Positions 1 through 56,302 of a stretch of 56,302 nucleotides of DNA are shown here, in pieces. The stretch lies in the UHGV virus genome UHGV-0090450. One strand, given 5' to 3'. Position 1 is the first letter of the stretch. Each line of letters opens with the position of its first letter. The translations under genes and the position numbers were made by a program. The DNA comes from a virus. The notes below the pieces were generated by a model, which ran no database searches, was not told the DNA's origin, and saw only the letters and a list, made by a program, of their open reading frames with translations.

Positions 1-49
1 AGTGAGTGATATTGACGTTTTCAAGGTCCCCGACCTGAAATGTCCACTG

Positions 50-325
50 TCATTCTCCGGTTTCTTTTTGCCCCCATGTGTACCAGAGAGAACGCCAGCC
101 AATCAGCCAGCCTTCTCCACTAGCATCAAATAACAGAACACTTTCATTTGCTGGTGGCAGTTCGGCTGACACTGGTATTATTTTGTTTTCCAGTGCCGCA
201 CATTTAGCTTCAAGCGCGTTGAATTTACGTACCAGGTAATCAGCATTTGTTTCGTTCACTTTCAGATCTCGCGGTACACATTTCCCGCGAAGAAACCCTT
301 CCATTTCGAAAACATTCATGCGCAT
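50..325 (-). CDS. hypothetical phage protein (91 aa)
   Basis: ORF directly downstream of and overlapping the HD hydrolase gene; no recognisable motif. Confidence 0.45.
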   Translation of the reverse strand: MRMNVFEMEGFLRGKCVPRDLKVNETNADYLVRKFNALEAKCAALENKIIPVSAELPPANESVLLFDASGEGWLIGWRSLWYTWGQKETGE

Positions 326-852
326 TTGCGTAACTCCGATAACTCGTTAAAACGTTCCATAAACATCCCGTAGGCCTGGCCCGGTGCCAGTGGAATCACG
401 TTGAACATCTCTGTTGCCGGGATGCCTTCCAGTACAGGCCAGAAAGAGCCATCATCAAGCCCGAGATCGCGGCGTTCGGTTGCCAGCATAATGAGATCGG
501 CATATTTCACTGGCGTGCTCATAACAGGAGGTAACCCGTATTTCTCACGGATTACGGCGTCTATTTTTTCTTCCATCCGTTTATAGTCAGGAAGAAGTCG
601 TTTCAGTGGTGCGGGGATGTCTTGGCAATATGCTTCTGTTGCATCATGCATTAAAGCTTCAAAAGCAAATTCCTGCGGCACCAGCTGGCTGCAAAGCACC
701 GCATGTTGGGCGACACTGTAGAAGTGTGAAAGATGTCCTGCAAAGCGACAGATATTTGAAAGGGAAATCGCGATATCGTTAATAACGATGTCGTCTTTAT
801 TTATCCTGTCATAATAAAAATGCTTCCCGGAAAAAGTTTTAATAAATGACAT
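316..852 (-). CDS. HD-domain phosphohydrolase (YfbR-like 5'-deoxynucleotidase family)
   Basis: His/Asp-rich HD-type motifs (FAGHLSHFYSVAQHA, LMHDATEAY); ATG for MSFIKT at 852 preceded by GGAG, track ORF extends to 879 via a GTG. Confidence 0.7.
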   Translation of the reverse strand: MSFIKTFSGKHFYYDRINKDDIVINDIAISLSNICRFAGHLSHFYSVAQHAVLCSQLVPQEFAFEALMHDATEAYCQDIPAPLKRLLPDYKRMEEKIDAVIREKYGLPPVMSTPVKYADLIMLATERRDLGLDDGSFWPVLEGIPATEMFNVIPLAPGQAYGMFMERFNELSELRKCA

Positions 853-1396
853 TTTGTTCTCCACGTATATGCGCTGCACCGCGCTGAATTCGGGTAAAAG
901 GAAGCCCTCACCGTCCGGCGATTATTGAGTCAATTACATTTCCATAAATGCCCCCGTAGGGGCGGTTAGTTTCTCCACAAAACAGAGAAGAACACCTGCG
1001 GTGGCAGCCGCCCGGATGGATTGGGTTATGAGCCCGTCGTCCGGTGATGCTCTTCTCTGTTTTGTAAAAAGGACGGTACCAGCCGGAAGCAAGGGTACAA
1101 GCTGGTACCGCCAGGACTACACACAGCATAAAGTTGTGGTGCCGGGCGCCTCCCGGTGCCTGGCGAAGGTTGCACACCAGGCGGGTGGGTATCCACAGAA
1201 GGTCGACTGTCAGCCTCAACCTTAACCCGCGTGCGCTGAGCCGCATTCACCACAACGCTAAGAATTCTCTCTGGTTGAAAATACTTAGCTGTTATGTGCC
1301 TGCTTTTAGCCACATCAGGCGAGGTGGACCTGGTTATTCCCCAACAACAAGGATTCGGTTAATCTGGTTATCCCCAACAACGCAAAAGGAAAAGAA

Positions 1397-1831
1397 ATGT
1401 CCGGTAATATCTATACGCTGTACAAATCCCACTGTGAAAATGTTGGAAAGTATCGGGGCATTGAAATCAGTGGGGTAGTGTCATCAGTCGAAATAAGCAA
1501 AGTTGAATCAAGGGCAACATTACTTACTCTTTTGGACCTCGTCTTACATGAGCACCGGAAGAAATTCGGCACTCCCTATAATCAGTTGAATGGGAAAAAG
1601 GCTCTGGTTCACCTTATTCTGATGAAGCATCACTGGATGCCAAAACAGATTAATGAGATGAAATTTGATGAACTTCTTCTTTCAATTCAGGATGAACTCA
1701 CACTTGATAAAATAAGCGTAACCGCCCAGAAATTTTTAGATTATCGAGACTGGAGATCACAAATTCATCACTTTGATGATTTTGACGAAAATGAATGGGA
1801 TCCTAATTTGTCTGCACAATATCTAAAGTAA
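1397..1831 (+). CDS. hypothetical protein (144 aa), immunity-region cargo
   Basis: Clean ORF preceded by AAAGGAAAAGAA and by two direct repeats GGTTAT(T)CCCCAACAAC; no recognised domain. Confidence 0.5.
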   Translation: MSGNIYTLYKSHCENVGKYRGIEISGVVSSVEISKVESRATLLTLLDLVLHEHRKKFGTPYNQLNGKKALVHLILMKHHWMPKQINEMKFDELLLSIQDELTLDKISVTAQKFLDYRDWRSQIHHFDDFDENEWDPNLSAQYLK

Positions 1832-2009
1832 CATCCTGTGATAAAACCGTGATTTCCTGATCCAGTTTTTTTAAGGAGTCTATTGTTTCCTGTCGATAAG
1901 ACAGCACTTCACGAAGCTGGTTTATAGCTGCCAGCTTCTTTGTCATCCACTCATAAATTTCCTCATCTGTGTAGCCAGGCGCGACGATTTTGGGTTCTGT
2001 TTTGTGCAT
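1803..2009 (-). CDS. hypothetical small protein (about 68 aa), first ORF leftward of the cI/OL region
   Basis: ATG (MHKTEP) preceded by GAGGAG; track ORF starts at an upstream TTG (2024). Confidence 0.4.
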   Translation of the reverse strand: MHKTEPKIVAPGYTDEEIYEWMTKKLAAINQLREVLSYRQETIDSLKKLDQEITVLSQDVTLDIVQTN

Positions 2010-2065
2010 TTCACATCTCCTCAAGTTATCAGTTACTTGTTGATGGGGACCAGATTGTTAAAGAG

Positions 2066-2092
2066 CTAAGCGTCCTGTAGGGCGCTTTTTTG
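2066..2092 (+). terminator. hairpin AGCGTCC-TGT-AGGGCGCT followed by TTTTTTGTTG
   Basis: GC stem plus T-run seen directly. Confidence 0.35.
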
Positions 2093-2257
2093 TTGCTAAC
2101 GAATCATCCTGGACTTCATATGCCCCAGGCGGCTACTTCGTGGGCGTCCTGCCTGTTCGTTTTTGACATTTACTGACTGCTTACGACACATGCACCGTGT
2201 TGCAACCAGATTTTGTTGTAATCCTGTAGTTGGTCTGGAACAAAAGATAAAATTAAA

Positions 2258-2293
2258 TTGCGAAATATGCAAGTGATGTTTGCGAAATATGCA
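2258..2293. promoter_or_regulatory. putative OL operators (two copies of TTGCGAAATATGCAA)
   Basis: Two 15-bp copies 21 bp apart, same TTGCG-N5-xGCAA pattern as the cI/cro intergenic sites. Confidence 0.5.
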
Positions 2294-2302
2294 AATTTAT
2301 AG

Positions 2303-2330
2303 GTAATAAAAAGCCACCTTTCGGTGGCCG
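2303..2330 (-). terminator. rho-independent terminator immediately downstream of cI
   Basis: Minus-strand reading gives GCCACC-GAAA-GGTGGC followed by TTTTTATT, right after the cI stop. Confidence 0.5.
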
Positions 2331-2348
2331 ATGGATGGGATATTGAGG

Positions 2349-3041
2349 TTAATTATGTCTCTTAAGGGTTTGCGACTGACTGATTAAGACCTTTCCAAAG
2401 ACCATGAATCGGTGTTCGTTTTCGCTAGTAATTCCCCATTCACGGTAAATCTGGTTATCAGAAATCACCAGCAGTTTGTCAGGAATCATTTGAAGTCTTT
2501 TAACGTATATTTTGTCATCAAAACCAAAGACATATATACCATCACCATCAAACTGATTGATGCTGACATCAACGAAGATGAGATCTCCTGGCTCAATGGT
2601 TGGACACATACTGTCCCCACGAACGTTGATAACTTTGATGTGATTGGCTGGTCGTCCGCCGAACATTGATACAGCATTATCAGTTCTGTATTCGATGGCA
2701 TGAATCACATCAATGACATCACCGCCCTGGATAAGGCCATTTCCCGCACTGGCACTGATATCCAGCATTTCAATACGGAACACATCCTTCACCTGCGCAA
2801 CATCCTCATTATTACTGTTTTTATATACAGTATTACTTTTGTGGGCAGAGGTAAAGAGATCAGCAATATCAACACCTAAGCTCTTGGCAATATTACTCAG
2901 TGTTTGTTCGGTAAATTGTTTTTGCTTACCCGTTTCTAAGCGCGAGATGTTCGCCGCATCTACTCCTATTGCTTCAGCGAGATCGGCGATTTTCATGTTC
3001 TTCGCTTGGCGAAGTTGTCTGACTCGGTTTCCTATGTTCAT
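2349..3041 (-). CDS. cI: CI-like repressor (HTH_XRE N-terminus + S24 LexA-like peptidase C-terminus)
   Basis: N-terminal HTH (IADLAEAIGVDAANISRLETGK), C-terminal GDSMCPTI and KR motifs typical of autocleaving repressors; divergent from cro. Confidence 0.9.
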   Translation of the reverse strand: MNIGNRVRQLRQAKNMKIADLAEAIGVDAANISRLETGKQKQFTEQTLSNIAKSLGVDIADLFTSAHKSNTVYKNSNNEDVAQVKDVFRIEMLDISASAGNGLIQGGDVIDVIHAIEYRTDNAVSMFGGRPANHIKVINVRGDSMCPTIEPGDLIFVDVSINQFDGDGIYVFGFDDKIYVKRLQMIPDKLLVISDNQIYREWGITSENEHRFMVFGKVLISQSQTLKRHN

Positions 3042-3138
3042 GCGTTTATTACATTTCTTTATTGCGTGATAAGCAAATCAACTTGCGCAAAATAATTGCG
3101 TGAAATAACATGCATAACGCGCAATATTTGGAGGACAT
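3042..3138. promoter_or_regulatory. OR operator/divergent promoter region between cI and cro
   Basis: Repeated TTGCGTGATAAGCAA, TTGCGCAAAATAA, TTGCGTGAAATAA, ACGCGCAATA half-site motifs in a 97-bp intergenic region. Confidence 0.7.
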
Positions 3139-3399
3139 ATGCAATCACCATTACGAAATGTGCGTAAGGCGCATGGTTTCACTTTGCAGCATGTTGCTGC
3201 GGGTGTTCAAGTCAATCCAGCGACGTTGAGTCGTATTGAGAGGCTGGAGCAGATTCCATCTATCGAGCTTGCAGAACGTTTAGCCAATTTTTTTAAGGGT
3301 GAAGTCAGCGAAATGCAGATTCTTTATCCGGCACGTTTTCAATCTAGCCAAAACCAGAATGGGTTTAAACCACAGGAACAGGAGGTGAACCGTGGGTAA
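3139..3399 (+). CDS. cro: Cro-like HTH regulator
   Basis: Small HTH_XRE protein (TLQHVAAGVQVNPATLSRIER) divergent from cI, RBS GGAGGA. Confidence 0.8.
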   Translation: MQSPLRNVRKAHGFTLQHVAAGVQVNPATLSRIERLEQIPSIELAERLANFFKGEVSEMQILYPARFQSSQNQNGFKPQEQEVNRG

Positions 3400-3949
3400 G
3401 CATCACTGGAAAGTAGAAAAACAGCCTGAGTGGTACGTGAAAGCTGTCAGAAAAACTATCGCAGCGTTGCCGGGGGGGTACGCTGAAGCTGCTGACTGGC
3501 TGGATGTAACAGAGAACGCATTATTTAACCGCCTTCGTGCCGATGGCGATCAGATTTTCCCGCTGGGATGGGCAATGATTTTGCAACGTGCTGGTGGAAC
3601 TCACTTCATTGCTGACGCTGTGGCGCAGTCTGCAAATGGCGTCTTTGTGTCTCTTCCTGACGTCGAGGATGTGGACAACGCCGATATTAACCAGCGTCTG
3701 CTGGAAGTCATTGAACAGATCGGCAGTTATTCAAAACAGATTCGTTCAGCAATCGAAGACGGTGTAGTGGAACCGCATGAGAAGACAGCAATTAACGACG
3801 AGCTGTATCTCTCAATTTCGAAGCTGCAGGAGCATGCAGCACTTGTCTACAAAATTTTTTGCATTTCAGAAAGTAATGACGCCCGCGAGTGTGCAGCTCC
3901 GGGCGTCGTGGCGTCGATTGCTTCTGGTTGTGGAGAAACTAACGCATGA
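3392..3949 (+). CDS. hypothetical early regulatory protein (position of cII/YdaT-like genes)
   Basis: GTG start after AGGAGG; position after cro; family not recognised with certainty. Confidence 0.45.
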
Positions 3950-4304
3950 ACAGTTTAACAACACACTACCGTCGCTCGCAACTGATTGCGCTTCCTGTAC
4001 CGGGTGGAAAAGCGAAGGTGGAATATTGCTATGCAGTGAATGTACCAGGTGACAGGGAAATTGTAACCCACAGCTTTGCAGAGTGGGCTGTGGGTGATTT
4101 CAACCGGCAGAAGGAGACAGTCCTTTGCGACAAGTTAACCGCTGGTTCAAAGATCACTACGGAGTGCCCGTCAGAGTCATTCGTTGGGAGCCGGAAACAC
4201 AACGGGTTATCTACCTCCGCGAAGGTTATGAGCATGAATGCTTCAGTCCGCTCGAACAGTTTCGTCGTAAATTCAGGGAAATAGAGGTCGGTCATGAGCA
4301 CTAA
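3946..4304 (+). pseudogene. hypothetical protein, apparently frameshifted (N-terminal part in frame of 3946, protein-like C-terminal part in -1 frame ending 4304)
   Basis: Frame of 3946 ORF becomes Ser-rich noise after about residue 60 while the overlapping frame from 4098 to 4304 reads [44 protein letters not shown] with no ATG. Confidence 0.35.
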
Positions 4305-5220
4305 ATTAACCGGCTATGTATGGGATGGTTGCGCTGCATCAGGCATGAAGTTATCCAGCGTGGCAATTATGGCCCGCCTGGCTGATTTCAGTAATGACGA
4401 AGGTGTGTGCTGGCCATCAATTGAAACCATTGCCCGTCAGATTGGCGCGGGGATGAGTACCGTCAGAACGGCTATCGCACGGCTGGAAGCAGAAGGCTGG
4501 TTAACGCGTAAGGCGCGTCGCCAGGGTAACCGCAATGCGTCGAATGTTTATCAGCTTAACGTTGCGAAGCTTCAGGCAGCGGCATTTTCTCAACTGTCAG
4601 ATTCTGACCCGTCAAAATCTGACGCATCAAAATCTGATGCGTCGAAATCTGGCAAAAAAGCGGGTTTTCACCCGTCAGAATCTGGCGGGGATCCGTCAGT
4701 AAAATCAAAACATGATCCGTCAGATAAAAAACCTTCTCGTCCGGACGCTTCGCAACCGGACACGCAGACGGCTGAACAGGATTTTTTAACTCGCCATCCT
4801 GATGCGGTTGTATTCAGCCCTAAAAAGCGCCAGTGGGGAACGCAGGATGATTTGACCTGCGCACAGTGGCTCTGGAAAAAAATCATCGCCCTGTACGAGC
4901 AGGCCGCCGAATGTGACGGCGAGGTGGTTCGTCCCAAAGAACCGAACTGGACAGCCTGGGCAAACGAAATTCGCCTGATGTGTGTGCAGGATGGTCGTAA
5001 TCATAAACAAATCTGCGAGATGTACAGCCGCGTCAGTCGCGATCCGTTCTGGTGCCGTAACGTGCTCAGCCCGTCGAAGCTGCGGGAAAAATGGGATGAG
5101 CTTTCCCTGCGCTTATCGCCGTCCGTCAGCACGTACACCGAAAAACGCGAAGACCCGTACTTCAAATCCAGTTACGACAACGTGGACTACAGCCAGATCC
5201 CGGCAGGATTCAGGGGGTGA
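4294..5220 (+). CDS. replication initiator (lambda O-like: N-terminal winged-helix, repeat-rich linker, C-terminal domain)
   Basis: N-terminal HTH (VRTAIARLEAEGWL), DPSKSDASKSDASKSG repeats encoded by DNA iterons, position after cro/cII-like genes. Confidence 0.7.
   Translation: MSTKLTGYVWDGCAASGMKLSSVAIMARLADFSNDEGVCWPSIETIARQIGAGMSTVRTAIARLEAEGWLTRKARRQGNRNASNVYQLNVAKLQAAAFSQLSDSDPSKSDASKSDASKSGKKAGFHPSESGGDPSVKSKHDPSDKKPSRPDASQPDTQTAEQDFLTRHPDAVVFSPKKRQWGTQDDLTCAQWLWKKIIALYEQAAECDGEVVRPKEPNWTAWANEIRLMCVQDGRNHKQICEMYSRVSRDPFWCRNVLSPSKLREKWDELSLRLSPSVSTYTEKREDPYFKSSYDNVDYSQIPAGFRG
4596..4745. repeat. iterons inside the O-like gene (probable phage origin)
   Basis: At least 6 copies of CCGTCA(A/G)AATCTG(A/G)-like units in direct orientation, as in lambda ori within O. 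Confidence 0.6.
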
Positions 5221-5711
5221 TCATGAGTCTGTTAAATGACGTTCAGAAATTCATTGAAGCCCATCCTGGGTGTACTTCCGGAGACATTGCGGATGCTTTT
5301 GCAGGTTACTCACGGCAGCGCGTTCTGCAGTCTGCAAGCAAGTTACGTCAGAGTGGGCGTGTGGCTCACCGTTGTGAAGGAGATACACGCAGACATTTCC
5401 CGCGCCTGACTGAGAGAGCGCAGGAGCCGGAACCACAACCAGTTCGTGAAACCAGACCTGTGCGCAATTTCTATGTCGGCACTAACGATCCCCGGGTGAT
5501 TTTGTGCCTGACCCGCCAGGCTGAAGAACTGGAGTCAAGGGGCTTATACCGTCGTGCTGCAACCGTGTGGATGGCGGCATTCCGTGAAAGCCACTCCCAG
5601 CCAGAACGAAACAATTTTCTGGCGCGTCGTGAGCAGTGCTTACAGAAAAGCAGCAAGCGCGCTGCATCGGGTGAAGAGTGGTATCTGTCAGGGAATTACG
5701 TGGGGGCGTAA
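5217..5711 (+). CDS. PerC-family transcriptional regulator-like protein
   Basis: Motif ELESRGLYRRAATVWMAAFRE matches the PerC signature; translationally coupled to neighbours. Confidence 0.55.
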   Translation: MIMSLLNDVQKFIEAHPGCTSGDIADAFAGYSRQRVLQSASKLRQSGRVAHRCEGDTRRHFPRLTERAQEPEPQPVRETRPVRNFYVGTNDPRVILCLTRQAEELESRGLYRRAATVWMAAFRESHSQPERNNFLARREQCLQKSSKRAASGEEWYLSGNYVGA

Positions 5712-6037
5712 TGACGACGTTAACTCAATGCCAGCAGCAGGTGCTGGATATGCTGATTTCTTATCAGAAAGAGCGTGGCTTTCCGCCAACCAATCAGGAG
5801 GTGGCAACCATGCTGGGATACCGTTCGGTGAATGCAGCGGTGGAGCATCTTCGCGCACTGGAGAAAAAAGGCCTCATCACGATAAAGCGTGGCGTGGCAC
5901 GGGGGATAACGCTTCATACCGCTGTGAAGGACGACGACAGCGAGGCGGTCGGGATTATCCGCGCACTGCTTGCCGGTGAGGAAAACGCCAGGCTGCGTGC
6001 AGCCCACTGGTTACATGAGAGGGGCCTGAAAGTATGA
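5711..6037 (+). CDS. LexA DNA-binding-domain-only protein (no S24 peptidase domain)
   Basis: LTQCQQQVLDMLISYQKERGFPPTNQEVATMLGYRSVNAAVEHLRALEKKGLITIKRGVARGITL aligns closely with the LexA N-terminal domain as recalled; ATG at 5711 overlaps upstream stop (TAATG); track ORF begins at 5678. Confidence 0.7.
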   Translation: MTTLTQCQQQVLDMLISYQKERGFPPTNQEVATMLGYRSVNAAVEHLRALEKKGLITIKRGVARGITLHTAVKDDDSEAVGIIRALLAGEENARLRAAHWLHERGLKV

Positions 6038-6423
6038 AGCTGATTCTGCCTTTTCCGCCCAGCGTGAACACGTACTGGCGACACCCCAACAAAGGGGCGT
6101 TTGCTGGTAAGAGCCTGATAAGCGCGGCGGGGCGCAAATTCCAGAGCGCGGCGTGTGCAGCAATAGTTGAGCAGTTACGTCGTCTGCCAAAACCAACGTC
6201 GGCACCTGCTTCAGTGGAGATCGTGTTGTTTCCACCGGATAACCGGATCCGCGATCTGGACAACTATAACAAGGCGCTGTTTGACGCCCTGACCCACGCG
6301 GGTGTGTGGGAGGACGACAGTCAGGTGAAAAGAATGCTGGTGGAGTGGGGGCCGGTTATCCCGGAAGGGAAGGTCGAGATCACTATCAGTAAGTACGAGA
6401 AAACGGCGGGTGCAGCCGCCTGA
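6034..6423 (+). CDS. rusA: RusA Holliday-junction resolvase
   Basis: Size and motifs (DLDNYNKALFDALTHAGVWEDDSQV) typical of RusA; nin-region position. Confidence 0.85.
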   Translation: MKLILPFPPSVNTYWRHPNKGAFAGKSLISAAGRKFQSAACAAIVEQLRRLPKPTSAPASVEIVLFPPDNRIRDLDNYNKALFDALTHAGVWEDDSQVKRMLVEWGPVIPEGKVEITISKYEKTAGAAA

Positions 6424-6442
6424 TTAAGAGGAGAAACGAAGT

Positions 6443-7240
6443 ATGAATAATCTGATGGTCATTGATGGTATTGAAGTTCGTCGTGATGCTTATGGGCGTT
6501 ACAGCCTGAACGATCTGCACAGGGCTGCCGGTTCTCAGGATAAGCATAAGCCTGCATTTTGGCTCCGCAATGAGCAAACCGAACGTTTAATAAGCGAGTT
6601 GCAGATTTGCAACTCGGTCAATATAGAGCCAGTTAACGTTAGTCGTGGCGGAAATAACCAGGGGACGTATGTCTGCAAAGAACTGGTGTATGCCTATGCA
6701 ATGTGGATCAGCCCGTCATTCCATCTGAAGGTGATCCGTACTTTCGATATGGTAACCAGCGCACCGGAAAAATTATCCGGGCAGGCTGCTGACAAGATGC
6801 AGGCTGGTGTGATTCTGCTGGACTTTATGCGTCGGGAGTTAAACCTGTCTAACTCATCTGTGCTTGGTGCCTGTCAGAAACTCCAGGAGGCTGTTGGCTT
6901 ACCGAATCTGGCACCGCGCTATGCCATTGATGCTCCTGCTGATGCACTCGATGGCTCAAGCCGCCCTACGCTATCATTGAGTGCACTGCTGAAGCAGTAT
7001 GGTATCCGCCTTACGGCTAATCAGGCATATCACCAGATGGTGAAGCTGGGGATCGTCGAACAGCGCGAACGATACAGCCGTACCGCGATTAACAACATCA
7101 AAAAATTCTGGTCGCTAACAGCGAAAGGCTGCATGTTCGGCAAGAACATCACCAGTCCCGCAAATCCGCGCGAGACGCAGCCGCACTTTTTCGAATCCCG
7201 ATTCCCTGAGCTATTAAAGCTGCTCGCTACCGTTCATTGA
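6443..7240 (+). CDS. KilA-N domain protein
   Basis: N-terminal KilA-N-like segment (IDGIEVRRDAYGRYSLNDLHRAAG...KPAFWLRNEQT). Confidence 0.65.
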   Translation: MNNLMVIDGIEVRRDAYGRYSLNDLHRAAGSQDKHKPAFWLRNEQTERLISELQICNSVNIEPVNVSRGGNNQGTYVCKELVYAYAMWISPSFHLKVIRTFDMVTSAPEKLSGQAADKMQAGVILLDFMRRELNLSNSSVLGACQKLQEAVGLPNLAPRYAIDAPADALDGSSRPTLSLSALLKQYGIRLTANQAYHQMVKLGIVEQRERYSRTAINNIKKFWSLTAKGCMFGKNITSPANPRETQPHFFESRFPELLKLLATVH

Positions 7241-7241
7241 G

Positions 7242-8237
7242 GTGACCGTGAGAGCACTACTGACCCCTGAAATTGCCCCGCGTATGGGGATCGTATTGTT
7301 CAGACCAGGTTCAGAGCTGATGCCCTTGTTTATGCAGGGGCGTGTCCTGCTGGAGCCTGAGCCGGAACGTTATTCATCTTTCGCCAGTGGTGCCGTTCCG
7401 GCGGCATCACAACCGCTGGCGGATGATCCTGCCGTTCGGGCCGTGTTCCGCAATGAGGCAGTGATTCGTCGTGCTGGTGGAGTGGAATGTCTTGAAAGCT
7501 GGTTACTTCGTGAAAAAGGCTGCCAGTGGCCTCATTCCGACTGGCACAGCGAGAACATGACCACAATGCGACACGCGCCGGGCGCAATCCGTCTGTGCTG
7601 GCACTGCGATAACCAGCTGCGCGATCAGTTCACGGAACGGCTGGAATCAATGGCAACGGATAACTGTGCCCGCTGGGTGTTGTCTGTTGTGCGTCGGGAT
7701 CTCGGTTTTGATGATAGTCACGCTGTGACAATGCCGGAACTGTGCTGGTGGCTGATTCGTAATGACCTGGCGGGTGCCTTACCGGAAAGTGCAGCCCGTA
7801 AGGCACTGAGATTACCGAAGCCTGTTGTGCCGTCTGTCACCCGGGAAAGTGACCTTGTGCCTTCGGTTCCTGCCACCAGCATCATCCAGGATAAGGCAAA
7901 AAAGGTGCTGGCGCTGAAAGTGGATCCGGAGTCGCCGGAGTCTTTTATGTTACGCCCAAAACGTCGCCGCTGGGTTAATGAAAAGTACACGCGCTGGGTT
8001 AAGACACAGCCGTGTGCATGTTGTGGTAAGCCTGCTGATGATCCCCACCACCTGATAGGCCACGGTCAGGGGGGAATGGGTACAAAAGCGCATGACCTCT
8101 TTGTGTTGCCTTTGTGCAGAAAGCATCACGACGAGCTGCATGCGGATACCGTGGCATTTGAAGAGAAGTATGGCTCCCAGCTGGAGCTGATATTTCGTTT
8201 TATCGATCGTGCGCTGGCAATTGGCGTGCTGGCCTGA
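7242..8237 (+). CDS. DUF968-like nin-region protein with C-terminal Cys/His cluster
   Basis: C-terminal CACCGKPADDPHHLIGHG...PLCRKHHDELH. Confidence 0.55.
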   Translation: MTVRALLTPEIAPRMGIVLFRPGSELMPLFMQGRVLLEPEPERYSSFASGAVPAASQPLADDPAVRAVFRNEAVIRRAGGVECLESWLLREKGCQWPHSDWHSENMTTMRHAPGAIRLCWHCDNQLRDQFTERLESMATDNCARWVLSVVRRDLGFDDSHAVTMPELCWWLIRNDLAGALPESAARKALRLPKPVVPSVTRESDLVPSVPATSIIQDKAKKVLALKVDPESPESFMLRPKRRRWVNEKYTRWVKTQPCACCGKPADDPHHLIGHGQGGMGTKAHDLFVLPLCRKHHDELHADTVAFEEKYGSQLELIFRFIDRALAIGVLA

Positions 8238-8239
8238 TT

Positions 8240-8608
8240 TTGCGGAGAAAGTTGATGCGTGATATGTATGAAGTTTTGGACCGCTGGGGGGCATGGGCTG
8301 CTGCAGAAAACAGTGGTGTGGACTGGCAACCGGTAGCTGCTGGCTTCAAGCGGCTTTTACCTCATGGCAGAAAGTCCCGGATTCAGTGCGATGATGATGA
8401 GGGCATCATAATAGACGGTTGTGTCGCTAGGTTGCGTAAATACAAGCCGGCAGAGTATGAGCTGATAATTGCTCACTTTGTTGTTGGCATTTCGCTCCGT
8501 ACAATTGCAAAGAAGCGGAAATGTTCAGACGGAACAGTACGAAAAGATATGCAAACAGCTATGGGGTTTATTGATGGCTGTTTGTCATTTTTTTATTTAA
8601 TACAATGA
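8240..8608 (+). CDS. late-gene antiterminator Q (small Q family)
   Basis: VLDRWGAWAA N-terminus and overall pattern of small Q antiterminators; located after nin-like genes and upstream of lysis module. Confidence 0.7.
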   Translation: MRRKLMRDMYEVLDRWGAWAAAENSGVDWQPVAAGFKRLLPHGRKSRIQCDDDEGIIIDGCVARLRKYKPAEYELIIAHFVVGISLRTIAKKRKCSDGTVRKDMQTAMGFIDGCLSFFYLIQ

Positions 8609-8687
8609 GTTAAGTGCTATGTAAAATCATTCTACTTTCCCAACTTTTATGTGTATATAATACCAGGGTAAAGTAACGGAGAATCTT

Positions 8688-9728
8688 GTGAACATTCAAG
8701 CAGTAGACATTTTTTGTGGCGCAGGGGGCTTAACTTTTGGGCTAAAAAAAGCCGGGATTGAAGTTTCTCATGGCATTGATATTGATGAGTCCTGCCGTTT
8801 CGCTATTGAGAGCAATAATCCCTTAACGAAGTTCATTAACCAGTCAGTTACTGAACTGCAATCCAGCGATGTGTCTGCTATGTTCAAGGAAGGAAATATT
8901 AGATTACTTGCAGGCTGTGCCCCTTGCCAACCGTTTTCCAAGTATCGTAATCCAAATAGCAGAAAAGATGATACAAAGTGGCGTCTTTTATCTGAGTTTC
9001 AGAGGATTGTAAGTGATGTCATGCCAGAGCTTGTGACTATGGAAAATGTTCCTCAACTTAGAAATCATAAGGTTTTTGAAGAGTTTGTTAGTGTATTAAA
9101 GACTCTTGGGTATCATCTGTGGTACGACGTTGTAAAATGTTCCGAGTATGGCTTGCCTCAAAATAGACGTAGATTAATTCTAATTGGGTCCATATTGGGG
9201 CCAATCAGCCTTGATCAAAAAAAAGTAAGCCGTAAAGTTACAGTAAAGGATGCTATTGGTCAGTTGCCAAAAATAGGTGCAGGGGAGAAACTCGAAAGTG
9301 ATCCATTGCATCGTTCGCCTAAATTAAGGGATATTAACCTTAAACGAATCTTGCACTCTTTACCAGGTGGTACGTGGGATGATTGGCCTGAAGAAATTAG
9401 AGCGGATTGCCATAAAAAGCATTCAGGTGCTACCTATAAAAGTGTTTATGGACGGATGGTTTGGGACGATACTAGTCCTACAATAACTACCCAATGTTAT
9501 GGATATGGTAATGGGCGATTCGGACATCCTGAGCAAAATAGAGCAATAACTTTGCGTGAAGCTGCTATTTTACAATCTTTTCCTATGGATTATAAATTTA
9601 TTGGAAAAAATACGCCTTTTTCATTCCAAAAGTTAGGAACGATGATTGGTAATGCTGTTCCCCCTATAATTGGCCAAGTAATAGGGAGAACATTTGTTAG
9701 GCATGTTGAGGGGATAAATATCCGTTAG
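8688..9728 (+). CDS. DNA (cytosine-5) methyltransferase
   Basis: Motif I FCGAGG, motif IV GCAPCQPFS, ENV, QNRRR, C-terminal GNAV; GTG start; AT-rich relative to phage backbone. Confidence 0.9.
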   Translation: MNIQAVDIFCGAGGLTFGLKKAGIEVSHGIDIDESCRFAIESNNPLTKFINQSVTELQSSDVSAMFKEGNIRLLAGCAPCQPFSKYRNPNSRKDDTKWRLLSEFQRIVSDVMPELVTMENVPQLRNHKVFEEFVSVLKTLGYHLWYDVVKCSEYGLPQNRRRLILIGSILGPISLDQKKVSRKVTVKDAIGQLPKIGAGEKLESDPLHRSPKLRDINLKRILHSLPGGTWDDWPEEIRADCHKKHSGATYKSVYGRMVWDDTSPTITTQCYGYGNGRFGHPEQNRAITLREAAILQSFPMDYKFIGKNTPFSFQKLGTMIGNAVPPIIGQVIGRTFVRHVEGINIR

Positions 9729-10386
9729 AGATAATATAATCTTCAGTTGAGTTTATTAATAAACGAAGATATAGATCAACTCTCTCTGCTCTAGACTTAA
9801 CTTCTTCTAAGGGGTCAATTTGCCCCTTTTTAGAGAAGCTAGTACTTCCATGCGCGAGTTCGTTTCTGATATCCTTAAGCAAGTCTAAGTCAATACCATT
9901 TCTACATTCAGGTGAGTTTGCGATAGTTATTCCGTAAGCCTGCGTTATTTTGTGTAATACAGGCTTGCAAACATTACCATTGAATTCTTTACGAATATTC
10001 AATGAGGCTGAAATTATTCTTTTGGAAATGTCAGTGCCTATCTTTTTATAAAGGGATTGCCCTGTTTCATTATCTGAAACAATTCTATGTAATATATTTA
10101 CTTGAAGCTTCTCCCTGAGTGATGCGTAATTCACATCATTATCTTGTAAATGATCATAAATTGACTCGATGCAACCTCTGGCAGTATTTTCAACTTGATT
10201 ATATAGCATCATATGAACGGATGATTTTAAAATATTTACCCTTAGGATATTAGATTCTATTTCATCTTGATGCGCTTGCGGATCTAACTGCTGAGTATGA
10301 ATCTCTATAGATGATGCAAGAGAAAGCAGTTCCATAATGTCTCTTGCTCTTTCTTCATATTCATCTCGTAAATCAATTAGACTCAT
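9697..10386 (-). CDS. HEPN-motif protein (R-x4-H: RNELAHG), putative nuclease partner of DUF262 protein
   Basis: Rx4-6H motif near C-terminus; start 2 nt after DUF262 stop; 3' end overlaps the methyltransferase 3' end by 32 bp. Confidence 0.55.
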   Translation of the reverse strand: MSLIDLRDEYEERARDIMELLSLASSIEIHTQQLDPQAHQDEIESNILRVNILKSSVHMMLYNQVENTARGCIESIYDHLQDNDVNYASLREKLQVNILHRIVSDNETGQSLYKKIGTDISKRIISASLNIRKEFNGNVCKPVLHKITQAYGITIANSPECRNGIDLDLLKDIRNELAHGSTSFSKKGQIDPLEEVKSRAERVDLYLRLLINSTEDYIISNGYLSPQHA

Positions 10387-10388
10387 TT

Positions 10389-11549
10389 TTAAATCCCTAA
10401 CAACTTATTTTTAACGTAAAATATTCTGTTTTTTAGCTGGCTGGTATTGTTTGCACTATCAGCAGTAACAAGTGTTTCAAATTCCTCTTCAAATAGCCAT
10501 TCACCTACAGGTACGGCTGGACTCTGGAGTTGTGGGTTAGTTTTTAATGCAAGTGCAGTTCCCACGGCAATGGCTTCGTATCTGGCTCGTGGGGTGGTTT
10601 TACTTGTTGCGGTCTTTTTAAAGCCAATAGGGAAATGGGCAGCAACAAAAGCAAGCATCATTTCAAAATCATGTTTAAAATTATCAACATCTTGTTGAGT
10701 AGTCACAGCTGCTGCTTGTTCATTTAAATAATTATCAATAAAGGGACGGACAAATCCCTTATAGTTTTCTAAATCATTTAAATATGCAAAAAATCTCAAA
10801 ACTAACTCACGATGATCGCCATTCGACCGTTTCCGGTCTGATAATGGAGCTAGTTGGGAAAAAAGTGAGTTTGTTGAGCATGGGGTCACAACATCTTTAT
10901 AGAACATTGAGGTAGCAGCATCTGAGCCATGCCTCACTTCCATCGCTTCTAATCTTTTAACACCTGAGTTGATCCTTTCAAATAAATCTCTTCTATGTTG
11001 TTCCTCAACATCACCTTTCAACTCAATAAATCTTAGTGAAGCTCTTAAAAATCTTCTTTGGCGGCTAGCTAAAAGATCTGAAAATTTGAAACCTTCTAAA
11101 CTTTTAAGCTCTTTCAAATCCTTTAACTCAAATTGATCGTTCCAAAAATAATAAATAGAGCGTATCCGTTGTGAACCATCAATGATTTCTACCCTACCAT
11201 CTAATTCAGGGTCTTCATTAAATACATCAGCAATGTAAAGGTAAGGTATTGGAAAGTCTAATAGAATACTTTCTATAAAGCGAGAGGCTGTTTTTGTATC
11301 CCACTTGTAATCACGTTGATAATCTGGAATAAAAAGCTCGTTTTTGTCATTTTCAATATTATCACCATACTTTTGAATAATGACTTCAACGGTCCACTCA
11401 CGTACATTGTATCCAATGTTTCTCTGAGCGAGTCTGATTTCATTGTCAGCGGAAGCGGTTAAAGCTGCAATTTCAGCCTTTTTTCTGTTCTTAGCGTGTT
11501 CATCTTGTATCTGAGCAAGCTCTTCTTTGAGTTCTTTGAGTGTAGTCAT
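10389..11549 (-). CDS. DUF262 (ParB-like/GmrS-like) domain protein
   Basis: IPDYQRDYKW and DGSQR motifs diagnostic of DUF262; no DUF1524/HNH domain in the same polypeptide. Confidence 0.8.
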   Translation of the reverse strand: MTTLKELKEELAQIQDEHAKNRKKAEIAALTASADNEIRLAQRNIGYNVREWTVEVIIQKYGDNIENDKNELFIPDYQRDYKWDTKTASRFIESILLDFPIPYLYIADVFNEDPELDGRVEIIDGSQRIRSIYYFWNDQFELKDLKELKSLEGFKFSDLLASRQRRFLRASLRFIELKGDVEEQHRRDLFERINSGVKRLEAMEVRHGSDAATSMFYKDVVTPCSTNSLFSQLAPLSDRKRSNGDHRELVLRFFAYLNDLENYKGFVRPFIDNYLNEQAAAVTTQQDVDNFKHDFEMMLAFVAAHFPIGFKKTATSKTTPRARYEAIAVGTALALKTNPQLQSPAVPVGEWLFEEEFETLVTADSANNTSQLKNRIFYVKNKLLGI

Positions 11550-11565
11550 GTTTTCGTTCCTTTAA

Positions 11566-11594
11566 TTGAAAGTTGATTGTAAGAAAACTATAAC
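11566..11594 (+). promoter_or_regulatory. sigma70-like promoter (TTGAAA-17-TATAAC), candidate late promoter PR'
   Basis: Hexamers and 17-bp spacer seen directly; followed about 60 nt later by a terminator hairpin, upstream of the holin gene. Confidence 0.3.
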
Positions 11595-11649
11595 GCGTAC
11601 GCAAAAACTATCGTAATCTGTTAAGAGTGGTTACTTCGCCACACAGCTT

Positions 11650-11680
11650 AAACCCGCCATCGAGCGGGTTTTGTCGTTTC
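11650..11680 (+). terminator. rho-independent terminator (AAACCCGC-CATCGA-GCGGGTTT + T-rich), tR'-like
   Basis: Perfect 8-bp GC-rich stem plus TTTTGTCGTTT. Confidence 0.5.
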
Positions 11681-11823
11681 TGGGGCTGGGGATTCGTTGG
11701 TCTAGGCCTATTCCGCAGTTATCCATTGTTTCGGCTTCTTTGACGTTTCCGCTTCTGATTTGCGGTACATGATGTTCCCTCAATTTGCACCTGCTGTTTC
11801 AGCGAGGTGAGAGATAACTACAA

Positions 11824-12150
11824 ATGCCTCATAACCCAAATACCTGGCTGGAGTTGGTCCAGAGCTGGTGGCGTGGAGACACACCACTGGGCGCAGTGAT
11901 TATGTCGATTGTTATGGCTGGATTGCGCATTGCCTATTTTGGCGGTGGTGGTGGGTGGAAGCGAAAAACGCTCGAGATTTTGCTCTGTGGTGCTCTGACG
12001 CTGACTTTTGCATCCGCTCTTGAGTATGTCGGATGGCCTAAATCTCTTTCTGTTGCCATTGGTGGCGGTGTTGGGCTGATTGGTGTCGATGCAATTCGTG
12101 GGGCTGCAATGAGAGTGATCGGTAACAAGTTTGGTGGCTCTAAGGAGTAA
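11824..12150 (+). CDS. S: holin (lambda S-like class I)
   Basis: Hydrophobic segments, charged C-terminus, directly upstream of endolysin. Confidence 0.8.
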   Translation: MPHNPNTWLELVQSWWRGDTPLGAVIMSIVMAGLRIAYFGGGGGWKRKTLEILLCGALTLTFASALEYVGWPKSLSVAIGGGVGLIGVDAIRGAAMRVIGNKFGGSKE

Positions 12151-12153
12151 TTT

Positions 12154-12630
12154 ATGCAGATACTAAATTCCCAGCGTAAAGCTTTCCTCGATATGGTTGC
12201 CTGGTCAGAAGGAACGGATAACGGGAGACAACCGACACGTAACCACGGTTATGATGTTATTGTTGGTGGCGAACTGTTCACTGATTACTCCGATCACCCT
12301 CGCAAACTTGTCACGCTGAACTCAAAACTCAAATCAACAGCCGCCGGACGTTACCAGCTTCTTTCCCGTTGGTGGGATGCCTACCGTAAGCAGCTTGGTC
12401 TGAAAGACTTCTCTCCCAAAAGCCAGGACACTGTTGCATTGCAGCAGATTAAGGAGCGTGGCGCTTTACCGATGATTGATCGCGGCGATATTCGTCAGGC
12501 TATCGACCGTTGCAGCAATATCTGGGCGTCGTTACCCGGTGCAGGTTACGGTCAGTATGAACATAAAATCGGTGACCTGATTGCCCGGTTTAAAGAGGTT
12601 GGTGGGGTGGTAAATGAAGTTGAGCTATAA
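12154..12630 (+). CDS. R: endolysin, lytic transglycosylase (lambda R-like)
   Basis: NQRKAFLDM.AWSEGTDNGRQ.TRNHGYDVIVGGELFTDYSDHPRKLVTLN.KLKST.AGRYQLLSRWWDAYRKQLGLKDFSPKSQD matches lambda R as recalled. Confidence 0.95.
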   Translation: MQILNSQRKAFLDMVAWSEGTDNGRQPTRNHGYDVIVGGELFTDYSDHPRKLVTLNSKLKSTAAGRYQLLSRWWDAYRKQLGLKDFSPKSQDTVALQQIKERGALPMIDRGDIRQAIDRCSNIWASLPGAGYGQYEHKIGDLIARFKEVGGVVNEVEL

Positions 12631-12994
12631 GCTGGTTATCGCTACATTCTTCTTTACTGTCATCGGTTCTTTCATCTGGTCTGCCAACCACTACTACAGC
12701 AAATATCAGCACGAAAAGAAACGTGCTGATGAGGCTGTACAAAATGCTGAATCTGCAACAGCAATTACCCGTAACGTCCTGCAATCACTGCAAATCGTCA
12801 ATACAGTTATAGAGGCTAACCAGCATGCAAAACAGCAGATCGCACTGGAGTCACAGAGAACCCAGGCAGATATCAAAGTGGCTATTGCAGATGATGACTG
12901 TGCTTCACGTCCTGTGCCTGTTGTCGCTGCTGACCGGTTGCGAAAGTTCGCGGACGGTTTACGTGAACGCTCCGGTTACACCACTACCAACTAG
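12614..12994 (+). CDS. Rz: i-spanin (Rz-like)
   Basis: N-terminal TM helix then coiled-coil-like sequence; overlaps endolysin end. Confidence 0.8.
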   Translation: MKLSYKLVIATFFFTVIGSFIWSANHYYSKYQHEKKRADEAVQNAESATAITRNVLQSLQIVNTVIEANQHAKQQIALESQRTQADIKVAIADDDCASRPVPVVAADRLRKFADGLRERSGYTTTN

Positions 12995-13157
12995 TCTGAC
13001 TGCTGAAACACCTGTACCGAACATACCAAATCCGCTGACGTATGGAGCGAGTCTGGATTTGAATATTAATCTTCTTTCTGCTGTTAAACAGTGCAACTTA
13101 GATAAACTAAGTATCAGAAAACTAGAGGAAAAAAGAAGAAATAGTTTAACTAATTAA
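12891..13157 (+). CDS. Rz1: o-spanin lipoprotein (Rz1-like), overlapping Rz in another frame
   Basis: Lipobox LLSLLTGC, Pro-rich mature part; track ORF starts upstream at 12825. Confidence 0.7.
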   Translation: MMTVLHVLCLLSLLTGCESSRTVYVNAPVTPLPTSLTAETPVPNIPNPLTYGASLDLNINLLSAVKQCNLDKLSIRKLEEKRRNSLTN

Positions 13158-13234
13158 AAAGACTGTAATATTTTACATATCTATATTTTGCCATATATGC
13201 ATAATGGTTAATCATTAAACAAGAGAGGCTTTAT

Positions 13235-13483
13235 ATGGCATATGCAAAGTTAGTTTTTACTATTCTTGGTCGTGATGACAATAAATACGAAGTTTACGCA
13301 CAGGGGGAACATGCAGAGCCGGAACGTGTGATTCACTATAAATTGGTTGAAATAGTTGGTGCAGATGGCAGTAATACAACTCCGATTTATGAATGGAAAG
13401 TTATAAATCCAAATATGACATTTCCGGAATCAGTTGAATATCGAATTGCATCGAATTTGATTTGGTATCTTAGTAGACTTTAA
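13235..13483 (+). CDS. hypothetical small protein in AT-rich moron
   Basis: RBS AGAGAGG, AT-rich promoter-like upstream region, terminator hairpin downstream. Confidence 0.5.
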   Translation: MAYAKLVFTILGRDDNKYEVYAQGEHAEPERVIHYKLVEIVGADGSNTTPIYEWKVINPNMTFPESVEYRIASNLIWYLSRL

Positions 13484-13508
13484 ATGTTTAGCTATCAAAG
13501 AAATATAT

Positions 13509-13538
13509 AAGCCATCGATGAATCATCGATGGCTTTTT
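13509..13538 (+). terminator. rho-independent terminator (AAGCCATCGATG-AATC-ATCGATGGCTT + TTT)
   Basis: Perfect inverted repeat followed by T-run. Confidence 0.55.
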
Positions 13539-13550
13539 AATTGGAGATTT

Positions 13551-13901
13551 ATGCCCCCACGAACCCCAAAAGCCTGCCGTGTTCGCGGCTGCCGCTCTAC
13601 AACCACGGACCCTTCAGGCTATTGCGAAAGCCACAAAAGCGAAGGTTGGAAGCAATACAAGCCAGGACAATCCCGTCATCAGCGCGGTTATGGTTCGAAA
13701 TGGGATGCTATCCGTGAACGTGTGCTGAAGCGTGACAAAGGCCTGTGTCAGTTATGTCTGCGTGCTGGTGTGGTGCGTGAGGCGAAAACCGTTGACCACA
13801 TCATCCCTAAAGCGCATGGCGGCACAGATGCCGACAGTAATCTGCAGAGCCTGTGCTGGCCGTGTCATAAGGCGAAGACGGCCCGTGAACGGCTGAAGTG
13901 A
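13551..13901 (+). CDS. HNH endonuclease (terminase-associated)
   Basis: Cys-rich N-terminus, DHIIPKAHGGTD...N...LCWPCH; ATG at 13551 with GGAG RBS; track ORF begins at 13518. Confidence 0.85.
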   Translation: MPPRTPKACRVRGCRSTTTDPSGYCESHKSEGWKQYKPGQSRHQRGYGSKWDAIRERVLKRDKGLCQLCLRAGVVREAKTVDHIIPKAHGGTDADSNLQSLCWPCHKAKTARERLK

Positions 13902-14017
13902 GAACCAGTTCCCACTGCCAGAGGGGAGGGGCGGGTCAAATCCCTGTGACCTGACGTCTTCCGGACTGCCCGCCCCATCGTTTTTTTATACCCGCGAAAA
14001 ATGAAATTTAACCAGGA
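13902..14017. other. possible cos/packaging region (inverted repeat GGGGCGGG...CCCGCCCC)
   Basis: GC-rich inverted repeat between HNH and TerS genes. Confidence 0.3.
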
Positions 14018-14521
14018 GTGCCGCATATGGCTGGAACGACGGGGCGTTCCGGGCGTCGCCCCAAGCCAACGGCGCGCAAGGCGCTGGCCGGAAATCCCGG
14101 CAAGCGAGCCCTGAACAAAGATGAACCTGTTTTTACGCCCATCAAAGGTGTTGAGCCACCGGAGTGGTTCGCTGAAGAAGATCTCCCTCTCGCTACGATC
14201 ATGTGGCAACTGACAACTAAAGAACTCTGCGGTCAGGGCCTGCTGTGCGTGACTGACCTTGCGGTGCTTGAGCGGTGGTGCGTGGCCTACGAGTTCTGGC
14301 GACGTGCCGTGAAAAATATTGCCAGACAGGGCAACACCATCACCGGTGCAATGGGCGGTATGGTCAAAAATCCGGAGCTGACTGCCAAAAAAGAACAGGA
14401 GTCCGAGATGAGCAGTACGGGGGCAATGCTCGGACTCGACCCCAGCAGCCGCCAGCGTCTGATTGGCCTGGCGGGGAAGAAGAAAGCCACTAACCCGTTT
14501 CTGAAAATCATCGAATCATGA
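14018..14521 (+). CDS. terminase small subunit (P27 family)
   Basis: Basic N-terminus, position upstream of large terminase, family-typical sequence. Confidence 0.85.
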
Positions 14522-16251
14522 GCCGGAAATCTTACCCCAACGTAAATGCTGCAAATCAGTATGCCCGGGATGTCGTGCGCGGAAAGATTGTTGCCTGCCA
14601 GTTTGTGATTCAGGCCTGCCAGCGCCATCTTGATGACCTGATGGCGGAAAAAAGTAAGTCGTTTCGTTACCGCTTCGACAAGGACCTGGCTGAACGGGCC
14701 GCGAAATTTATTCAGCTGTTGCCGCACACCAAGGGGGAGTGGGCATTCAAACGGATGCCCATCACGCTGGAGCCGTGGCAGCTATTTGTGATCTGCTGTG
14801 CGTTTGGCTGGGTCAATAAAGGCACCCGGTTGCGCCGCTTCCGGGAGGTGTACACCGAAATCCCCCGTAAGAACGGCAAATCAGCAATCTCTGCCGGTGT
14901 TGCCCTGTATTGTTTTGCCTGTGATAACGAGTTTGGCGCGGAAGTGTATTCCGGTGCCACGACAGAGAAACAGGCGTGGGAAGTCTTTCGCCCGGCACGA
15001 CTGATGTGTAAACGCACACCCATGCTGACGGAAGCGTTCGGGATTGAGGTTAACGCCTCAAACATGAACCGTCCGGAGGATGGCGCGCGGTTTGAACCGC
15101 TGATCGGCAACCCAGGTGATGGTTCATCACCCCACTGTGCCGTGGTTGATGAATATCACGAGCATGCCACCGATGCGCTTTATACCACAATGCTTACCGG
15201 GATGGGGGCGCGACGTCAGCCACTGATGTGGGCCATTACTACTGCCGGGTACAACATTGAGGGGCCGTGCTACGACAAACGGCGGGAAGTTATCGAGATG
15301 CTCAACGGTTCGGTACCCAACGATGAACTGTTCGGGATCATCTATACCGTTGACGAAGGTGACGACTGGACCAACCCACAGGTGCTGGAAAAAGCCAACC
15401 CGAATATCGGGGTGTCGGTTTACCGTGAGTTTTTGTTAAGTCAGCAACAGCGTGCGAAAAATAACGCCCGTCTGGCAAACGTCTTTAAAACAAAACACCT
15501 CAATATCTGGGTGTCGGCGCGTTCGGCGTATTTCAACCTGGTGAGCTGGCAGAGCTGCGAGGATAAATCACTGACCCTTGAGCAGTTCGAGGGGCAGCCG
15601 TGCATTCTGGCCTTTGACCTGGCCCGTAAGCTGGATATGAACAGCATGGCGCGACTTTATACCCGCGAGATTGACGGTAAAACGCATTACTACAGTGTGG
15701 CCCCGCGTTTCTGGGTACCGTATGACACGGTGTACAGCGTCGAGAAAAATGAAGATCGCCGGACAGCCGAACGCTTTCAGAAATGGGTGGAAATGGGCGT
15801 CCTGACCGTTACCGATGGTGCAGAGGTGGATTATCGCTACATCCTCGAAGAGGCCAAAGCGGCGAACAAAATCAGCCCGGTCAGCGAGTCACCCATCGAC
15901 CCCTTCGGGGCGACCGGGCTGTCACATGACCTTGCTGATGAAGACCTGAATCCCATCACCATCATTCAGAACTACACCAACATGTCCGACCCGATGAAAG
16001 AGCTGGAAGCGGCAATTGAATCGGGGCGCTTTCATCATGATGGCAATCCCATCATGACCTGGTGTATCGGCAACGTGGTCGGCAAAACCATTCCGGGTAA
16101 CGATGATGTGGTGAAGCCCGTTAAAGAGCAGGCGGAAAACAAAATCGATGGTGCAGTTGCGCTGATTATGGCGGTTGGCAGAGCCATGCTGTATGAGAAA
16201 GAAGACACGCTGTCCGACCACATTGAGTCCTACGGGATCCGCTCGCTTTAA
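14518..16251 (+). CDS. terminase large subunit
   Basis: 577 aa; ATPase and nuclease regions (acidic patch VVDEYHEH); overlaps TerS stop. Confidence 0.95.
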
Positions 16252-16262
16252 CTGAGGTAATT

Positions 16263-16445
16263 ATGATCATGCTGATTCTCGCGCCTCTGGTGGGCGTGCT
16301 GGGGGTGCTTTTGCTGGCGTATGGTGCCTGGCTGATTTATCCCCCGGCGGGGTTTGTTGTTGCCGGGGCGTTGTGCCTGTTCTGGTCGTGGCTGGTGGCG
16401 CGATATCTCGACCGTACACAGTCGTCTGTCGGCGGAGGTAAATAG
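16263..16445 (+). CDS. small hydrophobic protein (60 aa)
   Basis: Two predicted TM segments; between terminase and portal. Confidence 0.4.
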
Positions 16446-17686
16446 TGTTCTTTTCGGGATTATTTCAACGAAAAAGTGACGCACCGGTGACCACGCCAGC
16501 AGAGCTGGCGGATGCTATCGGGTTGTCCTACGACACCTATACCGGAAAGCAGATCAGCAGCCAGCGGGCCATGCGACTGACGGCGGTTTTTTCCTGTGTC
16601 AGGGTGCTGGCGGAGTCGGTCGGGATGTTGCCCTGCAACCTGTATCACCTGAACGGCAGCCTGAAGCAGAGAGCCACTGGCGAACGTCTGCATAAGCTGA
16701 TCTCCACGCATCCCAATGGCTATATGACGCCGCAGGAGTTCTGGGAGCTGGTGGTCACCTGTCTGTGCCTGCGGGGAAACTTTTACGCCTACAAAGTGAA
16801 AGCATTTGGCGAAGTGGCTGAACTGCTGCCCGTCGATCCCGGCTGTGTGGTACCGAAGCTTAACAGTAGCTGGGAGCCGGTCTATCAGGTCACATTCCCG
16901 GATGGCTCCACGGATGTACTGAGCCAGGAAGATATCTGGCATGTGCGCACGCTGACGCTGGACGGACTGGTGGGGCTGAATCCCATCGCCTATGCCCGCG
17001 AGGCAATATCGCTGGCGGCAGCGACCGAAGAGCACGGGGCCAGACTGTTCAGCAATGGCGCGGTGACGTCGGGTGTGTTGCGTACAGAGCAGACGCTGTC
17101 AGATCAGGCTTATGAGCGCCTGAAGAAAGATTTTGAGGAGCGTCACACCGGGCTTGGCAATGCTCACCGCCCGATGATCCTTGAGATGGGGCTGGACTGG
17201 AAGTCGATGGCGCTGAACGCCGAGGACAGCCAGTTCCTGGAAACCCGCAAGTTTCAGCTTGAAGAAATCTGTCGTCTGTTCCGGGTGCCATTGCACATGG
17301 CGCAGAACACCGATCGCGCCACCTTCAACAATATCGAAGAGCTGGGGCTGGGATTTATCAACTATTCACTGGTGCCGTATCTGACCCGCATTGAGCAGCG
17401 GATCAACACCGGACTGGTACGAAAAAGTAAGCAGGGCGTTTATTACGCCAAATTTAACGCCGGGGCCTTACTGCGCGGGGATATGAAGTCCCGTTTTGAA
17501 GCCTACGCTACCGGGATCAATTGGGGAATTTACTCTCCCAATGACTGCCGCGACCTGGAAGATATGAATCCGCGTCCCGGTGGTGATGTCTATCTCACAC
17601 CGATGAACATGACCACGAAACCCTCCGATGGCAGTAAAGCCGGTAAGCAGAAGGATAACACCAATGCAGACGAAACAACGTCTTGA
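16445..17686 (+). CDS. portal protein (HK97 family)
   Basis: Size and position after TerL. Confidence 0.9.
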   Translation: MFFSGLFQRKSDAPVTTPAELADAIGLSYDTYTGKQISSQRAMRLTAVFSCVRVLAESVGMLPCNLYHLNGSLKQRATGERLHKLISTHPNGYMTPQEFWELVVTCLCLRGNFYAYKVKAFGEVAELLPVDPGCVVPKLNSSWEPVYQVTFPDGSTDVLSQEDIWHVRTLTLDGLVGLNPIAYAREAISLAAATEEHGARLFSNGAVTSGVLRTEQTLSDQAYERLKKDFEERHTGLGNAHRPMILEMGLDWKSMALNAEDSQFLETRKFQLEEICRLFRVPLHMAQNTDRATFNNIEELGLGFINYSLVPYLTRIEQRINTGLVRKSKQGVYYAKFNAGALLRGDMKSRFEAYATGINWGIYSPNDCRDLEDMNPRPGGDVYLTPMNMTTKPSDGSKAGKQKDNTNADETTS

Positions 17687-18314
17687 TGTACCGCTGAGTC
17701 TGAAATCTGTCAGTGACTCCGGTGAGTTTGAAGGGTATGGCTCCGTCTTTGGTGTAAAGGACAGCCACGATGATGTGGTGATGTCAGGGGCATTTGCCGC
17801 TTCCCTGCGGGCGTGGAGTGACAGAAAAGCGTTACCTGCGCTGCTCTGGCAGCACCGCATGGATGAACCCATCGGTGTTTACACCGAAATGAAGGAAGAC
17901 GATGTCGGGCTTTACGTCAGGGGACGGTTGCTTATTGATGATGATCCCCTCGCAAAACGCGCACATGCACACATGAAGGCCGGTTCGTTAACCGGCCTTT
18001 CTATTGGGTACGTCCTGAAAGACTGGGAATACGACCGGACGAAAGAAGCCTTTCTGCTGAAAGAAATCGACCTCTGGGAAGTCAGTCTGGTGACGTTCCC
18101 GTCTAACGACGAGGCGCGGATCAGCGACGTCAAGAACGCGCTGGCCCGCGGGGAAATCCCCGAACAGAAAAAAATCGAAAGAGTCCTGCGTGATGTCGGA
18201 CTCTCCCGTACCCAGGCCAAAGCATTCATGGCCGGGGGCTATGGCGCACTGTCCCTGCGCGACGCTGAGGATGTGAGCTCTGCACTGAATGCACTGAAAA
18301 ATCTGAACTTCTAA
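17628..18314 (+). CDS. prohead protease (HK97 family, S78)
   Basis: Position between portal and capsid; alternative start at 17664 (MQTKQRL). Confidence 0.85.
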   Translation: MAVKPVSRRITPMQTKQRLDVPLSLKSVSDSGEFEGYGSVFGVKDSHDDVVMSGAFAASLRAWSDRKALPALLWQHRMDEPIGVYTEMKEDDVGLYVRGRLLIDDDPLAKRAHAHMKAGSLTGLSIGYVLKDWEYDRTKEAFLLKEIDLWEVSLVTFPSNDEARISDVKNALARGEIPEQKKIERVLRDVGLSRTQAKAFMAGGYGALSLRDAEDVSSALNALKNLNF

Positions 18315-18328
18315 TCAGGAGAAATACG

Positions 18329-19534
18329 ATGGCGGTAGATATTAAAGATGTCGAACAGGTCGCGCAGGAGCTGCAGCAGAAGTTTGACGACTTCAAAGCA
18401 AAGAACGACAAGCGCGTGGATGCGATTGAGCAGGAAAAAGGCAAGCTTGCCGGGCAGGTGGAAACCCTGAACGGGAAACTCAGCGAGCTGGAAAACCTCA
18501 AAAGCGATCTTGAAAAAGAGCTGCTTGAGCTGAAACGTCCGGCAGGTGGTGCGCAAAATAAACTGGCCACCGAGCATAAAGAAGCGTTTGTGGGCTTCCT
18601 GCGTAAAGGCCGTGAAGATGGTCTGCGCGATCTGGAGCGCAAGGCATTACAGGTGGGCACCGATGAAGACGGCGGCTATGCCGTGCCGGAAGCACTGGAT
18701 CGCAACATTCTCACCCTGCTGAAAGATGAAGTGGTGATGCGCCAGGAAGCCACGGTGATCACCGTTGGTGGTTCCGACTACAAAAAACTGGTGAATCTGG
18801 GCGGCACGGCTTCCGGATGGGTTGGCGAGACTGACGCGCGCTCCCAGACTGCCACCTCAAAACTGGGCCTGATTGAACCTTTCATGGGGGAAATCTACGG
18901 TAACCCGCAGGCCACCCAGAAAATGCTGGATGATGCCTTTTTCAACGTGGAAGCATGGATCAACAGCGAGCTGGCAACCGAATTTGCCGAACAGGAAGAA
19001 ATTGCCTTTACCACCGGCGATGGTACCAAGAAGCCGAAAGGGTTCCTGGCGTATGAATCCACGGATGAAACCGATAAGGTCCGGGCGTTCGGCAAACTTC
19101 AGCATATTGTATCCGGCGACGCGACGGCGGTGACCGCAGACGCCATTATCAAACTGATTTACACGCTTCGTAAGGCACACCGCACCGGCGCGAAATTCAT
19201 GATGAACAACAATAGCCTGTTTGCCATCCGTCTGCTGAAAGACAGCGAGGGTAACTATCTGTGGCGTCCGGGGCTGGAGCTGGGGCAGCCGTCCTCTCTG
19301 GCGGGTTACGGTATCGCTGAAAACGAACAGATGCCCGATATCGCCGCTGATGCGAAAGCCATTGCATTTGGTAACTTCAAACGGGGTTACACCATCGTTG
19401 ACCGTATCGGCACCCGCATTCTGCGTGACCCGTACACCAATAAACCGTTTGTCGGTTTTTATACCACCAAACGCACCGGCGGCATGCTGGTCGATTCGCA
19501 GGCCATCAAACTGCTGAAGATTGCAGTGGCGTAA
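18329..19534 (+). CDS. major capsid protein (HK97 fold, with N-terminal delta/scaffold-like coiled coil)
   Basis: 401 aa, coiled-coil N-terminus, RBS AGGAGA. Confidence 0.9.
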   Translation: MAVDIKDVEQVAQELQQKFDDFKAKNDKRVDAIEQEKGKLAGQVETLNGKLSELENLKSDLEKELLELKRPAGGAQNKLATEHKEAFVGFLRKGREDGLRDLERKALQVGTDEDGGYAVPEALDRNILTLLKDEVVMRQEATVITVGGSDYKKLVNLGGTASGWVGETDARSQTATSKLGLIEPFMGEIYGNPQATQKMLDDAFFNVEAWINSELATEFAEQEEIAFTTGDGTKKPKGFLAYESTDETDKVRAFGKLQHIVSGDATAVTADAIIKLIYTLRKAHRTGAKFMMNNNSLFAIRLLKDSEGNYLWRPGLELGQPSSLAGYGIAENEQMPDIAADAKAIAFGNFKRGYTIVDRIGTRILRDPYTNKPFVGFYTTKRTGGMLVDSQAIKLLKIAVA

Positions 19535-19582
19535 TCACTCAGGGGCGCGGAACCGCGCCCCTGTTCTGACGGGTGAAGAATC

Positions 19583-19783
19583 ATGATCCTGAAACAAGAT
19601 CTGAAATGGTCACCGGACGGTATGCGTGTTGAGGTCATTCGGGCCGGTGAGTATGACGACGGGGCGCTTCCTGCCCGGGTGCAGGAGATTGCACTTCAGG
19701 CCGGGTTAGCAGAGCGCGGAACCAGTGCAAAAAGCAGTAAAGCGACAAAAGAGAAAAAAGCCACGACCAGTAAAGAGGGCTGA
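19583..19783 (+). CDS. hypothetical small head-module protein
   Basis: ORF in conserved position after capsid gene. Confidence 0.4.
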   Translation: MILKQDLKWSPDGMRVEVIRAGEYDDGALPARVQEIALQAGLAERGTSAKSSKATKEKKATTSKEG

Positions 19784-19785
19784 GT

Positions 19786-20109
19786 ATGCTTCTGACAATG
19801 GAAGAGATTAAAGCCCAACTCCGGCTGGATGAGGATTTCGATGCTGATGACCGCCATCTGCAACTGCTGGCCTGTGCGGCACAAAAGCGGACGGAAACGT
19901 ATCTGAACCGGAAGCTCTATGCACCGGATGAAACCATTCCGGACAGCGATCCGGACGGGCTGCACCTGCCGGATGATATTCGTCTGGGGATGCTGATGCT
20001 TATCAGCCATTTTTACGAAAACCGCTCGTCGGTTACGGAAGTGGAGAAACTCGACATGCCGCAGAGTTTTGGCTGGCTTGTCGGCCCGTACAGGTACTTT
20101 CCGCAATGA
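19786..20109 (+). CDS. head-tail connector (gp6-like)
   Basis: Size and position. Confidence 0.7.
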   Translation: MLLTMEEIKAQLRLDEDFDADDRHLQLLACAAQKRTETYLNRKLYAPDETIPDSDPDGLHLPDDIRLGMLMLISHFYENRSSVTEVEKLDMPQSFGWLVGPYRYFPQ

Positions 20110-20516
20110 AAATTCGTCAGGCGCAGACCAGCGCAACCTACATTCTGCCGGACCCCGGTGAACTGAATAAACGCGTCCTGATCCGCCAGCGGGTGGATAT
20201 GCCCGCGGATAACTTTGGCGTGGAGCCTCAATACCCGGTTACGTTCCGGACATGGGCGAAGGTTATCCAGACCAGTGCCACCACCTGGCAGGAAACCGCG
20301 CAGACCGGGGACGCCATCACCCATTACATCACCATTCGTTACCGCCGGGGGATCACTGCTGATTATGAGGTGGTCTGTGATGACAGTGTGTACCGGGTGA
20401 AACGTCAGCGTGATCTGAACGGGGCGCGGCGCTTTCTGCTGCTGGAGTGTACGGAGCTGGGCGAATGTAGGCAGAGTCACGGAGGCAGCAATGGCGACTC
20501 CCTTTTTTCACGTTGA
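20106..20516 (+). CDS. head-tail adaptor / head closure protein
   Basis: Position, translational coupling. Confidence 0.65.
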   Translation: MKIRQAQTSATYILPDPGELNKRVLIRQRVDMPADNFGVEPQYPVTFRTWAKVIQTSATTWQETAQTGDAITHYITIRYRRGITADYEVVCDDSVYRVKRQRDLNGARRFLLLECTELGECRQSHGGSNGDSLFSR

Positions 20517-20997
20517 TGTTCAGCAGCCCGCCGAGATGCGCTTTAACCGCGCCCGTGTCCGGCGGGCGTTTGTCACGATTGGGCAGCGTCATATGCGTGA
20601 TGCCCGTCGGCTGGTGATGCGCCGTGCGCGGTCGGCACCGGGTGAAAACCCCGGTTATCAGACCGGACGCCTGGCTCGTTCGATTGGTTATATGGTGCCG
20701 AGAGCCAGTAAAAAGCGAGCCGGTTTTATGACACGCATTGCCCCTAACCAGCGCAACGGGAAGGGGAACCGGATGATCTCTGGTGACTTCTATCCGGCGT
20801 TTCTGTTTTTTGGTGTCCGGGGAGGAGCAAAACGTCGTCGTAGTCATCATCGTGGTGCATCCGGTGGCAGCGGCTGGCGACTGGCTCCACGTAATAACTT
20901 CATGGTGGAAACGCTTGAAAAGAACCGCAGCTGGACACGCTATTTTCTGGCGCGGGAATTGCGTAAATCACTGAAGCCGGAGCGACGACACAGATGA
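20491..20997 (+). CDS. HK97 gp10-like neck/tail-completion protein
   Basis: Position and sequence character. Confidence 0.65.
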   Translation: MATPFFHVDVQQPAEMRFNRARVRRAFVTIGQRHMRDARRLVMRRARSAPGENPGYQTGRLARSIGYMVPRASKKRAGFMTRIAPNQRNGKGNRMISGDFYPAFLFFGVRGGAKRRRSHHRGASGGSGWRLAPRNNFMVETLEKNRSWTRYFLARELRKSLKPERRHR

Positions 20998-21554
20998 AAC
21001 TGACGCCTGTTATTGCTGCACTGCGTGCCCGTTGTCCGTATTTTGAAAACCGGGTTGCAGGCGCGGCCCAGTTCAAAAATCTGCCGGAGGTCGGAAAGCT
21101 GAAACTCCCGGCGGCATATGTTGTACCGGGTGATGATTCTCCGGGAGAAAACAAAAGCCAGACCGACTACTGGCAGGAGCTGAAAGAGGGTTTCTCCGTG
21201 GTTGTCATACTGAGTAACGGGCGTGATGAGCGCGGTCAGTTTGCCTCGTATGATGTGGTGGACGATGTCCGGCAGATGCTCTTTAAGGCTCTGCTGGGCT
21301 GGAACCCGGAGGCGTGCGGTAACCCGATTACCTATGACGGCGGCACGCTGCTGGATCTGAATCGTCATGAGCTGATTTATCAGTTCGATTTTTCGGTCAT
21401 CAGCGAGCTGACTGAAGACGATACCCGCCAGCAGGATGATCTGAACAGTCTGGATGAACTGCAAACGCTGGCGATTGATGTTGATTATCTCGAGCCCGGT
21501 AACGGGCCTGACGGCGATATCGAACATCACACCGAAATAACCCTTCCTTCCTGA
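20994..21554 (+). CDS. neck/tail terminator-like protein
   Basis: Position before sheath module. Confidence 0.55.
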   Translation: MKLTPVIAALRARCPYFENRVAGAAQFKNLPEVGKLKLPAAYVVPGDDSPGENKSQTDYWQELKEGFSVVVILSNGRDERGQFASYDVVDDVRQMLFKALLGWNPEACGNPITYDGGTLLDLNRHELIYQFDFSVISELTEDDTRQQDDLNSLDELQTLAIDVDYLEPGNGPDGDIEHHTEITLPS

Positions 21555-21562
21555 GGATCCTC

Positions 21563-21733
21563 ATGTTTGTCAAACCTGTTAAAGGGCGGTCAGTGCCTGA
21601 CCCTGCCCGCGGCGACCTTTTGCCCGCCGAAGGGCGAAATGTTGACGAGAACAACTACTGGCTGCGCCGTGAAGCAGCGGGTGATATCCGGCGCGTGAAT
21701 AAAAAGGTGAACACCGATGACGATAAGCTTTAA
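21563..21733 (+). CDS. small protein (56 aa, MFVKP..., Mu gp38/DUF2635-like) not in ORF track
   Basis: ATG at 21563, open to TAA at 21731-21733, overlaps sheath start. Confidence 0.5.
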   Translation: MFVKPVKGRSVPDPARGDLLPAEGRNVDENNYWLRREAAGDIRRVNKKVNTDDDKL

Positions 21734-23213
21734 CACCATTCCGTCGAATACGCTGGTTCCGTTGTTTTATGCGGAAATGGATAACCAGGCGGCGAATACT
21801 GCACAGGACAGCGGAGCATCGCTGCTGATTGGTCATGCCAATAACGGTGCAGAGATTGTTGCCAACAGTCTGGTACTGATGCCGTCGGCAGACTATGCAC
21901 GCCAGATTTGTGGTGCGGGAAGTCAGCTGGCGCGTATGGTCGAGGCTTATCGCCAGACCGACCCGTTTGGCGAGCTGTATGTGATTGCCGTTCCGGAAGC
22001 CACAGGAGCGGCGGCAACGGTTACGCTGACGGTGACCGGGGCGGCAACCGAAACCGGCACGGTGAATGTTTATGTGGGACGTACCCGCGTGCAGGCACCG
22101 GTGACCAACGGCGATAACGTCGCGACGATTGCCAGCAGTATCAAAGATGCCATTAATGCCGTTCCGGCCCTGCCGTTTACGGCCTCATCTTCGGCAGGCG
22201 TGGTCATGCTGACCGCGCGTCATAAGGGGCTTTGCGGGAATGAAATTCCTGTCAGCCTCAATTACTACGGCTTCGGTGGGGGCGAAGTGCTGCCAGCAGG
22301 CGTACAGATTGCCGTGGCGACGGGGACCACCGGAACGGGCGCTCCGGTTCTCACCGGCGCGGTAGCTGCAATGGCGGATGAGCCGTTTGATTATATCGGT
22401 CTGCCGTTCAACGACACGGCCTCCCTTAACACGCTGGTGACCGAGATGAACGATACCAGCGGTCGCTGGAGCTATGCGCGTCAGCTGTATGGCCATGTGT
22501 ATACGGCAAAGATCGGCACGCTGTCAGAACTGGTGACCGCAGGTGACCAGTTTAACCAGCAGCACATTACCCTGGCGGGGTACGAAAAAGACACCCAGAC
22601 GCCTGCCGATGAGCTGGCGGCAAGCCGTACCGCCCGCGCAGCGGTGTTTATCCGCAACGATCCGGCACGTCCCACGCAGACCGGTGAGCTGGTGGGTATG
22701 CTGCCTGCGCCGAAGGGGAAACGGTTCACGATGACCGAACAACAGACCCTGCTGTCTCATGGCGTGGCAACGGCGTATGTCGAAAGCGGGGTACTGCGCA
22801 TTCAGCGTGATGTCACCACGTACAGGAAAAACGCTTACGGGGTTGCGGATAACAGCTACCTCGACAGCGAGACGCTGCATACCAGTGCGTATGTACTGCG
22901 CAAACTGAAATCCGTCATTACCAGTAAGTACGGGCGTCACAAGCTTGCCAGCGACGGTACCCGCTTTGGTCCCGGTCAGGCGATTGTCACCCCGGCGGTG
23001 ATCAAAGGGGAACTGCTGGCAACCTACCGTCAGCTTGAGCGTGCGGGGATCGTGGAAAACTACGAACTGTTTAAGCAGTACCTGGTTGTGGAGCGTGATG
23101 CCAGCGATTCGAACCGCCTGAACACGCTGTTCCCGCCTGACTATGTTAACCAGTTGCGTGTCTTTGCCGTGGTTAACCAGTTCCGTCTTCAGTATTCAGA
23201 GGAGTCTGCATAA
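21717..23213 (+). CDS. tail sheath protein (Mu L-like)
   Basis: 498 aa, followed by tube gene. Confidence 0.9.
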   Translation: MTISFNTIPSNTLVPLFYAEMDNQAANTAQDSGASLLIGHANNGAEIVANSLVLMPSADYARQICGAGSQLARMVEAYRQTDPFGELYVIAVPEATGAAATVTLTVTGAATETGTVNVYVGRTRVQAPVTNGDNVATIASSIKDAINAVPALPFTASSSAGVVMLTARHKGLCGNEIPVSLNYYGFGGGEVLPAGVQIAVATGTTGTGAPVLTGAVAAMADEPFDYIGLPFNDTASLNTLVTEMNDTSGRWSYARQLYGHVYTAKIGTLSELVTAGDQFNQQHITLAGYEKDTQTPADELAASRTARAAVFIRNDPARPTQTGELVGMLPAPKGKRFTMTEQQTLLSHGVATAYVESGVLRIQRDVTTYRKNAYGVADNSYLDSETLHTSAYVLRKLKSVITSKYGRHKLASDGTRFGPGQAIVTPAVIKGELLATYRQLERAGIVENYELFKQYLVVERDASDSNRLNTLFPPDYVNQLRVFAVVNQFRLQYSEESA

Positions 23214-23569
23214 TGGCCCGTATCGGGGGAACCTGTTATTTCAAAATTGACGGTCAGCAGCTATCGCTGACCGGCGGCATTGAGGTGCCCATGAACAGGA
23301 CGGTCAATGATGACATCATCGGCCTGGACGGTTCAGTGGACCGCAAGGAAACTCACCGTGCGCCTTATGTCAAAGGGACCTTCAAGGTGCCGAAGAATTT
23401 TCCGGTGAGCAAAATCACCTCGTCTGATGAGATGACCATCACTGCCGAGCTGGCGAACGGTCAGGTCTATGTACTGTCGTCCGCCTGGCTGCACGGCGAA
23501 GCGAACCATAATGCCGAAGAAGGCACGGTTGATCTTGAGTTCCACGGTGAAGAAGGGGATTACCAGTAA
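23213..23569 (+). CDS. tail tube protein (Mu M-like)
   Basis: 118 aa directly after sheath. Confidence 0.85.
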   Translation: MARIGGTCYFKIDGQQLSLTGGIEVPMNRTVNDDIIGLDGSVDRKETHRAPYVKGTFKVPKNFPVSKITSSDEMTITAELANGQVYVLSSAWLHGEANHNAEEGTVDLEFHGEEGDYQ

Positions 23570-23838
23570 TGAAAGAGCTTGAGTTAAAGAAACCGATTAT
23601 CGCTCATGGCGAGACACTCTCCGTACTGGAGTTTGATGAACCCACCGGGAAGGATGTCCGCGAGCTGGGGTATCCCTACCAGATGAATCAGGATGAGTCC
23701 GTCAGACTTCTGGCGCATGTGGTGTCGAAATACATTGTGCGGCTGGCGAAAGTGCCGCAAAGCTCTGTCGACCAGATGTCTCCGGCAGACCTGAATGCAG
23801 CGGCGTGGCTTGTGGCTGGTTTTTTCCTCCAGGCCTGA
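23569..23838 (+). CDS. tail assembly chaperone (short form)
   Basis: Small ORF between tube and tape measure. Confidence 0.7.
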   Translation: MKELELKKPIIAHGETLSVLEFDEPTGKDVRELGYPYQMNQDESVRLLAHVVSKYIVRLAKVPQSSVDQMSPADLNAAAWLVAGFFLQA

Positions 23839-23987
23839 CGGCTGAATACCTCACTGATCGCTTCTTTGACTGCGCCAGCTACTGGCGCATTAATCCCTTC
23901 GAATTGCTGAATATGCCGATCAGTGAAATTCCCTTGCTGGTCAGTCAGGCAAACAGGATAGAGCAGGAGAAACGCACACATGGCTGA
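23569..23987 (+). other. putative -1 programmed frameshift fusion product of the tail chaperone
   Basis: Slippery heptamer T-TTT-TTC at about 23821-23827; -1 frame (track ORF 23805-23987) stays open to the tape-measure start. Confidence 0.5.
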
Positions 23988-25812
23988 ATTTGAGCTTAAG
24001 GCGTTGATCACCGGTGTCGACAGGCTTTCTCCCGCGCTGTCGAAAATGCAAAAGAAAATCCGGGGATTTAAACGCCAGGCGGAAGAAGCGTCACAGGGTG
24101 GGCTGGCGCTTGGTGGCGGACTGGCAGCGGGTCTGACGCTTTCCCTGAAATCTTATGCCGATCAGGAAAACGCCGCCACCGGGCTGAAAGTCGCCATGAT
24201 GGATGCGAACGGCGAGGTTGGAAAGAGCTTTCAGGACATCAATAAACTGGCTATTGGCCTGGGTAACCAGCTACCCGGTACAACGGCTGATTTCCAGAAC
24301 ATGATGCAGATGCTGGTGCGTCAGGGGATCCCGGCAGAAAACATTCTTGGTGGTGTGGGTAAAGCGACAGCTTATCTTGCGGTACAACTGAAAAAAACAC
24401 CGGAAGCGGCTGCTGAGTTTGCTGCAAAGATGCAGGATGCTACCGGAACGGCCTCAGAAGACATGATGGGGCTGTTCGACACAATTCAGAAGGCGTTTTA
24501 TCTGGGCGTTGACGACACCAACATGTTGTCATTCTTCACTAAAACCAGCTCTGTTCTGAAGATGGTGAACAAGGACGGTCTTCAGGCTGCACAGAGTCTT
24601 GCCCCCATCAGCGTCATGATGGATCAGATGGGGATGAACGGGGAGTCGGCAGGTAATGCCCTGCGAAAAGTTATCCAGTCCGGATTAAGCGTTAAGAAAA
24701 TCAGGGACGTCAATAAAATCATGGCCCGCCAGAAACTCGGGGTACAGCTCGATTTTACTGATGGCAAAGGGAGTTTTGGCGGTCTTGATAACATGTTTAA
24801 GCAACTGGCAAAGCTGCGAAAACTTACCGACGTTAAGCGAACAGGTGTACTTAAGGCAATATTTGGTGATGATGCCGAAACCCTTCAGGTGGTCAATGCG
24901 CTGATCGATAAAGGAAAGGATGGCTACGATCAGATCCAGCAGAAGATGAATAAACAGGCCAGCCTGAATAAACGTGTTCAGGCTCAGCTTGGTACGCTGT
25001 CCAACCTGTGGGAGGCAATGACGGGGACCGCAACTAACGGCCTTGCGGCTATTGGCGGCGCATTTTCTGGTGACGCTAAGAACATCACGCAGTGGCTGGG
25101 GGAGTTGGGGGAGAAATTCACGAAGTTTGCGGATGAAAATCCCCGGGTTATTCGCGGCGTCGTCGGGCTTGCTGCCGGTCTTGCGATTCTGAAACTGGGA
25201 TTGATGGGCGTTGGCGGTGCCATCAGTATTGTCAGCAGGATCATGTCGATGACGCCGATTGGCATGATTGCGACGGCGATAGCCCTGGCTGCGGGATTAA
25301 TTATCACTAACTGGGATGTTGTCGGACCTTATTTTAAGAAACTCTGGGAAACCATTGGTCCTTATTTTGAGGCTGGCTGGGAACTCCTTAAGAAAGTTTT
25401 TGCCTGGTCGCCGCTGGGGATGGTGATCAATAACTGGGGGCCGGTTGTTAAGTGGTTTCAGGATATGTGGGACAAGCTGAAGCCAATTATTGAGTGGTTT
25501 ACCGACAGTTCCGGTGACACGGTCGATGCCATTAACTCTGCGCAGTGGGGCGCGGGTGCTTATGATGCTTATGGGACGGGAATACCGGCGCGGGGATACA
25601 CACCTTATCCGGCGGTGGATCTGGCTCAGTCAAACAACGCCTCCGATGCCACAGCCCCGAATCCCTTCATGATTAACAAAGCTTCTGCGCCAAAAGTTGA
25701 TGGTGAGATCAAGGTCTCTTTTGTGAATTCGCCTCCGGGTATGCGGGTTATGGAAACACGTTCTAGTGACATTGATATTAATCACGATGTTGGGTACACC
25801 AGATTTAGGTAA
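23980..25812 (+). CDS. tail tape measure protein
   Basis: 610 aa, Ala/Gly-rich, hydrophobic central region. Confidence 0.9.
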   Translation: MAEFELKALITGVDRLSPALSKMQKKIRGFKRQAEEASQGGLALGGGLAAGLTLSLKSYADQENAATGLKVAMMDANGEVGKSFQDINKLAIGLGNQLPGTTADFQNMMQMLVRQGIPAENILGGVGKATAYLAVQLKKTPEAAAEFAAKMQDATGTASEDMMGLFDTIQKAFYLGVDDTNMLSFFTKTSSVLKMVNKDGLQAAQSLAPISVMMDQMGMNGESAGNALRKVIQSGLSVKKIRDVNKIMARQKLGVQLDFTDGKGSFGGLDNMFKQLAKLRKLTDVKRTGVLKAIFGDDAETLQVVNALIDKGKDGYDQIQQKMNKQASLNKRVQAQLGTLSNLWEAMTGTATNGLAAIGGAFSGDAKNITQWLGELGEKFTKFADENPRVIRGVVGLAAGLAILKLGLMGVGGAISIVSRIMSMTPIGMIATAIALAAGLIITNWDVVGPYFKKLWETIGPYFEAGWELLKKVFAWSPLGMVINNWGPVVKWFQDMWDKLKPIIEWFTDSSGDTVDAINSAQWGAGAYDAYGTGIPARGYTPYPAVDLAQSNNASDATAPNPFMINKASAPKVDGEIKVSFVNSPPGMRVMETRSSDIDINHDVGYTRFR

Positions 25813-25819
25813 AGACGAA

Positions 25820-25840
25820 CAGGGAGGGCCGCCCCTCCCT
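25820..25840. terminator. bidirectional hairpin CAGGGAGGG-CCG-CCCCTCCCTG between convergent genes
   Basis: Perfect 9-bp GC stem between TMP stop and the minus-strand moron stop. Confidence 0.5.
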
Positions 25841-25844
25841 GAAC

Positions 25845-26291
25845 TTACTGTGCGAACACGCAATTTCGGCCTGATGGGGAGCCGACAATTCTGGACATTT
25901 TTTCGCAAATAACAGTTACCTGTTCTCCTTTTTTAAGAGCAGCAGCTGTTGATTTTTCAGAGTCTTGCATCTCCATTCTTGCTGGCATGAATTCATTTTC
26001 AGTTCTGAATTTAATAATTATAGAGTCAGTAAAGTCCTTATCAATGGATTGTACGATACCTCTAACGGCGATTAATTTACCTTTTAACTGTTCATCGGTA
26101 GCGACTTCATTTTCTTCATACTCTTTAAACAGCTGTCGAGCAGTAGTGTTGTAGATTTCTTTTTGCGGTGCCGCAGCTTCCGTATCGGATGAGTATGAAG
26201 AATTAGAGCCTTTATCGTTATTGCCTGCAAAATATCCAATAATCACCAACCCGATGAAAATATATAAAATCCATTTTAATAATTTCTTCAT
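25845..26291 (-). CDS. membrane-anchored OB-fold protein (tRNA_anti-like family character), antisense moron
   Basis: N-terminal TM anchor, segment LFKEYEENEVATDEQLKGKLIAVRGIVQSIDKD; AT-rich. Confidence 0.6.
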   Translation of the reverse strand: MKKLLKWILYIFIGLVIIGYFAGNNDKGSNSSYSSDTEAAAPQKEIYNTTARQLFKEYEENEVATDEQLKGKLIAVRGIVQSIDKDFTDSIIIKFRTENEFMPARMEMQDSEKSTAAALKKGEQVTVICEKMSRIVGSPSGRNCVFAQ

Positions 26292-26401
26292 GTTATCACC
26301 TTAATGCTAATAATTTATATAGTTACAAATGGTAATGGCTACCACTACAAATTATGGCATTACCAGTAAATATTACTACTGATAATAAATATGGGACTTA
26401 T

Positions 26402-27730
26402 ATGACGTGGAAAGACAGACTTCAGGATGCGTCATTTCGCGGCGTGCCGTTTAAGGTTGAAGAAGAAAGTGCGGGAACCGGTCGTCGTGTGGAAACACAT
26501 GAATACCCGAACCGCGACAAACCCTATACCGAAGACCTGGGGAAAATCACTTTCCGCCCGTCCATCACGGCTTATGTGGTGGGAGATGACTGCTTTGACC
26601 AGCGTGATCTCCTGATTGAAGCGCTGAATAAACCAGGTCCCGGCACGCTTGTCCACCCGACATACGGTGAGGTGAAAGTCTGTGTTGACGGGGAAGTCCG
26701 GGTCAGCACATCGAAGAGTGAAGGGCGTATTGTCCGCTTTGACCTGAAGTTTGTCGAAGCGGGAGAACTCTCTTACCCCACATCAGGCGTGGCGACGGCG
26801 CAGACGCTGATGTCATCCTGTTCTGCACTGGATGACTGCATCAGTGACAGCTTCAGCGGTTTCAGTATCGATGGCGTGGCGGATTTTGTGCAGAACGACG
26901 TTATCGGTAATGCCAGCACAATGCTTGGGTATGTTTCTGATGCGATGAAAGTGGTGGATTCTGCTGTATCGGATGCCGCCAGGCTGTTGCAGGGGGATAT
27001 CTCGGTACTTCTGCCGCCGCCATCGTCAGGAAAAAATTTCGTTGAGCAGGTGCAGAAAATGTGGCGTACCGGTAAACGCCTTTATGGTAACGCCAGCGAC
27101 CTGGTCACCATGATCAAAATGCTTTCTGGTGTCAGCCTCGGCAGCGATTTGCAACCGCGCGGCGTCTGGAAAACGGACAGTAAAACCACCGCCACAGCGA
27201 CGCAGCAGCGTAACGTGGTTGCCAGCACTCTTCGTACGACTGCAATCAGCGAAGCAGCGTATGCCGTCACACGATTGCCTGCGCCAACAACTCCCGCGGT
27301 GATGCAGAATGCCGCAGTGGGGCAGTCAACAACACCCGCGCAGAGCACCGGCTGGCCTTCCGTCACGCATCCGGCACTGAACAATGCACCTGCGGTGAAA
27401 AACACGGTTGACCTGCCAACGTGGGAAGAACTGACCGACATTCGCGACACACTGAATACGGCAATTGATAAGGAGTTGTCCCGTACAACCAGTGATGCGC
27501 TGTTTCTGGCGCTGCGCCGGGTGAAAGCAGATCTGAATGCGGATATCAACACGCGCCTTGAACAGTCTGCGCGGATCATTCAGCGCACGCCGGATGAGGT
27601 TTTACCCGCGCTGGTGCTGGCGGCGACCTGGTTTGATAACGCGGCGCGTGACGTGGACCTTATCCGGCGTAATGCTATTACGCATCCCGGCTTTGTGCCG
27701 GTGATCCCTCTGAAGGTGCCAGTGCAATGA
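26402..27730 (+). CDS. DNA circulation protein (Mu N-like)
   Basis: MTWKDRLQDASFRGVPF N-terminus; ATG at 26402 preferred over track start 26354. Confidence 0.8.
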   Translation: MTWKDRLQDASFRGVPFKVEEESAGTGRRVETHEYPNRDKPYTEDLGKITFRPSITAYVVGDDCFDQRDLLIEALNKPGPGTLVHPTYGEVKVCVDGEVRVSTSKSEGRIVRFDLKFVEAGELSYPTSGVATAQTLMSSCSALDDCISDSFSGFSIDGVADFVQNDVIGNASTMLGYVSDAMKVVDSAVSDAARLLQGDISVLLPPPSSGKNFVEQVQKMWRTGKRLYGNASDLVTMIKMLSGVSLGSDLQPRGVWKTDSKTTATATQQRNVVASTLRTTAISEAAYAVTRLPAPTTPAVMQNAAVGQSTTPAQSTGWPSVTHPALNNAPAVKNTVDLPTWEELTDIRDTLNTAIDKELSRTTSDALFLALRRVKADLNADINTRLEQSARIIQRTPDEVLPALVLAATWFDNAARDVDLIRRNAITHPGFVPVIPLKVPVQ

Positions 27731-28806
27731 ACGACAATGTCACGCTACGGGTAAATGGCCGGGAGTGGAATGGCTGGACATCGGTGCGCATCGGTGCCGG
27801 TATTGAACGGCTGGCACGGGATTTCAGTATGGAGATCACCCGCCAGTGGCCGGGAGATGAGGGTATCACCACGCTTCAGCCGCGTATTAAAAACGGTTCA
27901 AAAGTGGAAGTTCTGATTGGTGATGAGCTGGTGATCACCGGCTGGGTGGAGGCGACGCCCGTTCGTTACGATGCCCGTTCGGTCAGCACCGGTATTGCCG
28001 GACGCAGTCTGACCGCTGACCTGATTGACTGTGCAGCCGAACCGACACAGTTTAACGGACGATCGCTGGTACAGATTGCGCAGGCGCTTGCTGCGCCTTT
28101 CGGCATTGAGGTGGTGAACAACGGTGCGCCGTCGGGTGTTATTCCGGATGTCCAGCCTGATCACGGCGAAACGGTGATCGAGGTGATCAACAAAATACTC
28201 GGTCAGCAGCAGGCACTGGCTTACGACGACCCGCACGGCAGGCTGGTGATTGGCGGTATTGGCTCAACGCGGGCACATACCGCGCTGGTACTTGGGGAAA
28301 ACATCCTTTCCTGTGATACGGAGAAGAGTATCCGGGAGCGGTTTTCAGTTTACCAGGTGGCGGGGCAGCGTGCCGGAAATGACGATGATTTCGGTGAGGC
28401 CACCACCACCGCGCTGCGGGCCCGCACAGAAGACGCATTTATTGCCCGTTACCGTCCGATGTATATCAGGCAGACAGGGCAGGCTACGGGGGCAGGCTGT
28501 ATTGCCCGTGCGGACTTTGAAGCCCGGCAACGGGCGGCGCGGACGGATGAAACCACCTATGTGGTGCAGGGCTGGCGACAGGGTAACGGTACGCTGTGGC
28601 AGCCCAACCAGCGGGTGATTGTCTTCGATCCGGTCTGTGGTTTCGACAATACCGAACTGCTTGTCTCGGAAGTCACGTTTACTCAGGACCAGAACGGCAC
28701 CCTGACGGAAATCCGTGTCGGCCCACCTGATGCTTATCTGCCTGAACCCGAAGCCCCCGGCGCGCGGAAAAAGAAAAAAGCCAGAGTACAGGAGGACCCG
28801 TTCTGA
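27727..28806 (+). CDS. baseplate hub protein (Mu P / gp44-like)
   Basis: Position and size. Confidence 0.75.
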   Translation: MNDNVTLRVNGREWNGWTSVRIGAGIERLARDFSMEITRQWPGDEGITTLQPRIKNGSKVEVLIGDELVITGWVEATPVRYDARSVSTGIAGRSLTADLIDCAAEPTQFNGRSLVQIAQALAAPFGIEVVNNGAPSGVIPDVQPDHGETVIEVINKILGQQQALAYDDPHGRLVIGGIGSTRAHTALVLGENILSCDTEKSIRERFSVYQVAGQRAGNDDDFGEATTTALRARTEDAFIARYRPMYIRQTGQATGAGCIARADFEARQRAARTDETTYVVQGWRQGNGTLWQPNQRVIVFDPVCGFDNTELLVSEVTFTQDQNGTLTEIRVGPPDAYLPEPEAPGARKKKKARVQEDPF

Positions 28807-29354
28807 TGAGGACGATTGAAGCCATGCAGCGACAACTCCTCGGCCTGATTGGGCGGGCCGTGGTGAAAAGCATCAGTGCCGCCACGAAATGTCAGACCGT
28901 GGATGTGTCCCTGATTGCCGGTGAACCCAAAGCCGGGGTTGAACATCTTGAACCCTACGGTTTTACCGCAAGGGCAAACAGCGGTGCGGAAGCGGTGGTG
29001 TTGTTTCCGGATGGCGATCGTTCTCATGCGGTGGTTGTTACGGTGTCGGACCGGCGCTACCGCCTGAAAGGGCTGCAGACGGGTGAGGTGGCTGTCTATG
29101 ACGATCAGGGGCAGTCCGTGACGCTGACCCGGGAGGGGATCGTGGTGGACGGTGCAGGTAAAACGATCACGTTTCGCAATGCACCTGAAGCACGTTTTGA
29201 AATGGACCTTGAAGTGACCGGACAGGTGAAAGACCTGTGCGACTCCGGCGGCACCACCATGTCAGCGATGCGGCTTGCCTATAACGGGCATCGTCACAGA
29301 GAGAACGGTCAGGGCAGTAACACCGACAAACCTGATAAAGCGATGGAGGCATGA
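28806..29354 (+). CDS. baseplate spike / assembly protein V (Mu gp45-like)
   Basis: Position and sequence character. Confidence 0.75.
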   Translation: MRTIEAMQRQLLGLIGRAVVKSISAATKCQTVDVSLIAGEPKAGVEHLEPYGFTARANSGAEAVVLFPDGDRSHAVVVTVSDRRYRLKGLQTGEVAVYDDQGQSVTLTREGIVVDGAGKTITFRNAPEARFEMDLEVTGQVKDLCDSGGTTMSAMRLAYNGHRHRENGQGSNTDKPDKAMEA

Positions 29355-29779
29355 TGGAACTGTGGCTGACGGTGAACGGTAAACGCACCTGCGCCAGCGC
29401 ACCGCTGGATCCGCTGACCCGCGCCGTGGTGATTTCCCTGTTTACCTGGCGGCGGGCGGAGCCTGATGACAATGCCGACGTCCCGATGGGATGGTGGGGG
29501 GATACCTGGCCTACGGTACAGAATGACCGTTACGGCTCCCGACTGTGGCTGCTTCAGCGCAGCAAACTGACCAATCAACTGGTGCAGACGGTAAGGGGGT
29601 ATATCCGCGAATGCCTGCAATGGATGATTGATGACGGCGTGGTGTCCCGCATTGATCTGGATATCCGCCGCACCGGGATTAATGAACTGGGTAACAGTAT
29701 CACTCTCTGGCGTCGTGACGGACCGGTAATGATTTCTTTTGATGATCTGTGGAGTGCGATAACGCATGGCGGACAGTGA
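29351..29779 (+). CDS. baseplate protein (Mu gp46-like)
   Basis: Position. Confidence 0.7.
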   Translation: MMELWLTVNGKRTCASAPLDPLTRAVVISLFTWRRAEPDDNADVPMGWWGDTWPTVQNDRYGSRLWLLQRSKLTNQLVQTVRGYIRECLQWMIDDGVVSRIDLDIRRTGINELGNSITLWRRDGPVMISFDDLWSAITHGGQ

Positions 29780-30824
29780 ATTTCAGCGCCCGACGCTGGC
29801 AGAAAATATCAGTATGCTCCGTAACGATTTATTCGCCAGGCTGGACGTCAGCGACACGCTCCGGCGCATGGATGAAGACGTGCGGGCAAAGGTGTATGCG
29901 GCGGCGCTGCATACGGTTTACGGGTACATCGATTATCTGGCAATGAACATGCTGCCTGACCTGTGCGATGAGTTCTGGCTGGCGCGACATGCTGCGATGA
30001 AACGGTGTCCGCGCAAGGGAGCCACGGTTGCCAGCGGGTATATGCGCTGGGAAGGTGTCAGCGATGGCCTGAAGGTGACTGCCGGGAGTGTTATTCAGCG
30101 CGATGACCTGGTGCAGTACACGACAACTGACGATGCAATCAGCTCCGGTGGTGTCCTGCGCGTGCCGATCGCCTGCTCAAGTGCAGGTGCGGTCGGTAAC
30201 GCTGACGACGGTACGACATTAATCCTGGTCACGCCGGTGAATGGTCTGCCGTCTTCCGGTGTGGCTGACACCCTGACAGGCGGATTTGATACTGAAGAGC
30301 TGGAAACTTGGCGCGCCCGCGTCATTGAGCGGTATTACTGGACGCCGCAGGGCGGGGCTGACGGGGACTATGTCGTCTGGGCTAAAGAAGTGCCTGGCAT
30401 TACCCGCGCATGGACATACCGACACTGGATGGGAACGGGGACTGTTGGTGTGATGATTGCCAGCAGTGACCTGATTAATCCCATTCCGGAAGAATCAACG
30501 GAAACGGCGGCAAGACAACATATCGGGCCACTGGCCCCGGTGGCAGGCTCTGATTTGTATGTGTTCAGGCCGGTGGCACATACGGTGGATTTTCATATCC
30601 GTGTGACGCCGGACACACCGGAAATACGGGCTGCCATCACCGCGGAGTTGCGTTCGTTCCTGCTGCGTGATGGTTATCCGCAGGGAGAACTGAAGGTGTC
30701 ACGTATTAGTGAAGCGATTTCCGGTGCGAACGGGGAATACAGCCATCAGTTGCTTGCACCGGCGGACAATATCACCATTGCGAAAAATGAACTGGCGGTT
30801 CTGGGGGCGATTTCATGGACGTGA
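29766..30824 (+). CDS. baseplate J-like protein (Mu gp47-like)
   Basis: 352 aa, position. Confidence 0.8.
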
Positions 30825-31399
30825 CAAACGATGATTACATCCGTCTGTTGTCAGCACTGTTGCCGCCCGGTCCGGCGTGGTCAGCCAGCGATCCGGCGAT
30901 TGCCGGTGCGGCACCGTCATTAACCCGCGTTCATCAGCGTGCGGATGCCCTGATGCGGGAGCTGGATCCGCGCACCACCACCGAACTGATAAATCGCTGG
31001 GAGCGTCTGTGCGGCCTGCCGGATGAATGTATTCCCGCAGGGACACAGACCCTTCGCCAGCGTCAGCAACGACTGGATGCGAAGGTTAACCTGGCGGGCG
31101 GCATCAATGAGGATTTTTACCTTGCACAGCTTGCTGCCCTGGGCAGACCAGACGCTACCATCACGCGATACGACAAAAGCACGTTCACCTGCTCATCTGC
31201 CTGTACTGACGCGGTGAATGCGCCGGAATGGCGGTATTACTGGCGGGTCAACATGCCAGCCGCCACCAACACCACCTGGATGACATGTGGCGATCCCTGT
31301 GATTCCGCACTGCGTATCTGGGGGGACACCGTTGTCGAGTGCGTGCTTAACAAACTCTGCCCGTCGCATACCTACGTAATTTTTAAATATCCGGAGTAA
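30815..31399 (+). CDS. tail protein (Mu gp48 / DUF2313-like)
   Basis: Position. Confidence 0.7.
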
Positions 31400-31402
31400 T
31401 TC

Positions 31403-32329
31403 ATGCATCGTATAGACACGAAAACCGCGCAGAAGGATAAGTTCGGCGCGGGTAAGAACGGTTTTACCCGTGGTAACCCCCAGACCGGCACACCTGCCAC
31501 CGATCTGGATGATGACTACTTTGACATGTTGCAGGAGGAACTTTGCAGTGTTGTGGAGGCATCCGGTGCCAGTCTGGAGAAGGGGCGGCACGATCAGTTG
31601 CTTACCGCACTTCGCGCGCTGCTGTTAAGCCGCAAGAATCCGTTTGGCGATATCAAATCGGACGGCACGGTGAAAACGGCTCTCGAAAACCTTGGTTTGG
31701 GAGATACAAGCGGATACGTGGGACGCTGGGTGAATACCCGGGTTTTCACGTCATCAGGTACGTACACCCCGACGCCAGGAACAAAACGGATCAGGGTCAC
31801 AATAACGGGCGGCGGTGGCGGAGGGGGCGGCTGCAAGGCTATATCCAATAATGAAACGTTTTTCGGTGCTGGCGGTGGGGCCGGTGGAACAATAATTTCA
31901 ATAATGACCCCGACACAGAATAGTTATCCAGTCACTATCGGCGCAGGTGGGGCCGGTGGTGTTAGTGCGACGTACGGCATCAATGGCGGTAATAGCTTAT
32001 TCGCATCGTTAATTGCTCCTGGTGGCGCAGGCGGCGGAAAGTCAGGAGTCACAAACACAAACGGTGGTAACGGAGGTGTGCCGAGTACTGGCGGTATCAA
32101 CATCATTGGTGGAAATGGAGGCGACGGTCAGTCCGGAAATATCGGCGTCAGCGGTGAAGGCGGAACATCGTACTGGGGGGGCGGTGGACGCGCAGGCGCT
32201 GGCGGTGGTGTTAGTGGTAAGGCATATGGTTCAGGTGGCGGTGGCGCATACGATGCCGGCTATAGCGGAACCAGTATGACAGGCGGGAAAGGTGCTGCTG
32301 GGATTTGTATTATCGAGGAGTTTGCATAA
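31403..32329 (+). CDS. tail fibre protein with Gly-rich C-terminal domain
   Basis: Conserved fibre N-terminus, long GGxGG repeats. Confidence 0.8.
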
Positions 32330-32745
32330 TGAATGCGTCATATGCAGTTATTGAAAATGGGATGGTTGTGAATGTCATTGTCTGGGATGGCGAGGCTGAA
32401 TTCACAGTGCCGGATAATCAGCAGCTCATTGATATTTCTGATATCAGTGAGCATCCCGGAATCGGCTGGGGGTATTCAGACGGGGTATTTACTGCGCCGC
32501 TCCCTCCGGAACGTTCTCATGATGAACTGGTAGCTGACGCTGAACAGAAAAAACAGTCGCTGATAGACGCAGCAATGGCCAATATCAGCGTGATTCAGTT
32601 AAAGCTGCAGGCCGGGCGCAAACTGACGCAAGAAGAAACTACCAGACTTAACGTTGTGCTGGATTATATCGAGGCTGTGACGGCAACAGATACCAGCATT
32701 GCACCGGATATTGAGTGGCCGGATGAACCGTGCTTCGCTGAATAA
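32329..32745 (+). CDS. tail fibre assembly protein
   Basis: Start overlaps fibre stop (TAATG); track ORF begins at 32305. Confidence 0.7.
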   Translation: MNASYAVIENGMVVNVIVWDGEAEFTVPDNQQLIDISDISEHPGIGWGYSDGVFTAPLPPERSHDELVADAEQKKQSLIDAAMANISVIQLKLQAGRKLTQEETTRLNVVLDYIEAVTATDTSIAPDIEWPDEPCFAE

Positions 32746-32809
32746 AATCTGTTGAGGAGAAGCGGTTTAATTGTAACTCAATTCTTTTTGTGTAATAAAA
32801 GTAGGATAA

Positions 32810-32858
32810 AACTGTGACACATAAAGCCTCGCAATGGTTTGCAAGGCTTTGAACGCTT
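32810..32858. repeat. about 50-bp hairpin-containing repeat, copy 1
   Basis: ACAAAACTG(T/A)GACACATAA(A/G)GCCTCGCAATGG(T/C)TTGCAAGGCTTT; second copy at 40043-40090, direct orientation, about 90 percent identical. Confidence 0.65.
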
Positions 32859-33005
32859 CTATATTGAGGATGTGACGCGGTTTCGTTTATTTCCATTCTA
32901 TATATTGATGTCGATTTTTATGAATATAGAGCATACGGATAAACTGCAGTGTGATTAGAGTCAAAGTAATAGTTGTTGACTCTAATCATTGCAAAGTGAC
33001 TTTAC

Positions 33006-34073
33006 TTAATGAAATTTATCTCGGATGAATTGTTGCGATGGCTTTTCAATGAATATATATGACATATAGCTAATTGCCATTAATGTAAGCATGAATAAAA
33101 TGAATACCTTGGGGCTGTAAAAAAGATCGCGTCCATAGCCAATCTTGTCAGCTAAATAAACAACAATGATTTGCAAAGGAAAATGTAAAAGATAAGATGA
33201 ATAACTGATATCACCCAACCATTCAATTTTCTTCCCAAAATCGTTTCGTATTGCGCTAATTGATACAAGGAAAAAGATTATGGAGGTAAATCCGAATAAG
33301 ATAATTGAGAATATATCTGCTACTTGCAGGGTAAAGATAACTCCCCATGAGATCAATAGAAAAACACAAGCAAAAATAAAAAATAATTTTGCGCTAATAT
33401 TTTTTATGACCGCAATCGTAATTTTATAGGTCAGACCACCAATAAAGAAAGAGAATGCGCCGATCATTATGGGATTGTTAATTTTGAAAAAGTAGTACGA
33501 CAATGCAACTATTAAAATTGATATGAATGTTGTTTTTGATGTGAACTTGCATAATATAAAAAATATCATGTACATAAGTACTTCAATCGACACGGACCAT
33601 GTCGGGGCGTTGAAGGACCAACCTCGCTCAAATCCCCATGATTGAATCATCAATAAATTCAGAATGGCATGGTAAATGTCATTCATAGGATAAACAAAAA
33701 AATAATTATGACTTTTAAAGAAAATAATTTGTAATATTGCCACGACAGCAAATGTAAATATATAAAGTGGATATAATCTACTGACACGGTTAACTATAAA
33801 AGTTTTTGCTGAGGTTTTATTGCTGTGTATATTGTCAGCGTATAGATAAAAAAATATGAATCCAGAAATCATAAAAAACAATTCGACAGCATATAAACCG
33901 TAATGATAAAAAACGGAAAAAAATTCATAAAAAGGTTGGCGGTTTATGATTATGTCAGATGCAGCATTCTTTTTCATAAAAAAATGTTGCCAATGCCATA
34001 ACACAACGGAAAGTGCGGCAAATCCTCTCAGAACATCCAGGGTATATATTCTCTTCCCAAAAAAATTCGTCAC
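33006..34073 (-). CDS. acyltransferase family 3 integral membrane protein (O-antigen acetyltransferase-like)
   Basis: About 10 predicted TM helices; N-terminus LDVLRGFAALSVVLWHWQHFF; very AT-rich. Confidence 0.85.
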   Translation of the reverse strand: MTNFFGKRIYTLDVLRGFAALSVVLWHWQHFFMKKNAASDIIINRQPFYEFFSVFYHYGLYAVELFFMISGFIFFYLYADNIHSNKTSAKTFIVNRVSRLYPLYIFTFAVVAILQIIFFKSHNYFFVYPMNDIYHAILNLLMIQSWGFERGWSFNAPTWSVSIEVLMYMIFFILCKFTSKTTFISILIVALSYYFFKINNPIMIGAFSFFIGGLTYKITIAVIKNISAKLFFIFACVFLLISWGVIFTLQVADIFSIILFGFTSIIFFLVSISAIRNDFGKKIEWLGDISYSSYLLHFPLQIIVVYLADKIGYGRDLFYSPKVFILFMLTLMAISYMSYIFIEKPSQQFIRDKFH

Positions 34074-34623
34074 AACGAACCTCTTTTAATAAAGTCAAGT
34101 GATAATGAAAGATAAATATTGTAAACGAAAAAACACTGGACTGGAACATATATCTCTGCTTGTAATTTACCCAAGATAATTTTACTAACGCAGTCATAAT
34201 TCGTTCATGTATACCAGATGAAAGTACATGTTCTATGAAATAGGGTTTTGCCTGGAGTTTGAAGGTTTTTAACGATTATACCTGTTTAATCGACTCCCCA
34301 TGTTTTTTGACATTATCCACCGCACACGATACTGGATGCCAGGTAAACTGATTTGCTGGCATAAAGTCACTGAGAATTTTTTACCAACAATATCTTGCCA
34401 CATCTTTTCCCGCACAGTTTCGGCAATAGAATCAGCGGGCAGCGGTCATCAATATTCACCAGACATTGATCTGCCGCACTATCTGACCGGTGTCCTGCTG
34501 AGAATACTAATTTCTTTTTTTGCAAGTGCTGTCCAATCATGATTGGGGGGGGCCGGCGGAGTTGAAACCGCAGGTACGTTGTATGCAATAACGTGCTGCG
34601 GTTTAATCTTATCAATTGAATAC

Positions 34624-35493
<870 letters not shown>

Positions 35494-36032
35494 CTAACCC
35501 TTTGAATTTACATAGCGCAAAAAGATACCTTTCCTCATAATGTGAGCTAATTTTATGTTTCGTTTGATGATCGGATCGGTCTCGAAACCCGTAGCCACGT
35601 CGTATGCAAGAACGTGCTACGACTGGCTGGTGAACTTCCGATAGTGCGTGTATTGAATGATTTCCAACTGTTATCGATTTTGCGTATTTTTTGCATGAGA
35701 GGATTTTTACCTCCTCCCACCGATCCTCCATGGCTTTACGCCAGTGTCTCTGGTCTGCTATGTGCCAGAAGCGGAAGTTCCCACTATTATGCTCTGCATC
35801 GATACCGGGAAGGTACTTAAGTCCCCCGGTATTCACTGATATTATCCTCCAGCTACCGCAATGCCGCCCAATCTGGTATGGCTTAGCTAGCCAAGTAACT
35901 GCTGGCAGAAAGGCCTCTTCAAGCATACCATCCGGATTTACCGATGAGATTTCCCATCCAGCACGGAAATGATACTTTCTACTGACCCCAGATTTTTACT
36001 AAGACAATAAAGATACTGGATTCAATGAGGGG

Positions 36033-38597
36033 TTATTTCATAAGAGTGCGCCTTGTTTTGATCTGATCACGCCATTCTTTTAACGTGCTTATATCCGCTC
36101 GCAGCTCCTTATACTCTGGTATAGAAGCTGGCATTTCCGTCGACTGGCTGTGCTCATAACAGCTGTATTTAGTCATGAGGCTTTCAATCAATTTACAGTC
36201 TTCTGCAGTTATATCCTGTACATACGGAAGCCTTCCGTCAGTCTGGATTCCTCTTCTATGACGTATAACTACCCCGTTAAATAAATCCTCCTCGACAGAG
36301 CGCTCAATGAGTTTACGAAAATCACTGCAAACGCCCTGAGCTAGCCCACGGAAAGCTATTGCGCCATGTTCTTGTCCAGATTTGTAGGCTGAATCCAGCC
36401 TAGTCAGGAGAATGTTATTCGCTGATTTGGTATTCGCGTTCCAGACCTCCTGATCGGCAGGATGACCGGCAGCTCCATCAAATGATTCAATACATATCGA
36501 TTTATGGTGCTGCTTTTTCCATGGGTCTCCCTCTTTTCTTGCCAAATCTTCAATTACCCCGTAAAGGGAAAGTCTGTGCGTTAAAATAATCACCTGACGC
36601 GATTTAGCGAGTTCAACGAGGCGTTTAGCAACTTGCCACTCAAATTCGTGGTCCAGAGATGAAATAGGGTCATCAAAAATGAAGGGAGCAGATCCCGGCC
36701 GATCAGTGACATCGGCTAAAAATGCAGCCAGTGAGATAATCCTACGTTCTCCTTCACTCAGAACATTGTGCAACTTGTCCCGTTGCGCTCCTTTTAGCTG
36801 TAGCTGATGCAAAACTTTCGCATTTTCTGTCCTTATTTTCACAAGCTCAACCTGCAAGCCAGGAGCACCAAGAACTTTCAGCTCACGGTTGAATCTGGCG
36901 GCATAGGCTTCAGTGACAACTTTCTGAGTAATATCAGCAGATTTAGTTGATAATGCACGGGAAGCGGCAAGTGATATCCATTCATCAAATTCACTTCTTT
37001 TTTTTAAGCGTTCAACTTCGGCTCTGATAGCCTCGGCTTGACCAGATAACCACCGTCGAGCTTCGGCTTCGTTTTTATTCTGCAAAGCTTTGGCCCTGTC
37101 AAATCCTGCTGCATCTCTCTGAAACTGGTCGGCTTCTCCCTGAAGCCGGTCGCGGTAAGTACGTAAATTCGTGATAGCTTCGGTCAAATCAGCCAAAGGA
37201 ACTGCTGTCTGGGTAGCTTCATGCTCGGTGAGCGCCTGACGACTGAGGGATGCGGAACTCCATATTCCCGTTAGGTATTTATTCCATTCTTCCTGAATCG
37301 CAGCGCTTGCACAAAGGGTAGCAATTTCGGCCATTGAGGGAGGAATAGTTATCGAGCCGATTGCCTGAGCATACAGACACTCAGCTGTGGCAGCATCGCT
37401 CTCAAGACGTGATTGCACGAAAGCCTCAAGATTGTTCAGACGCTGCTGAGCTTCTGCGGATAGAGCCTGATTGCATAAAACACAACAGGCCTCATCTGTT
37501 GCCGGAAAAGCCTTGTCTGGATAGGGCGTCCTTGAATAGTCGCGAGCAGCTTCCCACATGGCACGCCATACAGGTGAGCCAATGCCCTCCAGTGAGTCAT
37601 CTTTTATTCGTTCACTATCAAGCGCAATTCTGCGCTTGCTGATGCTATCAGCACGTAACGCCCGAAGACAGTCGATATTTGACTGGCTAAAAGTCTTTGC
37701 CGTCTGCTCAAGTTGAGTGATGATCTGATTAACAGATGTTTGAACCGCAAGCTTGTTGCGGGCGTTCTCAGCCGGATCTTTAACGTTCAGACGTTCATTC
37801 AAGGCACTAAGCGCTTGCTCATCCGCCTCAGACCAGTTTGTCATCACTGCGATATTTTCGGTAGTTGCTGTACTTAGTGCACTATAGGTAGTGGCAATAT
37901 GACAACGCTGATAAACAGCAGGTAGTTCGGGAAGTTTGCTGACTAGCTGAGACTGTTCATCCCTTAGCTTATCGCGTACCAGTTTCAGGTACTGGGCCAG
38001 TTTTTCAAAAAGCCCCACCACACTCGGTATATAGGTAGCGGCACTCTCTTGGGTGAGATAATGCAGAGATTCATCCGTATCGAAGATATCAATGCCTTTC
38101 AGGGCATCGATCGGAGGGCTGTCAGCTGACCAGTCCGCTTCAGCATTGCTTTCATTCGCTTTCCATTTAATGTGGCAACTTCGCTCAGGTGGTAAGGGAT
38201 TAAAGACATTAGAGTTAAGCTGAGCTGCTCTAGGTTTTCCGGACATACGTTTGAGCACACGCGTATAGCTGGATTTACCGGACCCGTTATGGCCGTAAAT
38301 AACAGTCAGATTCCCTGAACCGAAATCGAGCGGTAAACGTGGAGCAAGGTTCTCAATACCCTTTACAGCTTCGATCCGACTTAACCTGAGTGTTCCAGAT
38401 CCCTGCTCTGCAGATGCTAGGCCTAGGAAAGTATGGTGTGTCGTTTTTGTTCGTCCATGGGGGGTCTTGAGTAAAGCAATAACCTGCTGAAGGTCATTAT
38501 CTGTCAGGTCATCCTGTTGAATGAGTCTTTCCGCTAGTTCCTGAAACCAGTCCTGCTGCTTTAACAGCCAGGCTATGATATCGGCCTTTACATCCAT
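36033..38597 (-). CDS. RloC-like ABC/SMC-type ATPase with coiled-coil insertion and CxxC zinc hook (AAA_13-like)
   Basis: Walker A VIYGHNGSGKSS, signature LSEGERRIISLAAFLA, Walker B FIFDDPISSLD, H-loop ILTHR, CVLC within the roughly 500-aa insertion; RBS AGGAGGG. Confidence 0.7.
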   Translation of the reverse strand: MDVKADIIAWLLKQQDWFQELAERLIQQDDLTDNDLQQVIALLKTPHGRTKTTHHTFLGLASAEQGSGTLRLSRIEAVKGIENLAPRLPLDFGSGNLTVIYGHNGSGKSSYTRVLKRMSGKPRAAQLNSNVFNPLPPERSCHIKWKANESNAEADWSADSPPIDALKGIDIFDTDESLHYLTQESAATYIPSVVGLFEKLAQYLKLVRDKLRDEQSQLVSKLPELPAVYQRCHIATTYSALSTATTENIAVMTNWSEADEQALSALNERLNVKDPAENARNKLAVQTSVNQIITQLEQTAKTFSQSNIDCLRALRADSISKRRIALDSERIKDDSLEGIGSPVWRAMWEAARDYSRTPYPDKAFPATDEACCVLCNQALSAEAQQRLNNLEAFVQSRLESDAATAECLYAQAIGSITIPPSMAEIATLCASAAIQEEWNKYLTGIWSSASLSRQALTEHEATQTAVPLADLTEAITNLRTYRDRLQGEADQFQRDAAGFDRAKALQNKNEAEARRWLSGQAEAIRAEVERLKKRSEFDEWISLAASRALSTKSADITQKVVTEAYAARFNRELKVLGAPGLQVELVKIRTENAKVLHQLQLKGAQRDKLHNVLSEGERRIISLAAFLADVTDRPGSAPFIFDDPISSLDHEFEWQVAKRLVELAKSRQVIILTHRLSLYGVIEDLARKEGDPWKKQHHKSICIESFDGAAGHPADQEVWNANTKSANNILLTRLDSAYKSGQEHGAIAFRGLAQGVCSDFRKLIERSVEEDLFNGVVIRHRRGIQTDGRLPYVQDITAEDCKLIESLMTKYSCYEHSQSTEMPASIPEYKELRADISTLKEWRDQIKTRRTLMK

Positions 38598-39120
38598 TAC
38601 TGCCCTCCTTCATTCATGACGATAAAGGAAGCGAAACTGAATGCGCCTCCCAGCACATTGCTACCACGCCCTAGTGTGTGGCGTTAAGAATCATCTGATA
38701 GTGCATCAGCCACTTGAGATGAGCAACACTTGATCAACAAAAATTGGCAATAGTGTATCCGTAATCCACAGTAAAATGCTCACGCTCCAGTAGATCCCGA
38801 AATGAAGTCTGCTCACTAAACGTCTGCGGGGACTTCGCTACAGGTTTGCAGACGAGGCATAAGTATCTTAACTTTTGGCGACTGGGCAGTGATATATAAA
38901 GGTGAGATTAAAATTATCCGAATGATTTCATCGCTATGATATTAGCCTTGATCAGTATCATAAAACCTAAGCCGTCCGCTGCTCGATCACAGTAACCGTG
39001 TTATTCATGGCCTGTCTGCAACCAAGCTTTCTTAGATCAGTGTGTGTTGAACAATGGGGGAACAGGTCATCATAAAGGCACTTAGGGATTTAAATTCCGA
39101 AAGTGCCTCTTATTAATTTT

Positions 39121-39657
39121 TTACTTAACAAGTTTAATTGTTATGCCTGAGTTAGGGCCAGGAGGAACGCCTAATGCTGTATCTACACCTGGGTTATTAC
39201 GTAAATCATCAAGAATTTCTTCCGGTCGGAACTTTTTCCCGATAACAGCTTGAGATTCAGGGCGTGGATTTTCTGAGTGTCTTGCTCGGTAAGCTTCAAC
39301 AAATTCAATTCCTTCTGCTATTGCTCGCGAGCTCAAGCCTCGGGCAAATAAACGATTGAATTCTCCTTCAGCTAAAGTTCGAGCGGCTGTGTGAGGAACT
39401 TTAGCCTGAATTATCTCAGTGCTATTAGGCTTTCTTCTAGGATAATGGGTGGCCAGTAATCCTCTATTTAGGATTTCTTGCTCAAGCCATGCATCATCAT
39501 GTTGAGATGCTTCTTCTAACAAAGAAGGCCACACAGTCTTACCTTGAGCAGTAAGAAAATTGCTTAAATAAAAACTGTTATTTTCTTTATCAAATTCAAT
39601 TTCTTTAAGCATAAATTTTTTGGTTGAATCATCCAAATCAATATAATTTAAAGACAT
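39121..39657 (-). CDS. hypothetical protein (178 aa)
   Basis: ATG at 39657 (MSLNYIDLDD) preceded by GAGGG; track ORF starts at 39711; palindromic operator-like sequence upstream. Confidence 0.5.
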   Translation of the reverse strand: MSLNYIDLDDSTKKFMLKEIEFDKENNSFYLSNFLTAQGKTVWPSLLEEASQHDDAWLEQEILNRGLLATHYPRRKPNSTEIIQAKVPHTAARTLAEGEFNRLFARGLSSRAIAEGIEFVEAYRARHSENPRPESQAVIGKKFRPEEILDDLRNNPGVDTALGVPPGPNSGITIKLVK

Positions 39658-40042
39658 AAAACCCTCTGCTATATGTAGAAAGAAAACTCCAACCGCACTA
39701 TTAAATTGCAAACCATCTTAAGCAATCATATCTTTTGATGCAAAAGGAAAATTTACCTTTTGCAAAAAGGTTTTTCTTATACCATGAAGTCAGCCCTAGT
39801 ATGGTAACGCACTCACTTGGGCCCTATTGATTAAGACAGCGATAGGTAAGTCATATTTTTATAAGTTATAAGAGCAACTGCGAACTTCCGCTCTTCGCTC
39901 ATAACAGACATAAACTTCAGTTATGGCATAAAGGTATGCATGCTGGGTGGGGAAAGTATGAAGGAAAAGAAGACTGCTGCGCCGTTTGTCGTCACGTTTA
40001 TCTTCATTGGCTATGCAAGTCGTAATACAAGGTGGGACAAAA

Positions 40043-40090
40043 CTGAGACACATAAGGCCTCGCAATGGCTTGCAAGGCTTTACATGTTTT
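40043..40090. repeat. about 50-bp hairpin-containing repeat, copy 2
   Basis: Matches 32810-32858. Confidence 0.65.
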
Positions 40091-40157
40091 GATGTGGTGG
40101 GACGTGTGAGCGCAGTATTGATGGGGTAATACTTTGAATTAGAAGCGGATTCTTATA

Positions 40158-40203
40158 ATTCGTAATGCGAAGGTCGTAGGTTCGACTCCTATTATCGGCA
40201 CCA
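40158..40203 (+). other. 3' fragment of tRNA-Thr (anticodon loop to CCA), att core
   Basis: ATTCGTAATGCGAAGGTCGTAGGTTCGACTCCTATTATCGGCACCA matches the 3' 46 nt of E. coli tRNA-Thr(CGU) as recalled; no matching 5' acceptor strand upstream. Confidence 0.7.
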
Positions 40204-40369
40204 TTCTAATGTCTCCCCAAGTCTACTCAAGTATTTAAAAACCTCTTATAATCCGCATGTTAGCGCCCCTTTTAGTCTTTTGACGTCTACTTAAGTACTC
40301 CAAAATCTACAGTCAATTGGGGGTACTTTTGGGGGTATTTGCTGTTCGGTTTAGTGGAGGTACCCCCAA
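40204..40369. promoter_or_regulatory. putative integrase arm-type sites between att core and int
   Basis: Direct repeats GTCTACT(C/T)AAGTA(T/C)T and GGGGGTA(C/T)TT. Confidence 0.4.
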
Positions 40370-41584
40370 GTGAAACTCAATGCCCGTCAAATAGACACTG
40401 CCAAGCCAAAAGAGAAGGCTTACAAGCTGGCTGATGGTGGTGGTCTGTATCTCTTGGTAAAACCTAGTGGAGGAAAATATTGGCGCTTCAAGTATCGTGT
40501 AGCTGGTAAAGAGAAGCTGTTAGCACTAGGTGTGTATCCTGAAGTTACCTTGGCTGATGCTCGTGCAAAACGTGAAGAAGCTAAAAGGGGTATCGCTGGG
40601 GGTATCGATCCGATGGAAGCGAAACGAGAGGAAAAGATTGCCCGGGAAACGCAGTTAAACAACACCTTCAAAGATATTGCCCTTGAGTGGCACAGCAGCA
40701 AATTAAAAAAATGGTCTGCTGGTTATGCTTCAGACATCCTCGAAGCCTTCAACAAAGATGTGTTCCCTTACATTGGCAAAAAACCAATCGCCGAAATCAA
40801 ACCACTTGAACTGCTGAATGTGCTGCGGCGCATCGAGGGGCGCGGTGCTACCGAAAAAGCCAAAAAAGTGAGGCAGCGATGTGGGGAAGTTTTCCGCTAT
40901 GCAATTGTCACTGGACGTGCTGAGTATAACCCTGCACCGGATCTCACCAGCGCGATGCAAGGTCATGAATCTAATCATTATCCTTTCCTCACAGCCAAAG
41001 AATTACCTGATTTTTTCAAGGCATTGTCCAGTTACTCAGGAAGTGCATTGGTTGTTATGGCGGCTCGTTTACTGATTATCACCGGTTTGCGGACTGGCGA
41101 ACTGCGCGGTGCATTATGGGATGAAATCGATCTCAACAAGGCTATCTGGGAGATACCTGCTTCACGGATGAAAATGCGTCGCCCTCATGTAGTGCCTTTG
41201 TCTGAGCAGGCTCTTTCGCTTATTGGGCAGATTAAAGAACTAACTGGCAATTATCCGCTTATGTTTCCCGGCCGTAATGATCCAAGGAAAACAATGAGCG
41301 AGGCTAGCATAAACCAAGTATTTAAACGCATCGGCTATAACGGAAAGGTTACTGGTCATGGCTTCCGGCACACTATGAGCACCATTTTGCATGAGCAGGG
41401 CTATAACACCGCGTGGATAGAGACACAGCTTGCGCACGTCGATAAAAACTCAATTCGTGGCACATACAACCATGCGCAATATCTGGATGGGCGGCGGGAA
41501 ATGCTTCAGTGGTACGCTGATTATATGGATTCGCTCGAGCATGGCGGAAATGTGGTGCATGGTGAGTTCGGAAAATGCGGGTGA
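40370..41584 (+). CDS. int: tyrosine integrase (P4 type, N-terminal arm-binding domain)
   Basis: N-terminus KLADGGGLYLLVKPSGGKYWRFKYR, C-terminal catalytic region (HGFRHT, LAH...RGTYNH); GTG start after GGAGG; adjacent to tRNA fragment. Confidence 0.9.
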   Translation: MKLNARQIDTAKPKEKAYKLADGGGLYLLVKPSGGKYWRFKYRVAGKEKLLALGVYPEVTLADARAKREEAKRGIAGGIDPMEAKREEKIARETQLNNTFKDIALEWHSSKLKKWSAGYASDILEAFNKDVFPYIGKKPIAEIKPLELLNVLRRIEGRGATEKAKKVRQRCGEVFRYAIVTGRAEYNPAPDLTSAMQGHESNHYPFLTAKELPDFFKALSSYSGSALVVMAARLLIITGLRTGELRGALWDEIDLNKAIWEIPASRMKMRRPHVVPLSEQALSLIGQIKELTGNYPLMFPGRNDPRKTMSEASINQVFKRIGYNGKVTGHGFRHTMSTILHEQGYNTAWIETQLAHVDKNSIRGTYNHAQYLDGRREMLQWYADYMDSLEHGGNVVHGEFGKCG

Positions 41585-41706
41585 CTGGTTGAGTATACAG
41601 TAGTAGACTTTGAGCGACGAAAGAAAAGGCTGTGTCTAGGGTCGCTCCCGAAAATCCGTACACCTCGACGGACTGGTACAGCCACTACAGTAGAGGACGC
41701 TGAGGT

Positions 41707-42510
41707 GTGCGTATGATTGATATTCATGCCGAATTAAACGAATACAAAAAAGATTTTATTTCTTTACGTGAATTTCTTGAGGTCGTGCTTAAGGTCGCTG
41801 GTGATGATTATGATGTTTCAGATGTCATAACTTGGATACTCAGGAGAATAAGCGGAGAACATATCCGCCTGTACACAGTAAATGAATTTAAGCTGTTGGA
41901 ATCTTTTTGTAACCCGTATCGGGATGAATTTGATAATGATGTTCTTTATAGAAATCTGAATGCGGTTCGGAAACGTGGTTGTTTACCTGGTGAGAGGGAT
42001 GAAAATGGTTTTCTGGTGTCCGGTTATTGGGAAGATCCCGAATTTGAGAACATTGGATTTATAAGGGGTGAAATTTTCGCAATTTTTCCCGATGTCCTTG
42101 ACGCGTTAACGAAGCTGGAAGGCGCTAACTCTTCTGAAAATGACGAGGCACAAGGACGCGATATTGAAAAGAAAGAGTTGCGTACAGAGGATGATTTATT
42201 ATCCCAAATCGCAATGCTGGAAAAAGAAAACGCAGAGTTAAGGGCAAGGATAGAGCAGTTAGAGCAAGAGCGCCCGATACACTTATATAAATACTGGGAT
42301 AAAGACCCATTAGCTAAGGCTATTGAGATTAGAAACAGAGAGTGGGCCAATTACGATCCAGAAAATGATTTTGCCACCAGGGGAAATCAAGAAGCGATAA
42401 CCAGGGAGCTTAAGCAGTGGGGGGCAAGTAATGCACTTGCAACGCTCATAGAGAGGACTGCCTGCCCTATTAACCGAGACAACAGCCAAAAGAACGCAAA
42501 GCCGGATTAA
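41707..42510 (+). CDS. hypothetical protein (267 aa) with C-terminal coiled coil
   Basis: AT-rich ORF between int and alpA; no recognised domain. Confidence 0.5.
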   Translation: MRMIDIHAELNEYKKDFISLREFLEVVLKVAGDDYDVSDVITWILRRISGEHIRLYTVNEFKLLESFCNPYRDEFDNDVLYRNLNAVRKRGCLPGERDENGFLVSGYWEDPEFENIGFIRGEIFAIFPDVLDALTKLEGANSSENDEAQGRDIEKKELRTEDDLLSQIAMLEKENAELRARIEQLEQERPIHLYKYWDKDPLAKAIEIRNREWANYDPENDFATRGNQEAITRELKQWGASNALATLIERTACPINRDNSQKNAKPD

Positions 42511-42519
42511 CGCACCATA

Positions 42520-42675
42520 CCGCATACCCTGAGGGTGATTTACTGTTACCCTGAGGGTATTTTTTTATCTTCCCCGTCAATTTTACCATCACCCTTAGGG
42601 TAGATTTCCTCCCGATTACCATCACCCTTAGGGTAGATTTCCTTCCGGTAACCATTAGGCCTGAGGGTATGAAAA
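42520..42675. repeat. five copies of ACCCT(G/T)AGGGT-containing repeat upstream of alpA
   Basis: Includes two identical 26-bp units ACCATCACCCTTAGGGTAGATTTCCT. Confidence 0.65.
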
Positions 42676-42737
42676 TATTCGTTATTTCTGTGCCATGATT
42701 ACCTCGTCAAATTGAGTAGACGTTATGAGGTAAATAT

Positions 42738-42935
42738 ATGTCAAATACGCTTATTCGTTTAACAGAAGTTCAGCGTAGAACTGGATATAGCAAGGCATGG
42801 ATTTATCGCCTTATGGGGCAAGGTAAATTTCCTGCATCAGTTAAAATTGGCTCGCGAGCTATTGCTTTCGTTGAGAGTGAAATTGACGAGTGGATTAATC
42901 AGCGTATTGCGGAATCACGCGGAACAGCTACCTGA
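42738..42935 (+). CDS. alpA: AlpA-family transcriptional regulator / excisionase-like
   Basis: 65 aa, LTEVQRRTGYSKAWIYRLMGQGKFP HTH. Confidence 0.85.
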   Translation: MSNTLIRLTEVQRRTGYSKAWIYRLMGQGKFPASVKIGSRAIAFVESEIDEWINQRIAESRGTAT

Positions 42936-43012
42936 TTAAATGGCTACGGGGCTATTGCCCCCAGCTATCCACCAGCAAATAAAAGTAACTTAATTCGATA
43001 GCAGGAGTTTTT

Positions 43013-43420
43013 ATGAAATTTCCAAAAACGCCCGTACAGGGGCGGGGCTTCGTTCGGCCTGAAAACCAGAATCTGCAAAATTTCGGCGAAATTATCCCGA
43101 TTATTTCCGGCGTTATTGGCGGGAGTGAAACCACTATTGTTAGCGCCAGAGCGTTATATAAGGCGTTAGGTGTAGGGCGCGTTTTCCGTTCGTGGATCAA
43201 GGGGCGCATTGAAGAATACGGGTTCACGGAAGGCGTGGATTATGAGGTTGTTGAATATTTGAGCCGACCCGATCCGGTGAGCGCAAAATCTCGCCAGCAA
43301 ACCGCTCTTGAGTACATCATCACAGTGAACATGGCGAAAGAACTGGCGATGGTCGAACGTACCGAACAGGGCCGCGCCGTTCGCCAGTACTTTATCAAAT
43401 GCGAGGAGGAGCTACATTAA
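43013..43420 (+). CDS. antirepressor-like protein (ORF6N/AntA-type domain)
   Basis: FRSWIKGRIEEYGFTEGVDY and ITVNMAKELAMVERTEQGRAVRQYFIKCEE match ORF6N/AntA pattern. Confidence 0.65.
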   Translation: MKFPKTPVQGRGFVRPENQNLQNFGEIIPIISGVIGGSETTIVSARALYKALGVGRVFRSWIKGRIEEYGFTEGVDYEVVEYLSRPDPVSAKSRQQTALEYIITVNMAKELAMVERTEQGRAVRQYFIKCEEELH

Positions 43421-43424
43421 GCCA

Positions 43425-43742
43425 ATGTGTGCCGCGCTGGAGGCGTACCGGGCTGAACTGGGTAAAAACACACTCCAGCACCACTACACCACGGAAGCGA
43501 ACATGCTGGCGCGTATCGTGCTGGGTGGCATGACTGCAAAACAGTGGGCACTGGCGAACGGCATTACAGGCGAACCACGCGACCACATGAGCACGTTGCA
43601 GCTTGAGCACCTTTCTTACCTTGAGCAGAGCAATATCACGCTGATTGAGTTAGGCCAGGACTACCACCAGCGGAAGGCTGAATTAATTCGTCTTTCGCAG
43701 CGTTGGTTAGCCCGTCGCATGGAGGAAAACAGCCATGTGTAA
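43425..43742 (+). CDS. hypothetical protein (105 aa)
   Basis: ORF immediately downstream of antirepressor-like gene. Confidence 0.4.
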   Translation: MCAALEAYRAELGKNTLQHHYTTEANMLARIVLGGMTAKQWALANGITGEPRDHMSTLQLEHLSYLEQSNITLIELGQDYHQRKAELIRLSQRWLARRMEENSHV

Positions 43743-44414
43743 CGCTCTGACCGTTACAAAAAGAGAAAGCGCCCCGTTGCCGGAGCGCCTTTGTGAACGA
43801 ATAGCCTACTGCGCCATATTGCTTACTGTCTACGAGGCAGATTATAGCGTTGTGGTCGCACAGAGTGAAGGCGCTGATCACCGTTACTACAGCACGCCAG
43901 AAATGCAGAATATTTTGCTGCAAAATGTCGTTGGTCACACTGTCCGGAAAGCAAAAAATTTTGCTGGTGGCGCGACTGATGCGATTTTGTCAGGTCGCCA
44001 GGTGCTGATCAATCTGATGTCTAATTTCGTTCTGGATAAAACAAAGGCGACCGCAGAGGGCCACCAGTGGGAAAGCTACACACTTGAACACATCGCCAAC
44101 AATGCCAGATTTGCGGCTGGTGGGCAATGTGATCAGTGTGCTGGCTTGCTGGTGGGCTATTCCTGCTCTTTAACATTGCCATGCCGCGATGTTTTCCAGG
44201 TATGCGACCCCATTTTTGTGCGCCTGTACTCTTTAAGGAATTTCTCAAGGATAAACGCACAGGGCGCGAATCTGTCTGACTCATATTCGTACGCTATCTT
44301 TCTGCGCTGTCTTTTCCGTGCCGGTGATGGTGTATTGGTCGATTCTTTGTTGGTCATTCTGTGTACCTGTAAAGCAATGCGCCGGAGTTCCTCACACCAC
44401 GGCGATGATAGTTA

Positions 44415-44720
44415 TTATTCTGATTCTTTGGCCTTGCGGCGCTGGAGTTCTTCACGTGCGACGGTGACGAGCTGCCCGATCTCCTCGACAGCTTTGACTC
44501 CGATTTTTTCTACCTGCGCCAGTGCATTGAGCGAAGAAACCAGGGGATTTTCTCCGCTTCCTTCTGCCTGGCGGCGGGCGATCTCACCACGCATGGCGGT
44601 TACTATGAATCCGGCGTTGCTTTCGCCGTCCAGTTTTACGGATTCCATGCCTTCAAAAGCATCATGTGGGATACGAATTGAAATCTGTTTTGATTTGTCG
44701 TTGATAGTGTTTTTTGCCAT
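44415..44720 (-). CDS. hypothetical small protein (about 101 aa), possible regulator
   Basis: ATG (MAKNTIND) preceded by AGGAGA; track ORF extends to 44759. Confidence 0.45.
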   Translation of the reverse strand: MAKNTINDKSKQISIRIPHDAFEGMESVKLDGESNAGFIVTAMRGEIARRQAEGSGENPLVSSLNALAQVEKIGVKAVEEIGQLVTVAREELQRRKAKESE

Positions 44721-44907
44721 GTGCATTCTCCTAAACAAAAGATGTGATTCAGTATACACAAAAAAGAATCACAAAAAATACTTGACCTGTGATTCAGTTA
44801 AATTTAATTTAAATCACACCTCAGTAAGAGGATATAAACGACAACGCCCCGAACTGTTTGCGGCAGTAGCGGGGCGTCTAACCAAACCGTTAAATGAGGT
44901 AACGATT

Positions 44908-45273
44908 ATGGCTGGGGCACAGCATACCCAAACTCACCCTAAATTTATATACACCTTCCTGGCGGTGCACCGTGATTGCATGGCTGACGGTAAAAACACT
45001 GTTCATGTAGCCGCCGATACGCTGGTTGATGCCTGCGAGATGCTCAATGACATGGGCTATATCTCGGCAACATGGAAAGGGCGCGAAGAAAACACGTTGT
45101 TTATTCAGAAATGCGAAAACAATTTTATCTGGCGTTTTATCGCCCTGAGTACGGCACAACCGCGCGTGATTCACATCGAGGCCACCAGCGAACAGGAAGC
45201 ACGCCAGCAATCTCCTGATGGCTGCGTGATGGTATTCGCTGCCCGTATTCGCCAGGAGGTGGAGCATGTGTAA
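44908..45273 (+). CDS. hypothetical protein (about 121 aa)
   Basis: ATG at 44908 (MAGAQHTQTHPKF) preceded by GAGGT; protein-like composition unlike the upstream part of track ORF 43735-45273. Confidence 0.45.
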   Translation: MAGAQHTQTHPKFIYTFLAVHRDCMADGKNTVHVAADTLVDACEMLNDMGYISATWKGREENTLFIQKCENNFIWRFIALSTAQPRVIHIEATSEQEARQQSPDGCVMVFAARIRQEVEHV

Positions 45274-45490
45274 TGCAACATGGCCTGATGCAGCGGTAGA
45301 CGCTATCAAAACGCTGATGGATTCACTTATTGAGATTTCTGCTATCGCTGGTGTGGCGCATAAACACGCAGCCAGAGAATCAGAATGCATCTCCCATTAT
45401 TTAGCATTTGTGCAGCTGAAAGCCGATCAGGCACTGGATAAGGCCGGAAAAATTATCATGGCTGATGTACAGGAGGTGCACCATGCATAA
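45266..45490 (+). CDS. hypothetical small protein
   Basis: Tightly packed co-directional ORF upstream of primase. Confidence 0.4.
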   Translation: MCNATWPDAAVDAIKTLMDSLIEISAIAGVAHKHAARESECISHYLAFVQLKADQALDKAGKIIMADVQEVHHA

Positions 45491-45848
45491 CCTGTCAATT
45501 TCTGACCTTAACAGCATTCAGTTTGACGAGATATTTTCCGGGCAGCTACTGGTCAACGTGGAGAATGGACGCGTGGTAAGTAATTATCACCTGCCGGATG
45601 GTGCAATTGCCGGAAGCGTTGAAGCATTGCTGGAACTGGCGGAACGTGCGCGACTGATTAAGCCGTCAACGTGCCATCACGATGATGATCTGCATTTTAC
45701 CGGGTGTATGGTGAGTCACTACGAAAACGGCGTTGAAGTATCCTGCGAACGTCTGCGTGATGATTGCTGTTTCGGCACACTGCCGGAATTTATCGAATTG
45801 CTGACCAGTTGCGGTTATCAGGTCATTCAGGGGGGTAAACATGCGTGA
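45465..45848 (+). CDS. hypothetical small protein
   Basis: Tightly packed co-directional ORF; alternative start at 45483. Confidence 0.4.
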   Translation: MYRRCTMHNLSISDLNSIQFDEIFSGQLLVNVENGRVVSNYHLPDGAIAGSVEALLELAERARLIKPSTCHHDDDLHFTGCMVSHYENGVEVSCERLRDDCCFGTLPEFIELLTSCGYQVIQGGKHA

Positions 45849-46074
45849 TGATCGTTTTAATTCCCTGAAACAGGAGTTTGATGGCGCACCGGAAGATACA
45901 TCGGGCGCATTGTTGAGCATTGCTGACATGATGAAAGCTGCATATTTTCTTATCAATACCAGTGGCTACAAGTCAGAGGGTGAAATGATTCTTAGTATTG
46001 CGTCGGACTATGCTGAATATGTGGCAGAGACGCGTTACAGAAGAAAATCTCTGGAGGATGTAAGCCATGCATAA
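45841..46074 (+). CDS. hypothetical small protein
   Basis: Tightly packed co-directional ORF. Confidence 0.4.
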   Translation: MRDDRFNSLKQEFDGAPEDTSGALLSIADMMKAAYFLINTSGYKSEGEMILSIASDYAEYVAETRYRRKSLEDVSHA

Positions 46075-46267
46075 TCATGAAGCGCATGTACCCGTAGTGC
46101 TTAATGTGCCAGATGATTTCACCGGACGCGTGCTGGTTTACCTTGATAAAGAAAAAGTGAAATCACAATGCCGACTGAAAAGTAATGAGATTGTGGGTTC
46201 TCCTGAATTTTTTTCTGAACTCTGTATTCGTGCAGAAATAAAACCGGAACTGCTGACAGGAAAATAA
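46067..46267 (+). CDS. hypothetical small protein
   Basis: Tightly packed co-directional ORF. Confidence 0.4.
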   Translation: MHNHEAHVPVVLNVPDDFTGRVLVYLDKEKVKSQCRLKSNEIVGSPEFFSELCIRAEIKPELLTGK

Positions 46268-46271
46268 AACC

Positions 46272-46562
46272 ATGAAAAGGAAAAATTCTGGCTTTACTGC
46301 CAGCGGTCTCTCTCGGCCTGAAATCAGACACGGAGATATTTACCGCGACACCAGACGTGGGGGACGAGTGGTTATTCGTCACGTTACGCCAGGCAATATC
46401 ACCTACCGCCGTGAGGCTTACGAATATGACTGCGTAATGCCGCGCCGTCAGTTTGAGCGTGATTTTATTCTGGTGGAAAACAAACAACAGGCAGTGGCGA
46501 GACGTGCAGCCACGAATATTAAAAAAATCCGGGCAATGTTGGTTGCGGGAGGTAAGAAGTGA
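46272..46562 (+). CDS. hypothetical small basic protein
   Basis: ORF overlapping primase start. Confidence 0.45.
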   Translation: MKRKNSGFTASGLSRPEIRHGDIYRDTRRGGRVVIRHVTPGNITYRREAYEYDCVMPRRQFERDFILVENKQQAVARRAATNIKKIRAMLVAGGKK

Positions 46563-48364
46563 AAAACGCACCGAATTTAAAATATCAGCCGAAGGATAAA
46601 TTCACCGAGGTAATCATTTTTGCCGGGACGGATGCTTACGCCCATGCTCAACACTGGATTGAAAGCGAAGGACGAAAACACGGCGATAACGTGCCTCCTG
46701 TTTACCTGGGGCCAAAGCAACTGGCAGACCTGGCGAATATCCGCATTGTCGACGATGAACGCCGCTTTGCGCGTGTCTATCTCGCGGGGGAGATAGAGCC
46801 AATCCAGATCAATGCTATTGCTGAAAAGCTGGCGCTGGCTGGTGTACAGGACGCGAAATTATACAAAGGTATCACCGACCGGGAGCCGGAAAACTGGCGC
46901 GACTACCTGCAACGGATCCGCGAACAGGCAGAGAGTGGGGAAGTTTCAGCGATGAAATTAGCCACAAAAAATATTGACCTATCCAGGCCAGCACTAAATC
47001 AGATGGGAGCCAGCCAGAGAGGGGAAGTGTTACTTGAATATTATGGAAGAGCACTGGCTATAAATGATGATTCTGATGTAGTTCACCATTACAACGGAAT
47101 TGTCTGGGTGCCTGTATCTGATAAGGAACTCCAGCGGTCTATGGCGAAGATTTTTATTGATGCTGGAATCAGTTATTCGCAAAACGCCATTAAATTTGCC
47201 GTAGACACAATGAAATTGAGCCTGCCTGTTATGGGCGGGGCAGACAGGAATCTTATTGGATTCAGTAACGGGGTATTTGATACCCGGACGGGAAATTTTC
47301 GGGAGCATAACAAAAATGACTGGTTGTTAAATGCCAGTGAATTACCGTTCAGCCCACCAGCAGAGGGGGAAACGCTGGCAACACATGCGCCGAATTTCTG
47401 GAAGTGGCTGCGTCGTTCGGTGGCAGATAATGATCGTAAAGCTGATCGCGTACTGGCGGCATTATTCATGGTGCTGGCGAACCGGTACGACTGGCAGTTA
47501 TTCCTTGAGGTAACAGGCCCAGGCGGAAGCGGTAAAAGTGTGATGGCTGAGATTTGTACCATGCTGGCGGGTAAGGCCAACACAGTATCGGCAAGCATGA
47601 AGGCTCTGGAAGACGCAAGGGAACGCGCGTTAGTAGTTGGCTTTTCGCTGATTATCATGCCGGATATGACTCGCTACGCTGGCGATGGTGCAGGAATTAA
47701 GGCAATTACTGGCGGCGACAAGGTGGCAATTGATCCGAAACATAAAGCCCCCTACTCCACACGTATTCCGGCAGTAGTGCTTGCGGTAAACAATAACGCC
47801 ATGTCATTCAGTGACCGAAGCGGGGGGATCTCGCGTCGTAGGGTGATATTTAATTTCTCTGAGGTCGTACCGGAGAACGAACGCGATCCCATGCTGGCGG
47901 AAAAGATAGAAGGCGAACTGGCGGTAGTGATTCGCCATTTGCTAACACGATTTACCGACCAGGACGAAGCTAAAAGACTACTTTATGAGCAGCAAAAATC
48001 AGAAGAAGCGCTGTTGATAAAGCGCGAAGGTGATTCACTGGTGGACTTTTGCGGCTATCTGATGTCGTTGGTTAAATGTGAAGGAATGATGGTGGGCAAT
48101 GCGGAAATAGTGCCATTTAGCCCGAGGCGATACCTGTATCATGCTTATTTAGCCTATATGTCAGCGCATGGCCTGGGAAAACCAGTATCACTGACACGCT
48201 TTGGTACTGATATGCCAGGAGCTATGGCGGAATACGGAAAGGAGTATAAGCGGGCTAAATGCACTAAAGGCCCGGATAAAGGGCGAGTGATAACAAATGT
48301 TCTGTTAGATGATGATGCTGATGGCTGGTTGCCAGCAGCTACAGGGATTAACGACAGAACATAA
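46559..48364 (+). CDS. primase / replication protein (P4 alpha-like)
   Basis: 601 aa; Walker A-like GPGGSGKS in C-terminal half; followed by iteron origin. Confidence 0.85.
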   Translation: MKNAPNLKYQPKDKFTEVIIFAGTDAYAHAQHWIESEGRKHGDNVPPVYLGPKQLADLANIRIVDDERRFARVYLAGEIEPIQINAIAEKLALAGVQDAKLYKGITDREPENWRDYLQRIREQAESGEVSAMKLATKNIDLSRPALNQMGASQRGEVLLEYYGRALAINDDSDVVHHYNGIVWVPVSDKELQRSMAKIFIDAGISYSQNAIKFAVDTMKLSLPVMGGADRNLIGFSNGVFDTRTGNFREHNKNDWLLNASELPFSPPAEGETLATHAPNFWKWLRRSVADNDRKADRVLAALFMVLANRYDWQLFLEVTGPGGSGKSVMAEICTMLAGKANTVSASMKALEDARERALVVGFSLIIMPDMTRYAGDGAGIKAITGGDKVAIDPKHKAPYSTRIPAVVLAVNNNAMSFSDRSGGISRRRVIFNFSEVVPENERDPMLAEKIEGELAVVIRHLLTRFTDQDEAKRLLYEQQKSEEALLIKREGDSLVDFCGYLMSLVKCEGMMVGNAEIVPFSPRRYLYHAYLAYMSAHGLGKPVSLTRFGTDMPGAMAEYGKEYKRAKCTKGPDKGRVITNVLLDDDADGWLPAATGINDRT

Positions 48365-48384
48365 TACGAAATTTATAAGCTGAA

Positions 48385-48730
48385 ACGTAAAGGTAGACGG
48401 TTGGTAGACAGATTCACTTAACCCTCTACCAACCATCTACCAATTAATATTTTGAATTATAAAGATATTTTCAATGTGGTAGAGAGGTAGACAGTTATTT
48501 CTATATTCCTAAACCACGGGGGGTATATAAAAAACAGATAGTTAAGGGGGCATTTTTTAAATTTCTCTTTTAACTGTCTACACTGTCTACCATTTAGTAA
48601 AAATCATTAATTATCAATGTATTAATGCGGTAGACCGTTGGTAGACAGTTTGCAGATTGTTTTTTTGTTATGTGTTAATAACATTAAATAAATCAATCAA
48701 TTATATCGGTAGACAGTTGGTAGACAGTTG
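48385..48730. repeat. iteron array GGTAGAC-N-GTTGGTAGACAG (6 copies, both orientations) with AT-rich spacers; probable satellite origin
   Basis: Copies near 48390, 48420 (inverted), 48475, 48575 (inverted), 48626, 48706. Confidence 0.7.
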
Positions 48731-48735
48731 TAACG

Positions 48736-49278
48736 ATGGGGCAAAGCATGACTAAGCTGACCATTAACAGAAAACCAAAAGGTATTTACGGCACGCCGCA
48801 GAAAACGACGCAGGCGGCACAGGAGCAGGATAAAACCACATCGGCGCATAAAGTGATGCCCGGTAACCAGAAAGCGCAGCAGAAGCCTACAGGGGCGACA
48901 CCGTGGCGGCATATGACCAAACGCCAGCGCAAAAACCGCAGGCGCGTTAACCGCCTCACTGAGTTGTGGCCTGACTTATTCAGCCGGGAAGCACTGAAGC
49001 CGCTTAAGGTGGGGATATTCGACGACCTGATGCAGGATCTCGCCGTCAGGGGGCTGGCATTCGGGCCAGGGGCATTGCGTGCGACGCTGGCATCTTATGC
49101 GCAGTGTCCGCGCTATTACCGCGCCTTAATGGCTGGTGGGGTACGCTACGACCTGAAAGGCCAGCCGTGCGGCGAGGTGACACCACAGGAACAACAGGAC
49201 GCAGAAACGCGGCTGGTGGCGCTGAATGAGAAGCGCAAACGCCAGCGCCGGGCAGCAAAGGAGACAATAGGCGCATGA
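48736..49278 (+). CDS. FinO/ProQ-like RNA-binding protein
   Basis: LKPLKVGIFDDL and CPRYYRALMAGGVRYDLKGQPCGEVT match the FinO/ProQ domain pattern as recalled. Confidence 0.6.
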   Translation: MGQSMTKLTINRKPKGIYGTPQKTTQAAQEQDKTTSAHKVMPGNQKAQQKPTGATPWRHMTKRQRKNRRRVNRLTELWPDLFSREALKPLKVGIFDDLMQDLAVRGLAFGPGALRATLASYAQCPRYYRALMAGGVRYDLKGQPCGEVTPQEQQDAETRLVALNEKRKRQRRAAKETIGA

Positions 49279-49562
49279 TTCACGACAGCAAAGCGGAAGC
49301 ACTGGAAGCGCGTGGTCTGTACCGGAGAGCGGCGGCGCGGTGGGCTGAGGTCATCATGCTGGCGAATGATGACAAGGCACGGGAACAGGCGGCAAAACGT
49401 CGCGCGGAATGTATCCACAAGGCAGCACGCCCACCAGCAAGGCAGGATAATTTCGGGGAGATGCGCGAAACCATCAGCCGGGCACATGCCGGGATGGGAT
49501 TACATCAGCCCAATGGTGAGGCATTCAGGAAATACCAAAAAAAGAACAATTGTAGTCAGTAA
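49275..49562 (+). CDS. PerC-family regulator-like protein
   Basis: LEARGLYRRAAARW motif; paralogous to 5217-5711. Confidence 0.55.
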   Translation: MIHDSKAEALEARGLYRRAAARWAEVIMLANDDKAREQAAKRRAECIHKAARPPARQDNFGEMRETISRAHAGMGLHQPNGEAFRKYQKKNNCSQ

Positions 49563-49696
49563 CAGAGGATGGGATTCTCTTGGTTTTTTGTTGATGCTTT
49601 CTGAGGAAATCTACTACGTTGCTGAGCAGATGAATATTCAATTGCATCTGGGTTCCTGATAAGATTAATCTGAATATTTTCATTTGGAATAGGGAT

Positions 49697-50839
49697 ATGA
49701 ATAAAACTTTAATTGCAACATTAGTCGGTATAGTAATGTTAACCGGATGTGGGCCAGAAGAGTTAACTCCAGAACAGAAACAGGAAGTAGCTGCTCTTAA
49801 AGCTGAACTGTCGCAAACGGAAGGTGAAATATCAGCAGCTAAGGAAGTTGACCAGCAGTTTTCTGGTGGGTTGATAAAAAATCTGACAACAGCAAGACTG
49901 GAAATATTAGGAACTAATAAAGCGCTTTTGGAACAGCGTATTAATGCTATTGAATCAGGTGCCAAAATTGATGTTGTTGTATCTGGAGTAAAACCTGATC
50001 CTGAGCTTGCGGCTTCAATTAAAACTGAAATTGACAGCTTAGATGCAAAAATCAACGAAGCCAAAGCTGATGCTCGTCAGTATAGTGGTGGTCTGATAAA
50101 GGTACTAAAATTATCTACTGTTGCCACTGAAGAGCAGACCATGGCAATGTTGCAGCAAAAGTACCTCACAGCCAAGTATGGCCTCGCTGAAGTTAAGCTG
50201 GCATCAGTACAAGCTAATGACGCAAAAAACAGTACTGAAACGGAAGTAACAGCCAAAAATTCCCAAGAGCAACTTCCTTTACTCCCGCCAGCGGATGGTC
50301 CGTTTGGCTTAGAAGCCGGTCTTACACAGAAAAACATCGAAGATATGATCGGTGCTAAGCTCAAGCCACTACCAGACAGTGTGAATCTGTATACTTCTGA
50401 TAAATTACCGAAGCAAAACGCAGATTTTGAAATGTATGGTTTGCTGATCTCCCCGAAAGCTGGTTTATGTCAAATACGGGCTTTAGGAAAAAATATTGAT
50501 ACTGATAGCTATGGATTGGCTCTTAAATCCAAGTTTGAAGAATTGAGTAATTCTTTAAGTTCTCTGTATGGAAAGGCTGATACTACAGACTTTTTGCTGG
50601 CTGGTTCAATTTGGAAAGATCCTCAGGACTGGATGAGGGGGCTAAACAAAAAAGAACGCTTCTTATCTGCCACATGGAAGGGAACAAAAGAAATACCATT
50701 AAAAAACAATATTGATACTATATCTATTGAGGCCAGAGCGAACAATTCCACTCAGGGATATGTCTATCTGCAGTACTCATTTACAAATGACGAAATTTGT
50801 CAGGCAGAAATTGAAGGGGCGAAAAAAAGTTCCCTTTAA
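49697..50839 (+). CDS. lipoprotein with internal duplication (380 aa)
   Basis: Signal/lipobox LTGC; repeated QFSGGLIKNL / QYSGGLIKVL segments. Confidence 0.6.
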   Translation: MNKTLIATLVGIVMLTGCGPEELTPEQKQEVAALKAELSQTEGEISAAKEVDQQFSGGLIKNLTTARLEILGTNKALLEQRINAIESGAKIDVVVSGVKPDPELAASIKTEIDSLDAKINEAKADARQYSGGLIKVLKLSTVATEEQTMAMLQQKYLTAKYGLAEVKLASVQANDAKNSTETEVTAKNSQEQLPLLPPADGPFGLEAGLTQKNIEDMIGAKLKPLPDSVNLYTSDKLPKQNADFEMYGLLISPKAGLCQIRALGKNIDTDSYGLALKSKFEELSNSLSSLYGKADTTDFLLAGSIWKDPQDWMRGLNKKERFLSATWKGTKEIPLKNNIDTISIEARANNSTQGYVYLQYSFTNDEICQAEIEGAKKSSL

Positions 50840-50850
50840 ACAATCCGTGC

Positions 50851-50880
50851 AAAGCCCCTTAGTAAGGGGCTTTTATATAT
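50851..50880 (+). terminator. rho-independent terminator (AAAGCCCCTT-AGTA-AGGGGCTTT + T/A-rich)
   Basis: Perfect stem after lipoprotein stop. Confidence 0.55.
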
Positions 50881-50903
50881 TAATGTTCAACGTGGGGGAT
50901 TAG

Positions 50904-51227
50904 ATGAAAGATAATCTAGCAAAACTAATTGAAAATACTTTAAAAGATATTCTATTAGCTAATGCTGCTCTAACATTCATTTTTGCAATACCAATGGCTA
51001 TTATCAGTAGGCATGGGATGGGCATCACAATCTGGTTTATAACTGTGCTCATTGCACCTGCTCTGTGTGCAGTAGGTGCATGGCTTGTATCTCGAACATC
51101 CGGCCATGCTGAGGAGTTCTTTCATCGTCGGTGGGCTAAGCGAATTTATGTTTTTTATACTCTTGCGGCTGCCGAGTTTTTGCTTGTGTACTCAATCGCG
51201 CAAATAATGAAAAATCTGATGAAATAA
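50904..51227 (+). CDS. small membrane protein (about 3 TM segments)
   Basis: Hydrophobic ORF. Confidence 0.5.
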   Translation: MKDNLAKLIENTLKDILLANAALTFIFAIPMAIISRHGMGITIWFITVLIAPALCAVGAWLVSRTSGHAEEFFHRRWAKRIYVFYTLAAAEFLLVYSIAQIMKNLMK

Positions 51228-51505
51228 TTAACAAGTTATTATCATGGAGCTTGTGGCTGTTAACCTGCAGTGAGGCGACAATCGTGTATTTATAAAAACT
51301 TCCCCTTTTCACTCCCCGCTGCTTCTTCTGCTATTGCCTTTATGTTTGCATGCACCAACATCTGCCATACCTTTGCAGAAAAATCAGAGCATTCAGTGCC
51401 GAAGGTTGGTTTATTGATGCTTTTCGTTTCATTTATTGCAATTGTCTCTGGTATCATTTCAATTTGTGCAATAATTGCAATTATTGTCATTCAGAAGGGA
51501 TCATC

Positions 51506-51673
51506 ATGAAAAATCACGGAGTAAAGCCAGTTTTACTTTCCCGGAGGCAGATCGAAGCCCTGCAACGCATCCAGGACGAAGAGCGTCAGAAATCTGTGCT
51601 TGGTGTGGCACCGTCGATTCATGTTATCGCTCGGCAACTGATGGATAAGGCACTTAAAGAGGTGAGACTGTGA
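51506..51673 (+). CDS. hypothetical small protein (55 aa)
   Basis: ATG MKNHGVKP inside track ORF 51350-51673; stop overlaps next start. Confidence 0.35.
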   Translation: MKNHGVKPVLLSRRQIEALQRIQDEERQKSVLGVAPSIHVIARQLMDKALKEVRL

Positions 51674-51942
51674 AATTAAATATCAGAGTGGATAAACGCC
51701 AGCTATGGCAGAAAAAAGAGAACAGCGAGGCATTCAGGGCGTTGCTGGTGGAAAATCTTCAGCATCGGTTCAGTGGAGAGTTGCCTGATGCTCTAGGGAA
51801 GAAACTGGAATCCCTGACGGTGGAAATTGGCGATTATGGCTTTGTTGATGTTGAAAGCACGACTGCCAACACAGAAATCGTAAAACAGGTCGTCAATGGT
51901 GTAATGAAAACCACGCTTAGCCAGCCATCCTGGCGCAACTGA
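51670..51942 (+). CDS. hypothetical protein (90 aa)
   Basis: Coupled to upstream small ORF, followed by hairpin. Confidence 0.45.
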   Translation: MKLNIRVDKRQLWQKKENSEAFRALLVENLQHRFSGELPDALGKKLESLTVEIGDYGFVDVESTTANTEIVKQVVNGVMKTTLSQPSWRN

Positions 51943-51948
51943 ATCAGT

Positions 51949-51975
51949 AAGGGGCGGTTATTGCCCCTTTCCTCC
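51949..51975 (+). terminator. hairpin AAGGGGC-GGTTATT-GCCCCTT
   Basis: Inverted repeat after stop; weak T-tract. Confidence 0.4.
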
Positions 51976-52023
51976 ATACCCACAACGCATTCCCTTTCCG
52001 CATGAAATTATTTTTTATCGTAT

Positions 52024-52569
52024 ATGCATGAGGTGAGCTACATGTTGATGAGTAAAGCCGAATACGCCAAATACAAAGGCGTAAGCCGCCAGACAGTTTA
52101 CGACTGGCTCGAGAAAGGCGAAGTGGTCATGTCCGGTAAAAAAATTGATGTGGAAGCGACAGAGCAGCGGAACAGCCCACCAGCACAGGGGAAAGACACC
52201 ATTTCTGAAATGTGGCCAGAAAGAACGCTGGAAATGACATGGGGCGAGTTCTGGAAAGCAGTTAAGGCCAGAGACGGTAAAATTCCTGCGCCAGTAACGG
52301 ACGAGGGCATACAGCAGCGTGTGCTGTATGCAGCCGGGGAATTAGGCTGGGAAGTGCACTTTCTTGATGATGGTGCTATCTGCCTTGAGGATGATGAAGG
52401 GCAGCATTACTTTGAAAAATACAATTTGCGAGGTAATGCCAGGCTGGCAATTCGTATGCTGCGTTGCGAACTCTGCTATGTTGCAGGTGATTATCCCGAT
52501 GAACCGGAATCATGGAGTGAAGCCGGGTTAAACGCCCTGGCTGAGTGGGAAAAATCAGACCATCAATGA
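52024..52569 (+). CDS. HTH-domain protein (181 aa)
   Basis: N-terminal SKAEYAKYKGVSRQTVYDWLEKG helix-turn-helix-like segment. Confidence 0.5.
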   Translation: MHEVSYMLMSKAEYAKYKGVSRQTVYDWLEKGEVVMSGKKIDVEATEQRNSPPAQGKDTISEMWPERTLEMTWGEFWKAVKARDGKIPAPVTDEGIQQRVLYAAGELGWEVHFLDDGAICLEDDEGQHYFEKYNLRGNARLAIRMLRCELCYVAGDYPDEPESWSEAGLNALAEWEKSDHQ

Positions 52570-52860
52570 CATCAAAAAGTGTCAAGTTGAGCAGCTTGCC
52601 AGCTTGCCACTTTACACTCTGAACGCGAAAAAGTGTCAACCTCGCTGTAAGCCCCGCAATTACTGGGTTTGTGCCAGATTTACCACGTCAAAAAGCCGAA
52701 AAAACCGCGAAAAATGTCAAGTTGCCATGCTTAGAAATGCTAAGGTTTTTCGCGAAAAAGTGTCAAGTGTGTCAACCTGCGATATTAAGATTTATTAAGG
52801 TCTTAAGCCGGAAAGTGTCAACCAGCCCCCTAAGATTTCCTAAGGTGTGATTGGACGTGC
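52570..52860. repeat. repeat cluster: about 5 copies of GAAAAAGTGTCAA(G/C) plus 2 copies of TAAGATTTxxTAAGGT
   Basis: Seen directly downstream of HTH gene. Confidence 0.6.
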
Positions 52861-52942
52861 TGTAACCTTCTTGTCGCAATGTGGATGAATGACTATAGTG
52901 CTGGTAGCTTTGACAGCAGAATCAGATTACTGAAGGAAATGT

Positions 52943-53527
52943 GTGATGAGTTTTTTTAGTCTTTATGGGAAAGAACTATTTTCTTTTTTTATAACGATTT
53001 TAACATGGATACTGAATAACAGATTTAAAAGCAAGGCAAAGTTATCCTATGGTTATCAGCATGGATTTACTTTTCTTCTCAATGAACCCTTACGGAATGC
53101 CAATGGTGAGGTAATATCTAATTCACAGTTGGTGTATACACGATCTATTATTCTTGTTAATGAAGGGCGAGAAAGTGCTACTAATATCTCATTGGTTTTT
53201 AACTATAAGCCAATGCATATTAATTTTTGGCCTGTCCACCATTTTGAAGAAAATATTGAACAGGATGGTCGCTATATTATCAAGTTTGAAAGCCTTGCAC
53301 CTGGTGAGTCTATTCAATGTGAAATATTATCAATAAATAGAGAAGTTCCAAGTATTCTATCGATAAGATCTAAAGAGTGTGTGGCTGAGCCAGTGAATAT
53401 CGTGATGCAAAAATCGATTAGTAATATTGCCCTACGTTGCTATCAATTATTAATACTTCTTGGAACTGGCACATTAACATATTTAATTATCGTTATTCTG
53501 CAATGGTTAGTCACTAAAACGGGATAA
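52943..53527 (+). CDS. membrane protein (N- and C-terminal TM segments), AT-rich cargo
   Basis: Hydrophobic termini; no known domain. Confidence 0.5.
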   Translation: MMSFFSLYGKELFSFFITILTWILNNRFKSKAKLSYGYQHGFTFLLNEPLRNANGEVISNSQLVYTRSIILVNEGRESATNISLVFNYKPMHINFWPVHHFEENIEQDGRYIIKFESLAPGESIQCEILSINREVPSILSIRSKECVAEPVNIVMQKSISNIALRCYQLLILLGTGTLTYLIIVILQWLVTKTG

Positions 53528-53549
53528 TCCATTGTATTGAACTTATTAA

Positions 53550-53759
53550 TTGGATATGAGTGCTGATAGGAAACCTATGACCATCACCGAAGCCGATATG
53601 CTGGAGATGATCCGCAGCATTGCCGGAATCAAACAACCAGCAAGCAAAATTAACAGGTGTTCAGCGCCTGTTTCCGTTGTGCTGCAACAGGAACGCCACC
53701 AGCGGCGGGAAAACGAAAAGGCGTACCAATGGACGAAGCCAAACAAGTTACGGCGTTAA
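53550..53759 (+). CDS. hypothetical small protein
   Basis: ORF only. Confidence 0.3.
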   Translation: MDMSADRKPMTITEADMLEMIRSIAGIKQPASKINRCSAPVSVVLQQERHQRRENEKAYQWTKPNKLRR

Positions 53760-53793
53760 TTAGGGATGCGGGCTGGGATAGCCCGCATTTTGC

Positions 53794-54051
53794 TCACAGC
53801 TTGTTATAAATTTTTCCAGCGAAGTCATGAACCGCCTGAGGAATATCCGACGGCGTACCTAGCATTGTTGGCGCATCGGAAACAAAGAACATGATCGCTT
53901 CTTTGATTTCTTCGAAAGATGGGGTAGGGGTAATGCGCTTGAGATTTGAAACAGCCCGTCGGAACTCCGCCGTATCCATTGGATGCCTGCTAAACCACGT
54001 TGGACTAGAAGCCCAACATTTTACTGCTTCTTTCACCTTAGTGTTCATCAT
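53794..54051 (-). CDS. hypothetical small protein (85 aa)
   Basis: Only minus-strand ORF in this stretch, divergent from 54654 gene. Confidence 0.4.
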   Translation of the reverse strand: MMNTKVKEAVKCWASSPTWFSRHPMDTAEFRRAVSNLKRITPTPSFEEIKEAIMFFVSDAPTMLGTPSDIPQAVHDFAGKIYNKL

Positions 54052-54653
54052 TTTTCCTTTTGCTTATTACCATACAAAGCATGTGGAAAGAGAAGATTAA
54101 CATGGAAAATATGGGGTTGGTGAGCAAATGGTACTGGTAGCCCGTCGACATCTATCAGCATGATGATGTGAGGCCGTATCAGTGGCGGAAACCGAACAGG
54201 CTGCGACGGTGAGCGGGGCGTTATAGTAAGCCAACAGCCAAGCCAAACATTAAGCCTAAGGGTAGGGCTTTTTTGTGGCTGGTGGCGTAATGCCAACATT
54301 GTTACATGATGTTTTGAGGTATTATCTGCATGTTCGTGGTGAGGAACCACCAGAACTGATGAGCTTTTGTTTATGCATGTACTGCATGAAAACTGTCCTA
54401 TAAAGTGGGGGGTAGGTGTGCTGAGGAGAACATTGTGAGCTACGCCAAATTAAATTGTGTCGGGGGTGAACAAGTTTCTTGATAGGTGTCAGTAGGCACC
54501 TATAGTTATAGGCTTCTTCAATTTTGTGTGCACAATATTTTGTATTGATTGGGGATAGGGTTGCACGCAAAATTAAAAAATGTATATTTATTAACGTGTA
54601 TTTGATAATTTTTAAATAAAATATTTCTCTATGTTTATCATAAAAGGTTTTTT

Positions 54654-56252
54654 ATGAGCGTGGCAATAAAAACAATGACACCAGTGTCATATTCTATAAA
54701 AGTTGATGCGATTAAGAAAAGATTGTCATATTTTAGTGATGTTTCTTTTTTGAGAAATTTTTATGAACACTTCCAAAAAGTAAGGGATGTCGAGGTGGGT
54801 ATTGTTTCCAATTTCCCTTGGTGTTGCTATCTGGCAATGAAATGGAAGTTTTGCATGAAGGAAAAAAAGCCTGCAAAAGAAATGAGTAAAAATGATTTTG
54901 TTGATATTATCAACTTAATCTATAACTTGCAACTAGAAGCATCTAATTTAATCGTTGATGATAAAGTTATGCTAAGCCTTAGACGAATGGTGATAAATCA
55001 GTTGCTTTATCAATCAACTGATAAATTTAATGCCAATTCATTAACAAGACAGTATATTTGGTATTGCTTGAATGATGAATCATATTATAAAGATAAGTTT
55101 TTAGAATGTACTGGTTTACATTTGGAAAACTATTACAAAATGGCATGTTATTTTACCGCTATTTCATGTATTAATCCTGATATAGAATCAGAGGTTATTC
55201 CATTTAAACACTTGATAATAAACTTGGTTCCGATATTTGGTCCGGAACAAGTGAAAAGATTTTTGGAATTAACATGCTTAAAAATTGATGGTGTGAGAGA
55301 TTTTATTGCCCCATATAAATTGGATAAAAACATTACCGCTGAGTATTATGAAGATACACCATTCCTCAGTAAACCAATGTTTTTAGATGGCGATGGTGTA
55401 GTGATATTATGCAAAAGAATCATGAAGTCAGGGTTTGTCAACCTAGTTCCAGAATTGTTCAAGCAGGTCTATAAGGAATCTTATAAAGAAAAATTTGGTA
55501 AGACGATGGAACTTTATATTTCTCGCTTTCTTGATAAGTACAATTATAACTTTAAGACTGAAAGGGAGGTTAAGAGGATTTATAGTGATAATGCAATAAA
55601 AAATTGCAAGTCCGTAGATTTTGTTATTTCAGAGGGAGATTCAATAGTTTATATTGACTCGAAGGCAATAGAGCCTGCAAAGTTCGTTAAAACATCTAAT
55701 AATGCTCAGTTGCTAAAGGAAAGGTTGAATAAGAGTTTTATTAAAGGGATTTATCAAGGTCAGGAATGTGCTTTTAACTTAAATAAAATAGAGATGAGAA
55801 AACCATCTTCGAAAGATTCAATGTTAATTGTGGTGCATCGGGATCATCATATATCAAATGCAATGGTTGTGCAGGATTTTATTAACCCTGATTTATCAAC
55901 TGAGTTATCTGAAAAATATCATAGTATCCCCATTAATCTAAAAAGAATTTACTATATAACAATTGATGAGTTCGAATTATTACTTATGATGTGTAAACAG
56001 AAAGAACTATCTATTAATGAGTTTATTGATATGTGTGTGGAAAAAGATTCATTCCCTCATACTCAGAAGTCTAATCTAAGCATGCACATATATGAATTTG
56101 CACCAGAGGGTATTGATGATGATCAATTGATTGTAAAAGGAAGAGACTTACTGATTGATGATGTTATTGAAAATATGAAAGAGAGTGCATCAAAATGGTC
56201 TGGGAAAGTTGATATGTATCTTAAAATAAAAGATTATATTTTTAATTGGTAA
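54654..56252 (+). CDS. large AT-rich orphan protein (532 aa), possible PD-(D/E)xK-like motif
   Basis: Long clean ORF at about 30 percent GC; segment SVDFVISEGDSIVYIDSKAIE fits D...(D/E)xK pattern. Confidence 0.6.
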   Translation: MSVAIKTMTPVSYSIKVDAIKKRLSYFSDVSFLRNFYEHFQKVRDVEVGIVSNFPWCCYLAMKWKFCMKEKKPAKEMSKNDFVDIINLIYNLQLEASNLIVDDKVMLSLRRMVINQLLYQSTDKFNANSLTRQYIWYCLNDESYYKDKFLECTGLHLENYYKMACYFTAISCINPDIESEVIPFKHLIINLVPIFGPEQVKRFLELTCLKIDGVRDFIAPYKLDKNITAEYYEDTPFLSKPMFLDGDGVVILCKRIMKSGFVNLVPELFKQVYKESYKEKFGKTMELYISRFLDKYNYNFKTEREVKRIYSDNAIKNCKSVDFVISEGDSIVYIDSKAIEPAKFVKTSNNAQLLKERLNKSFIKGIYQGQECAFNLNKIEMRKPSSKDSMLIVVHRDHHISNAMVVQDFINPDLSTELSEKYHSIPINLKRIYYITIDEFELLLMMCKQKELSINEFIDMCVEKDSFPHTQKSNLSMHIYEFAPEGIDDDQLIVKGRDLLIDDVIENMKESASKWSGKVDMYLKIKDYIFNW

Positions 56253-56256
56253 TTAA

Positions 56257-56284
56257 GCAAGGGTGTTATTATCAACACCCTTGC
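56257..56284 (+). terminator. hairpin GCAAGGGTGTT-ATTATC-AACACCCTTGC after the 532-aa gene
   Basis: Perfect 11-bp stem; no strong T-run. Confidence 0.4.
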
Positions 56285-56302
56285 TCATAGTCTTACAATA
56301 TT

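Follow-up and report, generated by a model that had tools for sequence, protein, structure and literature searches.

In phage satellites of enterobacteria, a conserved non-coding array of repeated boxes accompanies the gene of one helix-turn-helix (HTH) protein family. The array was found in the window (the whole stretch of DNA analyzed, 56,302 bp), where it covers ∼280 bp (52570-52848 of the stretch 52570-52860), directly 3' of the gene for the 175-aa protein HTH175 (52042..52569, plus strand). It consists of two kinds of repeated boxes, A and B, and a unique segment, C. The repeats are conserved and strictly linked to the protein family, the N-terminal domain of the protein has a winged-helix fold, and gene and array stand in a position equivalent to that of cos1-rppA-cos2 in the satellite EcCICFT073. 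Judged from these sequence features, the array is very probably the cognate binding array for HTH175, a cis-acting assembly site; the two may together serve in packaging.

Organization of the repeat array

Box A has the 12-13-bp consensus rAAAAGTGTCAAsy and occurs six times in direct orientation, once as a decayed inverted copy and once as a GTGTAAA variant. The first direct copy, A1 (AAAAAGTGTCAAG, 52574-52586), begins 5 nt past the HTH175 stop codon. It is followed on the minus strand by the decayed inverted box A2 (CTTGCCACTTT, 52603-52613; GTTGACACTTT in most relatives) and by the overlapping GTGTAAA variant, box A' (AGTGTAAAG, 52610-52618), the two together spanning 52603..52618. In most loci A1 and A2 form an inverted pair. 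All further elements lie on the plus strand. Box A3 (CGCGAAAAAGTGTCAACC, 52624-52641), invariant in 34 E. coli-type arrays, closes the left group of A boxes, and box C (GCTGTAAGCCCCGCAATTACTGGGTTTGTGCCAGATTTACCACG, 52645..52687) is a unique conserved segment between the left and right groups. The right group is made of three composite units. The first (52706..52745) joins A4 (CGCGAAAAATGTCAAG, 52706-52721, one base short) to B1 (CTTAGAAATGCTAAGG, 52730-52745) across 8 nt, and an A-plus-B unit of this kind is also seen in loci L014, L022, L025, L026 and L083. The second (52751..52807) contains A5 (CGCGAAAAAGTGTCAAG, 52751-52767), the next copy GTGTGTCAACC (52767-52777), which overlaps A5, and then B2 (TTAAGATTTATTAAGGTCTTAAG, 52785-52807). 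In the third (52810..52848), A6 (GGAAAGTGTCAACC, 52810-52823) is followed by B3 (CTAAGATTTCCTAAGG, 52830-52845), and the conserved backbone ends with this unit. Box B follows the pattern YTNAG-N5-YTNAG around a short A/T tract, and each of its three copies lies 7-8 nt 3' of a box A. The direct A boxes are spaced by 54, 81, 46, 9 and 46 bp and are not helically phased. Homology to many relatives stops at ∼52848 (five matches end at query base 949), and this edge of the array is the start of variable AT-rich cargo.

The clustering of the boxes is not random. Counting either strand, all five occurrences of GTGTCAA in the window fall inside the 291-bp stretch, as do 6 of the 19 occurrences of TGTCAA (0.07 expected; Poisson P ~1e-10) and six of the eight sites that match AAGTGTCAA with at most one mismatch. 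The repeat cluster that the first-pass annotation had placed at 52570-52860 is thus real, and the five GTGTCAA copies listed there stand; two copies of box B had been listed where we find three, and the inverted A2 and the minus-strand GTGTAAA variant had been missed. Open reading frames of 59-64 aa that run across the stretch are disrupted by 10-16-bp indels in close relatives, in which the boxes are invariant. We therefore regard the stretch as non-coding, as had been proposed. No Rfam family matches the array, and a structured RNA was rejected as its identity for this reason.

Linkage of the array to the HTH175 family

Of 5,426 complete E. coli genomes, 167 carry the module of gene and array, which also extends to about ten other genera of enterobacteria. 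Across 34 E. coli-type arrays box A is invariant and the spacers vary. Among one-per-species genomes, every one of the 15 loci with a full-length HTH175 homologue (38-96% identity) carries a box A cluster, and such clusters occur nowhere else within those 16-kb loci. In nearly every homologous locus a box A copy lies 8-57 nt from the stop codon, and the 13-mer AAAAGTGTCAACC is found 3' of homologues whose protein identity is as low as 38-57%, in Rouxiella, Raoultella, Buttiauxella, Pantoea, Pseudocitrobacter, Lelliottia, Enterobacter and Escherichia sp. Two Pantoea loci (L006 and L007) have the cluster in its GTGTAAA form. The core of box C, CCGCnnTTACTGGnTTTG, recurs in the Klebsiella/Raoultella-type, Pantoea and L043 arrays, and a variant, CGCCAGTACTGGCTTTCG, in the Serratia array. 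The first-pass annotation had held that a lack of conservation in related elements would speak against a function; the repeats are conserved across genera. A literature search with the box sequence returned only primers, and the array-protein module was not found in the literature searched.

Gene and array are retained together even where they have been pulled apart: insertions of 1.5-3.6 kb lie between the two in L009, L012 and L020, and both are kept. Locus L021 is without a box cluster and encodes the N-terminal HTH only; L020, its cluster aside, is grouped with L021 as an N-terminal-HTH-only locus. A second protein lineage, HTH209 (seven loci; recognition helix MSRQALYSW), has the array just upstream of its gene. 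When IMG/VR was searched with the inverted box pair alone as the query pattern, 67 loci were returned: 48 with an HTH175 gene, 8 of the HTH209 lineage, and 11 that are either isolated palindromes due to chance or unrelated contigs of low GC content. EcCIMP1, a satellite that shares the backbone and from which HTH175 is absent, has not one box A. The array accompanies three different primase types, and persists though the downstream cargo varies and DNA has been inserted on either side. From the co-occurrence with HTH175 or HTH209 across primase types and the absence from EcCIMP1, it follows that the constant partner of the array is this HTH family. Box A is most likely bound by the winged-helix N-terminal domain of HTH175. 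The first-pass annotation had offered an operator array, a packaging site and a second origin as possible roles; what these have in common, a cis site tied to the HTH protein, is strongly supported by the co-occurrence, and the second origin is disfavoured on the evidence given below.

Two contigs were observed in addition. A low-GC viral contig (L035, 3900-4400) has nine GTGTCAA/GTGTAAA boxes between an exonuclease-like and a glucosaminidase-like gene, and no matching HTH was found in its available DNA. In a 42-kb contig of the HTH209 lineage (L050, 82-9296), the element adjoins myovirus tail genes (sheath, tube, tape measure and baseplate hub), and this satellite may lie within a prophage or next to one.

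A rival reading is an operator or insulator array. On this reading HTH175 is a transcription factor, and the array controls the small gene orf69 that follows it, read-through into the cargo or, in the lineage with the upstream array, the gene itself. The HTH_17/MerR-type fold of the N-terminal domain, common in regulators, fits them as well as it fits small terminases (TerS). In L042 box B3 abuts the start codon of orf69 and could overlap its ribosome-binding site, and the HTH209 gene has its array immediately on the 5' side. The opposite strand of box A contains TTGACA, which one weak promoter-like match uses. However, promoter-like sites are no commoner than in shuffled sequences, no -10 element follows the boxes, and box A is absent from all other promoters of the island. 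With six to eight sites and a further two conserved elements, the 280-bp array is oversized for an operator, and it is kept when neighbouring genes change. We consider a regulatory role unlikely. A promoter cluster built on TTGACA was rejected, being without -10 elements and without excess over shuffles.

The satellite island and its replication origin

By its architecture, the DNA from 40158 to the end of the window is a PICI-type satellite integrated at tRNA-Thr. Its left end is formed by a partial tRNA-Thr att core (40158-40203, plus strand; the 3' 46 nt of tRNA-Thr), beside which lies the gene for a P4-type integrase (40370-41584, plus strand). The segment 40158-56302 is 99.96% identical to an island beside tRNA-Thr in E. 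coli 537-20, where the island abuts the intact tRNA gene; it measures at least 16.1 kb in the window and ∼16.8 kb in that strain. The integrase is followed by an HTH gene in the AlpA position, a frameshifted antirepressor, an Icd-like gene, DUF4222 and a D5_N/DUF5906 primase-helicase (46559-48364, plus strand), and then by an iteron origin, ProQ/FinO, PerC, a lipoprotein and small genes, HTH175, the array and the cargo. The features by which Gram-negative PICIs are recognized are thus present: an integrase at the att end, an AlpA-type gene, primase and origin in one direction, and a size of ∼10-20 kb. No virion structural or lysis families were found in the island. The antA/antB antirepressor (43013-43742) is split into two ORFs and is annotated as frameshifted in the identical 537-20 island. 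Two small genes of the same operon, orf55 and orf90 (51506..51942, plus strand), lie upstream of HTH175; orf55 is co-conserved with the module, yet is also found in EcCIMP1, which lacks the array.

The cargo after the array has a GC content of 35.6%. In this window a gene for a 194-aa protein (52943-53527) stands between the array and orf69 (53577..53759, plus strand), a small gene of the backbone; in relatives it comes directly after the array, which in L042 abuts its start codon. The cargo slot (52861-56302, and its counterparts in L002, L003, L020 and L025) holds differing AT-rich cargo by strain, sometimes between gene and array: 194-aa and 532-aa proteins here, and DUF4747 genes, an Abi_2 gene and an SMC-like ATPase set elsewhere. 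In this it resembles a defence-gene hotspot. A 23-bp direct repeat, ATTGGGGGTACTTTTGGGGGTAT, is located in L001 at 4418 (upstream of int) and at 21043 (the far right end, strain 537-20); it is probably a remnant of the left arm of a neighbouring island, and the right boundary probably lies ∼0.6 kb past the end of the window.

The array marks the exact border of the variable cargo, as would a recombination site, whether a set of attP arm sites or a docking site for cargo exchange. Its distances from the ends, 12.4 kb from attL and 0.85-4 kb from attR in L001, L017 and L020, the loci in which attR was located, are nevertheless too great for arms; a separate AlpA-type gene stands beside int, cargo also inserts between gene and array, and no recombinase is linked to the cargo. 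We judge this role very unlikely, and rejected attP arms, whose binding sites should lie no more than a few hundred bp away from the att core. The ProQ/FinO-family protein of the island, which has no relaxase, raises the further idea that the array mimics an origin of transfer, through which a conjugative plasmid could mobilise the island. Regions of this kind (oriT) typically carry inverted repeats together with accessory-protein repeats. Against this, no match was found in 72,556 plasmids, no nic motif is recognisable, ProQ/FinO is missing in many array-bearing relatives, and the backbone is that of a phage satellite. A plasmid or oriT origin was rejected for lack of a plasmid match, and a mimic of this kind appears highly improbable.

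The primase-helicase gene and the origin together form a replication module (46559..48735). The origin (48370-48735, plus strand), which is the first repeat cluster of the first-pass annotation, is AT-rich and consists of GGTAGAC(N)GTTGGTAGACAG iterons, a motif that differs from those of the array; it reaches 85% AT and has two IHF consensus sites. The array has itself an iteron-like appearance, and might be an auxiliary replication site, either a second origin or a region like crr of P4, with HTH175 as an origin-binding protein that captures replication proteins of helper or host. A precedent is P4, a satellite whose primase is of a related class and which requires a second cis region, crr, bound by its primase-helicase. 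Like P4 with its ori and crr, the island has two separate repeat clusters, and the boxes resemble iterons; unlike in P4, the two clusters have different motifs, and the second is independent of primase type and without an unwinding element. A parallel is also seen in a low-GC metagenome contig (L047, 980-3387; also L033) that encodes a DUF6371 primase and a DUF3987 helicase ending in the HTH VTRSTLYNW, close to the VSRQTVYDW of HTH175: in L047, which is unrelated to the island, AAAAGTGTCAAA boxes flank an AT-rich stretch directly after the helicase, the position of a classical origin. These resemblances are outweighed in our assessment. The maximum AT content per 40 bp is 65% in the array vs 85% at the primase-linked origin, and the array contains no DnaA or IHF consensus. 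An iteron origin would combine an AT-rich element, host-factor sites and an adjacent initiator gene, a combination that the array does not show. Helicase, primase and initiator domains are all absent from HTH175. The primase is already followed by a complete canonical origin, and the array occurs independently of the primase type. We regard a part in replication as quite unlikely.

The cos1-rppA-cos2 slot and a possible role in packaging

The backbone of the island is syntenic with that of EcCICFT073, the reference Gram-negative PICI (alpA, YlcI, Icd-like, DUF4222, primase, PerC). Identity amounts to 37% for the HTH in the alpA position, 52% for DUF4222, 43% for the primase and 52% for PerC, in the same order. 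At the right end, EcCICFT073 has cos1 (GGGCGGCGACCT), rppA (c1503), an inverted cos2 and orf93, followed by the chromosome (PMC6739421). The backbone of the present family ends with HTH175, the array and orf69, the homologue of orf93 (BLASTP E 6e-7). HTH175 and the array therefore occupy the slot of cos1-rppA-cos2, in the same place ahead of the shared orf69/orf93. Packaging and interference genes of PICIs lie in this region, ahead of the accessory genes (PMC6092414, PMC6739421). Helper-phage-dependent excision, replication and transfer have been shown for EcCICFT073 (PMC6092414) and for EcCIMP1 (PMC11773190), the latter, a PICI at tRNA-Thr, being mobilised by Kapi1, a P22-like phage (PMC11773190). 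EcCIMP1 is like the present island in its att site, a 97% identical integrase, ant, PerC and orf55; it differs in having P22-type ejection-protein genes after the primase, and neither HTH175 nor the boxes. Neither a box nor anything similar was found in terS of Kapi1.

It is mainly for this slot equivalence that we rank packaging first. Of the three functions it fits best, because the module replaces cos1-rppA-cos2 and the best matches of the HTH are Nu1-type small terminases. With cos1-RppA the module shares its position between PerC/accessory genes and orf93/orf69, and the combination of a satellite-specific winged-helix protein of TerS type with a cis site that differs from that of the helper. 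Unlike cos1-RppA, it has no lambda cosN or cosQ, the C-terminal domain of the protein is an orphan, the site is a multi-box array of 280 bp vs a single proposed R3-like element (PMC9026076), and in the HTH175 lineage the array lies downstream of the gene.

The first-pass annotation was right in naming an HTH protein upstream of the array, which is a winged-helix protein; its start codon is more likely at 52042 (MLMSKAEY; 175 aa), as in homologues and RefSeq, than at 52024. The AlphaFold model of HTH175 (pLDDT 88) comprises a winged helix-turn-helix at residues 1-44, which contains the recognition helix VSRQTVYDW, a disordered linker and an alpha/beta C-terminal domain. The best family match is to the small terminases of PHROG_57 (Nu1-type; 2e-6), as it is for HTH209 (7e-7). 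Pfam gives only a sub-threshold HTH_17 match and no terminase family. The fold of the N-terminal domain, which is the DNA-binding winged helix expected of a TerS, matches the DNA-binding domains of TerS proteins, lambda Nu1 and RppC, and equally excisionases. An oligomerisation domain and a TerL-binding tail homologous to those of phage TerS were not found, the C-terminal domain being an orphan: it has no relatives outside its own family among 1.8e9 representatives, three long matches to it were set aside as they have no coherent Pfam domains, and Foldseek of HTH175 against viral structures recovered HTH matches only and none for this domain. It is unlike TerS oligomerisation domains and the Rpp dimerisation domain. 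A tblastn search with HTH175 found no match in 50,697 phage genomes. Comparison with RppC (6HLK/6HN7) in the PDB gave no sequence match with either a single sequence or a profile, and hhalign with RppA aligned only 29 HTH residues (probability 26%). At the level of sequence, HTH175 is a homologue of neither TerS nor Rpp over its length. Its family is unnamed and confined to Enterobacterales, with near-invariant N-terminal 42 residues.

We searched for known packaging sites. The lambda-type cos GGGCGGCGACCT was not found in the island at up to two mismatches, and no lambda-type cosN lies beside the array in any array-bearing locus, in a search that recovered both cos sites of the control EcCICFT073; with cosQ-cosN absent, a lambda-type cos was rejected as the identity of the array. 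When the array and a concatenate of nine diverse arrays were compared with 50,697 phage genomes, only chance-level matches were obtained. The comparison with helper-phage packaging sequences suggested by the first-pass annotation thus gave no significant match, and mimicry of a helper pac or cos site was rejected. If the array acts in packaging, its specificity must therefore come from a satellite protein, as with Rpp and the TerS of SaPI. No terminal repeats were found on whole viral-collection contigs.

The array has features in common with several known sites. As in lambda cosB, where the R sites are bound by gpNu1, repeated direct and inverted sites lie beside a winged-helix gene, the best family match of the protein is to the Nu1-type PHROG_57, and bendable A/T tracts are found between the sites. 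Unlike lambda cosB, the array has no adjacent nicking site, no IHF consensus and no similarity in site sequence, and HTH175 is without the oligomerisation and TerL-binding regions of Nu1. In the pac sites of P1 and SPP1 (pacL/pacC/pacR), repeats flank a unique central segment; the array is likewise built of repeats around a unique segment, box C. Box B2 (TTAAGATTTATTAAGGTC) resembles P22 pac (GAAGATTTATCTGAAGTC; sequence from PMC11447400 and PMC11226127). Read by eye against the published P22 pseudo-pac pattern, AA[GC][AG][TC][AT][AT][ATC][TC][TC]T[GT][ACG][ACG][ACG]TC (PMC11226127), both AAGATTTATTAAGGTC and AAGATTTCCTAAGGTG fail at positions 11-12. The P22 pac identity of box B was rejected on this account, and the resemblance is a lead only.

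Two local similarities to phage DNA were recorded. A 28-nt stretch at box B1 (52727-52754; L004 4549-4576) is identical at 26 of 28 positions to terS of vB_EcoS-606R9 and its relatives, E. coli phages with a P22-type coat (E = 0.1). The stretch encodes SRMLRNARVFR there, and close to its 5' end this terS contains a series of A-rich TGCGCA repeats. We treat this match as a lead only. The other similarity involves the tandem prophage beside the satellite at tRNA-Thr (window 1-40157; the junction is the partial tRNA 40158-40203). This myovirus-type prophage encodes a CI-like repressor, lysis genes, an HNH protein (13518-13901), a Terminase_4 TerS (14018-14521), TerL, portal, an HK97-type capsid, a tail sheath, an acyltransferase and an AAA_13 ATPase, and is a candidate helper; in strain 537-20 the island adjoins the tRNA and is not accompanied by this prophage. 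The 5' extension of box A, CGCGAAAAA, occurs five times in the window, four times in the array and the fifth time in the HNH-terS spacer of the prophage, where its cos site should lie. A 12-mer, CCGCGAAAAATG, is common to 13992-14003 and 52705-52716. No wider similarity was found, and the shared 12-mer may be due to chance. A copy of the cos of the neighbouring prophage was rejected as the identity of the array, only the 12-mer being shared.

The array is probably a conserved cis-acting site of nucleoprotein assembly (52570-52848). The inverted pair of A boxes at the stop codon, box C, and two to four units of a box A, 7-8 nt and a box B have the layout known from lambda cosB, P1 pac and SPP1 pac, sites at which DNA is wrapped or bent by a protein oligomer. 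After induction of the helper, excision and replication, HTH175 would mark the satellite DNA at the array and recruit the helper terminase, either directly or via the helper small terminase. The satellite DNA would then be cut nearby and packaged, the same job that cos1 and RppA perform in EcCICFT073. In this tentative sense we infer that HTH175 and the array are the packaging-recognition module of the satellite, a reading we lean towards and hold to be possible, short of probable. More doubtful is the broader claim that HTH175 and the box A/B/C array constitute a previously undescribed packaging-redirection module of enterobacterial PICIs, in which a protein confined to satellites, TerS-like in its DNA-binding head and orphan in its tail, would pass satellite DNA marked at several boxes to the terminases of non-lambda helpers, and, as part of the same claim, that this module would replace cos-Rpp in many 'type C' PICIs. 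If this claim is true, the presence of different box B variants in a single array could enable a satellite to exploit several types of helper.

Many enterobacterial islands with a PICI backbone have no recognisable packaging genes and have been scored as doubtful or defective satellites (PMC11773190). The module is a concrete candidate for what marks such islands out for transfer. The array lies at the edge of a cargo slot with defence-type genes (e.g. Abi_2), and is in this way linked to their spread. Even if its function is not packaging, the module still represents a new and clean case of a DNA-binding protein family paired with its site.

Follow-up and report, generated by a model that had tools for sequence, protein, structure and literature searches.

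A predicted GapS1-family nuclease gene in the cargo slot of a thrW-integrated PICI-type island

The founding member of the GapS1 (GAPS1) family is WP_005477165.1 of Vibrio parahaemolyticus, which was described by Mahata et al. in their paper on GMT islands (bioRxiv 10.1101/2023.03.28.534373). The E. coli homologues tested in the same work were EGQ2075554.1, EJP5250929.1, WP_152927281.1 and WP_194242909.1, the identity reported for E. coli homologues of GAPS1 being 24-29%, and EGQ2075554.1, one of three protective E. coli homologues, defended E. coli against diverse coliphages. The trigger of Vibrio GAPS1 is the major capsid protein of T7, Gp10, in which the T7 escape mutations were located. 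Co-expression of a family member with the capsid protein led to dormancy without phage DNA, an endogenous homologue of E. coli ZH142-A brought about growth arrest at high MOI, and the substitutions D313A and K328A in Vibrio GAPS1 led to a loss of defence (bioRxiv 10.1101/2023.03.28.534373). Upx, a system of Gao et al. 2020 with a cryo-EM structure (9wuf; PMC13099982), senses terminase (PMC13601566).

The window analysed here is a stretch of 56,302 nucleotides of the virus genome UHGV-0090450. It carries an ORF at 54654..56252 (+ strand), which starts with ATG, encodes 532 amino acids followed by a stop codon, and was assigned as gapS1 from the ORF itself, a match to the profile NF047931 and RefSeq. 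A reading of the sequence alone (the sequence-only reading) had described it as long, uninterrupted and deviant in base composition, and we confirmed these points. The chance of 532 codons without a stop, computed from the base composition of the ORF, is about 5e-22, and its GC content of 0.308 (30.8%; GC1/2/3 of 0.37/0.26/0.29) is below those of the whole window (0.48) and of the remainder of its island (0.46). The ORF is real, as are the hairpin 3' and the small divergent gene 5' of it, both of which had been recognised in that reading.

Family membership and catalytic motif

The protein had also been called an orphan that could be placed in no family, a claim which did not hold. NCBIfam NF047931 ("antiphage_GapS1") was matched with 441.1 bits (E=4.8e-132), well above its curated cutoff of 320 bits, residues 20-478 aligning to positions 1-455 of the 455 in the profile, and the identical DNA is named gapS1 in RefSeq (WP_001526660.1). 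At 50% identity the family falls into over 800 clusters, and diverse homologues gathered with a profile of the window protein's own clade also matched NF047931. Orphan status is further countered by the phage-tested allele EGQ2075554.1. The start of the ORF shares 379 of 380 nt with the cloned EGQ2075554.1 insert, a comparison that spans the first 380 nt of the insert, with likeness over the remaining ~1.2 kb assumed. The two proteins are thus equal over residues 1-126 bar the sole difference V84I, residue 84 being V in the window protein and I in EGQ2075554.1. This link was made via the cloned-insert table of the GAPS1 paper, the supplementary text of which does not contain WP_001526660. EJP5250929.1 and WP_152927281.1 belong to another sub-clade, with N-termini unrelated to that of the window protein. 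The protein was unmatched in PADLOC-DB 2.0.0 (2023), a library older than GAPS1, and hence this is no sign of novelty; Pfam, scanned with the whole protein, returned sub-threshold matches only, such as TPD (residues 273-349) and DUF4143.

Against P0104, a close representative of the Vibrio-GAPS1-like clade, the window protein showed 27% identity over 487 residues (E=1e-55), in agreement with the 24-29% published for E. coli homologues. Identity to Vibrio GAPS1 was also given as about 25-29%. The window protein shares with the GAPS1 family the full-length, above-cutoff profile match, a single polypeptide of ~500-540 amino acids, an equally spaced (D-15-K) PD-(D/E)xK motif in the C-terminal half, and its occurrence as a stand-alone gene on mobile elements. 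Judged from its sequence, the window protein thus belongs to GapS1, a described family of defence nucleases that act against phages as single proteins.

A PD-(D/E)xK motif had been proposed around residues 315-335. The core of this proposal was right, as borne out by the motif, its invariance and the predicted fold, whereas the position was not, since the motif, VDFVISEGDSIVYIDSKAIE, occupies residues 321-340. The predicted catalytic codons, assigned from invariance among homologues and from the spacing of the Vibrio motif, are those of D322 (55617-55619), D335 (55656-55658) and K337 (55662-55664), which together span 55617..55664 (+), with the codon of E286 upstream at 55509-55511 (+). D322 and K337 were unchanged (100%) both in 30 close homologues and in 132 diverse family members with 17-38% identity; position 335 was D or E in all 132 of the latter, and E286 was found in 125 of them (95%). 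Outside the D/K pair, Q116 and P241, both in the N-terminal region, and Q368 were invariant. The window motif, KSV-D322-FVISEGDSIVYIDS-K337-AIEP, was compared with that of Vibrio GAPS1, GKVV-D313-FLHQRNGTSIFIDA-K328-GVEP, which was rebuilt from the mutagenesis primers of the published work. D322 and K337 align with Vibrio D313 and K328, the 15-residue D-to-K spacing and the flanking pattern being alike. By analogy with the Vibrio mutants, the catalytic D and K would be needed for defence by the window allele, and by analogy with the near-identical EGQ2075554.1 the window allele would itself be active against phages.

Predicted fold

The sequence-only reading had proposed structure prediction as a check, and a nuclease fold with PD-(D/E)xK neighbours was obtained. 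The AF2 model of the window protein (pLDDT 88.8, pTM 0.89) places a PD-(D/E)xK nuclease core at about residues 275-440 (55476..55973, +), built from a helix at 275-295 that holds E286, beta1 at 300-302, beta2 at 323-327 with D322 just before it, beta3 at 330-337 with D335-x-K337, a helix at 362-379 with Q368 and beta4 at 389-394. According to the model, the C-terminal half has an alpha-beta-beta-beta-alpha-beta PD-(D/E)xK core, and nuclease activity is predicted. The nearest folds in the PDB are Upx, type II restriction enzymes and Hjc resolvases, all of them PD-(D/E)xK nucleases. A search of all PDB sequences, 9wuf included, with a 30-sequence GapS1 profile yielded no meaningful match, the sole hit being neurocalcin (E=1.1), and a Foldseek search of the BFVD viral structures gave zero matches at E <= 1e-3.

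With Upx the window protein shares single-protein defence and a C-terminal PD-(D/E)xK core, with D in beta2 and (D/E)xK in beta3, and Upx, like the GapS1 family, is switched on by a structural or packaging protein of the phage. In contrast, Upx is a protein of 1212 amino acids with three domains, two of them nuclease domains, and GapS1 one of 532 amino acids with one nuclease core; the global TM-score is weak (0.18-0.32), and the likeness is at the level of the fold only. Membership of GapS1 in the Upx family was rejected, sequence likeness being absent from the PDB profile search and the architecture being different.

The alpha-beta-beta-beta-alpha-beta core with E...D...(D/E)xK is likewise shared with type II enzymes and nickases (N.BspD6I, R.BspD6I, Bse634I, HindIII and Cfr10I) and with Hjc. 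The protein could therefore be envisaged as a solitary restriction-type endonuclease, either type IV/methyl-dependent or an orphan type II enzyme, that cuts foreign DNA directly, with neither trigger nor arrest, and the cassette is indeed devoid of a methyltransferase, as would be the case for a modification-dependent enzyme. GapS1 differs from type II restriction enzymes, however, in having a large conserved N-terminal region besides lacking a cognate methyltransferase, and its family arrests growth in response to a trigger instead of restricting constitutively. As mentioned above, a capsid protein triggers family members, dormancy follows co-expression even when phage DNA is absent, and the endogenous E. 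coli homologue shows an abortive-infection-like arrest at high MOI. In addition, there was zero sequence likeness to solved restriction enzymes, and the N-terminal region, kept family-wide with Q116 and P241 invariant, would be better suited to a sensor than to a DNA reader. We thus regard direct restriction as improbable.

Cargo cassette and carrier island

Breakpoints of backbone homology delimit a low-GC cargo cassette (54287..56302, +, running past the end of the window) that consists of gapS1, its leader and its hairpin only. Homology to islands with other cargo ends at 54286 and returns at the window-equivalent positions 56510-56563, such that the cassette continues for about 210-260 nt beyond the window and totals about 2.2 kb. 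In other islands the same slot contains an Old-family nuclease (EC11) or a DUF4747 pair (SCU-104), or is empty. These breakpoints and the swapped cargo support the earlier proposal that the gene lies in a variable region for cargo, at the distal end of an island that resembles a satellite. Accessory regions of PICIs and P4 defence hotspots likewise present one exchangeable slot between a conserved backbone and attR, and for satellite defence hotspots PMC13612085 and PMC10085698 cite Rousset et al. 2022 and Fillol-Salom et al.

A 600-bp AT-rich region had been described upstream of the ORF. This stood for the proximal ~200 bp, the leader at 54451..54653 (+; GC 0.29), which was assigned from composition and a promoter scan, whereas the whole 602-bp spacer (54052-54653) is only moderately AT-rich, with a GC of 0.40 overall and 0.45-0.47 across 54052-54450. 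The promoter scan found a sigma-70-like site, TTGATA-16-TATAGT, at 54479-54506 (10/12 matches), while the leader as a whole was no richer in such sites than shuffles, and a Shine-Dalgarno-like AAGG is positioned 8 nt 5' of the ATG. From these features we infer that the leader probably works as a promoter. Four nucleotides past the stop codon, folding revealed a perfect 12-bp hairpin (56256..56285, +; arms 56256-56267 and 56274-56285) with a dG of -21.1 kcal/mol and a z of -5.73, and none of 200 shuffles folded equally well. The hairpin lacks a T-run, and is thus not a canonical intrinsic terminator, nor was it called by the terminator scan; it may possibly serve as a transcript-stabilising or terminating element.

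The small divergent gene (53794..54051, -), annotated in RefSeq relatives, encodes a hypothetical protein of 85 amino acids that was unmatched in Pfam, PHROG and PADLOC. Its position, 602 bp upstream of gapS1, and the possible toxicity of PD-(D/E)xK proteins would allow gapS1 to encode the toxin, and the 85-aa gene the antitoxin or regulator, of a toxin-antitoxin pair. The 85-aa gene, however, sits left of the breakpoint at 54286 and in EC11 stands beside a different cargo, the Old nuclease; it is island backbone and no partner of gapS1, and the toxin-antitoxin pairing was rejected for this reason. Moreover, GapS1 homologues occur elsewhere without the 85-aa gene, and GAPS1 homologues expressed alone in E. 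coli defended with no reported toxicity, the toxic candidates being listed among other GAPS, with GAPS1 not among them (bioRxiv 10.1101/2023.03.28.534373). A toxin-antitoxin role is thus hardly credible. The genes around gapS1 homologues in E. coli, Klebsiella and Permianibacter are wholly different, with no conserved neighbours; gapS1 is a single gene. The proposal of a single-gene defence effector is accordingly upheld by the GapS1 family match, the published protection by homologues and this absence of conserved neighbours.

The carrier island begins at the 3' half of thrW (tRNA-Thr; 46 nt, 40158..40203, +), an exact match to the 3' end of tRNA-Thr in strains 537-20 and K56-43, the last ~17 nt of which (40187-40203, +) form the attL core. 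This remnant is the junction between the island and an SfII-like prophage that lies upstream of it, in tandem with the island. The window is without any complete tRNA, and the SfII-like prophage precedes the thrW remnant; for these reasons strain K56-43 was judged not to be collinear with the window. Of the defence genes at the thrW locus, PD-T4-3 and PDC-S06 belong to the prophage arm and GapS1 to that of the putative satellite. No exact repeat (>=12 nt) of the tRNA 3' end was found 3' of gapS1; alignment of the right flank with related genomes located a degenerate attR, TCCTATTATC(G)CACCA, ~785 nt past the gapS1 stop and beyond the window. The island thus measures about 16.9 kb from attL to attR, which fits the PICI range of 10-18 kb, and gapS1 fills the last cargo slot before attR.

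Within the island we found a tyrosine integrase (40370..41584, +; Pfam Arm-DNA-bind_3, Phage_int_M and Phage_integrase), an AlpA-family regulator/excisionase (42738..42935, +; Pfam Phage_AlpA, E=2.4e-19; PHROG excisionase/regulator) and a primase-helicase (pri-rep; 46559..48364, +; Pfam D5_N / DUF5906 / Pox_D5; phrog_864 DNA primase, E=1e-156). These follow the order int - alpA - primase/replicase on one strand, and the int-alpA-primase order is the classical definition of a PICI (PMC13612085). Neither the RefSeq annotation nor Pfam/PHROG scans of the larger ORFs revealed structural or lysis genes, bar a weak TerS-like HTH gene (52024-52569), and several island ORFs were unmatched in these scans. 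A P4-like satellite was rejected, no psu, sid or delta being present in the RefSeq annotation of homologous islands or among the larger ORFs scanned with Pfam/PHROG. An ORF of 512 amino acids at 43735..45273 was not credible as a gene, Icd-like families being matched by its last ~52 residues only. With three PICI core markers only (int, alpA and pri-rep), the island would be 'Type C' in SatelliteFinder terms, a class that may include, besides satellites, defective PICIs and mobile elements of other kinds. These three genes make the satellite label given earlier plausible, the carrier being a putative PICI-type phage satellite.

The terminal position of gapS1 in an int-alpA-primase island with a weak TerS-like HTH gene, and the tandem SfII-like prophage as a potential helper, could point to a factor of the satellite life cycle or of helper interference, acting for example in helper DNA degradation or packaging processing rather than in general defence. 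Homologous islands, in contrast, swap the cassette for the Old nuclease or the DUF4747 pair or leave the slot empty, indicating that gapS1 is dispensable for the island. Nor are homologues confined to satellites: they occur within an ICE-like context in Klebsiella, on the plain chromosome in Permianibacter, on GMT islands in Vibrio (the carrier of Vibrio-type GAPS1, as against the thrW PICI-type island of the window gene), and further in temperate Klebsiella phages and on large plasmids, and plasmid-cloned homologues protect without any island. A satellite-specific role is thus highly improbable.

Proposed mode of action and significance

The explanation that we consider best overall, and very probably correct, is that gapS1 encodes a stand-alone GapS1 defence enzyme, triggered by capsid, whose nuclease arrests growth, and that it travels as self-contained cargo in a defence slot. 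The mostly helical N-terminal region would be the sensor, and the C-terminal half, with E286, D322, D335 and K337, the PD-(D/E)xK nuclease core. By analogy with characterised family members, the protein would be inactive in the uninfected cell and respond to a phage structural protein that appears late in infection; its phosphodiesterase activity, the substrate of which is probably DNA, would then stop growth through dormancy or abortive infection and leave the phage cycle incomplete. The window allele probably shares the trigger class of characterised members, the capsid trigger being known from the Vibrio protein, and growth arrest from the Vibrio protein and another E. coli homologue, rather than from the window protein's clade. 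With its own AT-rich leader and 3' hairpin, gapS1 would form a self-contained unit in an exchangeable defence slot just inside attR.

It could further be envisaged, though we consider it rather unlikely, that capsid sensing by GapS1 is tuned to spare the island's own helper and to abort competitor phages, a candidate for this helper being the SfII-like myovirus prophage. If so, helper, satellite and defence would be mobilised together as one unit at the thrW locus.

The family has already been published with its catalytic motif and its role against phages, as has the activity of an almost identical E. coli allele, and RefSeq already names the gene, so that the locus has little value as a discovery. 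Its value is contextual, in that it shows GapS1 to be exchangeable cargo of a thrW PICI-type island, in a defined slot of ~2.2 kb, and provides a confident structural model that ties GapS1 to the Upx-like, phage-protein-activated PD-(D/E)xK nucleases.

Identity of the 532-residue protein

The product of the open reading frame at 54654..56252 (+), which the sequence-only reading had described as an orphan without a family, is a member of the GapS1 family. The NCBIfam profile NF047931 (antiphage_GapS1) matches it end to end, residues 20-478 aligning with profile positions 1-455 of 455 at 441 bits (curated cutoff 320; E=4.8e-132), and the DNA at 53400-56302 is 100% identical in E. coli K56-43-un, where RefSeq annotates the coding sequence as gapS1 (WP_001526660.1). 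The protein probably appeared unplaceable because PADLOC 2023, which is without the family, gave no match for it, and Pfam gave only sub-threshold ones. It is also matched full-length by phrog_14259 (E=6.6e-18), and the exact 532-residue sequence occurs on 93 contigs of a public collection; the 90%-identity cluster to which it belongs has 271 members. gapS1 is thus a defence gene that is already known and named, with a curated family and experimental support, and the functional guess of a single-gene defence nuclease was a good one, given the family membership and the PD-(D/E)xK motif and fold.

The position of the frame was exact as first read. It has an ATG start and 532 codons, a stop-free run with a chance of about 5e-22 at its own base composition, which deviates as claimed (GC 0.308; window 0.48, remainder of the island 0.46). 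The divergent small gene upstream (85 aa, 53794..54051 (-), annotated in RefSeq relatives) and the hairpin after the stop were likewise found, the latter as a perfect 12-bp stem (56256-56267 / 56274-56285; dG -21.1 kcal/mol, z -5.7) without a T-run. The 600 bp of AT-rich upstream sequence held for the last ~200 bp (GC 0.29) but not for the 602-bp spacer overall (GC 0.40); the only sigma-70-like site in the AT-rich leader lies at 54479-54506.

Published GAPS1 experiments and the nuclease core

The definition of the family goes back to Mahata et al. (bioRxiv 10.1101/2023.03.28.534373). Its founding member, one protein encoded on a GMT island of Vibrio parahaemolyticus, has a predicted PD-(D/E)xK domain in its C-terminal part and gives E. 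coli protection from coliphages, the defence being abolished by D313A and K328A. In the same study, T7 escape mutants carried mutations in the capsid protein Gp10, whose co-expression with GAPS1 led to dormancy, and an endogenous homologue in E. coli isolate ZH142-A was needed for defence, with growth arrest at high MOI. Three E. coli homologues (EGQ2075554.1, EJP5250929.1 and WP_152927281.1) gave protection from diverse coliphages (10.1101/2023.03.28.534373). We compared the window with the insert sequences in the supplementary table of that study, which gives 380 nt from the 5' end of every synthesised insert. The EGQ2075554.1 insert is identical to 54654-55033 at 379 of 380 positions, the one mismatch, G at 54900 against A in the insert, giving V84I, and on this match the window gene appears to belong to the same allele family as far as compared (residues 1-126), beyond which this is assumed from cluster membership. 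In contrast, EJP5250929.1 and WP_152927281.1 have N-termini unrelated to the window protein and belong to a different sub-clade. Protection, known from this near-identical allele, as well as D/K dependence, the capsid trigger and dormancy or growth arrest, are taken from the literature and would extend to the window protein by analogy.

The catalytic constellation itself is intact. The proposed motif, VDFVISEGDSIVYIDSKAIE, is present, but at residues 321-340 rather than 315-335. Translation of the mutagenesis primers of the Vibrio protein (10.1101/2023.03.28.534373) gave ...GKVV-D313-FLHQRNGTSIFIDA-K328-GVEP..., with which the window motif, KSV-D322-FVISEGDSIVYIDS-K337-AIEP, aligns residue for residue at the same 15-residue spacing. 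Aligned over 487 residues, the window protein shares 27% identity (E=1e-55) with P0104, which represents the Vibrio-like clade, in agreement with the 24-29% reported for E. coli homologues (10.1101/2023.03.28.534373). In an alignment of 30 homologues (25-57% identity), E286, D322 and K337 were invariant and column 335 was always D or E. The profile of this alignment, searched against a library of 1.84 billion proteins, returned 1235 clusters at 50% identity (809 with E <= 1e-10), nearly all full-length at about 500-540 aa. Among 132 diverse cluster representatives, whose identity to the window protein is 17-38%, five residues were 100% invariant: D322, K337, Q116 (54999-55001 (+)), P241 (55374-55376 (+)) and Q368 (55755-55757 (+)). 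Position 335 held D in 89 of them and E in the other 43, and 125 retained E286. Of Q116, P241 and Q368, two fall outside the nuclease core, in the N-terminal region.

An AlphaFold2 model built on the 30-sequence alignment was confident (mean pLDDT 88.8, pTM 0.89) and, with the motif invariant, bore out the suspected nuclease core. As modelled, a helix bearing E286 (residues 275-295) is followed by strands at 300-302, 323-327 (D322 at its start) and 330-337 (bearing D335-x-K337), a helix bearing Q368 (362-379) and a strand at 389-394; this predicted order is that of the canonical PD-(D/E)xK core. Such a core is also present in Upx, a defence nuclease consisting of one protein (D1161 in beta2, E1176/K1178 in beta3); it acts on ssDNA in the presence of Mg2+, and phage packaging proteins activate it or are bound by it (PMC13099982, PMC13601566). 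The resemblance is at the level of fold only: Upx has 1212 residues and two nuclease domains versus 532 residues in GapS1, and a GapS1 profile search of all PDB sequences gave no match, the Upx structure included.

The cargo slot and its carrier island

Comparison of the right ends of related islands placed the limits of the cassette. Backbone homology ends at 54286 and resumes at the window-equivalent of 56510-56563, outside the window and 260-310 nt past the gapS1 stop; in related islands it reaches a degenerate attR, TCCTATTATC(G)CACCA, after a further 474 nt. The cassette of ~2.2 kb holds gapS1, its AT-rich leader and the hairpin, and nothing else. Just upstream of the breakpoint, at 54252-54270 (+), lies a stem-loop that resembles a terminator and has a T-run (AAGCCTAAGGGTAGGGCTT TTTTGTGG), where the end of a plus-strand gene is not obvious. 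The same slot holds an Old-family nuclease in EC11 (PADLOC Old, E=2e-62) and a DUF4747 protein with a 199-aa protein in SCU-104 (retrieved locus L004, 6690-8182), and a related island of QML220601 at another chromosomal site has no cargo gene there, in keeping with the variable distal cargo region that had been proposed. Neither protein of the SCU-104 pair matched PADLOC; since the slot otherwise holds GapS1 or the Old nuclease, the pair is a candidate uncharacterised defence system. Of 5426 complete E. coli genomes, no more than 5 have this gapS1 region; 88 match the 2.9-kb query over some of its length or more, and what they share is for the most part the backbone immediately 5' of the cassette. 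In E. coli 537-20 (retrieved locus L002, 18725-20093), a 1-bp deletion splits gapS1 into two coding sequences, one mis-annotated as 'orthopoxvirus A36R protein', a pseudogene and an annotation artefact.

A toxin-antitoxin pair with the 85-aa gene as partner is disfavoured, as that gene lies within the backbone and adjoins the Old nuclease in EC11, and is therefore not a GapS1 partner. A role of GapS1 in the satellite life cycle is also disfavoured, given that the cassette is dispensable and homologues occur outside satellites.

gapS1 is the last gene of an island that matches the thrW island of 537-20 at about 100% identity and encodes a tyrosine integrase, AlpA, a frameshifted AntA, an Icd-like fragment, a D5-type primase-helicase, ProQ/FinO, PerC and a 181-aa HTH protein (52024-52569 (+)). 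The last, whose HTH is N-terminal and gives weak matches to small-terminase PHROG 57 (E=2e-6) and HTH_17, may be the product of a packaging-redirection (Rpp/TerS-like) gene of the island. The AntA/AntB antirepressor gene (43013-43742 (+)) is likewise frameshifted in 537-20. A 512-aa frame (43735-45273 (+)) overlaps two annotated minus-strand genes, has matches to Icd-like or repressor PHROGs in its last ~52 residues alone, and is probably not a real gene of that length. Classical PICIs are defined by int-alpA-pri order without structural genes (PMC13612085), as found here in RefSeq annotation and in Pfam/PHROG scans of the larger frames, which also gave no P4 markers. With these three markers alone, the island would count as 'Type C' in SatelliteFinder, a class whose members are not certain to be satellites.

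No complete tRNA lies in the window. The exact 46-nt 3' half of tRNA-Thr (thrW, 40158-40203) alone separates the island from a prophage inserted in tandem with it in thrW, the right arm of an SfII/SfI/SfIV-like myovirus (1-40157; 96-97% identical over packaging (terminase) to tail genes), which could be a helper phage. This arm bears further defence cargo on the minus strand, a GIY-YIG protein matching PADLOC PD-T4-3 (34624-35448; E=3.8e-140) and an 854-aa ATPase (AAA_13/SMC_N) that matches PDC-S06, a candidate system (36033-38597; 1059 bits), flanking a 157-aa frame (35453-35926 (-)) with no match. A 355-aa Acyl_transf_3 protein (33006-34073 (-)), in a 31% GC patch adjoining tail-fibre genes, looks like an O-antigen acetylase-type, serotype-converting moron.

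Mode of action and spread of the family

By analogy with the tested homologues, the window GapS1 would sense a late structural phage protein through its conserved N-terminal region, and its activation would lead to nucleic-acid cleavage. DNA is the likely substrate, on account of the restriction-enzyme-like and Upx-like predicted fold and a winged-helix-like module. A constitutive restriction-type enzyme is disfavoured, the behaviour of the family being trigger-dependent.

Homologues adjoin TraC and Mrr genes in Klebsiella, lie 3' of ribonucleotide reductase genes in Permianibacter and occur on a few large plasmids. Distant ones (about 22% identity over 93% of the query) lie at the extreme end of the 35.5-kb genomes of Klebsiella phages Kp4845-2 and relatives (OK490395.1, 142-1611) and, together with the phrog_14259 match, indicate that the family is also phage-borne. 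These unrelated neighbourhoods confirm GapS1 as a mobile, autonomous system of a single gene.
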